Shown: positions 1 to 64,000 of the stretch, in pieces
How the letters are laid out: each line of letters starts with the position of its first letter
Position numbering within the stretch: the first letter of the stretch is position 1
Source of the DNA: Dicyema japonicum
Lineage: Eukaryota; Animalia; Dicyemida
Length of the DNA stretch: 64,000 nt
Direction of reading: 5' to 3'
NCBI GenBank assembly: GCA_011109175.1
Contig: RDEW01000023.1
Location: 407,225-471,224, forward strand
Notes under the pieces: generated by a model
What the model saw: only the letters and a program-made list of their open reading frames with translations
The model's database searches: none
Told to the model about the DNA's origin: nothing
Program-made: the position numbers and the translations under genes

Positions 1-655
1 TTGCTAGTGTCATCTAGCCAACATCGCCGTGCCTGTTTGTTGTCGGGGGCGTCTTCCGAGAGCGGTGCCTGTCTCAACGCCATTCTCAATGGAGTTCTGG
101 GTACCTTCCTGGATAATTAATACGTCCGTATTAGGATCTCATTGCGACTGGGATTAAAAGTCTGTGTTCTACATTTGTACCGATGCGGAGACCAGATCGA
201 CTGTTTTGGCCTACACCCTCTCTCCTGCAAGAAGAGTGCAGGCAGATTTACCAGACACATGGCCTTGAACGGTTTGACGAGTGACGCCGTCATCAGTGAA
301 TACTCACTGCGGAACTGGATTGTCTAGAAAGGACACTCACACAAGAAAAAGAAAAAAAAGAAGTGAAGATCATTCCTTGGTTCTACGATTAGTTAAAATT
401 AACTGTTCTTTACTTAAATAAAGTGTGTGTCCTGCCTATGCGGAGCTAATACCACGGCTCCGTGAAAAAGGCTGTTATTATTATGGCCTTGAACGAAGTC
501 GTTAAGCGAGCTTTGGACGCTGCCGGACACCCCTCCATGCTAGAACCAGTCGGTCTTTGCAAGCGGGACTGGAAACGACCAGATGGGATGATAATCTTCC
601 CTTTTGAAGCCGGGAAGCCTCTTGTCTAGGATGTCACCTGCACCTTGAAAAAAAC
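1..655 (+). mobile_element. 3' part of a CRE-like non-LTR retrotransposon (Zn knuckle + restriction-like endonuclease), split by a SINE
   Basis: CxC..GLHPLSC..RH..LN, then after the SINE EVVKRAL..LEPVGL..KRPDG..DVTC; contains stops. Confidence 0.7.
272..482 (+). mobile_element. 5'-truncated SINE (family S) with target-site duplication
   Basis: ATGGCCTTGAACG at 259-271 and 483-495; TTATTATT tail; matches copies at 24478 and 41841; removing it restores the host reading frame. Confidence 0.88.
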
Positions 656-769
656 AGAAAAAAAGATGCGGTAAACTGCAAAAAGAAAAAAATGCAATAA
701 AAGCAACAAAAGAAATTTCATGCCTCGACTTTTTTTTTCTACGGACAGCCCAATGTTTTACGGACATGG

Positions 770-2350
770 ATTTTCTAAGAACAATCAACAATAGCTCCAG
801 TCAGATTTGATCAAGATGATTCTTTACAGGGACCCCAGACAGGAACAGCATAATTCATCTTTGTTCAGATAAATTGTCTGTAGATAATTGTTAAGCTCTT
901 TTTAATCTTGCCAAATGACAGCTCGAAATAGTTGAGTTTTTTCTGAGAATTTACGCATACATACAAAACATGTTTTGAAGATGATAAAGAAATATCAAAT
1001 ATCACACCAAGTCTTTTAGGGTTTTAACAACAGGAAGGAGAGTATTATTTAGAAAAAAAATGGTTCCAATTTGAATTGGCGTCTGTAGTGAAAAGCGTTA
1101 TTGATGACTTTTCGCAATTATGATATAGTCGGCATAAGAGAAAAGTGTGTTCTGGTTCGTTGGTAAGCTTTCTAGATGAAGATTAAACAAGACAGAGATA
1201 GGACCGAACCTTGAAAAACACCTTTTGGAAGGTATCGATAGTGAGAGTAGGTTGACATAATAAAGGAGGCCAGAGAAGAAAGTGAGTAACCATATTTTCA
1301 AACAGAACGGGATATTTGTATCAAGGAGTTCCCTGCTCAGAACTTGTCTCGATGATTGGTCAAAAGTTTTGTTGATATCAATAGATACAACAATTGTTCT
1401 TTCCTGAAGTTTATTGTTATTAATCCGTCAGCAATAAATTGAGTCAGTTTAAATAAATATATTACAGTCGAATGAAAAGCACGAAACACAGTATAAGATT
1501 CAGCAAATGTCAGGTACGGTTTAACTAAAACTAGTAGTACTCTTTCTATAATCTTATAGATTTTCTGTCAATAAAAAATATCGCCCTAATTATAAGATAT
1601 ATGATAAGGCTGTAAAGTTCACAATCTATTGTTTGATTGTTTTTCCTTGTCTATAATTTGTCCAAAGTTACTCTCGGGTGGTAAATTGTATGGATATTTA
1701 TTTGGAGTAATAAACTGTTTATGCAAGAATAGTCGAACTATAGCTGAATTGCTTATAAAGCAGAATATTTGGCTTATTGTTATGTACATCAATCGAAGTT
1801 TTGATTACTGTCTTTATTTTTATCAAAACTTTTGCATTCTCAACTATTGTTTAATCCAAAAATTTCTGGAATGCGATATTCTATACTTGTCGCAAAAAAC
1901 TAGATGGATAGTCTCCACATGTAGCTGTTGTTCAACATATGGCGTAAAAAGATCATTTTTGCTGGTTTTTTAATTAAAATATCATTTTGTGGATCTGTTA
2001 AGTAATAGTCTGGGTCCGAAAGTTATGAAATCAACAAACTAATGCCTGTAAATTACAATTCGTTTTTTATATAATAATAAAAAGTAATTTTTGCGATAAA
2101 TTAACTTCTAAAACTTTTTCTGATGAACATTTCCTATTTTGGGAAGTTCTTATCAACTTGGCACGCCTCCACTGTGGTTACCATATGAATTTATATGCAT
2201 ATTTGAATAGAATCAGACAATCAGCTTCGCCAATTTTCCCTTTCTGTCTTCTAGTCGACCAAAAGATGTTTCGCCTCTTATCTTGTTCAGATCCGCCTCG
2301 AGCTTAGCACCTTTTGGTTGTTACTTTTATGTTAGCACCAGTTTCCTTCA
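770..2350 (-). mobile_element. Highly decayed LINE reverse-transcriptase relic
   Basis: Remnant motifs (QGTP, YADY, IDINKTFD-like) with many stops. Confidence 0.5.
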
Positions 2351-2831
2351 CTTGAAAAAACCGGGAGTAAATAAATAATAAATATTATGAATTATCAATA
2401 ATCTTAAAATAATCTCAATTGACTTTTTTTATAATCACAATTATAAGCCATTAATATTGATTTGGTTCTCTTAAAATAACAATTAAGGATTAAGATCTCT
2501 CAGGTCGATGTATCATTGGAAAAACGTCATATATCAAAAGTTTAGATTTTTAAAATGGATCAGGTTTGGAAGCATACATAAAGCTTCAGTCGACTAGATG
2601 AGTCATCAATCAAGGAATGACTTGTTAGTCATTTAAAAATATGAAATCGCTAAACTTGAAAAGCAAATGATTAATTGACATTAAGCGCCACCGAATAAAT
2701 GGGATCTATTATTTTAATGTCATAAAATTAAATTGAGTAAGTTAAAGACTTTTCGAGACAATCATTAAAGATAAGTTCAGACATAGCCTCATGGAAGAAT
2801 TACGAAAATGAAAAATAAAATATTTGAAATT

Positions 2832-3369
2832 TATTTATTTATTTTTATTTTAATAACCCCGAGAACACCGAGAAAGAAAGACAATAAGAGTCAAACAGTT
2901 AGATGACCCCACTCCTCGCTATCAATTGTACCATTCGACGTCTGTGATCTTCCATTGTCCCCACTACTTTCCGGAAGACCCTTCTCTCGGTCTTGAAGAG
3001 GAATCCGATCGGGGAGGGGAAATTCTTATCCAATCGGTCTTCTTATGCTTTAGAAAGGATCAGGCGAAGCGAATTTCCATCTTCCTCACAGACGCGAAGA
3101 AATCCGGAACCACGACTACGGATCGTAGCTTCCATTAGTAGTGAGTAAACTGTCGAACCATTAATTGGGAATGGCATACTGATGGTTTTCTGGTATATTG
3201 AGTTGACTCTTTGGACCATAGACTCCGATAGCGCGAATCTTCATGCAACGGAGGCATACTCAACGGCAGGCGCGATTGTTTGTTGGTAGAGGGTAGAAAC
3301 GGAAAAGTCCATGTTCCTCCGGACAAGGGCGCATAAAACGTTAACTTTCTGGAGGCCCCTGGTAATCAT
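2832..3369 (-). mobile_element. 5'-truncated copy of the Vingi-like LINE at 58156-61170
   Basis: High similarity to 60640-61165; same GGGGTTATT 3' end; TSD ATATTTGAAATT at 2820-2831 and 3370-3381. Confidence 0.85.
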
Positions 3370-3553
3370 ATATTTGAAATTGGAATGCTTAAACGTTTGA
3401 AATGCTTAAAACTCTATATTAATATTTAATTAAAAATTATGTAATTAAAAACAATTTATATTTTATTATACGATTGTATTACATTCGTTGTGAGTGGTTG
3501 GTTTTTAAATATTTTAATAAATTTCACAATTTAAACTTATTTTAGCTAATTAA

Positions 3554-4495
3554 ATGACCGACAAAGAGACATTGAGATCCGGATACACAATTGCCAACCG
3601 CTACAGGCTTATCAAGAAAATTGGAAGTGGGTCATTCGGGAAAATATACTCTGCTTATGACTTTATGTTATGTCAGGAAGTAGCATTGAAAGTTGAAAGT
3701 TCTTCCTCAATTCACCCACAACTTCATTTTGAGAGCAAAATTTACAGATTTTTAGAATGCAGTCCCGGAATTCCAGCAATGATTGACTATCTCCAAGAAA
3801 ACGGGATGAATATCTTAGTTATTCAACTTCTTGGGCCCTCTCTTGAAGATTTGTTCAATTTTTGTTATAGAAGGCTCACTCTGAAAACTGTCTTAATGCT
3901 GGCTGATCAAATGTTAGGGAGAATTGACTATCTACACACTCGTTGTTTCATTCACCGTGATATAAAACCCGACAACTTCATAATGGGTCCTGGAAGGTAC
4001 TCTAATCGTCTTTACATGATTGACTTTGGCTTGGCTAAGAAGTATAGGAGTAGTACTACTATGATGCACATTCCTTACAGAGATGATAAAAGCCTTACAG
4101 GAACAGCAAGATATGCCAGCACAAATGCACATATGGGAATTGAACAGAGTAGGAGAGACGATTTAGAGTCCCTTGGATATGTACTAATGTATCTACTACG
4201 TGGAAATCTTCCTTGGCAGGGGTTGCAAGCACCCACTAAGAAGGAGAAATACGCGAAAATTGCAGAAATGAAGGTTACAGTTACCGTGGATAATCTGTGC
4301 CAGGGTTTCCCTGCTGAATTTGCCCAGTATTTGACATATTGCAGAAACCTGAGGTTTGAAGAAAGACCTGATTATTCGTTTTTGAGACAAAAATTTAGGG
4401 ATCTGTTTAAAAGAATTGGATTTGTTGATGATTCTCAATATCAATGGATGACTGTCAAAAGATGCTTTCCTGGTCCTCAGCGTCAACATTACTAA
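3554..4495 (+). CDS. CSNK1A1: Casein kinase 1, alpha-like, intronless, 313 aa
   Basis: [59 protein letters not shown]; short C-tail and YRDDK favour alpha. Confidence 0.93.
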
Positions 4496-4597
4496 CTATT
4501 TTTTATTGTAACTGTGTTGATCCTCTTTATTGTTCCGAACTTTTTTATGTTTTCTAAGAAATCTATTTTATGAGTACTATATTTCTGCAGTTTTTTT

Positions 4598-4790
4598 TAT
4601 TAGTGATAATCCAGGGTTTGAATCTCGATGCTGTACATTCTGGCTGAAGGTTCCACACATCTATGGTGCTTTTAATGTGAGGAACAGGATCGTCCGAAAG
4701 GAACTCACAAGCAAGAAAAATTAAAGAATATTTCTTGGTTCCTTCCTCCATTTCTACGATTAGCGTTTTTATTGTTTATTGAAAAAAACA
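4598..4790 (+). mobile_element. Diverged SINE (family S relative)
   Basis: B-box-like GGTTTGAATCT, core GAAGGTTCCACACATC, TTCTACGATTAG block shared with other copies. Confidence 0.6.
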
Positions 4791-4859
4791 TTTTATTGTA
4801 GTTATTTGACCTCTTTATTGTGTATTATTATTATAAGCAACATTCGGAAAATCATAATA

Positions 4860-7030
4860 GTTATAATTTCACTTGTGCAGCATTCAAAACAATCCTCCGA
4901 ACCAACTTTTTCCAACCTCCTCGATCGTAAAAAAGTTTCCTCAACTCGTCCAGGTCGTCCCCACTTCTTAGACGTTTGTCCACGAACTTTAGATCTCCTT
5001 CAAGTGTTTCAGGAGTGTAATACGCCTGCGTGCACGAAAACACGGTCCCTGTCTCATAAAGTAGTCCTCCATTGCTATGTTTGCTGGAGCGCCCAATTCC
5101 ATACGCAATATATGTCCAAATAGCCTCCAGCGCAAATCATCAATTTCGAGACTCAGTGGACCCGTACAACATCTCTTGTACAGCGATTCTTTTTTATTCT
5201 TGCCCGGTCCAGTTCAGTCCAAGTAGGGATCTAAGTTGTCTTCGATGGAAAGAGTCTAGTCCAAGTTGTTCGGTTTTGGACGTTCCCCAGGTCGATGAAT
5301 TGTACACTAGGATCTGCTTGACAAAGAGTTCATACAATCTCAGACGAAGTGATGTGCAGAATCGTCGTTTGCCAATCCACTCTATCTTCAACTTGTTCAT
5401 CGTTACCCAAGCGAAGGCCTTCTTTCTGGCTAGCCAAGTTTGTTTGTTTTTCGCCATGTTTCACTTGATCTGCTTTCCATTCTCCTGATTTCCACAATGT
5501 CAGTTTTTGCGGTTTTCGTTCCAAGGAACCATCGATTCAGCTCAGCAGGTGCCACCTCGAGGAGTCGAAGTAGGGCCGATTTGTCTTCTGACACAAAAGT
5601 CGACGTCGTCCGCATAGGTAATTTCGACGATGTCATAGAACTTCCAAAGATCTCGTAATGCCGCCTCCAGATATATGACAAATAGCAGAAGCGAAAGAAT
5701 CTCCCTGAGTACCAACATTGCACGTAAATTAACGGGATAACGTCTTACCGACCCGCACTCTGAGCTTCGTGTTAGATAGCAACACTCTGATCATACTGAC
5801 AGAATCAGGGTCCAAAAATTGTTCCAGTATCTTGAGAAGTAGACCACGCGGACCGTGTCAAACCCTAGAGAGGTCTATTCCCAGGACTGTTGTTGCACTT
5901 TCAAATCTCTGGTGATGCCACTTGTGGCTCCATACTACATCGCAGTGAATTTTTCTGTCCTGAATCCACTGTGACTAGGGGATAGATAGTTTTCCACTTG
6001 TTCTCTGATTCGGTTCAGCGAAACTAATGCCAAAAGTTTTCGTAAAGTGTTTAGCAGGATTATTGGACGTAGGTTTTCAACAGGCCCACCATGCTTGTTA
6101 GGTTTTTGTATTGGTATTAATAGTCCGGATCCAAAAGCGGGGTATTCTTTTTTTTATAAACATAGAGTTGAGTAGTTCTGCCAGTCTATCTGTTAGTGCA
6201 GGTGGCCCGTATTTGAATTGATTCCATCCGGTCCAGGGGATCGACCATTCTTAAGTTTGACCATTGCATTTGAGATTTCGCCAGGTGTGATAGCTTTATC
6301 AAGTTGGGTGGCGTATCCACTAGTATGATCAGATATTTCTCCGCAAACAGTTAATATATCCTCGAAATACGACGCAATATATTCGACCTGATCTTTGGAT
6401 TTGTTAAGAATCTTATATTTTCGTCATGGAGTTTGAGTTTGTTTGTTTGTTTTCTTCTGTTGAGCAGACGGATTGCAGTAAACATTTTTGATGAGTCTTT
6501 TAACTGTTCAACTTCTGCAGCTCTTAGATCAAGTAGGTTAGTGGCGTGCTTCTTATTCAAAATCTTTATGGTTTTCTGGGTGGATCTTCTTCTAGACTTC
6601 AAGATTTGTTTCCTGTCTGGATCAGACTAATTTTCTAGTTGTAATCTTAGTTCTCTTTGTTCTTTAATGGGCGGGACATCTGGATGTATACATTTTTTAA
6701 ACACTGCTGGGGACCAGGTTCCGATGCTCCCACTTGCTGCCGAAGATCCCTTTCATTGTCTCCGCCCAGGTGCCTCCTGGAGGAAATCCGAGATCTAGGT
6801 TTCGGAGGAATTTCGTAATTGATATTTGGTAGTTGTCTCTGATCGACGTAGAGTAACACAGTTGTTCTATTTTATAGATTCTTCTTACATCTACGTTTGG
6901 CTCTCTTCTTATTAGGTCAGTCAAAGTCCTCGTTGTGAACTTGGCAGAGACTATCTTGTGATCACTGTCGATAGCTGCACCTCCGTAAGACCTTGAGTCA
7001 CGTAGGAATAATTTTTTGACTCGGCAAATT
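4860..7030 (-). mobile_element. Decayed RTE-like LINE (APE C-terminus, RT, C-terminal region)
   Basis: DSDHKIV, LRPIILL, RLYELFVKQILVYNSSTWG, LDSFHRRQLR. Confidence 0.8.
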
Positions 7031-7735
7031 ACTTTCTCCACAGTTTCATTTAAGAATTGGAGATTCCTCATGCAGAGGTGATTTTCCACTGGGAAAAAGG
7101 TGGTTTTCCAATGGAGGGGATCGGATGTGTGAATTTGTTGCATCTAATAATTATTCGAAGGGCTCCATTTTGAAGTTTTTTGATGTTGCAGACTTGGAGG
7201 TTAGTGGGGAGAGGTGTTTGGCTCCACCGGGCGTCTATCACATCCTTGCTGATGTAAGAACACATACACTTGTTGTAGATACCAGTGGTTGATATTCTAC
7301 GTGGCCACTCCATTCCGAGTAAGCTTCTTAGTTGCCTTCTATGGAACGAATCCAGTTTCAATAGTTCGTTAAAGGAACTTCCCCATGTCCCAGCGTTATA
7401 CAGTAGGATCGGTTTCACAAACGCGTTGTAAAGCCTGAATCTGATGTCAATTTTAAGTCCTTTGGCCCTTAGCCATCCTTTCTTCAGTTTAGCCATTGCC
7501 GCATTTGCCAGTGTTTTCCTCCTAAGTACATCTTCATCGTCTCCTAGTAGAGAGCCGAGCTTATTAGTACGTCTCCATCTTTTATGAGTAATATCGTCTT
7601 CTCTTTTGATTTGCGTAATTTCAGTTTTGTTAACATTTACGCTGAGAAACTATTTCTCAAGCTCCGCAGGTGCATTTTCTAGCAGGTGTTGGAGTGCGGT
7701 CACGTCCCGTGATACAAAATTCACATCATACTTCA
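7030..7735 (-). mobile_element. Nested LINE fragments (RTE-like C-terminus plus a short Vingi-like piece)
   Basis: RLYNAFVKPILLYNAGTWG; KKLQNGALRII. Confidence 0.7.
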
Positions 7736-8299
7736 CATGTGCTATTAAAATAAATTATCAAATATAACTAATTCATCAAGTTGTACTGAACATTTTGTTT
7801 TTCTAAGAGAAATCTGAAAGATAAACCTAGAATGCTTTCCCAGAACAATTGGCTCGCAATTATTAGAAGTAATTTCAATTACGTGCTCTAAGCCTGCATG
7901 AAATAATGAAGACCTATTATTATTATCTAACTCCGAAAAAGAAAACACCAGAAAGAAGAAGTTAAACATTTAATTAAGTGATCTCGATTGAAAAAAAACT
8001 GGATCGAGAGCATTTTGCTCTGCTTCTCCATAGTACCCAAAGCTTTTTTGAATCCACGACGTTTTTCTTTTATCAGAATTTGGAGAGACGTGGGCTTTTT
8101 TCCCAATTTATGTGTACCGGCGGCTTCTATCGCTGATTGGTACAAGCGATAGGATTCCGAGCCACAGGGAGTGATGAAACTGGAACCATTATTCCAGATT
8201 GGCGCATTTCTAGTAATGGGGATAATTAAGCAGAGAAATTTTTTTATGCGGACCATTTTTTGCTCTTAGGGAATTGATGTCTTTGGTTCTTTAAGAATT

Positions 8300-9090
8300 G
8301 CCTAAAAGTCTAACCAGGTAAGTCGCACTTGATAACATTTACCTCCTTACAAAAAGAGATACGTATAACGCCAGCAGTAGATGTATATGATTCCTAGATC
8401 CACACTAAGACGACCTTTTTCATCTTGAAAGTCATCCTGGACCACCTGTTATCATTCACAAATCACTCGACCTAGTAACCTCTGGGATTCAAAAGAAAAT
8501 TAGAATTTTAACGTATTTTTCACATTCTCCCATATCTTTCATCCTTTCTCTAGAACTTCTATATAAAAAAATGTTCTATTAAGCATCGAGTATGCTTGCG
8601 CATCATAGATAGCCCCAATCTTGCTATCGGCAAAGCAAACTTAAGATGTTACAAAACCGATTCCTTAGAATAGTATTAGAATAATATTGAGATATTCAAA
8701 ACACTCCCACATAGGTGCTACGAAAAAAGTTAAACGTCTCACAAATCATGGAATACCTTGCGGAACATCTGCGAGACTTCTTCAAAATTTCAAATTCTCC
8801 TGAACAACTGGAAGTCAATCTATATCTGGAAACCTGCCAAAGATATGAGAAAAAACCTTTCTCTTTGTAGAGACTAATAGGGGATTCTAAAACTAACCCC
8901 GGGAGAAAGCATGGTATGAACAACGGCATTAATCAATTTAGACGATAATTCTTATTCTCTTTCTTGTTGTTCCGGTGTAAATAAAATTAAATTCAATATC
9001 AGCAGAAATTATACTGGAATTTAAATATTTCAGAGCATAGTCAAATAAATCAATATTTGTCACGGAGAAATCTCTAAAATATTCTTGTCA
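8300..9090 (+). mobile_element. Decayed LINE 3' region
   Basis: Shares ATCAGCAGAAATTATACTGGAATT with the minus-strand relic near 34580; IEYA remnant. Confidence 0.4.
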
Positions 9091-9129
9091 AAATTTAGCT
9101 CATTTTCCTTTATAATTTATTAAAAAAAG

Positions 9130-10540
9130 TTTGCGTCGAGACGCTGTCGAGTTGGCTGTGCCCCTCTTGTATTGGAAAGGAGGTCCCCAGTCGGGAAAAA
9201 ATAGTTCAGCCAAACTTTACACTGCTGCATACTGACCACACTCTCTTGAAGATCTTGAACATCCGGAAAGCCAGGAAGATCCCAGTAAAAATCCCTAATG
9301 GAGTACGAATTGCCGCAGCATCGTGTTTTTCAGATTCCATTGATCACGCACTGTCCTCTGACAGTTGGGAATCCTGGCTAAAACTTATATGCCTCGCACC
9401 TGTCGCACTCGGAATACTAACAACGGAATCTGAGGATAATAATAAAGAAACAAATTTCCGGCTCAACTTATCTGAGAAACTGAAAGGAAGAATAATGAAT
9501 TTTAGAAGTCATAACATACACACAATACTTGAACAGCCACTTAATATCAATTAGGTCGAAACCAGAGGAGCATACACTAAAGACGTTTCCAACAAACTAA
9601 AAGAGAGAGTAAACTGGAAACTTCTGGAGGGCGACGTGCGGGCAGCCTTACGGGTTATCACGTCCGATGATACAGTATTGTCTTGTACCCCCGAGATCTA
9701 CCTTAATACTGAAGCACCCAGATGCACCGAATGACTATGGAAAGTTTTTGAATCCTGAAGGAACCGCGGAGATAATTATAACCGAATCCGAAGTGCGCTG
9801 CGGAATAGCTTCTATCGCCGCTAGCAGCAACGGAGGCTTGGAAGGGTTACATTCTGGCCATATTAAGGACCTTACGTCCATTTACACCTCGGAAGCTGGA
9901 CGCTGTCTTGTCAAATCAATTACGGACCTAATCAGAAAAATAGGTTAACGGCGACATCCCAGAATATACCAAAGAATTGCTCTTCTCAGCACTAGCTTTC
10001 AAAAAACCAAATGATCATTCAAGGAAACATACAATTCATTACGTAAAGCGTTATCCGCTTTAAAAAACTTGGGATTGGACATCAATGTTAACAAATCAGA
10101 GCTAATAAATGTCTCATATCCAAAGACCGACTTTCTCCCTATCAAGGAGTCTTTTAACGAACTGCTTCCTGGGATCCCGACTGTGCTAGTTGATAAATTA
10201 TATTTACTCGGATGCACACTCAAGAACCATCTACTTTCCAAAAATGAAGAACTAACACGCATCGCGAAAAGATTGTCATGTCTCGACTCTCACACATCCT
10301 TCTTCCTGATGAGAAACAACATCGGACTACCCAAGCATTTATATCTCCTTGGGTATTCACCCTGCTACGAACAATACGACAGTATACTTTCGATAGACAA
10401 TCTCTCAAACAAACTGTTTAGTCACTAATTAACGTCTGATTCGACGAACTTGGTTGGAAGCAATGTAAGATTCCCTATGGATTTGAAGGTGTCGGTCTAT
10501 GATCGGCGCTGGATGTTGCGAACCCGGCATATCTATTGTC
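9130..10540 (+). mobile_element. CRE-like retrotransposon fragment (N-terminal region, internally deleted RT), truncated by an RTE insertion
   Basis: KLLEGDVRAALRV, LKHP, GGLEGLHSGHIKDL, GLDINVNKSE, LPKHLYLL. Confidence 0.65.
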
Positions 10541-10549
10541 TCTCTAAAT

Positions 10550-13500
10550 TTGGATCATTCAGGACTACGAGTTTTTTTAGGAAAATGGATGGAAAAGAAA
10601 TGCATAAATAATCTACATGTATACAGGAATACATGTTTGCCTCAACATCTTCGCAGCGGCGCAGGCCTTCCTTCTTGGTCCACCCATGAACATAGGGAAA
10701 AATGTGGTTCTTTTCTTCCAAATGCCACCACGTCGTCGGCGAGCCACATGACATTTTTTATTACACAAGATGCCCGCCTTTTGAATAACTTTACAGTCAT
10801 CTATTCACTCCCATCTTCCTATTCAACCTACCCTGTATTTAAATGCCAAGAAAATCTTGAGCAAATTCTCCTACGATCTAATTGGAAGCAATGTTACTGC
10901 AAAACATCAAATCTCGAGTCTTCGTCACACAGAATCTCACAATTTCGCAACATGGAACGTAAGAGGCTTAAACGAAAGGAAACTAGAAGTCGTAAAAAGA
11001 GAAATGAGAAGGCTTGATATTGACCTGCTTGGAGTAAGCGAACTTCATTGGATTGACAGTGGTTTTTTTCGTTTTGATGATTTCGTCATATATTATTCTG
11101 GTAACATTAATGCGAAGAGAAACGGAGTGGCCTTCATTGCTTCAAAGAAAATTGCACCTGCTATTGAAAGTCATAGAATATTTAATGATCGAATAATACT
11201 AATCCACGTCCGTGGACGACCATTAATATTACGGTCATGCAAGTTTATGCCCCAACATATATTGCCAAGGATGACGAAATTGACCAATTTTATTATGAAT
11301 TTCAAGAGGCACTAAAACTAATACCCAAAAAGGACATAACCTACATAATGGGGGATTTCAATTCAAAAGTTGGGTGTATGCCCACATACGGATATTGTGG
11401 GAAGTATTGGTTTGGGAAAAGAAATGATGCTGGGGATCGACTGGTCCAATTCTGTCAGGAAAATGGATTTCAGATAACTAACACATGGTTCAAACAGCAC
11501 AAACGACGATTATACACTTGGACGTCGCCTAATGGAATGTCTAGGAACCAGATTGATTATATTTTGTGCGCCAAACGTTGGAAAAGCTCTATAACAGCCG
11601 TCAAAACATATCCAGGGAAGACTGTGGAACAGACCATCATCTACTTGTTGCAAAAATTAGGACGAAATTCAGTAACACTTGGAATACCCTCCGAGTAAAG
11701 AAATTCGATGTCTCAAACATACCACCAGAATACGCAATGGAAGTTAAGCACAATATTGGATTACTGGATTTGAACGGAAGGATGCCTGATGAATTATGGA
11801 ATGATTTGCAGTTGGTTATCGGAACGCTGCAATAAAACATGTCAAATACAAAACGCCTGCCAAGTGCTCTGAGTGGCTCTCTGCCAACACCCTAAACATT
11901 GCTGAGGCTCGTAAAGCTGCTAAAGTTTCTAGGAATATAGACGAGATAAGAAAACTTTACTTTGAATTCAAAAAAGCAGCCAGGAAGGATAAAGAAGACT
12001 ACTGGAGGTTACACTGCAAAAAAATGGAAGATGACTATAAGAGAGGTCACACTAGGAATGCGTATTTACAACTAAAAAGATTACGAACCCCTTTACGAAA
12101 ATGATGGGCAAAATCAAGGACAAGGATGGTGTTAAATTGCTAGGCCAACAGAACATCCGAAATCGTTGGAGAGAATATACGGAACGGCTATATTCAGAAA
12201 CTGTGTGCCCACCCATATGTGTTGATGAAGCAACGTCGGGTGAAGGGCATAAAATCCTTGAGGAGGAATGCGTGTAGGCTACACGGCAATTAACGGGGAA
12301 CAAGGCACCGGGGATTGAGAACATCTCAATCGAATTGTTGAAGGCTATACCGGTTACAGCTATCACCAGTCGATGTCAAAAAATTTGGGAAACTGGTATT
12401 TGCCCACGTGAGTGGAAAAAATCTATATTTATTTCAATACCGAAAAAAGGAGATAGCAAGGACTGTTAAAACTATCGTACAATAACCTTAATTCCCCACA
12501 TCAAAAAAATACTTCTAAAGATAATACAACATCTTCTAATGCCAGATGCCGAAATTATTCTACCGGATGTCCAAGCAGGATTCAGAAAGGGACGAGGCAC
12601 ACGTGACCATATAGCAAATGTCCGGTGGATTATGGAGAAAGCTCATGAATCCCAAAAGAGTGTATACATGTGCTTCATTGACTATCGGAAAGCTTTTGAT
12701 TCCGTTATACATGACAAGCTGTGGTCCGCTTTAAAAGAATTTGGATTCGATGCCCATCTGATTTTGCTTATCAAATCTCTTTATAAGGATCAAGAAGCAA
12801 CTGTTAGAACAGTGTATGGAGATACCGATTGGTTCAAAATTTGTAATGGAGTACACAAGGATGCTTATTATCTCCCATCTTATTCAATATTTATGGCGAA
12901 ATGATCATGACTAAATTGGATACTGTATCAAATAACGGGATTAAAATTGGAGGCAGGAACATCAATAATTTGCGCTATGCTGACGATACAACCTTACTGG
13001 CTGAAACAGAGGATGGCCTCAGGGAGTTGATTCTAAGATTCAGAGAAGAGAGCGCCGTCTTTGGCTTATTGCTAAATATCAAGAAGACCAAAATTATGAC
13101 TACTGCTAATAATGGAACTAAAAATTGGGAATGAGAAAAATAGAGAGTTGCGATAATGTTGTCTTTTTGGGATGTCTAATTAATCGGAATGGTGACGGAG
13201 GCCTGGAAATCAAGAGGCGAATTGCCATGGGACAAGACACCTTCCAGAGAATGAATAGAATTTGGAAAACAAAGATATTTCCTTAAGGACCAAATGCAGA
13301 TTAGTTAATGCAATCGTGTTCCCGGTTTTTTTATACGGCGCAGAATCGTGGACATTGAAAAAGGCGGATAGGCGAAGAATTAATGCTTTTGAGCTGTGGT
13401 GCTGGAGGAGGTTACTAAGAATCCTTGGACCTCCAAAGTAACAACCATCAATGTACTCAAACGGGTAGAGACTGACATTTCGCTAGAGGGAAGAATCGCA

Positions 13501-13751
13501 AAACACAGATTGGCGTTCTTTGGGCATGTTGTCCGCTCTGATTCACTGGAAAGCTGAGCAATATTACTGGGAAGAGAAGACCTGGCCGACCAAGGACTCG
13601 TGGCTATCCACGGTGGAAGACGTCACGGGAATGCCTATATCAAGGCTACTCCAAATTGCAACGGATCGGGAGAGTGGAGGAAACTCGTTCATGAGATCTC
13701 CAAGGGTCGGACACGACTAAATTGGACAACATATCATACATAACATCATAT
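10550..13751 (+). mobile_element. Near full-length RTE (BovB-like) LINE, frameshifted APE-RT
   Basis: ATWNVRG, GVSELHW, QVYAPT, GDFN, NQIDYI, TDH, QAGFRKGRGTRDHI, FIDYRKAFDSV, LRYADD; (ACAT)-like 3' tail 13728-13751. Confidence 0.92.
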
Positions 13752-14244
13752 GTGTCGGGATTTTCTCGAAAATCTGATTTCACAACAGTGTTAAATCCAG
13801 GAATACCTTGATATCTTTGAAATAGACTAACGCATAAAAAATAAAAAATCAAATTTACTGTGAGCATCTAGTTGTACGGATGATACGTGCTTGTGAAGGA
13901 GGAACATGCGTCAAGTTGAGTTCTGTTGGAGCGTGCTAGGATCACGTGACCAGTTAGTTTTGTGTTAACATAGTCTCAAGAATTTTTCCAACTAACCAGT
14001 TATCTCAATGCTAGTCTCAGGCACACATAGAAATTACCAAATAATTAGGTTATCATGTTACCACGATAGCAATCTCAGAGAAAAAGACCTAAAAACAGAC
14101 AACTACATCGACTGAAAAAATCCCTAAAAAGATCCAATCTTACCATTAAATCTAATTAGAACATAAATATAATGTCAATACAAATAACTAATACAAAATG
14201 AATAAGAATATGCCAAAAATCAAAAAAAATTCCCCACAAATTAA

Positions 14245-16152
14245 TTATTTTTTATAAATATTAGTATCCGAATATTTTATTTTTTCGAATACCCATTGTT
14301 GTGAATGATCCCCAGTACATTTATCCAAGATAACATTATTAAAGTAAGTGAGACACATTATTTTATTATCCAAACTATACTTCAATTGAAATGTGCTCTA
14401 CAAAATATTACGACAAATAACATTATCATAATTCCAAGGTCCCTTACCAAAATATTCATAATCATCTCTAATCAACCCACCATTTCTATAATAAATTCCC
14501 CTTTCAGAGACACCAATGTGACCCCGCATATCCAAACGGAAATACTGAATATTATTACAAACCAACCATATTACCAACTGGCGTGGTGGGACAACCCGAA
14601 AGAATCAATTTCCCATATAAATCAGAATTTCCTGATGACAAGCACATTTTTGAACTGATGGAGCGAATCTAACACTGTTAATAACAAAATACATTGCCCG
14701 AATAAACATTTTCGTGTGGATACGGATAAGTCTTAAGCATATCAAAAGCTACGTTCTTCATGAACCAACCAAATGACTTGCATTTTAACTGATTTTTGAT
14801 AGCTAGAGAACGTGACACGTCCACCGTGAATCCATCCAGTTCAGGATGCCGACGGTAAAAGTACTTTTTGTGTTCCTCGTCGAACCAAGCCTCTACAACC
14901 CGTTTATGATTCTGAAATTACCACACAGTTAACCAAATCAGAAAGTGGGACGTTCGATGTATATTTGTCCCCCTCGTAACTCGTTCAGGTCCCCTATAAA
15001 TATGACCAACACGTGAGCATGGCACCCACAAAACCTCGCCATGGCACATCCACGTCTAAATAATAAGACACGTTTACTTTAAAGGACAGTTCGTACTGCT
15101 CACCTCCCCATATGAGCAATCCATCGTCATAATACCCAATCTGTTTAAAAAATAGTCGATCAATAGCCAGTAATCCGCCAGCATGAGTAGGAGAGCTGTA
15201 CGGTTCGGTTAAAATACTTCCTTCTTTGCGAACAGCATTCATCTCCTTATAAAAGAATCCCCACTCAAAAATCCCAACTGGATTGGTATTGACTCCATAA
15301 ATAGCGGTGTATTCAAAAGTATCCCAAGAAATTCCATCAATAAAAGGCACAGCGATGGCTTTACGATTTTTCTTAATAACTGCAAGGAGGGGAGGCAGCC
15401 AGTTCACGTTGACTTCACAGTGAGCATCCAAGAATATCACAACATCCCAGAAGCTGCCTTAGCCCCCGTGGTTCTCGCAGAAATGAGCCCTTCGTTTTCT
15501 TCGTTTCTTATAATTTTCACCAAATTCCCATATTCCCGTGTTTTTTCAGCAAATTCTTTAACCAAGTTGGCTGGATAATCACATTTATCTTACTATCAAA
15601 GGTCCCATCGTCGACCAAAATGATCTCTTTTAAGAATTCAGCAGGACTCCTGTTGATTATTGAGTTTACTGTCCTGAAAACAACTGAAAGTGACTCAAAG
15701 TAGAAGACAAGAACAACAGAAGCGGTAGGTAAACTACTCGGGTAGCTCCAATAACGGCATTCCTTGTTTCTTGTGTCTAACACGGTCCTGTTGAGGGAGA
15801 TTATCTTGCTAATCCCATCCCTGTAGCCAAATGGCATCGAAGATATGTGATAGTTTACAGTTACAGGTTTTCCGTTGTCACCTAAGAATCAACACAATGA
15901 ACATTCCTGGGCCTGTTAATGGCTCAAGTTCTGTAGGTTCGTAGTTTCCAAGTTTTTTCTTGTTGTAGAATGGCACTTTTACGATCTCATTAGTTTTTAC
16001 AACCTCATTCGTTTTTCTCCAAGTTGAATGACTTTTGTGGTGGTAAAATTTTTCAAACCCATCAAAAATAGTGAATAACATGCAAAAAGGCATATTATCA
16101 AGAATATTATACGCTTACGAAAACTTAAAAAAAGAAAAGGCGAATAAAGCAT
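14245..16152 (-). CDS. GALNT7: Polypeptide N-acetylgalactosaminyltransferase, GALNT7-like, with several micro-introns
   Basis: Type II anchor [76 protein letters not shown], ricin-type QQW C-terminus; a few homopolymer frameshifts. Confidence 0.9.
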
Positions 16153-16230
16153 TGAACACCACAAGATAAATAAAACCGGACTAAAAATTTAAAATACTAA
16201 ATTTATAATTAACCTATTTATTTTTTTAAA

Positions 16231-19200
16231 ACATGCAACGTGCGTTCGATTCGGTGGCGTTAAAACTCTCTCGAGTTGGCAAAAATGTTGAAAGGAAAAA
16301 AGGAGAAGGGTCACTTGCGTTACCTGATGGTATGAATGTAATTCTTGCCATATCCGAGAGCGTTGTGGCAGATGACCCAAAAGAATGGGCGAGGCAGGTA
16401 GTCCTGCAGGTACGTAGCAGGCTATCTCGAATGCCCTGGAATGGATGGCCATACTTGGCGGAGCTCTGCAGTGGCAGATTCAGTACTGCTATATCTGTGA
16501 GTGAACTCAAGAAGATGGCTGTAGGCAAAGAGGGTACTGGTCTAAAGGGGCGGGGACCAGGTGACCACAACTGTCAAAGAGAGCACGAGCACCAGAGCTG
16601 TGATACGTTGCAGCTCAAGCATGTTTATGAGGTCTTTGCGCGGAATCTCGCTGCAGCGGCAGATGTCCCACTTGAGGACCGTAGATTTACCCGCAAGATT
16701 CCCCAATGTAAGGTTAACGGTGAGTGTTAACTTGCATCAATAAGGCTGTGGCTTATGCGGTGGAGGCTAAGCCAGTAGGGTCATTGGGTGACATCTCCCT
16801 AGTGCTGTATGCAGCACAGATCACCTATGAGGAATTGACGGACAAGCCCAGACCACCCAGTAAATGGAGGGAGCAGATCTGTGCCAAGATTGCTTGGAGA
16901 CAGACTGAGCTGGAAGCACTGGAGGGGCACATAAGTAGTGTGGCGAGAGGGGTTAGAGGAAAAGCACCGGCTATAGTAAAGGGGCTAATTAGTAAACTCC
17001 GTGTTCCCAAATGGGACCTCAAAGAGTTGAGGAGGGCAAAGGTGGAGTTAGAGGGGGCAATAATGGTGTATAAGAGGAAACTCTATACACATGAAAGTCG
17101 GTGTAAGAGAAGGAGAGAAAATAATCTGTTTGAGTTTAATCGCAGATTGTTTTACCGTCGCCTACACGAAAATGGCCATAGTGTATGTTCCCAGCAGGAC
17201 GCGGAAATGCTTTCCACATGGGGTAGTATGTGGGAGGCTAAACCACGCAGAGGAAATGCGTGGAATGTCCCGTACAGCGCCGCTCCTTTCTTGGCGGAAT
17301 CTTGCGGAATTTTCGATTTTCGCAAGAAATTTGAGGCGGTAGTGAGACATCTCCCTGATTGGAAGACGACCGGGGTCGATAAAGTTTATAATTTCTTTAT
17401 CAAAAGATGCACTTCATTACACGAGTCTATGTGTCGTGTATTACAGAAAAGCATCACTAACCCGGAAACGATTCCTGATTGGGCATGCACAGGGACAACT
17501 TATTTGATCCCAAAGCTGGACAACCCCCAGTCTGCTGCAGATTATCGACCGATAACCTGCATGCCAACCCTGTATAAGCTGATGACCAAATTAGTGGCTA
17601 ATGAGGTCAGGAGCTTTGTAGACGCAAATGGGATTCTCTCCGAGAATCAGTTGGGAACTGTGCGAAATTGTCAGGGGGCAAAAGAGCAGGCTTTGATCAA
17701 CAAATGCCTTTCTGTGTCTCACGGAAACTCACTTTTGTCTATGTGGGTGGATGTGAAGAAGGCTTACGATTCAGTTGATCATTCTTACCTTGTCGAGTGC
17801 CTACACAGTCTGTGTATGCCTGTGTGGTTCATCAGCTTTGTAGTGGCTGTGATGAATAGGTGGAGTATTCATCTGAACTATAATAGGCACCGGATAGGCG
17901 AGGTAAAACTCAAGAGGGGGATCTTCAGGGGGATAGCATGTCTCCGCTACTCTTTGTTCTCTGTTTGGAGCCATTGAGTCGCCGCCTCAATGACCGGTTT
18001 GAGCAAATACCAGTTCATTGTGAAGGGGTCTGTTTCAGTACAAATCACCTTCTTTTTATCGATGACTTGAAGATGTATGCTCGAACAGCCGAGGAGCTCT
18101 ACTCCATGGGGGTCTGTGCCAGGGAATTCTTTGAGAGTATAGGGCTAGATTTGAATTATTCAAAGTCTGCGACTAACACGCAAGTATGTAGCGAGTTAGT
18201 AAGAGTCCTAGAGGAACACGAAGGATATAAGTATCTGGGTGTTACCGAATCTCCAAAGTCCCTTATAATGCCTGAGACAAAGCGACAAATTACTGAAGGC
18301 ATCCGTAAAAGAGCAGCGTTATTGTGTAAGACGTCTCTAAATGCAAGGAATTTGTTCCTAGCATTAAATGAGTATGCTGTCTCGCTGCTAAACTACTACA
18401 TAGGTGTTGTGGAGTTTGAGCCCAAAGAGTATGATGAGATGGATGTTATGATCCGTGGAGTACTCAGAGAGAACCATGTCCATGTGTTGGCAGCCAATAA
18501 GGAGAGACTATATTTACCCCGTGATAAATTCGGCCGTGGACTGTGTGGAGTAGTCCAACTAAGTGAGCGTATCCTAATGCGAATGCACGACACCCTGATA
18601 GCTGGGTCAAGTGTGTCTGCTAGGAAGCACGCCATAATAACGACCGAGAAAACACGGGCAACCCACCTAGGCACTATCAGACCTTTTTTGTCTGCTAAGT
18701 ATGGTGTTGATGATGGTGGGCTAGTAAATGTGAAGGCGTTGATCGAATTACAATATAATAATTTGATGGAAAAGATCAACTTAAAAAGCCTTCATAAGGT
18801 CCTCTTCAGAGCATTGGACAACCCACATGTCGACCTTAAGTCGTCGACAATATGGCTAAAATACGGTGACAACTCACCTCGATCGGAGGCGTTGTACACG
18901 TATATGCAAGACCGCAATATTTTTTGGGGTCGATCAACAAATACATGTCCCCACTGTAAGTCAAGGAGCATGTCGGTTGATCATTTAGCCACTCGATGTG
19001 GATCCATGCTCTGCCACGACTATGTGTGGAGGCACAACGAGGTAGTAAGGAGTCTTCATCTTCTACTATGCAATAAGTATGGTATTCGCCACACCAGAAA
19101 GTTGCGGACTCATAAGGTGCAATCTGTAGTAGAGAACACCAGGGTCCAAATTAAGGTAGACAGTGTTATCCGTACCTCGGTGCTAGTCAAGCACAATAAA

Positions 19201-19683
19201 CCGGACATTGTGGTACACGATAAGGAGTCTGGCCAAGTCCTTATCATAGAGGTTGGCATCACGTCTCAAGACCGTTTGCAGACTGTGGAGGTGGAGAAAA
19301 AAAGGAAGTATGACTTTCTTGCAAACGAGATGGGGCAGATGCTTGGTTGCAAGGTCCTCGTTATTCCTATAGTAATGACGTGGGAAGGAATTGCAACAAA
19401 GTACCACAAGGGTTATCTGAAGCAGTTGGGGGTAGATAGGAAGCTCCAGGCCTATCTACAGTCCACTGTGTTAAAGCGGACCCTAGAGAGCCTGACACTG
19501 GAGTATAGGAGGCAGAGCCCTGAGATGCCATATGGGCAGAGGGTTCAATTAGACAAGCGCTCTCGGAGTTGTTTCAGCAACCAGAATCGAACCTGCCTGA
19601 GGAGGCTGGCGAACAGGCAGGCGAGGAAGGTTGTTGATTAATAAATATATTAACTTTTTTTTTTGTTTATTAAATAAAGTGGG
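16231..19683 (+). mobile_element. R4/Dong-like non-LTR retrotransposon (family A), single RT-CCHC-RLE ORF, near intact
   Basis: YRPITC, ENQLG, DVKKAYDSV, QGDSMSP, FIDD, YKYLG, CPHC..H..C, RHNEVV, KPDI..IIEV; TSD ACCTATTTA(T)nAAA at 16212-16230 and 19684-19700. Confidence 0.93.
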
Positions 19684-19799
19684 ACCTATTTATTTTTAAA
19701 TAAAACTAATTAATTTATGTGACAGTCCGTAGATGTAACTGTAGACACATTCCCCGTTGATACTTGGTGATGGAATTTCGATTCTTTTTCATAAATTAG

Positions 19800-21060
19800 G
19801 AAAGAGCAAGGGACCTATAAAAAAATCAATCCCACAATGAAGACTTGTGATATTACTGGGAACATTGAGGCAGATACTATCTCTGATCTTCTGATGTTTA
19901 TGAATTTTTGTCTCCGGGACAGAATGGGTTCAGAAAGGGACGCTCGACCGCAGATGCTGTTTGCTCCCACGGGTGGATATGTGCCATGTGTCAACGATAC
20001 AGGAGTGATTTTAAGATTTTGGGAGTGGACATGTCCGGTACGTTTGACACTGTTAACAGAAAAACATTGTTGGACGTTGCTGGGAGTTTCCTTGATGATG
20101 ATAACACAAGTCTTGTCCGTTTCCTATTATCTAACACTGAATTAACTGTACGAGTTGGGAACACAACATCGAAGCCTTTCGGGTTGGAATATCTCAGGGG
20201 GACTCTCTATCTCGTATACCTGGAAGCGGCATTGAGAGCTCTTAGAACAAAATGTGAAGGATGCCGATGGAGATTATATATGCAGATGACATAGATTTTG
20301 TGTCAGAAAATGATCAGGAACTTGGACTTGCTTTAGAGAAAATCCCTGGAGAATTTAAGAATTGGACTCTGCGAGTTAATTAGGAAAAGGCTGAACACAC
20401 AGGAATCACAAGGTAATCAAAATATATTGATGAAAATTGGAGGAAAAAAAGGAAATTGGAATCCTTACTTGGTGATAGTGAGAACATGATGTGTAGAAGA
20501 GTTTTAGCCACTACTATGTATGAGAAAATGCAGAAGATATAGTCGACAAAAACTAATAAAAACATACCTAAGAATAAGACTATACAGCTCATATATAAAC
20601 CGGTGCTTATGTACAATTCGCGTGCATGGGGGTCACAAAGATAGAGTTCAAAAATGGATATATTTCATCGAAAATAATTACGCAATTTACTGGGTCTAGG
20701 TTGGCCAAAGAGAATTTCAAATAAGAAATTATACTTTCTGGCACAATCGAGACCAATAAGCATCGATGTTATTGAATCAAAATGGAGACTGTTTGGATAC
20801 GTGCTTAAAATAAATATAAACGCCCCTGCAAATATAATAATGGACAATAACTTTAACAATGAGAACAAAGCATCGTTCAGAGGAAGGCCCAGAGTCACTC
20901 TCCTTGTGACTCTGAATAGGGACCTTAATGGAATTGGAAGGAAACTAAAATCTGCAGAAGACCTAGAAGATCTACGGACAGATACGCAAAGCAGATGGCG
21001 ATGGAGACGCCTATTGAAGCAAATTTCAAAACGTGTGGCACAAACGGGACCTTAGTTAAT
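19800..21060 (+). mobile_element. Decayed RTE-like LINE, RT to 3' end
   Basis: QNGFRKGRSTAD, DMSGTFDTV, YADD, RGRPRVTL. Confidence 0.8.
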
Positions 21061-21189
21061 ATAACGTTCTTTAGTTCTGTGAGAGTGCTTTTAATAAGAA
21101 TAATAATTTTAAAAAATAAAACGTGTCTGAATGGGTTAAGTGAGTCTCGACAAAGAAACAATCGAAAAAATAAAGAATCCAAGTCAATT

Positions 21190-21610
21190 TGGGGCTGAAA
21201 ATTCTGATTCTAGAGTGAAAAGATTTAGGCTAAATCAAATAGCCAAATCGTAAATTTTTAAAGATGATATTTCTTATATAACCAGAAATCAAACTAAATT
21301 GAGATTTTTTGTAAGGAAGTGGAAGAACTTAAGCTAAAATTTATCGAGGTTTTTATATTTTTTGAGTTTTAGCCTGAGCCCAATCTGAATCATTTTGGCC
21401 AGGGATCAGTTGTATTGAAAACTCCGAAGAAAATTTTGAATTAGAACAATTAAAGGCCGTCAACAATGAATTACTGGAATTGGAGGATTCGAGAAAAGAT
21501 GTATACACAAATATTGTGCAGGCAGCAGACAGGATGGAAGAAAAAACGTAAATTGAATTACGATGAATATGCATTTAAAACTGGCAGCATGGTTATATTA
21601 AGGATTTTAT
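21190..21610 (+). mobile_element. Internally deleted Gypsy-type-integrase (Ginger-like) element with a 24-nt intron
   Basis: KFIE|intron 21349-21372|PExNLNHFG(R)DQLY resembles the first half of an integrase H2C2 domain, joined directly to a post-catalytic coil ending FKTGSMVIL; second copy at 25707-25905. Confidence 0.55.
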
Positions 21611-21789
21611 CTTGTAATTTTACGGTTGGGCACCTTCGCTTTTCTGGGCATTTTTCATTTGGAGTCTATTTTCCAGCATTAATTTCCAAATTTGTAAATT
21701 TTCTGGAGCCCCAAACCGGGGCACAAAGTATTTGAAATATTCCAGAAACTCAGAGAACATAATTTTCGAATATCAGGGCCAATCATTAA

Positions 21790-22342
21790 AAAAATAGGCT
21801 TTATTGTTATATCAAAAATTGGATTACAATAAATCTATGTTGCAATTATGAGGGTGTAAAACTTAAACGATTGATTATTGGGAAATATAATAAACCTCGC
21901 TGTTTCAAAAATGTCGATTTTTAATCGAATTTTTATGTCTTCAGGACATCGAAAGTGATTTTAAAGAACGTCTTTCAAAACTAAACCTTTGTCAGGTTGT
22001 AATGCTGGTTTCAAAAAGTTGGAATGAAGTAACAGAAATTACAATCACAGATTGTTGGAAACAAATTGAAAAAATCGTGATCTCTTAAATATTGATGATC
22101 GCATAACTTATGAAATAATGACCGAAACTGATGATGAAGAAACCATTGAATGCGACACTTCTATCTATTATGGAGATATAGCTGAAAACGAGGACGTGAC
22201 AGAGAAACAAACTCTGGAAACTTTGAATACTCTGGAACAGAACATTTCCTGCATAACACCAAAGTCATTCAAAAAATTTTACGAATTCCGAATGACAGTA
22301 ATGAGAAAGATCCGAAATGGTTACAAAATTGAGGAAAAATAA
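21790..22342 (+). mobile_element. pogo/Tigger transposase relic
   Basis: CCN..G.KL..LIIGKYNKPRCFKNV and SWNEVTEITITDCW. Confidence 0.7.
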
Positions 22343-22439
22343 CCGATTACTTCGTTAAAGAGCGACTTGATAGATATTATTAATCATAAAATAAAATCTA
22401 TTACCTTTTTTTGCATTTATATAGTTTAAAATAAAAGAT

Positions 22440-24430
22440 TTTAGAATGGAAAAAAACAATGACCCCTGTTTTCGGGGCACAAAGTGTCCCAAACAGGGGT
22501 TACAATGTACTTCCATTATTCTGTTACACGGTGTAGTCGGGTCCAGTCTGAGAATATGTCCAAATAGTTGCCATCTCGATAGAATAACGGCCATGCTAAT
22601 TGATGTAGATTTACATAGAGCATATAGTTTCTCGTTGAGATTTTTCTCGGCCAGAAGATTCCAATCAGTATGCGCAGTTGGCTTCTTTTAAGTGTATAGC
22701 CTCTCTAAATCGTTTTTCGAGGTTTCTCATGTTCCGGAATTGTATATCAGTATTGGATTGATAAACGTGTCGTATAATCTGACACGAAGTTTCAGTGAAA
22801 CACCTTTCTCAGCTCCCAGAGGGTAGCTTCGAGGTATATGATGAATAGAATGGGGATAAGGAATCACCTTGTGGGGTTCCTATGTTGATGCTGAAGCTCT
22901 ATGATGCTTAGTTCCTATTCTCACGGATAGATCAGTTAGTTGGTTAGTTAAGAGCTCTTTCGCGTGGCCCTAAAAGGGGTTCGCTTGAGCCATGTTTTTC
23001 AGCCATCCTCCTCGCCATCCTCGCCCACGCCATCTTGTTCCTGGCCCTCATTCGAACATCATCCAAATCGTCCGCTGTCACCAATTTACGACTATTTTGT
23101 TTGTAGTCATCTTTTAAGCAGGTTGGAAGTGTGTTTCTTGGTCTGCCTCGAAATCCGCGACTTCCGGCGTAGTAGAAATATTCTTCCATTATTCTGTTAC
23201 ATGGTGTAGCCGGGTCCAGTCTGAGGATATCTCGAAATAGTCGCCATCTCGATAAAATAACATCGGTGCTGAGTGGTCTGGATTTACATCGTGAGTATAG
23301 ATTTTCATTTGAGATTTTTCTCGGCCAAAAAATTTCAATCAACATGCGGAGTTGGTTTCCTGTGAAAAGTATCTAGCTTCTCTAAATCAATTTTAGAACA
23401 TGCCCATGTTCCGGAATTGTATAGCAAAATTGGTTTAACAAACGTGTCGTATAGTCTGACACGAAGTTTCAGTGATACATGTTTTTTCCTTATGGATAAG
23501 GAAAAAACAGATAGATCAGTTTTAGAAATTAATAGACTTATTAGTCTCGGACAGTCCTCGTCAAGCAGTTCCTGTAGAATACCCATGAGTTTTTTCTCTG
23601 TTGATCTGTTAAAAGCCTTCGTTAGATCAATTTCTAGGATTTAAATGACTTTCCTGTAGTTTTGACATATTGATGTAAGTTATAGATGACTCCACACGAT
23701 ATGAGATAGACCTGCCAATTCTAAACCCACTTTGACTTTTGGAAAGGTAAAACTTACCAGTTTTGAACGTATTTCTTTCTGCTGTTCCGACAATTCTCTT
23801 ATTACGGGGTAATGAATAATACGTCTATTCCGGTCTTTTCCCTGGTGTCCAACAGTATCTGTCGCCGGCAGTTTTAAGATATCCAAGATCATCTCAAAGT
23901 CAGTCGAGGGGTGCTACTGGTTTTCAACACCCGCAATCGTTTAGAGACATTTTATTGGTGTCTCCTATGCCAATTGTCAAAAGTCAACAATTCCACAGCC
24001 AAACGTCTATTTAGAGGGGTACTTTTCTTTCTTTACTGCTTCAATTCCGAAGTATCGTTTAAGATTTATTCTGGCCACTGTTAATTTATGGTCACTGTCA
24101 GTTGTAGATCCTCCATAACTCCTAGAGTCAGTCAACAGTCTCTTTAAAGAAATTAGGCTGATAATATTATCTACTTGGTTATAAATATACATGTTGTCGC
24201 CGTCTTTGGACCTTCTTGTGTCAACCCAAATGGTTTTGTGCTTTGCAGGGTGTTTAAACGTGGTATTGCATAGACACAGATTTGATGAATTACAAAAATC
24301 AACAAGAGAGTGTCCAGAGAGATTTCGATATTTTCTGCAATGTTTTCCCATACAGACTTCTTTATCCCTTCTCATGCTTGATTTGGCATTCCAATCACCA
24401 CATATGAACATTAGTGTAGATTTATGAACT
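22440..24430 (-). mobile_element. Two tandem RTE-like LINE remnants
   Basis: GDWNAK, DSDHKL, RLYDTFVKPILLYNSGTW, SRWRLF, RGRPRNTL; (ACTA)-type tail near 22925. Confidence 0.8.
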
Positions 24431-24477
24431 TACAAATGTGTATTAGGGTTTTTTTGTTAATTAGAAATTACTTTAGC

Positions 24478-24660
24478 ATAATAACAGCCTTTTCACGAGA
24501 GCCATATTATCTATAGCTCCGCATAGGCAGGACACACACTTAATTTAAGTAAAGAACAGTTAATTTTAACTAATCGTAGAACCAAGGAATGATTTATACT
24601 TCTTTTTTATTTTTTTGTGTGTGGGTCCTTTTTAAACTATCCAGTTCCACAGTGAACACC
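24478..24660 (-). mobile_element. 5'-truncated SINE (family S)
   Basis: Reverse-complement match to 300-482. Confidence 0.85.
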
Positions 24661-24899
24661 AGCGAGACGATATGTTGGTTTTTAACGAAAGAAGAATTTT
24701 TTCTACATGTGTTTATTTTCGGAAAAAAAATTATTTTTAAAGTATTTGGGCATTTTACTTAACCACTAGAATTTAAATATAATAAATTTGGTAAGAAATC
24801 ATGAGCGTTACACCTACGGACTGTGACAATTTATTATAACAGTTTTGGCATTTGTTTAAAAAGTGACAGCCACTTTCCTGTAACTAAATCAATACCAAA

Positions 24900-26060
24900 A
24901 GTTATGGAAAAACTTGTGCTCACAAAAATAAAGGAATTCCTGCCGGATATGCCCTTCCCACATGGCTTTAAAAATATATAAGCGGTCAATCATCGTTATA
25001 ATTAGGGAATTTTTGCCATAAAATGCCATTTTTTAAGAGAAGGGTCACATTGGTGTATAAATTTATTACTTTTTTTAAGTTTCAATTTAGGTCATTTAGA
25101 TGTGAAGTTATATCCACGAAAAATGCCAATTTGGAAATGTTAACAGTATTTCGGAAATATAAAGCATCATAATTCTTTTCCTCAAGAAAAAGTATGACAT
25201 CATCCCGTATATGAAATAGTCTCTTGAGCATGGATCCTCTGCTAAACCATCTCACATTAGAAAAATATGAGATCTCCATATTCGGCTTCAGTATCCATTA
25301 AAAATTGTTTGAAGTGCCGATGATTTAAGCCACGGGATAAAATAAAATTAACTGCATTAACAGCAGCATCCATTGTCTCGTGTAATTTGACTGATTTGGC
25401 AACTAGCACTTCTTGATAAATAATACAGTGGAATCTTGAACCAAATTGTGCTGAATTCCAAAATTTTCTATTTTTTATCGAAGTAATGAAATAATTTCCT
25501 TTTTGTTCTCAACCATAGAAGGAGCCCTATCTGTTGTAATTCCAACAAATTTCGAAAGTGGGAGATTTGATTCTGTCAAATGTTGCATTGAATGCCCGAA
25601 AACGTCGGTTTCCATCATTGGAATGACTCTGACAAATTTTTCAAAAAATTTGTTTCAGTTATTCTCGTACAAATACGGCAAGTTGAGAAGTATCTCTTCT
25701 GTCAGACGTAATTCAATGTACGCTTTTCTTCCATCCTGTCTGCTACCTGCACAATATTTGTGTATGCATCTTTTCTCGAATTCTCCAATTCCAGTAATTC
25801 ATTATTGACGGCCTTTAATTGTTCTAATTCAAAAGTTTCTTCGGAATTTTCAATACAACCGATCCCGGCCAAAATGATTCAGATTGTACTCAGGCTAAAA
25901 ATCTAATTATTATTATTAAGGCACTTTCACGAAAGCTATATAGTTTATAGCCTGTGCAACACTCAAAACAATATTTTGCGTTAATCTTTTCAAAATTTTA
26001 AAAGCGAGCTTAATTCGTTTAGATCGTTCCCCGTTTTGAACTTTTCGTTTCATTATACAA
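24900..26060 (-). mobile_element. hAT (Buster/GTF2IRD2-like) transposase relic
   Basis: MKRKV N-terminus, DTSQLAVFVR, ITTDRAPSM, HCIIYQE, VRWFSRG, LAFFVDITSHLNDLN. Confidence 0.8.
25707..25905 (-). mobile_element. Second copy of the Ginger-like derivative, embedded in the hAT relic
   Basis: Inverted match to 21365-21562; reads PEYNLNHFGRDRLY after a TTTTTAG acceptor. Confidence 0.65.
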
Positions 26061-26349
26061 TGCGATTGAAAAATAATCAAAATTCCCAAAAAAAAACGTC
26101 GTTTAAAAAGAGATTTACATCCAAGGACATTTCTTCTACTCTTAGGTGACCGTTCCTGAATTTGCCTATAAAATAGAGACAACTTGTCTACTGGGAAAAT
26201 CTTAATTTTAAATCTAAAATATTTAAAAAATTATTTTAACCAAATAAACGCAAATCGTCGTATCACGTACGTTCATGAGTTTTCCCCTAACAGGTTGTTT
26301 CTCACCGGCTGAGGTTGTAGCCACTCACTTTGAACGTCTGCTCAATATG

Positions 26350-27400
26350 AAGAAAGAATAGTCAGATGAGTTTTAAATTTAAACACAAAATTACATCGGA
26401 ATAGGTCTCAGAGCGATTAAAAGCTCAAGGTCAGACGCTCTCAGAAACCCGATACATCAGTTTAGAGTTACTAAAACATGGTCTAATAGAGCTCACAGAA
26501 AAACTAGCGGTGTTGTTTGATATGAGAATAAACAATAATTACTCTAAACTCGGAAAAAGATTAATGAGACCAATTCAGAAAGGAAATAAACCTGCCGGAC
26601 TGATTTAAAACCTTATTAATCACAATACAAAATGTCCTTGTCTTAATCGTTCTCAACCGGATCAGAGCCAGTGAATGAATATCCCGCCCATAGTCATAGT
26701 GGCTTCAAAACAAGAGGTCTACGGCCGATATAATGTGATGCCAGATATGTTATTGTGCTATTTAGCAAAGATTTCAAATAACACAACTATCCTTTGAATA
26801 AATCTTACCTGAGCAGCTTACATTGTATGTCGTGGAAAACTGATTGAAGTAGTCAAAAGTTCTCTAGATGGTTATTCAGTCATCGTGATACAACTCTTCT
26901 TTCCAAAACGAGGCTGAGAGTTCGCATTGAAAAAACTCTATCCAAAGAAATCAAGAAAACAGTGGGCAGACAACATTGAGATTCTTACTATTCATTGTTT
27001 ATTTGGAATCGTCTCTTTGCGATCTCGGAAAGTTCTACCACAATAATGTTATGGAAATTGTTTACGTTGACGACGTGGACTTTGTCTCGAATGACTAGGA
27101 CGCACAACGGTATCTGGGTAAGGTATTGCCGGGTCATATCCATGAACACCTCATTGACAAAGATATCAAGATCAAAAGGATGGAGTCTCATAGAGACGAA
27201 AGATGAAAAAAGTCTCAAAAACCTGGTTTCCCTCCTAGAGATTCTGAAGATATCACCAGAAGAAAATTGTTATCGTCAGTAACTATGACTAAATTAATTA
27301 AAAAAATGGATTGGAAGATGTCCTGTTTTGCCTCTCCCTTCGTCCTAGACTGCATGAAACATTCGTGAAGTCGATTCTCACCTATAATTCGGGCATATTG
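26350..27400 (+). mobile_element. Heavily decayed RTE-like RT
   Basis: YVDDVD, KLGSLL-like and FIVYLE remnants. Confidence 0.55.
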
Positions 27401-27711
27401 ACTAAGGAAATTATAATTGCATTTATAGTGTAAAATCCTCAAAACATCTGTAATAGAGTGAAGCTGGACCAACTCGTTGGCTGCTAAACTTGTGCTTTCA
27501 TTGATACCTCTCTAAAAGTAATTATCGCATTATTAATTAGATATACTACCATCATTTTTTAGATTTCCTTGATGTTTTAAATTAAATTTGAACGAAATGT
27601 GAATTTCAATTATAAGCAGACTAATTATGACTAAAATAATTAAAAGAAAAGTATTTTCTCATGTTCCGTTAATTTCTCTATAAAACGTTATTATCGTTGG
27701 TCTTATATTGC

Positions 27712-28853
27712 ATGTTTGTAGTAACTGTGAATTTAATTTTAGCACACGAGTTTATTAGAATGGCCTGATGGGGAAAATAATATTTTTTACAAAAAAGATA
27801 TGCGTGATGCTGTAAAGCATCTATCAGGATGGGTGATGATAAATAACAACAATCACTGCAAGGATGTCCTTAAAAAATCATGTAGAGGTAAATCACAAAT
27901 TTTATTGAATTAGGTGTGATTCATTGCTCGAAAAATTGTATGGTAAAGGATAAACCATTAACACTCAGACCTCTGACTACAAATAGTAAACTTAAAGAAC
28001 AACTTAAAAGTAGATGTCCATCATGTGTGAATTTGATAGATTTCATATTTTAGGTAAAAGAAAAACACTTTACCATAAGAAATGCTGTGGTAATGAGGGC
28101 TATCCAGTAACACATTTTGGACATATAGAGGTTTTTTTTTTGTATTGATTGCACATAAATTAGAACAGGGAATTAATTTTAGATCTAAGGGTACACATGA
28201 TCATCCAAGACCTCCAAATCCTAAACCACCATTATGTGCTGTGATGAACTTACTTAAATATCATGTGGAATTTCCTGACGTTTCTTGCAAAGAGATCTCT
28301 TTACGTATCATGCTAATAATTAATTAAGTTAAGGGACCAGAAATTCATGAGGCATTTAAGGATTCGGCAGTTGTTAGTCGAAAAATTAAAGAAAATGGAG
28401 GTTTTCCTTGCGATCACTTTAGAAATTATAAAAGAACTTAGAACTCGTCAGAGCCTCCAAAATAGCAATCTTATATTTTCAACCGAATTTATAAACTGGC
28501 AAGAATACCCACTTTATCAACATCAATGTTATCCTGAAAGAAATTTAAATCATGATCCTACACTATATAAAAACAATTATCAGTGGATTAATTCGTCTGT
28601 GCCATATAATTTGACATTTAGGTCCTCAGCAACAGCAATACATGAAAACAATCCCTTATATTTCGGATATCATAAAGTTCATTCTTCGCAAACAGAATAT
28701 TTATACAGTGGAAATAATGCAAGGCCTCAAACAGATCAATGGTGTCCCGAAAATGTTATGACCTGTGAGGAAAGTCAAAATGCATTATCAAATTATTTGC
28801 AACATGGATATATTACGCGTAAAAATCCCCATAATTGTAGGAACAGATGTTAA
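27712..28853 (+). CDS. gcm: Divergent glial-cells-missing (GCM) transcription factor, six micro-introns
   Basis: Spliced: EWPDG..KHLSGWVMINNNNH..LKKSCRGVIHCSKNC..LRP..CPSC..KCCGNEGYPVTHF(W)..SKGTHDHPRP; introns include 27721-27742 and 28401-28422; one T missing in the TTT TGG codons. Confidence 0.9.
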
Positions 28854-28899
28854 ATATTTTCAGTTTTTACTTCTTTAATAAAAAGTTTAGGGAATCCTT

Positions 28900-31800
28900 A
28901 TTATTAAGTTATTTAGTTACCCAGACATCACAAACATGCAAGAGGCCGACTGCCATCAAACCATCCAACGGAGAGTGCTGGGAACTCCCACAGTCCCTTA
29001 GTGTCATTGGTGGTTCTGATCTGTAGAGGATTTAATTAATAATATCACCAAGCTGGTCAGACCAAGGGAGCCAAAAGTCTAATCCACCACAGAAGCGAAA
29101 ATGTCCGGAGCGGATTTACGATAAGATTTTTCTGGATTCTCTATCAAGAGTTGCTTCTGAATCCTCCATTGACAGGGGAGGGCTGTCCAGCAAAGCGTTT
29201 CTTTTCAAAAACAAATATACCTGGTTAAAGTAAAATCATGTATCGTCTTCGTCATGGAAAATATTTCAGATGATAAGGTATCTTCTTTAAAATCTATATG
29301 TCCATGACAATAGAAACAGTCCTAGATTTCTTGTTTTTTAAGTTATTGCAGGAATAACTTAGAATTTAAGATAATAAGGAATTGTATGTGATCTTCAATT
29401 GAAGAGTAAAAGTTTCCCAATGTAGGTGGTGGTCTACATTTATACGCAGGTTGCTACCTTTAATTGATATTAGCCTACAACTGGAACTACCGTAGTTCAG
29501 GTGAACTGTTTTAATATGTTTTAGGGTTTTTTCGTGTCCAAATTTGATTCCAGAAAAACACGGAGAGCGTTAAGTTTCCTTTTGGCTTTCAGGATGACAA
29601 GGTTCACGTGGGATAGGAAAGAAAAGGAGCGTTTCTCAACCTATTTTTCTGGGATCACTAAATTAAAAAATTATGTGGACCCTAATTTCTAACATTGAAA
29701 TTGTGAATCTCTCAGTAGGTACAATGAAATTGTGAATCTAAGTGAGCGTATCCTAATGCGAATGCACGACACCCTGATAGCTGGGTCAAGTGTCTGCTAG
29801 GAAGCACGCCATAATAACGACCGAGAAAACACGGGCAACCCACCTAGGTACTATCGGACCTTTTTTGTCTGCTAAGTATGGTGTTGATGATGGTGGGCTA
29901 GTAAATGTGAAGGCGTTGATCGAATTACAAAATAATAATTTGATGGAAATGATCAACTTAAAAATCCTTCATAAAGTCCTCTTCAGAGCATTAGAAACTC
30001 ACATGTCGACCTTAAGTCCTCGACAATTTGGCTAAAATACGGTGTCAACTCACCTCGATCGGAGGCGCTGTACACTTGCTCATCAGGGTTAACTTGTATT
30101 TCCGATAGTTCATCCCCAAACATGTTAGGAATTTCTTCTAAAGATACAGGAGACCCATCATGACATTGCAACAGTGGAATTTTTTTCTGGATTTATGTCC
30201 GGTTACTTTATTATAGACTTTCCAAAAGTTTGGTTTTTTCGATGCAATTCGCTGCACTAAGCTATCCAAAAATTATTTTTAACTATTTCTAATCTGTTTA
30301 TTTCTTGCGTGATCATTATAATTTCTAGCTCCATGAGCCTACGGTCATTGTGATCAGGACATCGACGTAATTTGTTTTTCAAGCATTGTTTCCCTTTCAA
30401 AAGGACTATAACATTTTTTGGTGTCAATGGAGAATTCTTGTTAACCGAATAGACTTTATTCGCATATATTTCGAGGTACAATTTAAAAAAAACAATTAGA
30501 GAGTCACTCGAACTCTCAAGATCCAACTTGGAAGACTCCGGATTACCAAAAATTCCCAAAACGTTCCAAATATATAGCAATGCTTTGTCGGTAATGGTCC
30601 CAGTTTATACTTGTCAGATCATAGCGTACTAGAGCAGGCTTGACCTCTAAAGGAGCTAGGTTGAGTTTATAAAGGATTGGTAGATGATCACTACCAATAT
30701 CACCAAGCGTAATCGGTCGTTCCAAAAATTGATGAAGAGATTCTGATATTAACGCCATTCTCAGATATTCCCAGCAACTTGGAGAATAGTGGTTCGGCGT
30801 CGAGGACATCACAACAGAAAACCCGGAATACACAGACATATCTTTCAAAACAAGGCCGTCTCTATTCGTTTCCTGACAACCAAACGAGGTATCTTTAGAG
30901 TTTAAGTCCCCCAAAAGGATCGAGAACGGTGCATTTTCATCATGAAAAAAAATTCTCGATTAGATAAGGATACGAAGATAATCTTTTAGAATACATTCCT
31001 CCAATTTTCATCCACATATTTTTCACTTGTACTTCCAGGGAAACAAACTCACACAATTCTTGGGATATGATCTTCAGGTTAAGAACCCTTAGATTTAGTC
31101 TGTAGAACAAAGACGTACCCTTTCCTGCAACCAGACTTCCATTTAATATCAAGAGAACAATATCCCTCGAGTTGAAAATTATCCTCACTCTTTAACTTCG
31201 TTTCATTAACAATTAATATATCAACGGGATCGGTGGATAGTATATGCACAATTTCAAACGCCATCTCTTTAAGGATTGGGCGTTCACCGCAATGATAGTA
31301 AAAACAGACTTCATACTTGTAGAACCTCTGCCTCTCTAAAAAAGAGGGCCAACAGGTTCCTGACGTCAAATCCTTTTTCGGCACAAATATAAACCAGCTT
31401 GTCGACAGCATCTATCAATTCCAAGTCTGCAACTAGGCTTTCCACCTAATTAAGAGTACCGACAGTATTCCCTTTGTTCATGTAATTGGTAACAATGTTT
31501 GTATTCTAATAGGTTCGGTTAGTATCCACGGTCGATATTTTCGCGTCTATTTGGGTCGAAAAAATCACATTTTATGGGGTGTGTAGATTTTCCCCAAACA
31601 CTTTCAACAGCTTCAGCTTTAACCCATTTAACGGGTCGAAACACCTTCTTAGTAATGTCTTTTGTTCTTCTTTCTTTGAAGGCAGCCTTTGCTGAAGAAC
31701 AACCACCATAACAAGCCAAATGACCAACTGTCCCGCAGTTAATGCATTTTCTTTCACTGTCCTTAGCCAAACAAGAGTTCAAATGTTTCCACCACAAATA

Positions 31801-32540
31801 AGCACCTTTACTTTTCCTTGCAGAAATTCGCATTGTGCCCAAATTTTTGACATCGGTAGCGCCTAGTTACCGGTTTTCTGTACCATTCAAGACGAACTCT
31901 CTGGAACCCAAACACCATCCCCAGTCTCACAAGCGACGTGGCTTCCGCTCTAGACTTCAAAGTTAATTTTCCAATAGGAAGACTGCGCCCGTCCTTCATA
32001 AAACGTTGGAAAAAGAAACCATGTCGTAGAGTTTCTGTAAAATAAAGATTCAAGTCATCATCTGAGACCCAAGAAGGGATTCCCTTCATAACAACAGAGG
32101 AAGGATACATGAAGGAAGTAGTAAAAACATGTCCATCATTACCTAATGGAGCTCTCAAGCCATAATCATCGACACAATCGTCGATATCCTCTATTGAGAC
32201 AAATTCAAGAGTAAATATGCTTGATTTCCTTAATGTAATTCGTGCCTTACTGGCAGTCGCTGAGTTTGATAGTGTGTTAAAACGTTTAATCCATCCCAAA
32301 GCCATGTTTTTAATTTCCAGATTTACTACAAGAGAATCATAAGCCAAGTTAGACGAAACAGCTTGTCCTGATACAAAAATGTATATTGTTCATCGGTGGG
32401 TATTTCAATCCCCTTCTTGATTTAGATTTCACTGTCAGTTTACCTTCATTAGCCGATTTTCCTTTCTTGATCGTTGACTCTTTCCCAAGTTTTCCTTTTG
32501 TTGAGATTTTAACACACATAACGCAATTATTATCCAATAT
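28900..32540 (-). mobile_element. Jockey/I-like LINE: ORF1 with CCHC knuckles, ORF2 APE and truncated remainder
   Basis: RCQKFGHNANFC, CINCGTVGHLA..C; NETKL, GDLNSK, GSDHLP. Confidence 0.8.
29739..30076 (+). mobile_element. Internal fragment of R4-like family A nested in the LINE
   Basis: Near identity to 18558-18900. Confidence 0.9.
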
Positions 32541-32544
32541 CTTA

Positions 32545-33600
32545 AATTATAGATGAATGAATGAAAATGAATTAAAACAACAGGTTATGAAATAGGTATC
32601 TATCAGTCCGCCGGTTGGCCTGGACTGTTCATCCGGGTATCCCTTTTCCTTACTAACTATCCATATGTTGGTGTAGGTAGTTACACATCCTAATTTATCT
32701 CCATAACGTTGTAGGTACAAAGCCAGTACGCTCATCTCCAGTTAGTTCTCCCTTTGTAGGTCCTTTCCCCAGTATGTTCTTCTACAGTGGTCCCAAGCCG
32801 TCTTGTAGGGACCGATGATGTGGTTAACAATGTCCCGTGTAGATCCCAATTCGAATGTAAAGAACAATTGGTGTGGGTACCCCCTGTAGGTCTCAACTCC
32901 AGTATGTACTTCCACAGTAGTCCCAGGTTAAATCCTAAATGAAACCATGAAACCAATTTATTCAACAAAAATTAAGGAGTTAGTTTAAGGAATTTTTAAA
33001 CGTGTCCGCCTATGCGGCCTGGACACTTCCGATGCACCCCATCTCTATTTAATCTCGTCCTATCGTCGGATCCCATCGATTCTTTTCTCCACAATATATT
33101 TGACTGGTGCTAGATTCTACTGAGGACATCAAATAGCTTTTTCCCCAAAGCCAACTTTATTGCTGACCTCGTTTTTTCCATAAGTAACATAATTCTTTCT
33201 CTTTGGCGAGTGAAAAACCATGCTTCGCATCCAAATAGTAACTCTGGAAGAATGATTCTCATGTAGATAAACAAGAAGGTCTTCAAGCTTACAAACAACT
33301 TGCTTGTACATAAAAACGCTTGAAGCGCCTTGATATCCTCCATGAAGGAACCTTTCCCATCGATAACTATCCCGAGGTAGCGGAGTGAATTTACTTTTGG
33401 AATACCAAGTGAGTAGGCTGCGTACGATCCCTCCATAGGCGACTGACTCTCAAGTAGCTGGACTTCTCAGTGGACAGTTTCATCCCTCTCTTGGTGCACC
33501 AGTCCTGTACTTGTTTAATAAATGACTTGATCCTTCTTTCCGAGAGAGTTGATTTCCCGGATGTATCCGTAATCAGAATATCATCTGCGTATATAAATAA
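32545..33600 (-). mobile_element. LINE 3' end (L2-like) with structured 3' region and (TTCA)n tail
   Basis: YADD at ~33590, LRYLGIVID, LLFGCEAW; duplicated hairpin; tail at 32553-32572. Confidence 0.6.
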
Positions 33601-33829
33601 TAAAATTTAAAATATAAAAGAAAGTATTAAACTATGTGATAAAAATTACAAACAACTCAAATATCGATTATTCAAAGGTTTTCGATGAAGATATAACAGA
33701 ATATGAGTTTGGAAAGCTCTTATACATTCAAAGACGTCGACAAGTACTCAGTGAGTAATTGGCCCAGGTACCTGTTGATGATGGTGCATCGGTTTTTAAA
33801 TTTAATTCTCCGTCACTTGACCCTAATTT

Positions 33830-34097
33830 TTCTCATTTTTTCACTGAGAAAAGCAAAGAACAGTTATAATAGCTAATCGAAGAAAAATCAAGGAATGCTC
33901 TTCACTTCTTCGTTTTTTTTTCTTGGGTGTATGCCATTTATAGACAATCCGGTTCTGCAGTGAAGTTAACTGATGACGGCGTCGCTCGTCAAGCCAAAGC
34001 ATATTGATGCGTGGAACCTTCAACGAATGTGCAGCATCGGGATTATAACTAGCGACCTTAAGGCCTCTTGCCCGACAGCCTGCGCCACCTCGCCGTA
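33830..34097 (-). mobile_element. SINE, older subfamily of family S
   Basis: Degenerate tRNA-like head (TGGCGCAG), core GAAGGTTCCACGCATC and TTGACGAGCGACGCCGTCATCAG. Confidence 0.75.
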
Positions 34098-34199
34098 GTT
34101 TAGAAAATAAAAGGATTAAAAATTATGCCTATAAAAGGTTTTAACACTTGAATTTATTTATTGTATGTAATTAATTCAATTGAAAACTAACAAGATTCT

Positions 34200-35900
34200 T
34201 AGTCAACTCTTTGTTGGACGGTATCATATCAATTAAAGACCGTTCTCTTCTTTTTTACAAGAAACTTCTAGGTAACACTCTAATTGCTATTGTACTGACA
34301 TTTAGCCACTTCTACAATTCCTTATTTCCGTCCGGAGACGTGGGAAAGAGCCCAGCTCCATTTAAAGGTCTCAATATCAATGGAATCTTCCGTAAACAAA
34401 ATGAACTCATGTTGTTTCTCCATCAAATCACAATCCTATCTAAGTCAATGCAAATGTTTCATCCAAAATACGATGCTACAACAGGAAAAACTTTAATCAA
34501 TTATAAAGAAGGAAGATGAGATGAATTTTGACTAAAAACAAAATTTTATTTTAAAGATTTCTCTGAGACATATTTTAATTCCAGTATAATTTCTGCTGAT
34601 TGTAAATCCATTCCAAGTGGGTACATCTGGGCTAAGCGTTTTCTCAATAATGACAGCATTGCTTCGATAAAAAAAGACGTTCTATGAAAAAAAGTAAGAT
34701 CTCTGAGATGTTTGTCCGTCTTAACTTTCCACCTGAAATCAGAATATTTCCGAACTGATTTTATTAAAAAAACAGATGGAATGGATTTGTCTCTAATAGA
34801 AATCACAACGAAAACATCAAAATTCTGGATCTTTGTAGCATTTTTAGAATGAATTCAAAATACCAGAAAAACTTGAAAAGGCTCTTCTATCAAAAAATCT
34901 ATTCTCACAGATTGTTAGTACAAAAGTTCTGAAAGAGCATTAGAACTATAGCTCGAATAAAAAAAGATATAATGCCACTTGTGATTGGCTGGAACATCTT
35001 TTCAAAGACTGAACCTCAAAAGAAAAATGAAGACAATTTTAATTGGATTCTAATTCTCGATATATTTCACTATTTGAGACTGCGGAAATGTGCTCTCAGT
35101 TACCCACTCATTAAAAAATGGTAATCTCCATATTGACCCTTAGGTTTAAAAATTGCACATAAATAACGTTTTAAGACTTTTAGGGATCAAATGGGTGGTT
35201 AGAAAACTTTAAATAAAGACACGAGTTGAAGTTCATACAAGTGACAAAAAATCATGTTCTCGCAATGAATTGATCACTTTGTGTCACTTTTTAATGAAAA
35301 TAATTATCCAATAAGGAAGGATAATATATTTAACTGCAGTGAAACTTTTCTTTTTTTGAAGAAAACTCCGAAAAATAATTTCTCGAAACTATTAGTTGGA
35401 TGTGTAAAATTTTTAATCCGGAATATCACAGATAATGTTATGTACCCATCATCCCAGAATTAATGATTTGGAAAAATCCATTTTAGATATCGACCCGGAT
35501 TCCTTGAAAGAGCTTTACTCGTTTAGAAAAAAATTACAGCGAAACTTGAAAAATAAATATAGATTTAAAAGTGGAACTAAACAATACACCACAATAAAAT
35601 TTATGGATTCCACGAAAGACATTCAACCATGACGCATTTGAAAAAACTTTTCGACAACCTAAATACTCAAAATCCACATGAAAGAACCCTACTGTCCTCA
35701 GTTGATATTGAGAAGGCTTTCGATTCAGTTTTCCGGAACGCCATCGAGATTTCCTCAGAATGACATAAATTTTAATTCCCTTTGACCGAAAGTCAGATTA
35801 TATCTGGAAGCCTACCCAAGATACAGGAGAAACCTTCCTCTTTTTGGATATTAATCTAGGTGGAAGAGGTTGACATCCAAAATTGTTTTTTTTTGTTGTA
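34200..35900. mobile_element. Cluster of decayed LINE fragments on both strands
   Basis: LNINGIFRKQNEL (APE start), DIEKAFDSV; 3' blocks shared with 8810-9080. Confidence 0.5.
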
Positions 35901-36010
35901 AAACGGAGCTATAAGTAAAACCTTGAAGGGTTTTAATGACATAATTATAACCATCTAAATAGTCTTATTATTTGACCTGATTAAATTAAATATATTGAAC
36001 CAGTAATTAC

Positions 36011-38033
36011 GTTGATGTGAAGAAGGCCTTTGATTCTGTTAACCATGAATTTTTATTTCATGTATTGGACTGTTCAGGAATACCCCGTTTGATTGTTAAC
36101 TTTGTAAAGACCATAGTCAAGAAGTGGACTGTAAATCTCCACTTAGATGGAAGAAGAATTGGTTCTGTAAAACTGGGACGTGGAATTCTGCAAGGAGATT
36201 CATTATCCCCTCAACTATTTGTTATGGTAATGGAACCCTTGAGCAGGACCCTTAACTTTATGTTCCCAAGACTCCAAATTAATCAGGAGGATCCTAATAC
36301 ACTGACTTATTCTACAAATCATTTGTTATTCATTGATGACCTAAAGATATTTGGGCTAAAAGAAGATACTGTTATTAAAATGATGAAGTTGTTCGCGATT
36401 TCTTTTATGTTGCCGGCTTGGAGATGAATTCGGAAAAGTCACTTTCTAATGTTAAATCGTTATCATGTTGTGAGACTCTGGAAGGAGTCAGTGGATATCG
36501 ATATTTGGGTGTTTTTGAAGATGAGGGAAGTAATGTTCTTAAAAGCAAAGTTATGGAGTCCATACTTGAAAATGTTAAGAAGAGAATAACCATGCTTTCA
36601 AAAACAAAGTTAAATTCTGTGAACTTATTTCGCGCAAAAAATGAATACGCAATGTCCCTATATAACTATTATATAGAATTAATTAATATTGAACCTACGA
36701 ATTTGATGATATTGACCAACAAATACGGCAACTGCTTACGTCACTCAAGTTGCACCTCAAACCTGCAAATAAAGAGAGGCTGTATTTGGACAGGAAGACT
36801 TTTGGAAGAGGACTTACCTCGATTTCATTAAAGAGCGAATTAATTCTTTTCCAGTTCCTTAAAAGTTTGGAAAAACAGTCGACTGTGTGTTTGCGAAGGT
36901 CGGGGATTCTGCGAGTAATAAAAACAAAAAAATAGCACTTGGCTACAATCGCAGGATTTCTTGCCTCTAAATATGCAATTGCCGACAGGGAAAAGCATGG
37001 ATATTAAGTCCCTCAAGGACACTCAGAAAAAATATTTATTAAATAAAATTTATTGCAGAACACTACACTCAATTATGTTCAAATGTATTGATGAAACAAA
37101 TGTCGACCTATATACTTCCTCAGAATGGTTATCCAAAGGAAATAACGGCCCACGGAGCGAAGCATTGTACTGTCTTTTGCAAGATAGGAATTTGTTTTTT
37201 GCACACACGGGGTCATTATGCAACCATTGTAAAAAAAGCAAGAAAACTGTTGATCATTTGGCCACTCAGTGTGGAAAAATGCTAAATAGTGATTATCTCC
37301 GAAGACATAATGAAGTGGTAAAGTGCATCCATCTTCATCTTTGTCGAATTTATGGAATCAAAAGAAGCAGGAAATTGAAAGGACATTCGGTTCAGTCAAT
37401 ATTGACGAATCAAAATGTCGAAATTAGAGTTGACACGTCGATTTGACAGAAACAAAAGCCAATACAATAAACCTGATATTTTTGTGTATGCCAAAACAAA
37501 GAAGGAAGTAACTTTAATCGAAGTGAGCATTACCTCACAATACCGACTAAAGCAAGTTGAAGTTGAGAAACTTCACAAATATGACTTGCTAGCAAATGAA
37601 CTGTCGCTGCTCTATGAATGCCAAGTGAAGATTATTCCAATGGTTTTGACATGGGATAGAGTTGTCTCAAAATGCTTCAAGAATCATATGGATGAATAAT
37701 CTATTGAAGAATCAACGAGGACTTACATCCAATCGGTTGTGCTGAAGAGAACGCTCGAAAGTATGCTCATTGAACATAAGCATGGGATGAGGGTATACGA
37801 TGAAGAGTACGCCTCTGCTACCTCCCAACTTGTGGAACTGGCATGCCGTGAGACAGCCCATGGACTCTAACGGAAGATATTTTGACTGAATCTGATGTGG
37901 AGATGCGGAGTAACAGGGAGGTTATGGCACAGTCTTCTTCTAAGAGAAGCAGAGGAATTACCAACAATCTGGATCAAAATACGCTTAATTAGTTAATTTA
38001 CTCGTTATTATTATTATTAAAAACCAAAATTTA
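36011..38033 (+). mobile_element. 5'-truncated R4/Dong-like element, family B
   Basis: DVKKAFDSV, QGDSLSP, STNHLLFIDDLK, CNHC..H..C, RHNEVV, KPDI; perfect TSD ATTGAACCAGTAATTAC at 35994-36010 and 38034-38050. Confidence 0.92.
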
Positions 38034-38052
38034 ATTGAACCAGTAATTACCG

Positions 38053-38286
38053 TCATAACCAGAATAAAAAATTCAGAGTATCCCGGCTTCTCTCATCAGT
38101 TTTCGCATGCTCGGACTTGAAGGAAGTGCCGTCCAGGGGGAACTCCTCTAGATGGCAGTTGACTAATGGTTCTTTTCGATATAATTTAGGATCATATCTG
38201 GCGCCACCAGAGATGGTGTTGGAACCAAATGGGAAAAGGAAGAACAGAAAAAACAAACAAAAAATCTTCAATTCAAGTAGCCACAT
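38053..38286 (-). CDS. Possible first exon of a small secreted or membrane protein
   Basis: True ATG, hydrophobic N-terminus (KIFCLFFLFFLFPF), 140 bp downstream of the WIP-like gene; no recognisable domain. Confidence 0.3.
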   Translation of the reverse strand: MWLLELKIFCLFFLFFLFPFGSNTISGGARYDPKLYRKEPLVNCHLEEFPLDGTSFKSEHAKTDERSRDTLNFLFWL

Positions 38287-38426
38287 AGCACCACATAAAA
38301 GTTGGTGCCAATTTATACTGTTATCGTGATTAATTTCCAGTTACGAATGATATTTGCATATTTTTAATTCAAATCCTCGACTAAAAGATCAAAATATATT
38401 ATTTTTAATTAATAGTCAACAGCTAA

Positions 38427-38813
38427 CTAATGATTAAGATCATAAGCATGTGTAAATCTCGGAGGAAGTGGAAGAGTAGATAACCGCGGGAATATAATTT
38501 TACTCAAATCTATATGTATTTCAATACAAACCTGTTTTTGCATCTCCGTTAGGTAGATGTATTTTAGCGATATCATTTGGTGGACCATTAGTAGGAAGAG
38601 ACGGTACTTTAGGCGGTTGACTTTTTGGACATTCTAGTAAACTTTAGTATATTTAAAACGTATTGTAGGTGGATTCATTGGTGGAGGTATAATTTTAGGC
38701 GTGTTAGGTGGAGGTGGACGTTGTCGATTATTACTTGTTGGTATAGGAGGTTGAGGACGAGAAAATCTTGGTGGTAGTGGTGGCATCGATGACGGTTTTG
38801 ACTGAGGTGCCAT
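38427..38813 (-). CDS. 112-aa proline-rich protein with a WIP/verprolin-like C-terminal motif, two micro-introns
   Basis: ATG GCA CCT to TAG is open after removing 26-nt and 22-nt GT-AG introns; MPPLPPR, RPPPP, PPKVP; ends DLSKIIFPRLSTLPLPPRF. Confidence 0.7.
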
Positions 38814-39324
38814 GTTTAATAATTGCTAGCTAGCGAAAATTGCTTATAATGTATTCCGTAAATTAATTCTATTAATCGTGCATATGTTTATAATTCTATT
38901 ATTTTTGATAAAACATTTACATTGATATAAATCTTCAATTATAAAAATGAATTTTTTCGGTCTCTTTGTGGATTTGTTTATTTTATATAGGATTTATTGT
39001 CGGATCAAATATGGAAGAACCAAACCTTTGAAGGATTTATTGTCGACACTAGGACGTCGTTGTTCTACTGATGCGACCTAAAGAGAAGAAAGTCTTCACT
39101 TTATGATCTAACGGTGATTGAGATTTTATGCTCTTTGGCATGGGTTGTTGGTCGAGTGCCTCGACTCGAAATTCTTTAATACAAAATTAACACGGAGCCC
39201 TAGGTGTAGTAACTTCATCAATGTCAATCACAGTCAAAAATAAAAATCAATTTTTTTCAAGGAGATAAAAACTAATTATAGTTAACTATTGACGAAGAAG
39301 TACAGAACAATTCCCAAGGCATAA

Positions 39325-39750
39325 CGGAATTGTTAAGCGAGCCCTGGAGTCTGGCGAATATCCCTCCATACTTGAACGTGTTGGCCTCGACAGAGGAGAC
39401 GGAAAACGGCCGGACGAAATTACAATCTATCCATTCGAAAAGGGGAAGCCATTGGTATGGGATGCTACGTGCATCGACCCCCTTTGTCCAGAGCACACTG
39501 TATACCGCGGAAAAGTAATGAAAGCAAAGGTAAAAAAATACGAAACGCTGACGATCGGTTCACGTATTGAAACAACAGGAGGAATAAGAGGGAAATCGCA
39601 TCGTTTCCTAAAGAAATTGAGATGCGTAGCTACACTAATGAACCACGACGCACGTGAGACTCGGTGGCTTCTCCAGTTGATCTCTGTTGCAATCGTGAGA
39701 GGAAACATGTCGACGGGAATCATTTTTGATTGGTTTTTGTGTTTTTGATA
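39325..39750 (+). mobile_element. CRE-like RLE 3' end
   Basis: DGKRPD..WDATCID..KVKKY..IETTGG..ISVAIVRGN. Confidence 0.75.
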
Positions 39751-40199
39751 AATTATAAATGAAACCCGTTAACTATTTTTAAACCGTTTTACAGAATGGA
39801 CTTTCGTCACTGAACCTTTACTATTTTTGGAAAATTTTGCTATGATAGTGACAGGATCTTTGTAGGGGTGTTCAAACTTTTGTAGGCGCAGAGAGGGATT
39901 AGTCCCATAATATTTCTGAATACGAACTTTAATAAGAAATTGAATACAATATTTCCAATGTTTAATTCATATTTTGATCGATGCACTCCTATCTTCCAAT
40001 TTATTCTTTTATAATAAGGAATATTCGAATCGACCCTCGGAAAATTAAATTTAAAATCATCTTTTGTAAAATTAAAAACAAAAAAACCTTTACTAAATGT
40101 TTCGGGGTTGTCTTGACTGTCTGGAGAGATTAAAGATATCATTCACTAATGACTTTACAGTTTAATCAATAATGTTGGGGATGTCATAGTGCCTGGAGG

Positions 40200-41760
40200 T
40201 TGGCAACCATCTCAAAACGAAGAGTAACTCCGGTCTAAAAATAATTCTTTTCAGCAAGAAGAATGGCACATCTGAATCAAAGATATTCAACCTCTCAATT
40301 TGAGACCATAACAAAGAATCCTACGAGGAAAGAGCACTCCTCAGAGAACTCTCATCACAAAAACATTCTATGGATGAATCCGCTAATAAAATTATCAATG
40401 CGATCATTCAAAAGGCTGGACAATGTATTTATTCCTCTCTCATCATATACGAATTTTTTATCTACCCTCAACTCTCGCACACCTACATTCATAAAACGAA
40501 CAAACTTTGTGAAACGATGCCATCCGATGGATTTGAAGACTTTAAAAACCATCAGAGAACTCAATAAAAACATCAGTCTGAGCATAAGAGAAACAGGATC
40601 AGATATGACAACATTTGTTCAACTGTCTCAACAGAAAAAGTTCATCCCGTCAATTCTGAAAAACTCTAAAACAGATTAAATCAGGGTTGGAAGATGCAAA
40701 CGCCACCGGGAAGCTTTCTCCAGAATACACGGTTCATATACATTCTAGCATGTTTATGAAACATTACGTTGCGATTAGTTTCAAAGCATTTTTGAGACAC
40801 GTGGAAATCAAGGTGCACATAAACCGAAGATGGAACCGTATCAAAAACTATTTTCAGATAAACAGGTCTCAGATGTTATCATCGAATTAAAGAGCTCACA
40901 TACCTACAGCCCTGACAAATTATCTTCAATTTATCTAAAACACTACGCCGCTATGCAATTGGCTACCTAACGCAAAGAAAACTTTAACCTGTCTTTAAAC
41001 TGCAATATTATCCCCAAGATATAAAAACAATAACGATAACAAGCATTTATTGCTGACTGCTTTAATGCCACTCCACCTCACATGCGTACAACGACGGTCT
41101 CAATTGACATTAACAAAGCATTCGATACAGTTCCAAGAAAACTTCTCACTGGGAAGATTTTTTGCTTCAAATTACATCCAAACTTGAAGCTGTGGTTGGC
41201 CAACTTTTTTTTGAAGACGTGGAAGAGTTATCTGTGGGCATCTCATATCAAAATTACGATTACTACCAAGCGAAATGCCTGTGGGCTCTCCGATCTCTCC
41301 GAATCTTTTTAACCTATTCCTTACGACTTACCAACTTACAGGGACAACAGGCTGTTGAATTTCAACTTCCATGTGAAGCAAATCTTCATCAAAGGCCTCC
41401 AAAAGATGAACGTTGTGCGTGCACTTGCTCAGAGGACCCCTTTAAATTTGGATGACTCTATTGAAACACTCTACCAGCAAACCATCGCCCCGACTGGAGC
41501 ATTACTCTGATGCGTGGAGATTTGCGCTATCGGCGACTACGCTTCACATATTCATCTCAATTTACCGAACAACAATTCGTATGTTGGAAACTCATACTAG
41601 ATCATCAGTCATTCCCTTACTCACGGAAGCTACGACACGTAGTTGTGGATCCGTGAGGACGACGGAAACCCGCTTCGCCTTTCTATATTCAAGTAAAAAG
41701 AAATTCGATTATTACAAAAATTCCCATTTCCATCGGATTATTATGAGAAAGCTTTTTCGT
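40200..41760 (+). mobile_element. Decayed Vingi-like LINE
   Basis: IDINKAFDTVPRK, HPNLKLWLANF, TLYQQTIAP; homologous to 59000-61050. Confidence 0.75.
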
Positions 41761-41840
41761 ACGGTAGTGATGACAATGGAAAACCATAGAAGTTGTGTTG
41801 CAGTTGATTGCTGTAAAATTTTAATGCTCTGACGAACAAC

Positions 41841-42172
41841 TAATAATAATAATAATAACAGCTTTTTCACGAGAGCCATAATATTTATAGCTCCGCATAA
41901 GCAGGACACACACTTTATTTAAGTAAAGAACAGTTAATTTTGACTAATCGTAGAACCAAGGAATGATCTTCACTTCTTTTTTTCTTTTTTTGTGTGTGGG
42001 TCCTTTCTAGACAATCCAGTTCCGCAATGAGTATCCACTGATGACGGCGTCACTCGTCAAACCTTTTTACCATCGTAGATGCGTGGAACCTTCTACCAGG
42101 TGAACAGCAGCGAGAATCGAACCCGTAACCTAAGTCACTTTAGCATGACACCTAACCACTATTCCACCCGGC
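41841..42172 (-). mobile_element. Full-length tRNA-derived SINE (family S), ~330 bp
   Basis: A box TGGAATAGTGG, B box GGTTCGATTCT, conserved core, 3' hairpin, (TTA)n tail. Confidence 0.9.
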
Positions 42173-42179
42173 TGAGGAA

Positions 42180-42586
42180 GTGATATTGTTCGAAAAAATA
42201 AATTCTGTTTTAATAGGATATAGAACGGGATATTTTATATTTCCCGAAATTACGTCAGTATTCAGAAAAAAATAATTAAGTTTTAAATAAAACTTATTTT
42301 AAAAATGCTCTCTCGTATATGAGAGAATATTTTAAAGATTGGTTTAAAATTAATGTTTAAATATAGGTTTCAGGATTTTAGAAAAGAAAAGGCAACTCTA
42401 TCGTTCGTTATAAATCCTCTATGTGGTAAAGTGAGCACTTTGAATTTATTGCCATTTGAAATTAACGCAGCTGAGTTCGAAATGCAACTATTGGACTTGA
42501 CATGTAAAGATTTATGGGCGTCAGAATTTATTCGTTTTTCTGAAAAACTTGAAAATCTGAACCAGATGCCAATGTTTTCTTCATGA
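42180..42586 (+). mobile_element. hAT transposase C-terminal fragment
   Basis: YFPKL..RFQDF..FVINP..FEMQLLDL. Confidence 0.65.
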
Positions 42587-42589
42587 CTT

Positions 42590-43000
42590 TCAGATCGTTT
42601 TGTAAAACGACCGGGAGGGATGTTCTCCAAAAAGTCTCCAACGAGAGTTAATGATCTCAAGACTTAATGGTGTATAGTCACACTTATTGTACAGTCCTTT
42701 CCGCAGATCTTGGATAACCAGGACATTCCAGTTATGTTTCTTAGATGATTCTTGTGAAACGAGTATTGCCTCTCCAATTCCTCTTTTGAGGTGCCCCAGG
42801 TCCCAGAGTTGTATAGGAGGATTGGTTTGATAAAGTTGTCATATAACATTATCCTTTGTTTTATGTTATTCCTTTTTCTGTTTTAGTCATAGGTTTTTCA
42901 ACCTATGTAATGCCGCGTTTGCCATAGCATTTTTCCGTATGATATCTTCACTATCTCCTAATAGGAAGCCAAGCTTCTTTGTGTTTCTCCATTTCTTTTC
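42590..43000 (-). mobile_element. RTE-like LINE fragment
   Basis: KKLGFLLGDSED, LYDNFIKPILLYNSGTWG. Confidence 0.7.
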
Positions 43001-44850
43001 GAGTGAGGGACGCAATTTGGTAGAGGACGGGACCTCGATCTTGCATGGCCAATACAGACACGTCTTCTTCTTCCGGAAAGAAATTTGGCTATCCATCTTT
43101 TCAAAACCGGATGAATGGTGGTGTCAAAAACCATTTTTGTGAGTAATGTTTTCGGGACAGAATCGAACGCCTTCTGGATGTCCAGAGAGAACAATATTGT
43201 CGTAGATGGCGTTTTGGTTCGTTGAACTCTTCTGATATAAATTCAGACAGTTAAGTCAAATGAGTCGTAGTTGAGCGCTCACATTTGAAACAATGTTGAA
43301 AGGGCAGTCGGGCAAATGAAGTTTAATTTTCCAGAGTACGAGTTTCTCTATTAGGCGCGATAATGCGCACGTAAATGAAATTGGACGGTAGGAAGAGTTA
43401 AGGTTTTCCTGGTTTGAGGGCATTATAAGTGAGTTCTTCCATTTGTATTGGAATACGTTTTTGTTAGAAGACAAATTAAAAATTAACGTAATCGAATTGA
43501 TTGCAACATTACCAAAGTGTTTTAGCAAAATTCCCGTAGTATCGTCAGGACCACACGTATAAAATCTCTTCATCGATCTTATAGCCTGTGTAACCTCGGC
43601 ATGCGTAAATAAATCGATCCACGACGTTGGTTTAGGAATTAAATTCCGAAGGTGACAAGAATGAGTTTTCGAGAAGTCCTTGTGATTTGTGTCCAATAGA
43701 TGATAATAGGGGGTTCCACACCCTATCTTTCTTTTCTCTGATGAGTTTTTTAATTCTCTGATTTAAGCATTTTATATTTCTTAAATCAGAAGAGGTTTGC
43801 TTACGATTCATCTTCAGGGAGTTTCTTTGTTTGACGAGGAGGGGAGTCTCAGAGTCCAGAGTAGGCTTGTAGGATTTATAAACTGCACGTGGTACAAAAC
43901 AACTTTTCAGCTAAAAGCTTGAAATTCGCCCAGTCAGCTTTCTTGTAGACCTTGAAATTTGCTTTCTTTAATTCGACGTGAGTTATTAAATCGGCTCAGT
44001 TTTAATATAATCGGATTATGATAACTATGAAATCGTAGAAATCTTCGGGGCAATCCTAGAGGAAGCAAAGGATATGTCGGGGGAGGTTGGGTTGTCACTT
44101 CTTCGGACTGGTGTCTTTGTGAAGATGTTCGGGTGATTTAGAAATCACCATTTTTTCGAAAGAGTAGATAATTAAACTCCCATCTTTAGTCTGCCGACTG
44201 GGTACTGAACCATTGGGGATGTTTGGCGTTGAAATCCCTACATAGCAACACATTTCGAATTTCTTGTAGTTTGTCGAGCTTCGGAACATAGTTATTAGGG
44301 CAGGATCCCGACGGTGGAATGTAAATGTTGATTAGAATAAGATGTTCTGACTTATTAATAAAATCAATATAAATTTGTTCCGCGGTCCTGTCGTGTAGAA
44401 TTAAATCACACAATTGCGACCTCACATCGTGGAAGGATAAACCGTTTTTAATAATGGTAAGCCGCCACCACGTCCAATACGGTCTTTTCTGATAGAGATG
44501 TATCCAGGGAAAAGTGGGGTTGTACTCTTTATAGAAAGTTTTGACTCCTGGATAAGGCAAATGTCAATCTTGTGATTCGATAATAGACATCGTAACTCCA
44601 GAATCTTTGTTTCTATACTGTTAGCATTGGGTTGCATAATAACAAGGGGTTATGGTCCATGGTTTTGTTCAATATCTCCAGGAGGCAGTAGAATCCAGGA
44701 AAACAAACAACATCTCGGTTTTCCAGTTGAGATATACAATCTAGGCATACGAGGAGTCTTCTTGGGGAAGAGAAAATGGTTCTTTTTGGTGAAATTCGAC
44801 ACTGACCGCCACCATAAAAGGTGAATCACATGACTCCACGCTAACATAAT
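43000..44850 (-). mobile_element. Vingi-like LINE, 5' half, with degenerate 2A motif
   Basis: GDIEQNHGP directly before APE (NANSI..IQESKL..DFNAKH), CGPD, YRPIS, DIQKAFDSV. Confidence 0.8.
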
Positions 44851-45031
44851 TTATCCAAGAATCTGTTTCTAGTGAGAAATAAAATCATGTCAATTATGTC
44901 GACGGGAATCAATAGTTAGAATTAATGAATGCTCTTTATTAAAATAAAATATATATAACCAAATTTAATTAGTCATCAAATAAATTGAGTGCAATTCAAA
45001 TTTTAAATATCTAAGCAACGTAGAGTAAATA

Positions 45032-47102
45032 ATGCAAGTTGTATCAATTAAAAAGAATAATTATGAAAATTTTGAAGAAAATTTTCCACAAATTTTCACT
45101 CGTTCTGAAACGTATAATTTTAAGGAAAATTTAATAAATCGAAATATTTTGTTAGAAAATTTAGAAAATAAAACTGAAATCAATGCTAAAATTGCAATTT
45201 CTTGTTCAACTAAATTAAATTTTTACACTCAGAAAACAATCCGAAATGTCAGCAACTTTTTTCAAGAACACGGTTTTTCAAGAATGTTTTGGAATGAACA
45301 AGACGAAGCTCTAAAATTTAGCATTTACCGTCTCTCTTTAAGATTGAAAATATTAGAAAAAAGTAAAATAGTGCTCATTTTTCTAACAAAAGATTATTTC
45401 ACAAATTTATATTCTTTTTTGGAATCGAAATTGATTCTTTATAGAAAAAACAAAACTCTCATTTTGATTGAAACTGAAAATTTCAGCAAGGAAAATATAT
45501 TTTTCAAAAACTTAAAAAATATTTCTTCCTGTATTATCGACTTTTTACCAGAAAGCAAGAAAACAATATTTGAACTAACAGAAGAGGATTAAAAAGCTAA
45601 TTATGGAATATGAGATTCCAGGAGATTTTTCGTACAAATTACGTGACATTGAAGATGAAAAATCATTTAATACTAAAATTATTGAACTTTGGACCAATAA
45701 AGATGTTATAGAATGGATGACAACAATTAATATCTCAAATGATATAATTTCAACTTTTAAGAAAGAAATATTGACGGGAATTTACTAATTTCACTCACAG
45801 AGTCTGATCTTACTAATCATTTGGACATAAAACTAAATCAAACAAGGTTTAAAAATATGTTTGACAATATTGTAGAAAAAGAATTTTATGTTCTCGCGAG
45901 AGTTTGTTGAAATTAAAAAACCCAAATAAAAAAGAGACAGAAAACAGAGTTTTCAAGAATAGCTTTGTTTACATTATTTATGACAGTTCTGATGATGAAA
46001 TTTATAAGCAAATGACATCAATTTTAGAAGAATCAGGATACAATGTAAATTTTCTTATAATTCTTAAAAAGATAATATCATCACAAGACATCAAACAGTC
46101 AAGTTCAAATGTTGATGAAAAAATTACAAAATTTATTAATCAATCAGCGTTGATAGTTCTTATTTTGACAAACAACTTCATTGAAAGACAGGATTCCATA
46201 AATATAATTTGCTTTGCTATCGAAAAAAATAAAAAAATTGTCAGTGCAATTTGCGAAAATCATCTCAAAGGATTCCATAAAATTTTACTTGTTCTTTTAA
46301 GTTTAAAATGAAAATAAAATTTAGGCAAGACTATTTTAATTGATTTTACGTTTTATTTGATCAACATTTCACAAGAAAAACTTGTAAGAATTAAAAAACT
46401 ACTAAATTACATTGTAATTCGAAGAAAGGTTGAAAATTGGAGTGAAAATTACAAGGAGATAATAAATTTGAATCAGTATTTATTTGGTTTGTCAGATATT
46501 GATAAAATAGAAAACTGTGAAAATTCTCGAAAAAAGATTTTTGACGTTATTTTATTTTTTCATTGGGATTCTCGTTCAGAAGCAAATTTGATTGAAATTT
46601 TATTGCAGAAAAATAAAATTTCGTGTTGGAGTGAATTAAATTTTAATGTTGAAAATAAATTAAATCAAACCCAATTTCAGAACATTTATCAGTTTATTTT
46701 ATATTTAATTTAGTGAAAATTTTTTAATCCATATCGTTGCTTACAAAATAACATTGAATCTGCACTGATCAATTCCTCCACCGTGATATTTTTGATATCG
46801 TCGAATTATACTTGCGGACATAATTTTAAAAAAGATTTAAATTTGGCAGTTAAATTAAATAAACGGATTATTTTCGTATTAATTGAAGTTTGCATTTGGC
46901 CTCCATTATTTGCTACAAATATGGTTTGATTATTAAAAATTTTCAGATGAGAAAAATTATCAAAATTAATCTGACGGTTGATATGAGCAGCGATTCCATG
47001 TGTCAAATAAACCGTAATTTGCCCATCATTGAACATATTAAGCGAAGTGTAACAACAAAAAATTCTAAACTTAAATTTAATCGATTGGCAACCACAATAT
47101 AA
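45032..47102 (+). CDS. Multi-TIR protein, TIR-SAM-TIR-TIR, with micro-introns
   Basis: TIR1 IAIS..SKIVLIFLTKDYF..SFLE; SAM WTNKDVIEWM..F..(N)IDGNLLISLTESDL; TIR2 VYIIY..SALIVLILTNNF; TIR3 FDVILFFHWD..SSTVIFLISSNY..LNKRIIFVLIE..WPP; 2-3 single-base frameshifts. Confidence 0.75.
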
Positions 47103-47191
47103 AATTAATCGACTTTATGACAATAATAACAGAATAATCGTTTTAAATATTTATTGTTATTATAACAAAGAAACATCCATTAGTCAAATTA

Positions 47192-49157
<1,966 letters not shown>

Positions 49158-49214
49158 TTGTTAATAATGTTGTATTAATTTTAAACAATTTATTAATGTT
49201 TATAATTTAATTAA

Positions 49215-51621
49215 CCCACTTTATTTAACAAACAATAAAAAATTAATATATTTAATAATCAACAACCTTCCTCGCCTGCCTGTTCGCCAGCATCCTCAGG
49301 CAGGTTCGATTCTGGTTGCTGAAACAACTCCGAGAGCGCTTGTCAATTTAACCCTCTGCCCATATGGCATCTCAGGGCTCTGCCTCCTATACTCCAGTGT
49401 CAGGCTCTCTAGGGTCCGCTTTAATACAGTGGACTGTAGATAGGCCTGGAGCTTCCTATTTACCCCCAACTGCTTCAGATAACCCTTGTGGTACTTTGTT
49501 GCAATTCCTTCTCACGTCATTACTATATGAATAACGAGGACCATGCAACCAAGCATCTGCCCCATCTCGTTTGCAAGAAAGTCATACTTCCTTTTTTTCT
49601 CCACCTCCACAGTCTGCAAACGGTCTTGAGACGTGATGCCAACCTCTATGATAAGGACTTGGCCAGACTCCTTATCGTGTACCACAATGTCCGGTTTATT
49701 GTGCTTGACTAGCACCGAGGTACGGATAACACTGTCTACCTTAATTTGGACCCTGGTGTTCTCTACTACAGATTGCACCTTATGAGTCCGCAACTTTCTG
49801 GTGTGGCGAATACCATACTTATTGCATAGTAGAAGATGAAGACTCCTTACTACCTCGTTGTGCCTCCACACATAGTCGTGGCAGAGCATGGATCCACATC
49901 GAGTGGCTAAATGATCAACCGACATGCTCCTTGACTTACAGTGGGGACATGTATTTGTTGATCGACCCCAAAAAATATTGCGGTCTTGCATATACGTGTA
50001 CAACGCCTCCGATCGAGGTGAGTTGTCACCGTATTTTAGCCATATTGTCGACGACTTAAGGTCGACATGTGGGTTGTCCAATGCTCTGAAGAGGACCTTA
50101 TGAAGGCTTTTTAAGTTGATCTTTTCCATCAAATTATTATATTGTAATTCGATCAACGCCTTCACATTTACTAGCCCACCATCATCAACACCATACTTAG
50201 CAGACAAAAAAGGTCTGATAGTGCCTAGGTGGGTTGCCCGTGTTTTCTCGGTCGTTATTATGGCGTGCTTCCTAGCAGACACACTTGACCCAGCTATCAG
50301 GGTGTCGTGCATTCGCATTAGGATACGCTCACTTAGTTGGACTACTCCACACAGTCCACGGCCGAATTTATCACGGGGTAAATATAGTCTCTCCTTATTG
50401 GCTGCCACACATGGACATGGTTCTCTCTGAGTACTCCACGGATCATAACATCCATCTCATCATACTCTTTGGGCTCAAACTCCACAACACCTATGTAGTA
50501 GTTTAGCAGCGAGACAGCATACTCATTTAATGCTAGGAACAAATTCCTTGCATTTAGAGACGTCTTACACAATAACGCTGCTCTTTTACGGATGCCTTCA
50601 GTAATTTGTCGCTTTGTCTCAGGCATTATAAGGGACTTTGGAGATTCGGTAACACCCAGATACTTATATCCTTCGTGTTCCTCTAGGACTCTTACTAACT
50701 CGCTACATACTTGCGTGTTAGTCGCAGACTTTGAATAATTCAAATCTAGCCCTATACTCTCAAAGAATTCCCTGGCACAGACCCCCATGGAGTAGAGCTC
50801 CTCGGCTGTTCGAGCATACATCTTCAAGTCATCGATAAAAAGAAGGTGATTTGTACTGAAACAGACCCCTTCACAATGAACTGGTATTTGCTCAAACCGG
50901 TCATTGAGGCGGCGACTCAATGGCTCCAAACAGAGAACAAAGAGTAGCGGAGACATGCTATCCCCCTGAAGGATCCCCTCTTGAGTTTTACCTCGCCTAT
51001 CCGGTGCCTATTATAGTTCAGATGAATACTCCACCTATTCATCACAGCCACTACAAAGCTGATGAACCACACAGGCATACACAGACTGTGTAGGCACTCG
51101 ACAAGGTAAGAATGATCAACTGAATCGTAAGCCTTCTTCACATCCACCCACATAGACAAAAGTGAGTTTCCGTGAGACACAGAAAGGCATTTGTTGATCA
51201 AAGCCTGCTCTTTTGCCCCTGACAATTTCGCACAGTACCCAACTGATTCTCGGAGAAAATCCCATTTGCTTCTACAAAGCTCCTGACCTCATTAGCCACC
51301 AATTTGGTCATCAGCTTATACAGGGTTGGCATGCAGGTTATCGGTCGATAATCTGCAGCAGACTGGGGTTGTCCAGCTTTGGGATCAAATAAGTTGTTCC
51401 TGTGCATGCCCAATCAGGAATCGTTTCCGGGTTAGTGATGCTTTTCTGTAATACACGACACATAGACTCGTGCAATGAAGTGCATCTTTTGATAAAGAAA
51501 TTATAAACTTTATCGACCCCGGTCGTTTCCAATCAGGGAGATGTCTCACTACCGCCTCAAATTTCTTGCGAAAATCGAAAATTCCGCAAGATTCCGCCAA
51601 GAAAGGAGCGGCGCTGTACGG
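49215..51621 (-). mobile_element. 5'-truncated copy of R4-like family A
   Basis: Near identical to 17270-19683; TSD TATTAATGTTTATAATT at 49191-49207 and 51622-51638. Confidence 0.95.
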
Positions 51622-52099
51622 TATTAATGTTTATAATTATTTTTATTAAAATTTGATTCTTCATCTAAATAAGTAAATTTAAGTAAGCTATTATAAAGCA
51701 AACACTGCAAATAAAGTGATGGGGGAAGTAATATGAAACAGTATTTAAGGTCAGAGGAAGTTTTGTCTGTGGTCTGCTCAAAAAATGGACCGGTTCTTAG
51801 GAAGTATAATTCCCTTATATCATTTGAGGGAACAGCAGGATCCATCCCAAATAATTGACACAGTAGTTGAAAGGGATCTTCCTACCTCTGCCTGACCAAA
51901 TCTTCCGAAAATTACATTATGAAAACTATTCCGCCAAGAATGAAGGTATGTCCGAGACGGTAGGACGTGTGATGAAAATGGAAGAGAGTGGACCAATTTT
52001 TTTACCTCTCTTCTGAAGTGGAAGCCTGTAATGTACAATTGGAAGATGGATTTGGTCGGCACAAGCAGATGTTCTCCATTGGGTTCCTTCCTTGAATTA

Positions 52100-53355
52100 T
52101 TATTATTTTAAACCCCCAAAACCACAAGAAAGAAAATGTTAACTCACTAATTATGTGATCCCAGCCTCCAACATCTCTCTAATTCTCTTCGAATGCACCT
52201 CCAGTGATCCAACTGCGTACCCGAAGTGTCTTCTTTTATGTCTGTAGAGGAATTCTATCGGATTGCACTTTTTTAATGCCGATCTGAATTCTTCGCATGA
52301 ACCGCCCTCTCTCTGAATGAATTTCCTAGCTCCATGCACATACATAGGAAACCCTGGCCATTTCTTACCGTCACCTTTTCTGAAAGGAGACTAGGGATGG
52401 ATATGGTGTCTGATTGCATATGCCGCATGATCTTCCGTCTGAGAGAGTTCATACGCTCGACCCTCGTAGAGAGAATATCGAATCTCTTAGAAGAACAGGC
52501 ATATTCAATTGTCGGCACAATAACTTGAAGATATAATTTGCTGATACAAGCAGTAGGTGGGAAGGGCTTTTCTTAAAGATGGCTTTTAAGACGTTCCACT
52601 TTCGAAGACCCTTGGTTAACACTTCCTCCGTGTGACTGGAGAACGTCATTAGAGAGTAGAATGTCACTCCAAGGATCTTCTAGATTCGAGTATAAGGATG
52701 GGAATGTTTCCGAGAATATCTCAAGTTACTTTTAAATCTTCTGTCAGTAGTAAATAGGGTGAACTGAGACATGGATGCAGACACGGATAGCAAATTCATA
52801 GATAGCCAGTCTCACACCTGTTGAGGTGTGACTGAACCACCGCCACACCCCTAAGGGAGATTTGTCCCTTGCAGCGATAACCAGGTCGTCCGCATAAGAT
52901 AAAAACATAGTGTCCTGATCATTGATAGTAGGTAAATCGTGTAGAAATAAGTTAAACAAGAAAGAAAACAGAGCCTTGTGGGACCCCATTATGGAGTAGT
53001 CTTGATTTTGAAGTATTTTTTCCAATCCGGACTCTTCCGCGTCGGCCATTTAAGAAATTTTCCAGCCATAGCATGATGTTCGGATGTAAATTTGAATTAA
53101 AAATCTTTTTTGTTAGGAGTGTCCTCGAACAGAGTCGAAGGCTTTCTGTATATCTATAGACACCAGAGCCCTCCTTAAATGCGTCTTCATGTTGAAACCG
53201 TCTGTGATGAACTGGAAAACAGATCCCAAATGCGTCGTTGTAGAACGGCCTGCTCTGAAGCCATGTGAAAATCAGGAAATTGTATAACAGGGTAGATTAA
53301 CATTAGTAAAAGCATCTCCAACACTTTTGACAGGGCGCAAGTTATGGAAACGGCG
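52100..53355 (-). mobile_element. Vingi-like LINE 3' half (another subfamily)
   Basis: LFNLFLHDLP, SYADDL, GGGGGTTTAAAATAATAA end. Confidence 0.75.
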
Positions 53356-53364
53356 GTAAGAGAA

Positions 53365-55300
53365 TTATTATTAATAGCAATGTCCGCGGAACCAGAAAAG
53401 TTAATTAATTTGAGATTCCACTTTTGCCATGCATCTCAGGATACGCGCTAAGTCGTAAGTCGTTTCCATTCTCCCTGATTCTTGTAACCACCCTCATATC
53501 ATCCAGATCCTTTCCCATTTTTAGATTTTTTCCTATGCAGATGAGTTCTTTGTCGAGCTTCCACGGCAATGTTGTTCTTTGTCGACCTCGATAAGTTGTT
53601 TTGTTAATATAGAGAAGCCATGGCCTGATTGGCTGGTGCCATTTCCGAAGCTCTTAGGACATGTCCAAAGAGCTGCCATTTCGCCGAGGTCATTTTATTC
53701 GTTATCTGTGATGTTTGAGTAATTATGTAGAGCTCGTCGTTGGTCATTCATTGGCCAGTAGATGCCCCAAAAGAAATCTTAGTTGTTTTCTGTAAAAAGA
53801 GTTGAGCTTTTCCAGTTCTTTGGTGGTTAGGCCCCAGGTCCCCGCGTTGTAAAGTAGAATTGGTTCGATAAAGGAGTTATACAACCGAATTAGAAGGCGA
53901 GTGCCTATGTATTTTCGCCGCATCCAGATCACCCACAATTTTTTGAAAGAAGCAACCGCCAGAACGTCTCTGTTGATAACGTCCTCCGAGTATTCGAGGA
54001 GAGATCCAACTTACTTGCATGTTCTCCACTTTTCCTCGTTTCTCGTCATTCAACGGATATGCTAGTTCTTTCCGTTTTCCAGATATAATTTGACTTGGGT
54101 TCAGAGAGTCATTCACAGGGCTTGAAATACGATCCAGCACACAAGTGAGAGTATTTTCCTTAACGTATTCATTAGTGTAATCGGACGTAGACTGTTTAGA
54201 TTTCCTCTTTCCTTTCCAGGTTTCTGAATTGAGATCAAAGTGTCATTCCCCGCATCAAATAAACCGTGACACTTAACGTCCTGTTCAGGACTGTGCAGAT
54301 TAACTCAGCCATTTTGTCTGGCGCGTATTTCAATAATTATGCACTCATGTTGTCCGGTCTAGGGACTCTCCCATTCTTGAGTTTACCAAGGCTGAAACGA
54401 CTTTGTAATGCGTGATGCTTTGATTCAGGTTTTCTGGAATTTCTTCGAACGGTTCCAAATGTTTTGGAATTTATTTGCTGATTTCTGGCCGTTGATTATT
54501 ACTTTTCCTGTATCATCGAAAACCACTATTCTTTTCAGTCTGGTATTGCGGGATAATTGTTTAACCGCAGCGAACATTCTTGCACCATGTTTGTATCGTT
54601 CGACGTCTTTTGCCAAGTTATCCAGTGTATGCCGGGATAGTTCCCTCACTCTTCTTTTTATTTGTATTTGATTCTGTTACGTTCTCTTTTAAAAGAATCA
54701 GTGAAGCCTGCCAAGTTTGAAGTCTCAATTAAGAGTCGGAATTTCCTTTGGTTTTTTGCCAATTCGTCTACTTCTATGTCAAAAGTTCCCTTGAACCTTC
54801 TTGGACGATTTCCCAGTACCATAGCAATTTGATTCGTCCCGCTTTTTCTTCACTTTGAAATTCCAGTCTTTCGCTATAAAGAGCATGTAGGAGTTGGACA
54901 GGGAGGAGTAAGCCGATGATAAGGACGATTAGAAATTGTCAAATTCCTCTGCGTTGGCGGATACCTTCACTGTGGTCGGTGCATATACATTGATAATCGA
55001 TAGAGTAGTATTACTGTTGTTTCCGAGGCGTAGTTGGAGGATAGCAATCCTGTCGTTGATACTCCATGCTCTATGAGCTACCACAGCTGCGTCCAAGCGT
55101 ATAGCGAACCCCATCCCATAATGTCGGCAGTCTGACAGCAATAGGAACAGTTGATACTCGTGCATTGTTTCATCTAGGCCATTGGGGACTTTAGTCTCTA
55201 GGAGGAGACAACATACAGATATTCCGTATTGTTGGGGTCCGCACATAGGTGTTGTCTTTTACGTATGATGTGAGTCCTCTTACATTGAGTCCAATAGAAA
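53365..55300 (-). mobile_element. Internally deleted RTE-like LINE
   Basis: INVYAPT, LRPITL, RLYNSFIEPILLYNAGTWG. Confidence 0.75.
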
Positions 55301-55730
55301 ACAGGTTACATTGAGTGCATGAAGAAGACATTTGTGCAAGAGAAACACGTCACCACCTCAATCCAAAAAAGAAGAGGATGGAATGTCTTGATTTTCCAAG
55401 CTTGAGAATTGGTGTAATCAGTGAATTCGTCCATATATTTGGTACTGTATGGAAATTTATAGAATAGTTGTATAGTCTCGATAACACCATATGCACCTGA
55501 GGTCCTAGGTGTTTGTGGTGAATAGCACAGACACCGTCGGGGCCACAAGCTCGGGTGGGTCGTAGAAATTTGATAGTCTTTTCGACATCATAGGGAATGA
55601 AGAATGCAGTATATGGAGTCTGTTGTAGACTAAATCGGTTGACATGCAGAGAGCGAGAGAAATTCTTGTGGCTGATCGACACATAATATTTCATAAAGTT
55701 ATTTGCAAGTTTCTGTGCATGTTCCGGGGC
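55300..55730 (-). mobile_element. Vingi-like RT N-terminal fragment
   Basis: RACGPDGV..KHLGP..PNIW..ITPILK. Confidence 0.65.
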
Positions 55731-55978
55731 AAGGGTAACGGTGTAAGCCTGGGGTTAATAATTAAAAAATTAAAATTATTTCCAAAGACCAAGGGTAACC
55801 AAACTAACTAACTCCTCGATCCTGACTCGTGCCAGCATTTTAGAACTTGTCACCAGGTAACGACGTCCCCGGGGAAGAATTGTTCGATCCTAATAATAAT
55901 TCACTTTAAAGTACAAAGAATAAATATATAAATAAAAGTTACAATATGTACTATTTTTAAAATATTTAAATCATTTAA

Positions 55979-57757
55979 ATGTTTCTTCGACGTCTAAGCA
56001 ATTCATTCCTTCATTCATACATGTGATTATTGAATTCTAATGATAAGGTCTTTTAGGAGATCACTATCGACATTTAAGTCGATTCCTATGGATGCTGATT
56101 ATCCAAACACAGTAGATGTTCCATTTCTGGCAAATTTAAATGAAATTGGAGAAACACAAATATATCAACTAAAATCCGGTATTACAGTGGGGACTCGTGA
56201 TATGAATCGTCCATTTTGTACAATTGGAGGTTCAATCTGGGTAACGTATTTTTAGTTGGAATATCTGCGGTAGTCGTAATGAAGTGGCTTACAAAAGCGG
56301 AATCATTCATTTTTTGGAAAAACTTGCATTTCACGTTGGTCTTATCAAATAATCGACAGTCTAGCAATAAATTTCCAAACAGAGACAATATTCTCTTTAC
56401 GCTAGAACAACATTGCAGCATATTTGACTGTCAGGCGACGAGGTATAGCAGATGAATTTCATAAATTAAGGGATATTATATTTTATGCAATTTCTTGTGA
56501 TAGACGTGGGCTTAGCACTATTACTAAACTTTTGGTGGATTCAGTTTTCTCCGAGAATTGAAGAAAGCGAAGTTGTATTTCATAATTGATTTGTAGATTG
56601 ACACTGCTCGAGAGACTGTGAAGGCCGATATTGACGGACATATTGACGTGAAGGGAATGGTTGAACAATATGTGATTGGTGATCTTTTCCATGCTGTATT
56701 ATCTTCTGTTCTAATTTAAGGCTGCTTATCCCCGGAATACACTTGGATTGCCGAATTTGTGTCCAGCGGAAAATTTTCCGTTAATTGATCGAACTGAGCT
56801 GGCCACATTCATTCATCACCACTACAAGCCAAAAAACATCGTCTTTTCTGGTATTTCGGTGAACCCTAATGAATTTGTGGACTGCATTGAAGAAGCTTAT
56901 GAATCTACTGTTCCTGGATTTATGGACTCTGTGTTATTTGACAGATTAGTGGATAGGTCACGTGCTCAGTACATCGGAGGCTTGTTCAAAGTTTTTTACT
57001 GTATATATAAGGTTGAAAAAGACATGAAGAAACTTTGTGTTGGCTCAATGCCACTTCCTGAACTTTGTCATGTTGCAATTGGTTTTGAGTCAGCATCTTA
57101 TTCAAATATGGCAGATTTTTACACTCCTTTTGTCCTTTGTTCCATATTAGGAGGTGGTGGTTCCTTTAGTGCTGGTGGGCCTGGAAAAGGTATGTTCACT
57201 CGCTTATATATGGATGTCATGAACAGGTTGTCGTTTTCCCTAATCCCAGATATCACTGGGTTTTCAATTCTACCGCCCACAACTTTGCATACAAGGATAC
57301 TGGATTTTGCATATATGCCAGTGCAGAACCAAAATATGTTTATTTCCTCTTTTTATAGTTTTTAGTTGTCCAGTCTGATTGAGGTTTTGATTCAGCAATT
57401 TAAGAATATTTTAAAACCCATTAATTCTGTTTTTGAGTATTTCTATTAGCCTAGGAAGAACTTTCTCGTGCAAAAACTCAACTAAAGTCAAAGATGCTGA
57501 TGAATTTGGAATCACAACCACTTTTTTTGGAGGACATGATTCGACAGATTATTGGGTTTGGTTACCAAAGGAATCATTTTGAGATATGTAATGCTATAGG
57601 TTTACTTAATTATGATTATTTAATAGATAATGTAACAGAAGAGGATATTCACAGAATCACGACGAAAATGCTAAAGACGAGACCTTCTGTGGCTGTTCTG
57701 GGAGATACTTCTCGGCTCCCGAAATATGAGAATATTTATTCTTCATTTAATTTGTAG
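55979..57757 (+). CDS. PMPCA: Mitochondrial-processing peptidase alpha subunit, 11 introns of 21-28 nt
   Basis: HFLEKLAF, NTLGLP, YIGG, LPELCHVAIGFE, GGGGSFSAGGPGKGMFTRLY, RAKTQLKS.MLMNLES. Confidence 0.95.
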
Positions 57758-57854
57758 TCAAATTTCAGTTTTAATTTGTTGATTTCAAAATAATTATTTA
57801 ATGGTTATTCGATGTGATGTTATATTATCGTATCCGATAATAACTATTGAAATT

Positions 57855-58155
57855 AGTTAGTTAGTAGTTAATGCACGTCCGGGTTGCCAGTAAGCAGTGT
57901 TTATGGTTTCGCTTGTGCTATGCCTTTTACATCCCTTTCGTCGTCTTGCTCGCCTCCTGATTTCGTCCAGATCGTCTGCATCCATCAATCGGCCTCCGAT
58001 CATAGCATAATCCTCCGCAAGTGTATTGGGAAGACAACCTTTTGGACGTCCTCTGAATGTAGAAAATTCAGTATGCCGAAAATTCTTAAAGTGTATTTCT
58101 ACACCCACCCGTAGAATATTTCCAAAGGGCGCCAACGGGCTTCAGGGATTTTGAA
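57855..58155 (-). mobile_element. RTE-like LINE 3' end
   Basis: ARW.FGNILR, RGRPKGCL; (ACTA)n tail. Confidence 0.7.
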
Positions 58156-61100
58156 AATGTTGTTAGCGTGGTGTCATGTGGCTCACCAGAAATGGTGTCA
58201 CCCATTCCAAAATGGAACGAAAAGAGCCAACAGCTTCTCCCCACCGTCCGGTGGTCCTTTCATCTCCTGTGTCTTCGACCCTGTCTGGTGTCCCCATTTA
58301 TCCAGACTTTTGATTCTTTTATGTGGAGACGTCGAAACCAATCCTGGTCCATGGAGAGGTTTTACAATTATACAACTGAATACGAATGGGATCAGGAAGA
58401 AAATCTTTGAACTCCGGGCACTCCTCCGCGAAAATGAGGCTGACCTCGCTTTAATACAGGAGTCCAAGCTATCTCTCCATACCAACACCCTCTTTTCCCG
58501 GATACACAGTGATCCGTAAAGATCGTCAGGGAGGACGCGGAGGAGGACTATTTACTATTTTAAAGAACGATATTCCTTTTATGGATACAACTCAACGAAC
58601 CTCAGAGCTTCTTGGCTCCGACAAGACTTTGGAGCAGATTACTGTCAAAATGGAGTTATTCCCGTCCTTTTGGATTCATTCGGCTAATTTATATATTCCT
58701 CTATAAGGATCGTGTCCGTCATCTTACACCCCTGATTTATCACGCATTTCAACATTGAAAAATCTACTGTTATGTGGGATCTTAATTCACGACATCAAGT
58801 TTGGCTCACTTACTATCCTCTGATAACAGAGGAGAACTCATTGCAAATTATCTTCCTGACCTGATTATACTGAACAACCCTAACTCACATACGAGGACCC
58901 CATTAAGGATAACTGATAGCTGCACATCCCCCAACTTAACATTATGCTCACCTTCTCTGGCTGGACTCATTTCCTGGAACGTTTTTTACGGCTTCTCCAG
59001 TGACCATAATCCAATCCTTCTAAAACTGAGAGGTCTTCGACGATACAGGAGACGTGCGGCGGAATCAAAAAGATTCAAGGATTATATGAAGGTTAACTGC
59101 TCTGGTTACAGTAACCTTGTGGATAAATTCTTGGCCCGGAGATTATCCTCCCAATACGCTCTATTAATGAGGCCGCAGAAATTATCAGCGCTGCCATTCA
59201 AAAAGTTGATCATAGTTTTATTTCTATATCGTCATACAAGAAGTTTATTCCTACCCTCAGCTCTTATACAATAAGTCTTATAAAACAAAGAGACCGGCTG
59301 AAGAGATGTCATATGTTGGACATGAAGTCTTTGACAGCCCTCAGACAACTGAATAAAAGGATCTGTCAGAGCATAAAAGAACACAAGGACAAGAGATGGA
59401 AGCATCTAGTTAACCACCTCGACAGGAAAAGTACATCCCGACATTTCTGGAAAACTCTTAAACAATTCAAGTCGAAGCTTGCAGACGGAACCGGAAAGTC
59501 TTCTCCTGAACACTTATGCCACCTACATCCTAACACCCTTATGAAACATTACGCTGGAATTAGCTTCAAACCATTCTCGAAACACCTGGACATTAAGGTG
59601 CGTGCCCATAAACCGAAAAAGGAACTTACCACGAACTATTCACAGATGACCAAGTCTTGGATGTGATCACCAGATTAAAGAGCTCACGGGCGTGCGGGCC
59701 TGACAAAGTATCTTCTATTCACCTAAAACACCTAAGCCACTACGCAATTGGCTACCTCATGCATATATACAACCTATCCATACAATACTGTCCATTAACT
59801 ATAATATTATTCCCAAGATTTGGAAGAATTCTATCATCAGACCGATATTGAAGGCTGGAAAACCAGAGACAGAACCTGCCTCCTACAGGCCTATTTCCGT
59901 TACCGGCACACTGTCAAAAATTATGGAGAAACTTGTATTATCAGTCATTATTCCGTATCTTCCACGTCTTATATTTCAACATGGTTTCCTCCGCGGTAGG
60001 TCCACCGCTACATACTTGGCAACCCTATCGCAGTTCATTGCCGACGGTTTTAACACCCATCCGCCTCACAAACGCACAATCTTGGTTTCTATTGACATCA
60101 ACAAAGCCTTTGACACTGTTTCGAGGAAAATCTTGGTTGGAAAAATATTTTCTACTAATATTCGTCCGAATGTGAAATTATGGCTGGCCAACTTTTTGTC
60201 TGGAAGACGTGGAAGAGTAGTCAGTGGTGATCTCAGATCTAGATCACGATTACTACCGAACGCGCGGGTACCCCAGGGGTCTCCACTTTCACCAATTCTA
60301 TTCAACCTTTTCCTACACGACCTACCTAATGATGGAGACGAAGATTCCCTGTTATTATCCTACGCAGACGACGTAGTCATTGCAATACGGAACCGCTCGA
60401 CGCAAGTCGCATCCCTTAAAACTCAGACAAAATTGAACACTCTCCACGATTGGATTGCTGGCAATCGACTTAACGATTTCTGCAACCAAGTCATCTGTTC
60501 CACATTCACGCGGACCGTCGTTCCAAGGATGAACGAGTCTTTTATTGGTCCCACTCGGATTCCAGTGACAAGGTCCCCCACTGTCCTTGAAGTCAAGTAC
60601 GACAGTCTTCTCAATTTCAACTCTCACGCAACAGACATGATCACCAGGGGCCTCCAGAAAGTTAACGTTATACGCGCTCTTGTTCGGAGGACCACGAGGA
60701 ACATGGACTTTTCCGTTTCTACCCTCTACCAACAAACAATCGCGCCTGCCATTGAGTATGCCTCTGTTGCATGGAGATTCGCGCTATCGGAGTCTATGGT
60801 CCAAAGAATCAACTCAATACACAGGAAAACAATCAGTATGCTTTGCCCACGTAATGGATCAACAGTCGACCCACTACTCATGGAAGCTAAGATCTGTAGT
60901 CGTGGCTCCGGATTTCTTCGCGTCTGTGAGGAAGATGGAAATCCGCTTCGCCTGATCCTTCCCATGACAAGAGAAAACCGATTGGATAAGAAATTCCCCT
61001 CCCCGATCGGATTCCTCTCCAAGACCGAGAGAAGGCTCTTCCGAAAGTAGTGGGGACGATGGAGATCACAGACGTCGAATGGCACAATTGATTGCGAGGA

Positions 61101-61170
61101 CTGGGATCACCTAACTGTTTGACTCTTTTGTCTTTCTTTCTCGGTGTTCCCGGGGTTATTTAAAAAATAC
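58156..61170 (+). mobile_element. Apparently full-length ~3 kb Ingi/Vingi-like LINE: leader-2A-APE-RT, no RNase H
   Basis: LLCGDVETNPGP, QLNTNG, IQESKL, SDHNP, YRPIS, QHGF, PQGSPLSP, YADD. Confidence 0.88.
58325..58351 (+). other. 2A-like ribosome-skipping motif GDVETNPGP
   Basis: Exact D(V/I)ExNPG-P consensus preceded by a Leu-rich stretch. Confidence 0.85.
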
Positions 61171-61184
61171 GTTCAGATGTCTCT

Positions 61185-62009
61185 CAGAACATTGGACAAC
61201 CAACGGTGACAACTCACCTCGATCGGAGGCGCTGTACACGTACATGCAAGACCGTATTATTTTTGGGGTCGATCAACAAATATATGTCCCCATTGTAAGT
61301 CAAGGAGCATGTCGGTTGATCATTTAGTCACTCGGTGCGGATCCATGCTCTGCCACGACTATGTGTGGAGGCATTACGAGGTAGTAAGGAGTCTTCATCT
61401 TCTATTATGCAATGAGTATGAAATTCTACACATCAAAAAGTTGCGACCTCATAAGGTACAATCTGTAGTGGAGAACACCAGGGTCAATATCAAGGTATAC
61501 AGTGTTATCCGTACCTCGGTGCTAGTCAAGCACAATAAACAGGACATTGTGGTACACGATAAGGAGTCTGGGCAAGTCCTTATCATAGAAGTTGTCATTA
61601 CGTCTCAAGACTGTTTGCAGACTGTGGAGGTGGAAAAAAAGGACTTGCTTTCAAACGAGATGGGGCAGATGCTTGGTTGCAAGGTCCATGTTATTCCAAT
61701 AGTAATGACGTGGGAAGGAATTGCAACAAAGTACCACATGGGTTATCTGAAACTGTTAAGGGTAGATAGGAAGCTCCAGGGCTATCTACAGTCAGTGTAT
61801 TAAAGCATACCCTAGAGAGCCTGACACTGGAGTATAGGAGGCAGAGCCCGGAGATGCCATATATGCAGAAGGCTCAATTGGACAAGGCGCTCTCGGAGTT
61901 GTTTCAGCAACCAGAATCGAACCTACCTGAGAAGGCTGGCGAGCAGGCAGGTGAGAAAAGTTGTTGATTATTAAATATTAACTTTTTTATTTTTGGTTAA
62001 TAAAGTGGG
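61185..62009 (+). mobile_element. Older 3' fragment of R4-like family A
   Basis: Matches 18806-19683 with substitutions; same AATAAAGTGGG terminus. Confidence 0.92.
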
Positions 62010-62378
62010 TTTAGGATCATAAAGTTAAATAAGTCAATTTTTAGATCAAAATTTCGACTTTATAAGTCAAAAAATCGTCCTGGTTATAATTTTCCTTTAG
62101 GCTTATAAAAATCGATATCTTTCCTAGTGATTGGATGCTTGTGTTTTTGCGCGTTCTAATAAACGAGATGGCTTCATCCGTTCCTTAGAAAATCCACACC
62201 ACATTGCAAACACAATTTTTTAAGTGGATTTTATGGATTTTTAATTAAACCCATAATATAAATGGTTCTCTTTATAATCCCTTATTTTAAACAGGTCCCA
62301 TCAAAAAGTTGCATGCTTTATTATTTAAATTATTTAGAATAAATTTATTTGTAAATATATCATAAAGGGTTATTTATT

Positions 62379-62640
62379 TAATAATTTGTCAAAATGCTTA
62401 ATAACTTTGTCATAAAGCTTAATAACTTTGTCAAATACTTAATAATTTTGTCAAAATGTTTAATAATTCGTCAAAATACTTAATAACTTTGTCAAAATGT
62501 TTAATAACTTTGTCAAAATATTTAATAACTTTGTCATAAAGTTTAATAACTTTGTCAAAATACTTAATAAATTTGTCAAAATGTTTAATAATTTGTCAAA
62601 ATACTTAATAATTTTGTAAAAATGTTTAATAACTTTGTAA
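62379..62640 (+). repeat. Tandem ~21-bp repeat TTAATAACTTTGTCAAAAT(G/A)(T/C), about 12 units
   Basis: Direct reading; inverted counterpart at 63900-64000. Confidence 0.92.
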
Positions 62641-62752
62641 AGATTATTATTTATATTTTTGAGATTATTATTTATATTTTGGGATTATTATTTATATTTT
62701 TGGGATCATTATTTATATTTATTGGATCATTATTTATATTTATTGGATTATT
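62641..62752 (+). repeat. Second tandem repeat GAT(T/C)ATTATTTATATTTT, about 5 units, upstream of the transposase
   Basis: Direct reading; followed by CTATAAATA about 30 bp before the ATG. Confidence 0.85.
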
Positions 62753-63899
62753 AAGTTCCTATAAATACAAATTTTAGCGCAAATTGAATTAAATGAATAG
62801 TTACAAAAACAAAAATACTACTCTATCCGAAGATAACCGAACACTTATTATAAATAAACATGAAGCAGGGTTGGCTTATTCAAAAATAAGCGAAGACATC
62901 TGTATTAACTATCAGACAGTTGTTTCTATCGTCAAAATCATACAAAAATACAGGAAGTTTTGCTTCAACAAAAAATAATTGTGGACGAAAAAAAAACTTA
63001 ATTCATCGGATATCTTATTTTTGACTAAAAAAATTGAAGAAGATGCTTCATTTTACTCTGAAGAATTTAAAAAATTCTTTATTTGATGTGCAAAGAAAAA
63101 TGTCTCTTTATCGACAATAAATAGGACGCTAGATACATTTGGATATAGTTTTAAAAAGATTCAATTTGTACCTATGGCGAGAAAATTCTACAATAAATAT
63201 GGAAGAAAGATATAGATTTGCCAGAAAAATAATTGAAATTGATAATCAACGACTTATTTTTATAGACGAAATGGGAGTCAATTGTTCGATGAGATCCAAA
63301 TTTGGAAGATCTATAAAAGGAGTTACTCCCGAAAAAATGTATTAGAAACATAAGAGAGAAAAATTTTTCTATTGTGCTGCTATTTCTGTGGACGGCCTTT
63401 TACATTACGAAATCAATTCCTCCCCTTATCGCGCAGAGAGACGTTCATTGATTTTGTAATGCAGCTTAATTATAAGCTTGAACATGCAGGGAAAAAAAGT
63501 ATGGTTATATATTATATTTAAGACATGGTATTGATATGTGACAATGCATCAATTTACAAGAGCGAGCAATTAAAAAATGTTGTATTCGGAACTGGTATCC
63601 AATTAATTTTTAACGTGTATAGGGTATGAATTGTATTTTTTGCCTCCTTATACTCCTCAACTCAATCCAATTGAAGAGTTTTTTTCTGTTTGGAAAAATA
63701 ACATCAAAAAGAAAAATTGTAGGAACTCTGAGGAATTAATAAACGCAATCCACAACATCGGAGAAATTCCATCAGATGTGTGCAATAATTTGTATAGCCA
63801 CATGCGGAGCTATTTAGTTAAAGCATTGGCTTATGAAGAATTTTAATTTATAGTTGTTTTTTCAATTAATTATAAAATTGGTTTCTTTTAATTTGACCC

Positions 63900-64000
63900 T
63901 TGACAAAGTTATTAAACATTTTGACAAAGTTATTAAATTTTGACAAATTTATTAAGTATTTTGACAATTATTAAAATTTTGACAAATATTAAATTTTTGA
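63900..64000 (-). repeat. Inverted copy of the 21-bp array
   Basis: TTGACAAAGTTATTAAA units. Confidence 0.9.

What the first reader, a model, noticed from the sequence alone, without database searches (positions are those of the whole stretch)
63290..63680. DD34E transposase whose catalytic core only assembles after splicing two micro-introns
Seen: intron 63499-63522 (24 nt, in-frame TAA) and intron 63595-63622 (28 nt). Removing the second gives D-NASIYK..LNPI-E with exactly 34 intervening residues. With the Ginger-like case, two unrelated DNA transposons have host-sized introns. Inference: long residence under the same intron-shrinking process, a possible splicing-based control of transposition, and a barrier to transfer into hosts that cannot splice such short introns.
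Basis: partly seen in the sequence, partly recalled or inferred. Interest (0 to 1): 0.7.

Follow-up and report, generated by a model that had tools for sequence, protein, structure and literature searches.

The report
Tc1 transposase with host-sized micro-introns
A jumping gene in the genome of what is likely a parasitic animal has its enzyme core interrupted by two 24- and 28-base stretches that look like the host's own tiny introns and are likely spliced out; introns in such genes are known, and these two possibly arose in place by short duplications.

Summary
Observation confirmed. 63499-63522 (24 nt, GT-AG, in-frame TAA) and 63595-63622 (28 nt, GT-AG) interrupt an IS630/Tc1 DD34E transposase flanked by long repeat-built inverted ends. 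A spliced alignment to relatives picks exactly these two. Both fall in the 21-28 nt range of 10 predicted introns in a neighbouring host gene, and related copies keep them. Splicing is inferred; it was not tested on RNA. The '34 residues' fixes the length removed, not its place: homology pins intron 1 (rank 1 of 211) but not intron 2. 'Long residence under intron shrinking' is not supported: relatives read through both sites, and each intron weakly echoes the coding sequence after it (P about 0.002-0.05, post hoc), which hints at birth at short size by tandem duplication. Introns in Tc1, Tc3, Ginger and Paramecium Anchois transposases are in print. The Ginger-like case was not located. Verdict: new variant of a known kind, interest 0.4.

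The parts
62377..62638 (.). Left inverted-end array, 21-nt unit, 12.7 copies; true left end and target duplication not fixed
62642..62753 (.). Second AT-rich 21-nt array upstream of the start codon, not seen mirrored at the right end within the window
62793..63498 (+). Predicted exon 1: N-terminal HTH, first catalytic D at 63265; carries 8 frameshifts in this copy
   Evidence: Pfam HTH_SB E 7.5e-9, below its curated cut-off; spliced alignment
63499..63522 (+). Predicted intron 1, 24 nt, phase 1, GTA..AAG, in-frame TAA, 83% AT
63523..63594 (+). Predicted exon 2 (72 nt) with second catalytic D at 63540
63595..63622 (+). Predicted intron 2, 28 nt, phase 1, GTA..TAG, branch-like TAAC 12 nt before its end, 75% AT
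63623..63846 (+). Predicted exon 3: LPPY..LNPIE motif, catalytic E at 63673, stop at 63844; no frameshift
   Evidence: Pfam DDE_3 E 2.6e-8, above cut-off
63900..64000 (.). Right inverted-end array (5.2 copies seen), cut by the window end
56040..57757 (+). Host control gene, mitochondrial processing peptidase alpha, with 10 predicted introns of 21-28 nt and 2 frameshifts (not part of the element)

Best explanation
This is a copy of a multi-copy IS630/Tc1 DD34E transposon whose transposase gene is interrupted by two GT-AG segments of 24 and 28 nt that are likely spliceosomal introns removed by the host's short-intron spliceosome. Shown: the element anatomy, the two insertions relative to relatives, their ends, size and composition, and their presence in other copies. 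Inferred: the host is an animal with sub-30-nt introns (a dicyemid or a myxobolid myxozoan are the two such lineages in print); the introns were gained in this lineage of the element; open-frame copies make a roughly 330-residue transposase only after both are spliced. Predicted: keeping intron 1 stops translation just before the second D, and keeping intron 2 shifts the frame and stops before the E, so unspliced RNA would give a DNA-binding protein without a catalytic triad or be degraded. This copy, as assembled, cannot encode the enzyme; its eight frameshifts are decay, assembly error, or both.
For: The spliced alignment to a profile of 47 relatives returns exactly these two introns at all three penalties tried, although the stretch holds 52 GT..AG candidates of 18-40 nt. 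Intron 1's cut ranks 1 of 211 options; intron 2's is the only GT..AG one of 103; joint chance about 8e-4. The host gene has 10 of 10 predicted introns at 21-28 nt with GTA/GTT donors and 77% AT; the two segments are 83% and 75% AT against 66% in the exons. 65 of 72 relatives have a contiguous D34E (1 had 35, 6 were not scored). 38 of 39 related loci show no GT-AG intron in the aligned core (6 aligned too briefly to cover site 1). Run X1 lays 1227 contigs and X2 227, with no dip in depth over either segment, and none of the 7 joints skips them; of 25 listed pieces, 1 bridges intron 1 and 3 bridge intron 2 with 31 or more letters each side, and all 4 keep the segment at about 87-96% identity. 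All 8 frameshifts have a compensating indel within 9 nt in other copies. PMC13644364 (parts 1-2 of 3 read) reports medians of 22-27 bp and a donor reduced to GTa in myxobolids and Dicyema.
Against: Homology does not place intron 2: the GIQLIF read inside it scores 10.3 bits against 9.9 for the exon's GYELYF, and 28 of 103 removals are within 3 bits. 8 of the 10 host donors are GTT, while both element donors are GTA. No single copy free of frameshifts was seen: contigs are short, and 42 indel rows, 115 substitution rows and 1449 pieces were not shown, so a minority of copies without the segments is not excluded. The host introns are themselves predictions from homology. The relatives are distant (at most 46%), and their contigs may include transcripts, in which introns would already be gone.
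Confidence: 0.78

Rival explanations
1. The two segments are decayed short duplications or insertions in a non-autonomous founder that was amplified in trans by an intronless relative. The GT..AG ends are chance and the family makes no transposase.
For: Both segments echo the downstream coding sequence. Intron 2's place is not fixed by homology. This copy has 8 frameshifts, and several contigs show internal deletions (table 5).
Against: Two of two insertions have GT..AG ends (about 8e-4) and sizes inside the host's 21-28 nt range. Intron 1's GT..AG cut is the best of 211. Apart from the indels, the reading has no stop over 329 residues and keeps all three catalytic residues. Copies about 10% diverged keep the segments.
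Confidence: 0.14
2. One reading: the introns are real, but they are old, once-longer introns that shrank during long vertical residence together with the host's introns. This differs from the best reading only in origin; about 0.2 of the intron case.
For: Sizes and composition match the host's. The element has a long end branch (0.75) and no relative above 46%, which leaves time for gain and shrinkage.
Against: No relative with an intron of any size at either site was found. An echo of adjacent coding sequence at the present length would not be expected of a long intron eroded to 24-28 nt. Most laid copies are 95-100% alike (1016 of 1227 in X1), so the visible burst is young.
Confidence: 0.16
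3. Intron 1 is real, but the second interruption has other boundaries or is bypassed another way (non-canonical ends, or a ribosomal shift), so that GIQLIF is the coding sequence.
For: GIQLIF matches the nearest motif GHQLIF at 5 of 6 residues and scores slightly above the exon version.
Against: The removals that keep GIQLIF have ends such as AA..TT or TT..TT. 56 of 67 relatives have H or F after the G, which Y fits better than I. The GT..AG version has a branch-like TAAC at -12.
Confidence: 0.05

Closest known systems
Tc1 and Tc3 of C. elegans (IS630-Tc1-mariner, DD34E)
   Same: [quoted passage not shown] Splicing-linked control of a Tc1 element is therefore in print.
   Different: One intron each against two here; both introns here lie in the catalytic core, next to the second D and between D and E, and are under 30 nt. 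The Tc1 intron's size (about 40 nt) is recalled, not checked.
Anchois elements of Paramecium tetraurelia (IS630/Tc1)
   Same: [quoted passage not shown]
   Different: Ciliate host, short (about 22 nt) inverted repeats, extra ORFs. The intron's size and position were not seen in the passages read.
Ginger1 DNA transposons
   Same: Transposase genes interrupted by 1 to 4 mostly GT-AG introns (PMC2836005, passages).
   Different: Integrase-like enzyme, unrelated superfamily; not reported as micro-introns in the passages read.
Unnamed DD34E clade P0013, P0014, P0016, P0018, P0020 (public contigs)
   Same: Nearest relatives, 41-45% identity, same motifs, grouped with the window protein at SH-aLRT 94 in a quick tree.
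   Different: Contiguous ORFs of 331-336 residues without either insertion; hosts unknown. Named relatives are more distant and microsporidian (P0006, P0063).
Intron gain by tandem duplication of coding sequence (Drosophila)
   Same: New introns from duplicated exon sequence (PMC2891723, abstract and section 10).
   Different: That model needs an AG/GY proto-splice site; neither junction here has one today (AA|AC and TG|GG in the sequence), and the DNA-level likeness is not significant.

Membership tests
IS630-Tc1-mariner, DD34E type | D, D, E triad with 34 residues between the second D and the E | tested here: met
   Met after removing 28 nt; 65 of 72 relatives share it
IS630-Tc1-mariner, DD34E type | DDE_3 catalytic domain and N-terminal HTH | tested here: met
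   DDE_3 34.3 bits (cut-off 28.6); HTH_SB E 7.5e-9, 35.7 bits, below its cut-off of 43, on a 61-residue piece
IS630-Tc1-mariner, DD34E type | Terminal inverted repeats | tested here: met
   21-nt unit arrays inverted at both sides; right end cut by the window
IS630-Tc1-mariner, DD34E type | TA target-site duplication | not testable with these tools
   Right end lies beyond 64000; no genome held
IS630-Tc1-mariner, DD34E type | Multiple dispersed copies | tested here: met
   1227 contigs at graded identity in X1, 227 in X2; no second copy in the window; copy number not measured
U2 spliceosomal micro-intron of host type | GT..AG ends, 21-28 nt, AT-rich | tested here: met
U2 spliceosomal micro-intron of host type | Removal restores the homologous reading frame at those exact ends | tested here: inconclusive
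   Met for intron 1 (rank 1 of 211); for intron 2 compatible but not unique (28 of 103 within 3 bits)
U2 spliceosomal micro-intron of host type | Absent from mature mRNA | not testable with these tools
Intron gained by tandem duplication | Intron resembles the adjacent exon sequence | tested here: inconclusive
   Protein-level echo P 0.001-0.05 over three profiles and two nulls; 9 of 10 host introns score 0; DNA-level P 0.13-0.63
Intron gained by tandem duplication | AG/GY proto-splice site at the exon junction | tested here: not met
   Junctions read AA|AC and TG|GG in the window; later change is possible but not shown

The most novel reading that the evidence does not exclude
An intronless Tc1-type element entered a micro-intron animal and twice gained an intron in its catalytic core by 24-28 nt tandem duplication of its own coding sequence. 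Such duplications would be lethal frameshifts or insertions in most hosts but can be spliced out here. Micro-intron genomes would then gain introns from ordinary tiny duplications, and the element would be locked into hosts able to splice sub-30-nt introns, with unspliced RNA giving a catalytically dead DNA-binding product that damps transposition.
Probability: 0.28. Interest if true: 0.68.

Novelty: new variant of a known kind. Interest (0 to 1): 0.4.

Why it matters
Introns in Tc1-family transposases are known, so the bare finding is a modest addition: two predicted sub-30-nt introns inside the catalytic core in an animal. It would matter more if the introns arose at their present size. How introns are gained is an open question (PMC3488318, passages), and how sub-30-nt animal introns are recognised is stated as open in PMC13644364. 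A multi-copy family gives many alleles of the same two introns with intronless relatives as outgroup, which makes intron birth and splice-site constraint testable from one genome. It also yields a simple prediction: the element should fail in hosts whose spliceosome cannot handle such short introns.

Tried and rejected
No RNA holder listed among 6 runs; this blank is no evidence on expression or splicing. Laying the host control gene on X1, X2, X5, X6 to tell RNA from DNA failed: 1 partly fitting, diverged contig in X1 and none in the other three. A filter or a species difference could each explain this, so the runs' kind, and whether they come from the window's own species, stay open. X3 and X4 were never laid (4 of 6 runs used). 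No whole genome was held, so copies could not be read singly and the target duplication could not be tested. No close relative, spliced or intronless, was found: 6 hits among 16 candidates, 123 among 4242, and the best 150 of 740 representatives, at most 54% over the whole exon and 64% over part of it (93 of 150 D34E, 39 without the strict motif, 13 other spacing, 5 too short). Using '34 residues' as proof of intron 2's place was rejected. DNA-level duplication test: not significant. Ginger-like element: no integrase family among 79, 74 and 59 pieces scanned, and a motif scan gave nothing convincing. The host lineage could not be fixed from the best 120 of 3508 peptidase hits: the named ones are animals at about 36-49% identity, none named as dicyemid or myxozoan. 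The careful tree did not finish; the quick one was used, with 93 of 123 proteins kept by length. One search timed out and was rerun on the core only. Paper searches listed no description of a micro-intron Tc1 transposase in dicyemids or myxozoans; only listings were seen for most papers and the library lacks subscription journals. The Blepharisma preprint (passages) had nothing on transposase introns. Earlier scan findings: none relevant.

Full report
Observation. The second catalytic D (63540) and the E (63673) are 130 nt apart, so removing 28 nt leaves 34 codons. The first D lies at 63265, upstream of the stated range. Pfam finds DDE_3 on the last exon (E 2.6e-8, above cut-off) and a Sleeping-Beauty-type HTH at the start (E 7.5e-9, below cut-off). 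The gene lies between inverted arrays of a 21-nt unit, 62377-62638 and 63900-64000, the right one cut by the window end. It is an IS630/Tc1 DD34E element; the TA target duplication could not be tested.

Are the segments more than chance? A spliced alignment against a profile of 47 full-length relatives, free to use any GT..AG pair of 15-90 nt, returned these two introns and no others at three penalties; 52 GT..AG candidates of 18-40 nt exist in that stretch. Scanning removals without regard to ends, the GT..AG cut of intron 1 ranked 1 of 211 (27.8 bits; 7.9 with nothing removed). For intron 2 the score surface is flat: the GT..AG cut is tied at 14-18 of 103, about 0.7 bit below the best, and 28 of 103 lie within 3 bits, but it is the only GT..AG placement. 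So '34 residues' proves the length of the insertion, not its place. With a base rate of 14 in 8408 for GT..AG at 21-28 nt, the chance that both insertions offer such ends among their near-best placements is about 8e-4 (rough and post hoc).

Host context. The same method on the mitochondrial processing peptidase alpha gene at 56040-57757 gave 10 introns of 21-28 nt, donors GTT (8) or GTA (2), 77% AT inside. The element's segments are 83% and 75% AT against 66% in its exons; the second has TAAC 12 nt before its end. The named peptidase hits are animal. PMC13644364 (parts 1-2 of 3 read) finds such short introns, with a donor reduced to GTa, only in myxobolid myxozoans and Dicyema among 51 animals, so the host is likely one of these; I could not tell which. 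The host gene also shows 2 frameshifts, which points to indel errors in this assembly.

Other copies. Four of six listed runs were laid on 62760-63895 at 80% likeness. X1 gave 1227 contigs (438 at 99% or more, 578 at 95-99%, 167 at 90-95%, 44 below), X2 227, X5 5, X6 3. Summed depth in X1 does not dip over the segments (88,000 and 136,000 against 63,000-132,000 in the neighbouring bins). None of the 7 joints skips either one. Of 25 listed pieces, 1 bridges intron 1 and 3 bridge intron 2 with 31 or more letters on each side, and all keep the segment. 42 indel rows, 115 substitution rows and 1449 pieces were not shown, so a minority without the segments is not excluded. Whether these runs are from the window's own species is not settled (see Tried and rejected).

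This copy has 8 frameshifts between 62937 and 63436, three of them between the first and second D. Each has a compensating indel within 9 nt in other copies, carried by 10-86% of X1 depth at the site. With X at those places the reading is 329 residues without a stop. Open frames therefore exist at each site in the family, but no single intact copy was seen. The title's claim holds for the family by inference, not for this sequence as written.

Relatives. 65 of 72 proteins have a contiguous D34E (1 had 35, 6 not scored). 38 of 39 related loci show no GT-AG intron in the aligned core; 6 aligned too briefly to cover site 1, and L007 gave one 29-nt call elsewhere in a poorly aligned stretch. The nearest relatives are at 41-45% identity, and a search of 1.84 billion representatives found none closer than 54% over the last exon. 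Some of these contigs could be transcripts. The simplest reading is gain of both introns in this lineage; nothing points to longer ancestral introns.

An unexpected echo. Read on in the upstream frame, intron 2 begins GIQLIF, close to the relatives' GHQLIF and scoring 10.3 bits against 9.9 for the exon's GYELYF. Intron 1 begins SMVI, where the exon has NMVL. Against random introns of host composition or shuffles of the same intron, the echo has P 0.011/0.004 (intron 2) and 0.014/0.041 (intron 1) on the wide profile, 0.012/0.012 and 0.007/0.016 on the five nearest relatives, and 0.002/0.001 and 0.025/0.051 on the 31-member clade. Nine of 10 host introns score zero on the same statistic and the tenth has P 0.26. 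Against this: the test was designed after seeing the pattern, DNA-level likeness is not significant (P 0.13-0.63), and neither junction has the AG/GY proto-splice site that the duplication model uses (PMC2891723, abstract and section 10). I put birth by tandem duplication at about 0.35 given true introns.

Mechanism. Shown: anatomy, insertions, ends, family-wide presence. Inferred: open-frame copies are transcribed, the host spliceosome removes both introns, and the protein cuts and pastes through the inverted ends. Predicted from the sequence: retention of intron 1 stops translation just before the second D; retention of intron 2 shifts the frame and stops before the E. Either product would keep the DNA-binding part and lack the triad, and could act as a repressor, as for the Drosophila P element (recalled, no call), or be removed by nonsense-mediated decay; an in-frame stop in a 3n intron fits the bias described in PMC3464196 (passage). 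None of this regulation was tested.

Comparison and verdict. Tc1 and Tc3 each gained a small intron, and Tc1's is rarely spliced (PMC6004069, passages). Paramecium Anchois has a potential intron in its IS630/Tc1 transposase ORF (PMC3464196; supplement files 1-7 were unreadable scans, 14-16 were not searched, and the intron's size was not seen). Ginger1 transposases have 1-4 introns (PMC2836005, passages). Searches listed no micro-intron Tc1 from dicyemids or myxozoans, within the limits of that library. The Ginger-like companion case was not located. The finding is real and is a new variant of a known kind. Confidence in true introns is 0.78, interest 0.4; if both introns were born short by duplication (0.28 overall), interest would be about 0.68.

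Noticed in passing
Either a filter dropped the contigs, or the runs are from a related species that shares nearly identical mobile elements, or X1 holds a second related organism.
   Followed up: partly
window 56267 and 56547: Two frameshifts in an essential host gene, and apparently one in the glycosyltransferase gene near 15450 (seen by eye), suggest indel errors in the assembly; frameshifts elsewhere in the window should be read with care.
   Followed up: partly
window 45029-47099 (+): AT-rich stretch (29-31% GC bins) with at least two TIR_2 hits (E 1.3e-6 and 4.4e-5): a multi-TIR gene in a reduced animal genome.
   Followed up: no
window 27743-28324 (+): GCM-motif domain in three pieces (E 3.1e-13, 6.5e-5, 0.0036), broken by frame changes; host transcription factor or a mobile-element relic not decided.
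   Followed up: no
window 16724-19641 (+) and 49512-51630 (-): Two near-identical copies of a non-LTR retrotransposon with a C-terminal nuclease-like part, plus a fragment at 61210-61803 (family label from recall, not tested).
   Followed up: no
window 21361-21544 and 25724-25906; 21894-22085: An inverted pair at 93% identity that reads like a hAT-type transposase fragment (label recalled), and a weak DDE_1 pogo-like hit (E 0.0099).
   Followed up: no
window 47300-48900 (-) and 14400-16150 (-): Aldehyde dehydrogenase and glycosyltransferase family 2 genes in many short pieces, likely further micro-intron genes that would enlarge the host intron sample.
   Followed up: no
L007:781-809 and its ends: A distant relative has one 29-nt GT-AG call at another position (poorly aligned stretch) and ends built of short repeated units in inverted orientation, like the window element.
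   Followed up: no
P0006, P0063, P0083: The only species-named transposase relatives come from microsporidia (Dictyocoela muelleri, Cucumispora dikerogammari); they are distant, and no donor can be inferred.
   Followed up: no
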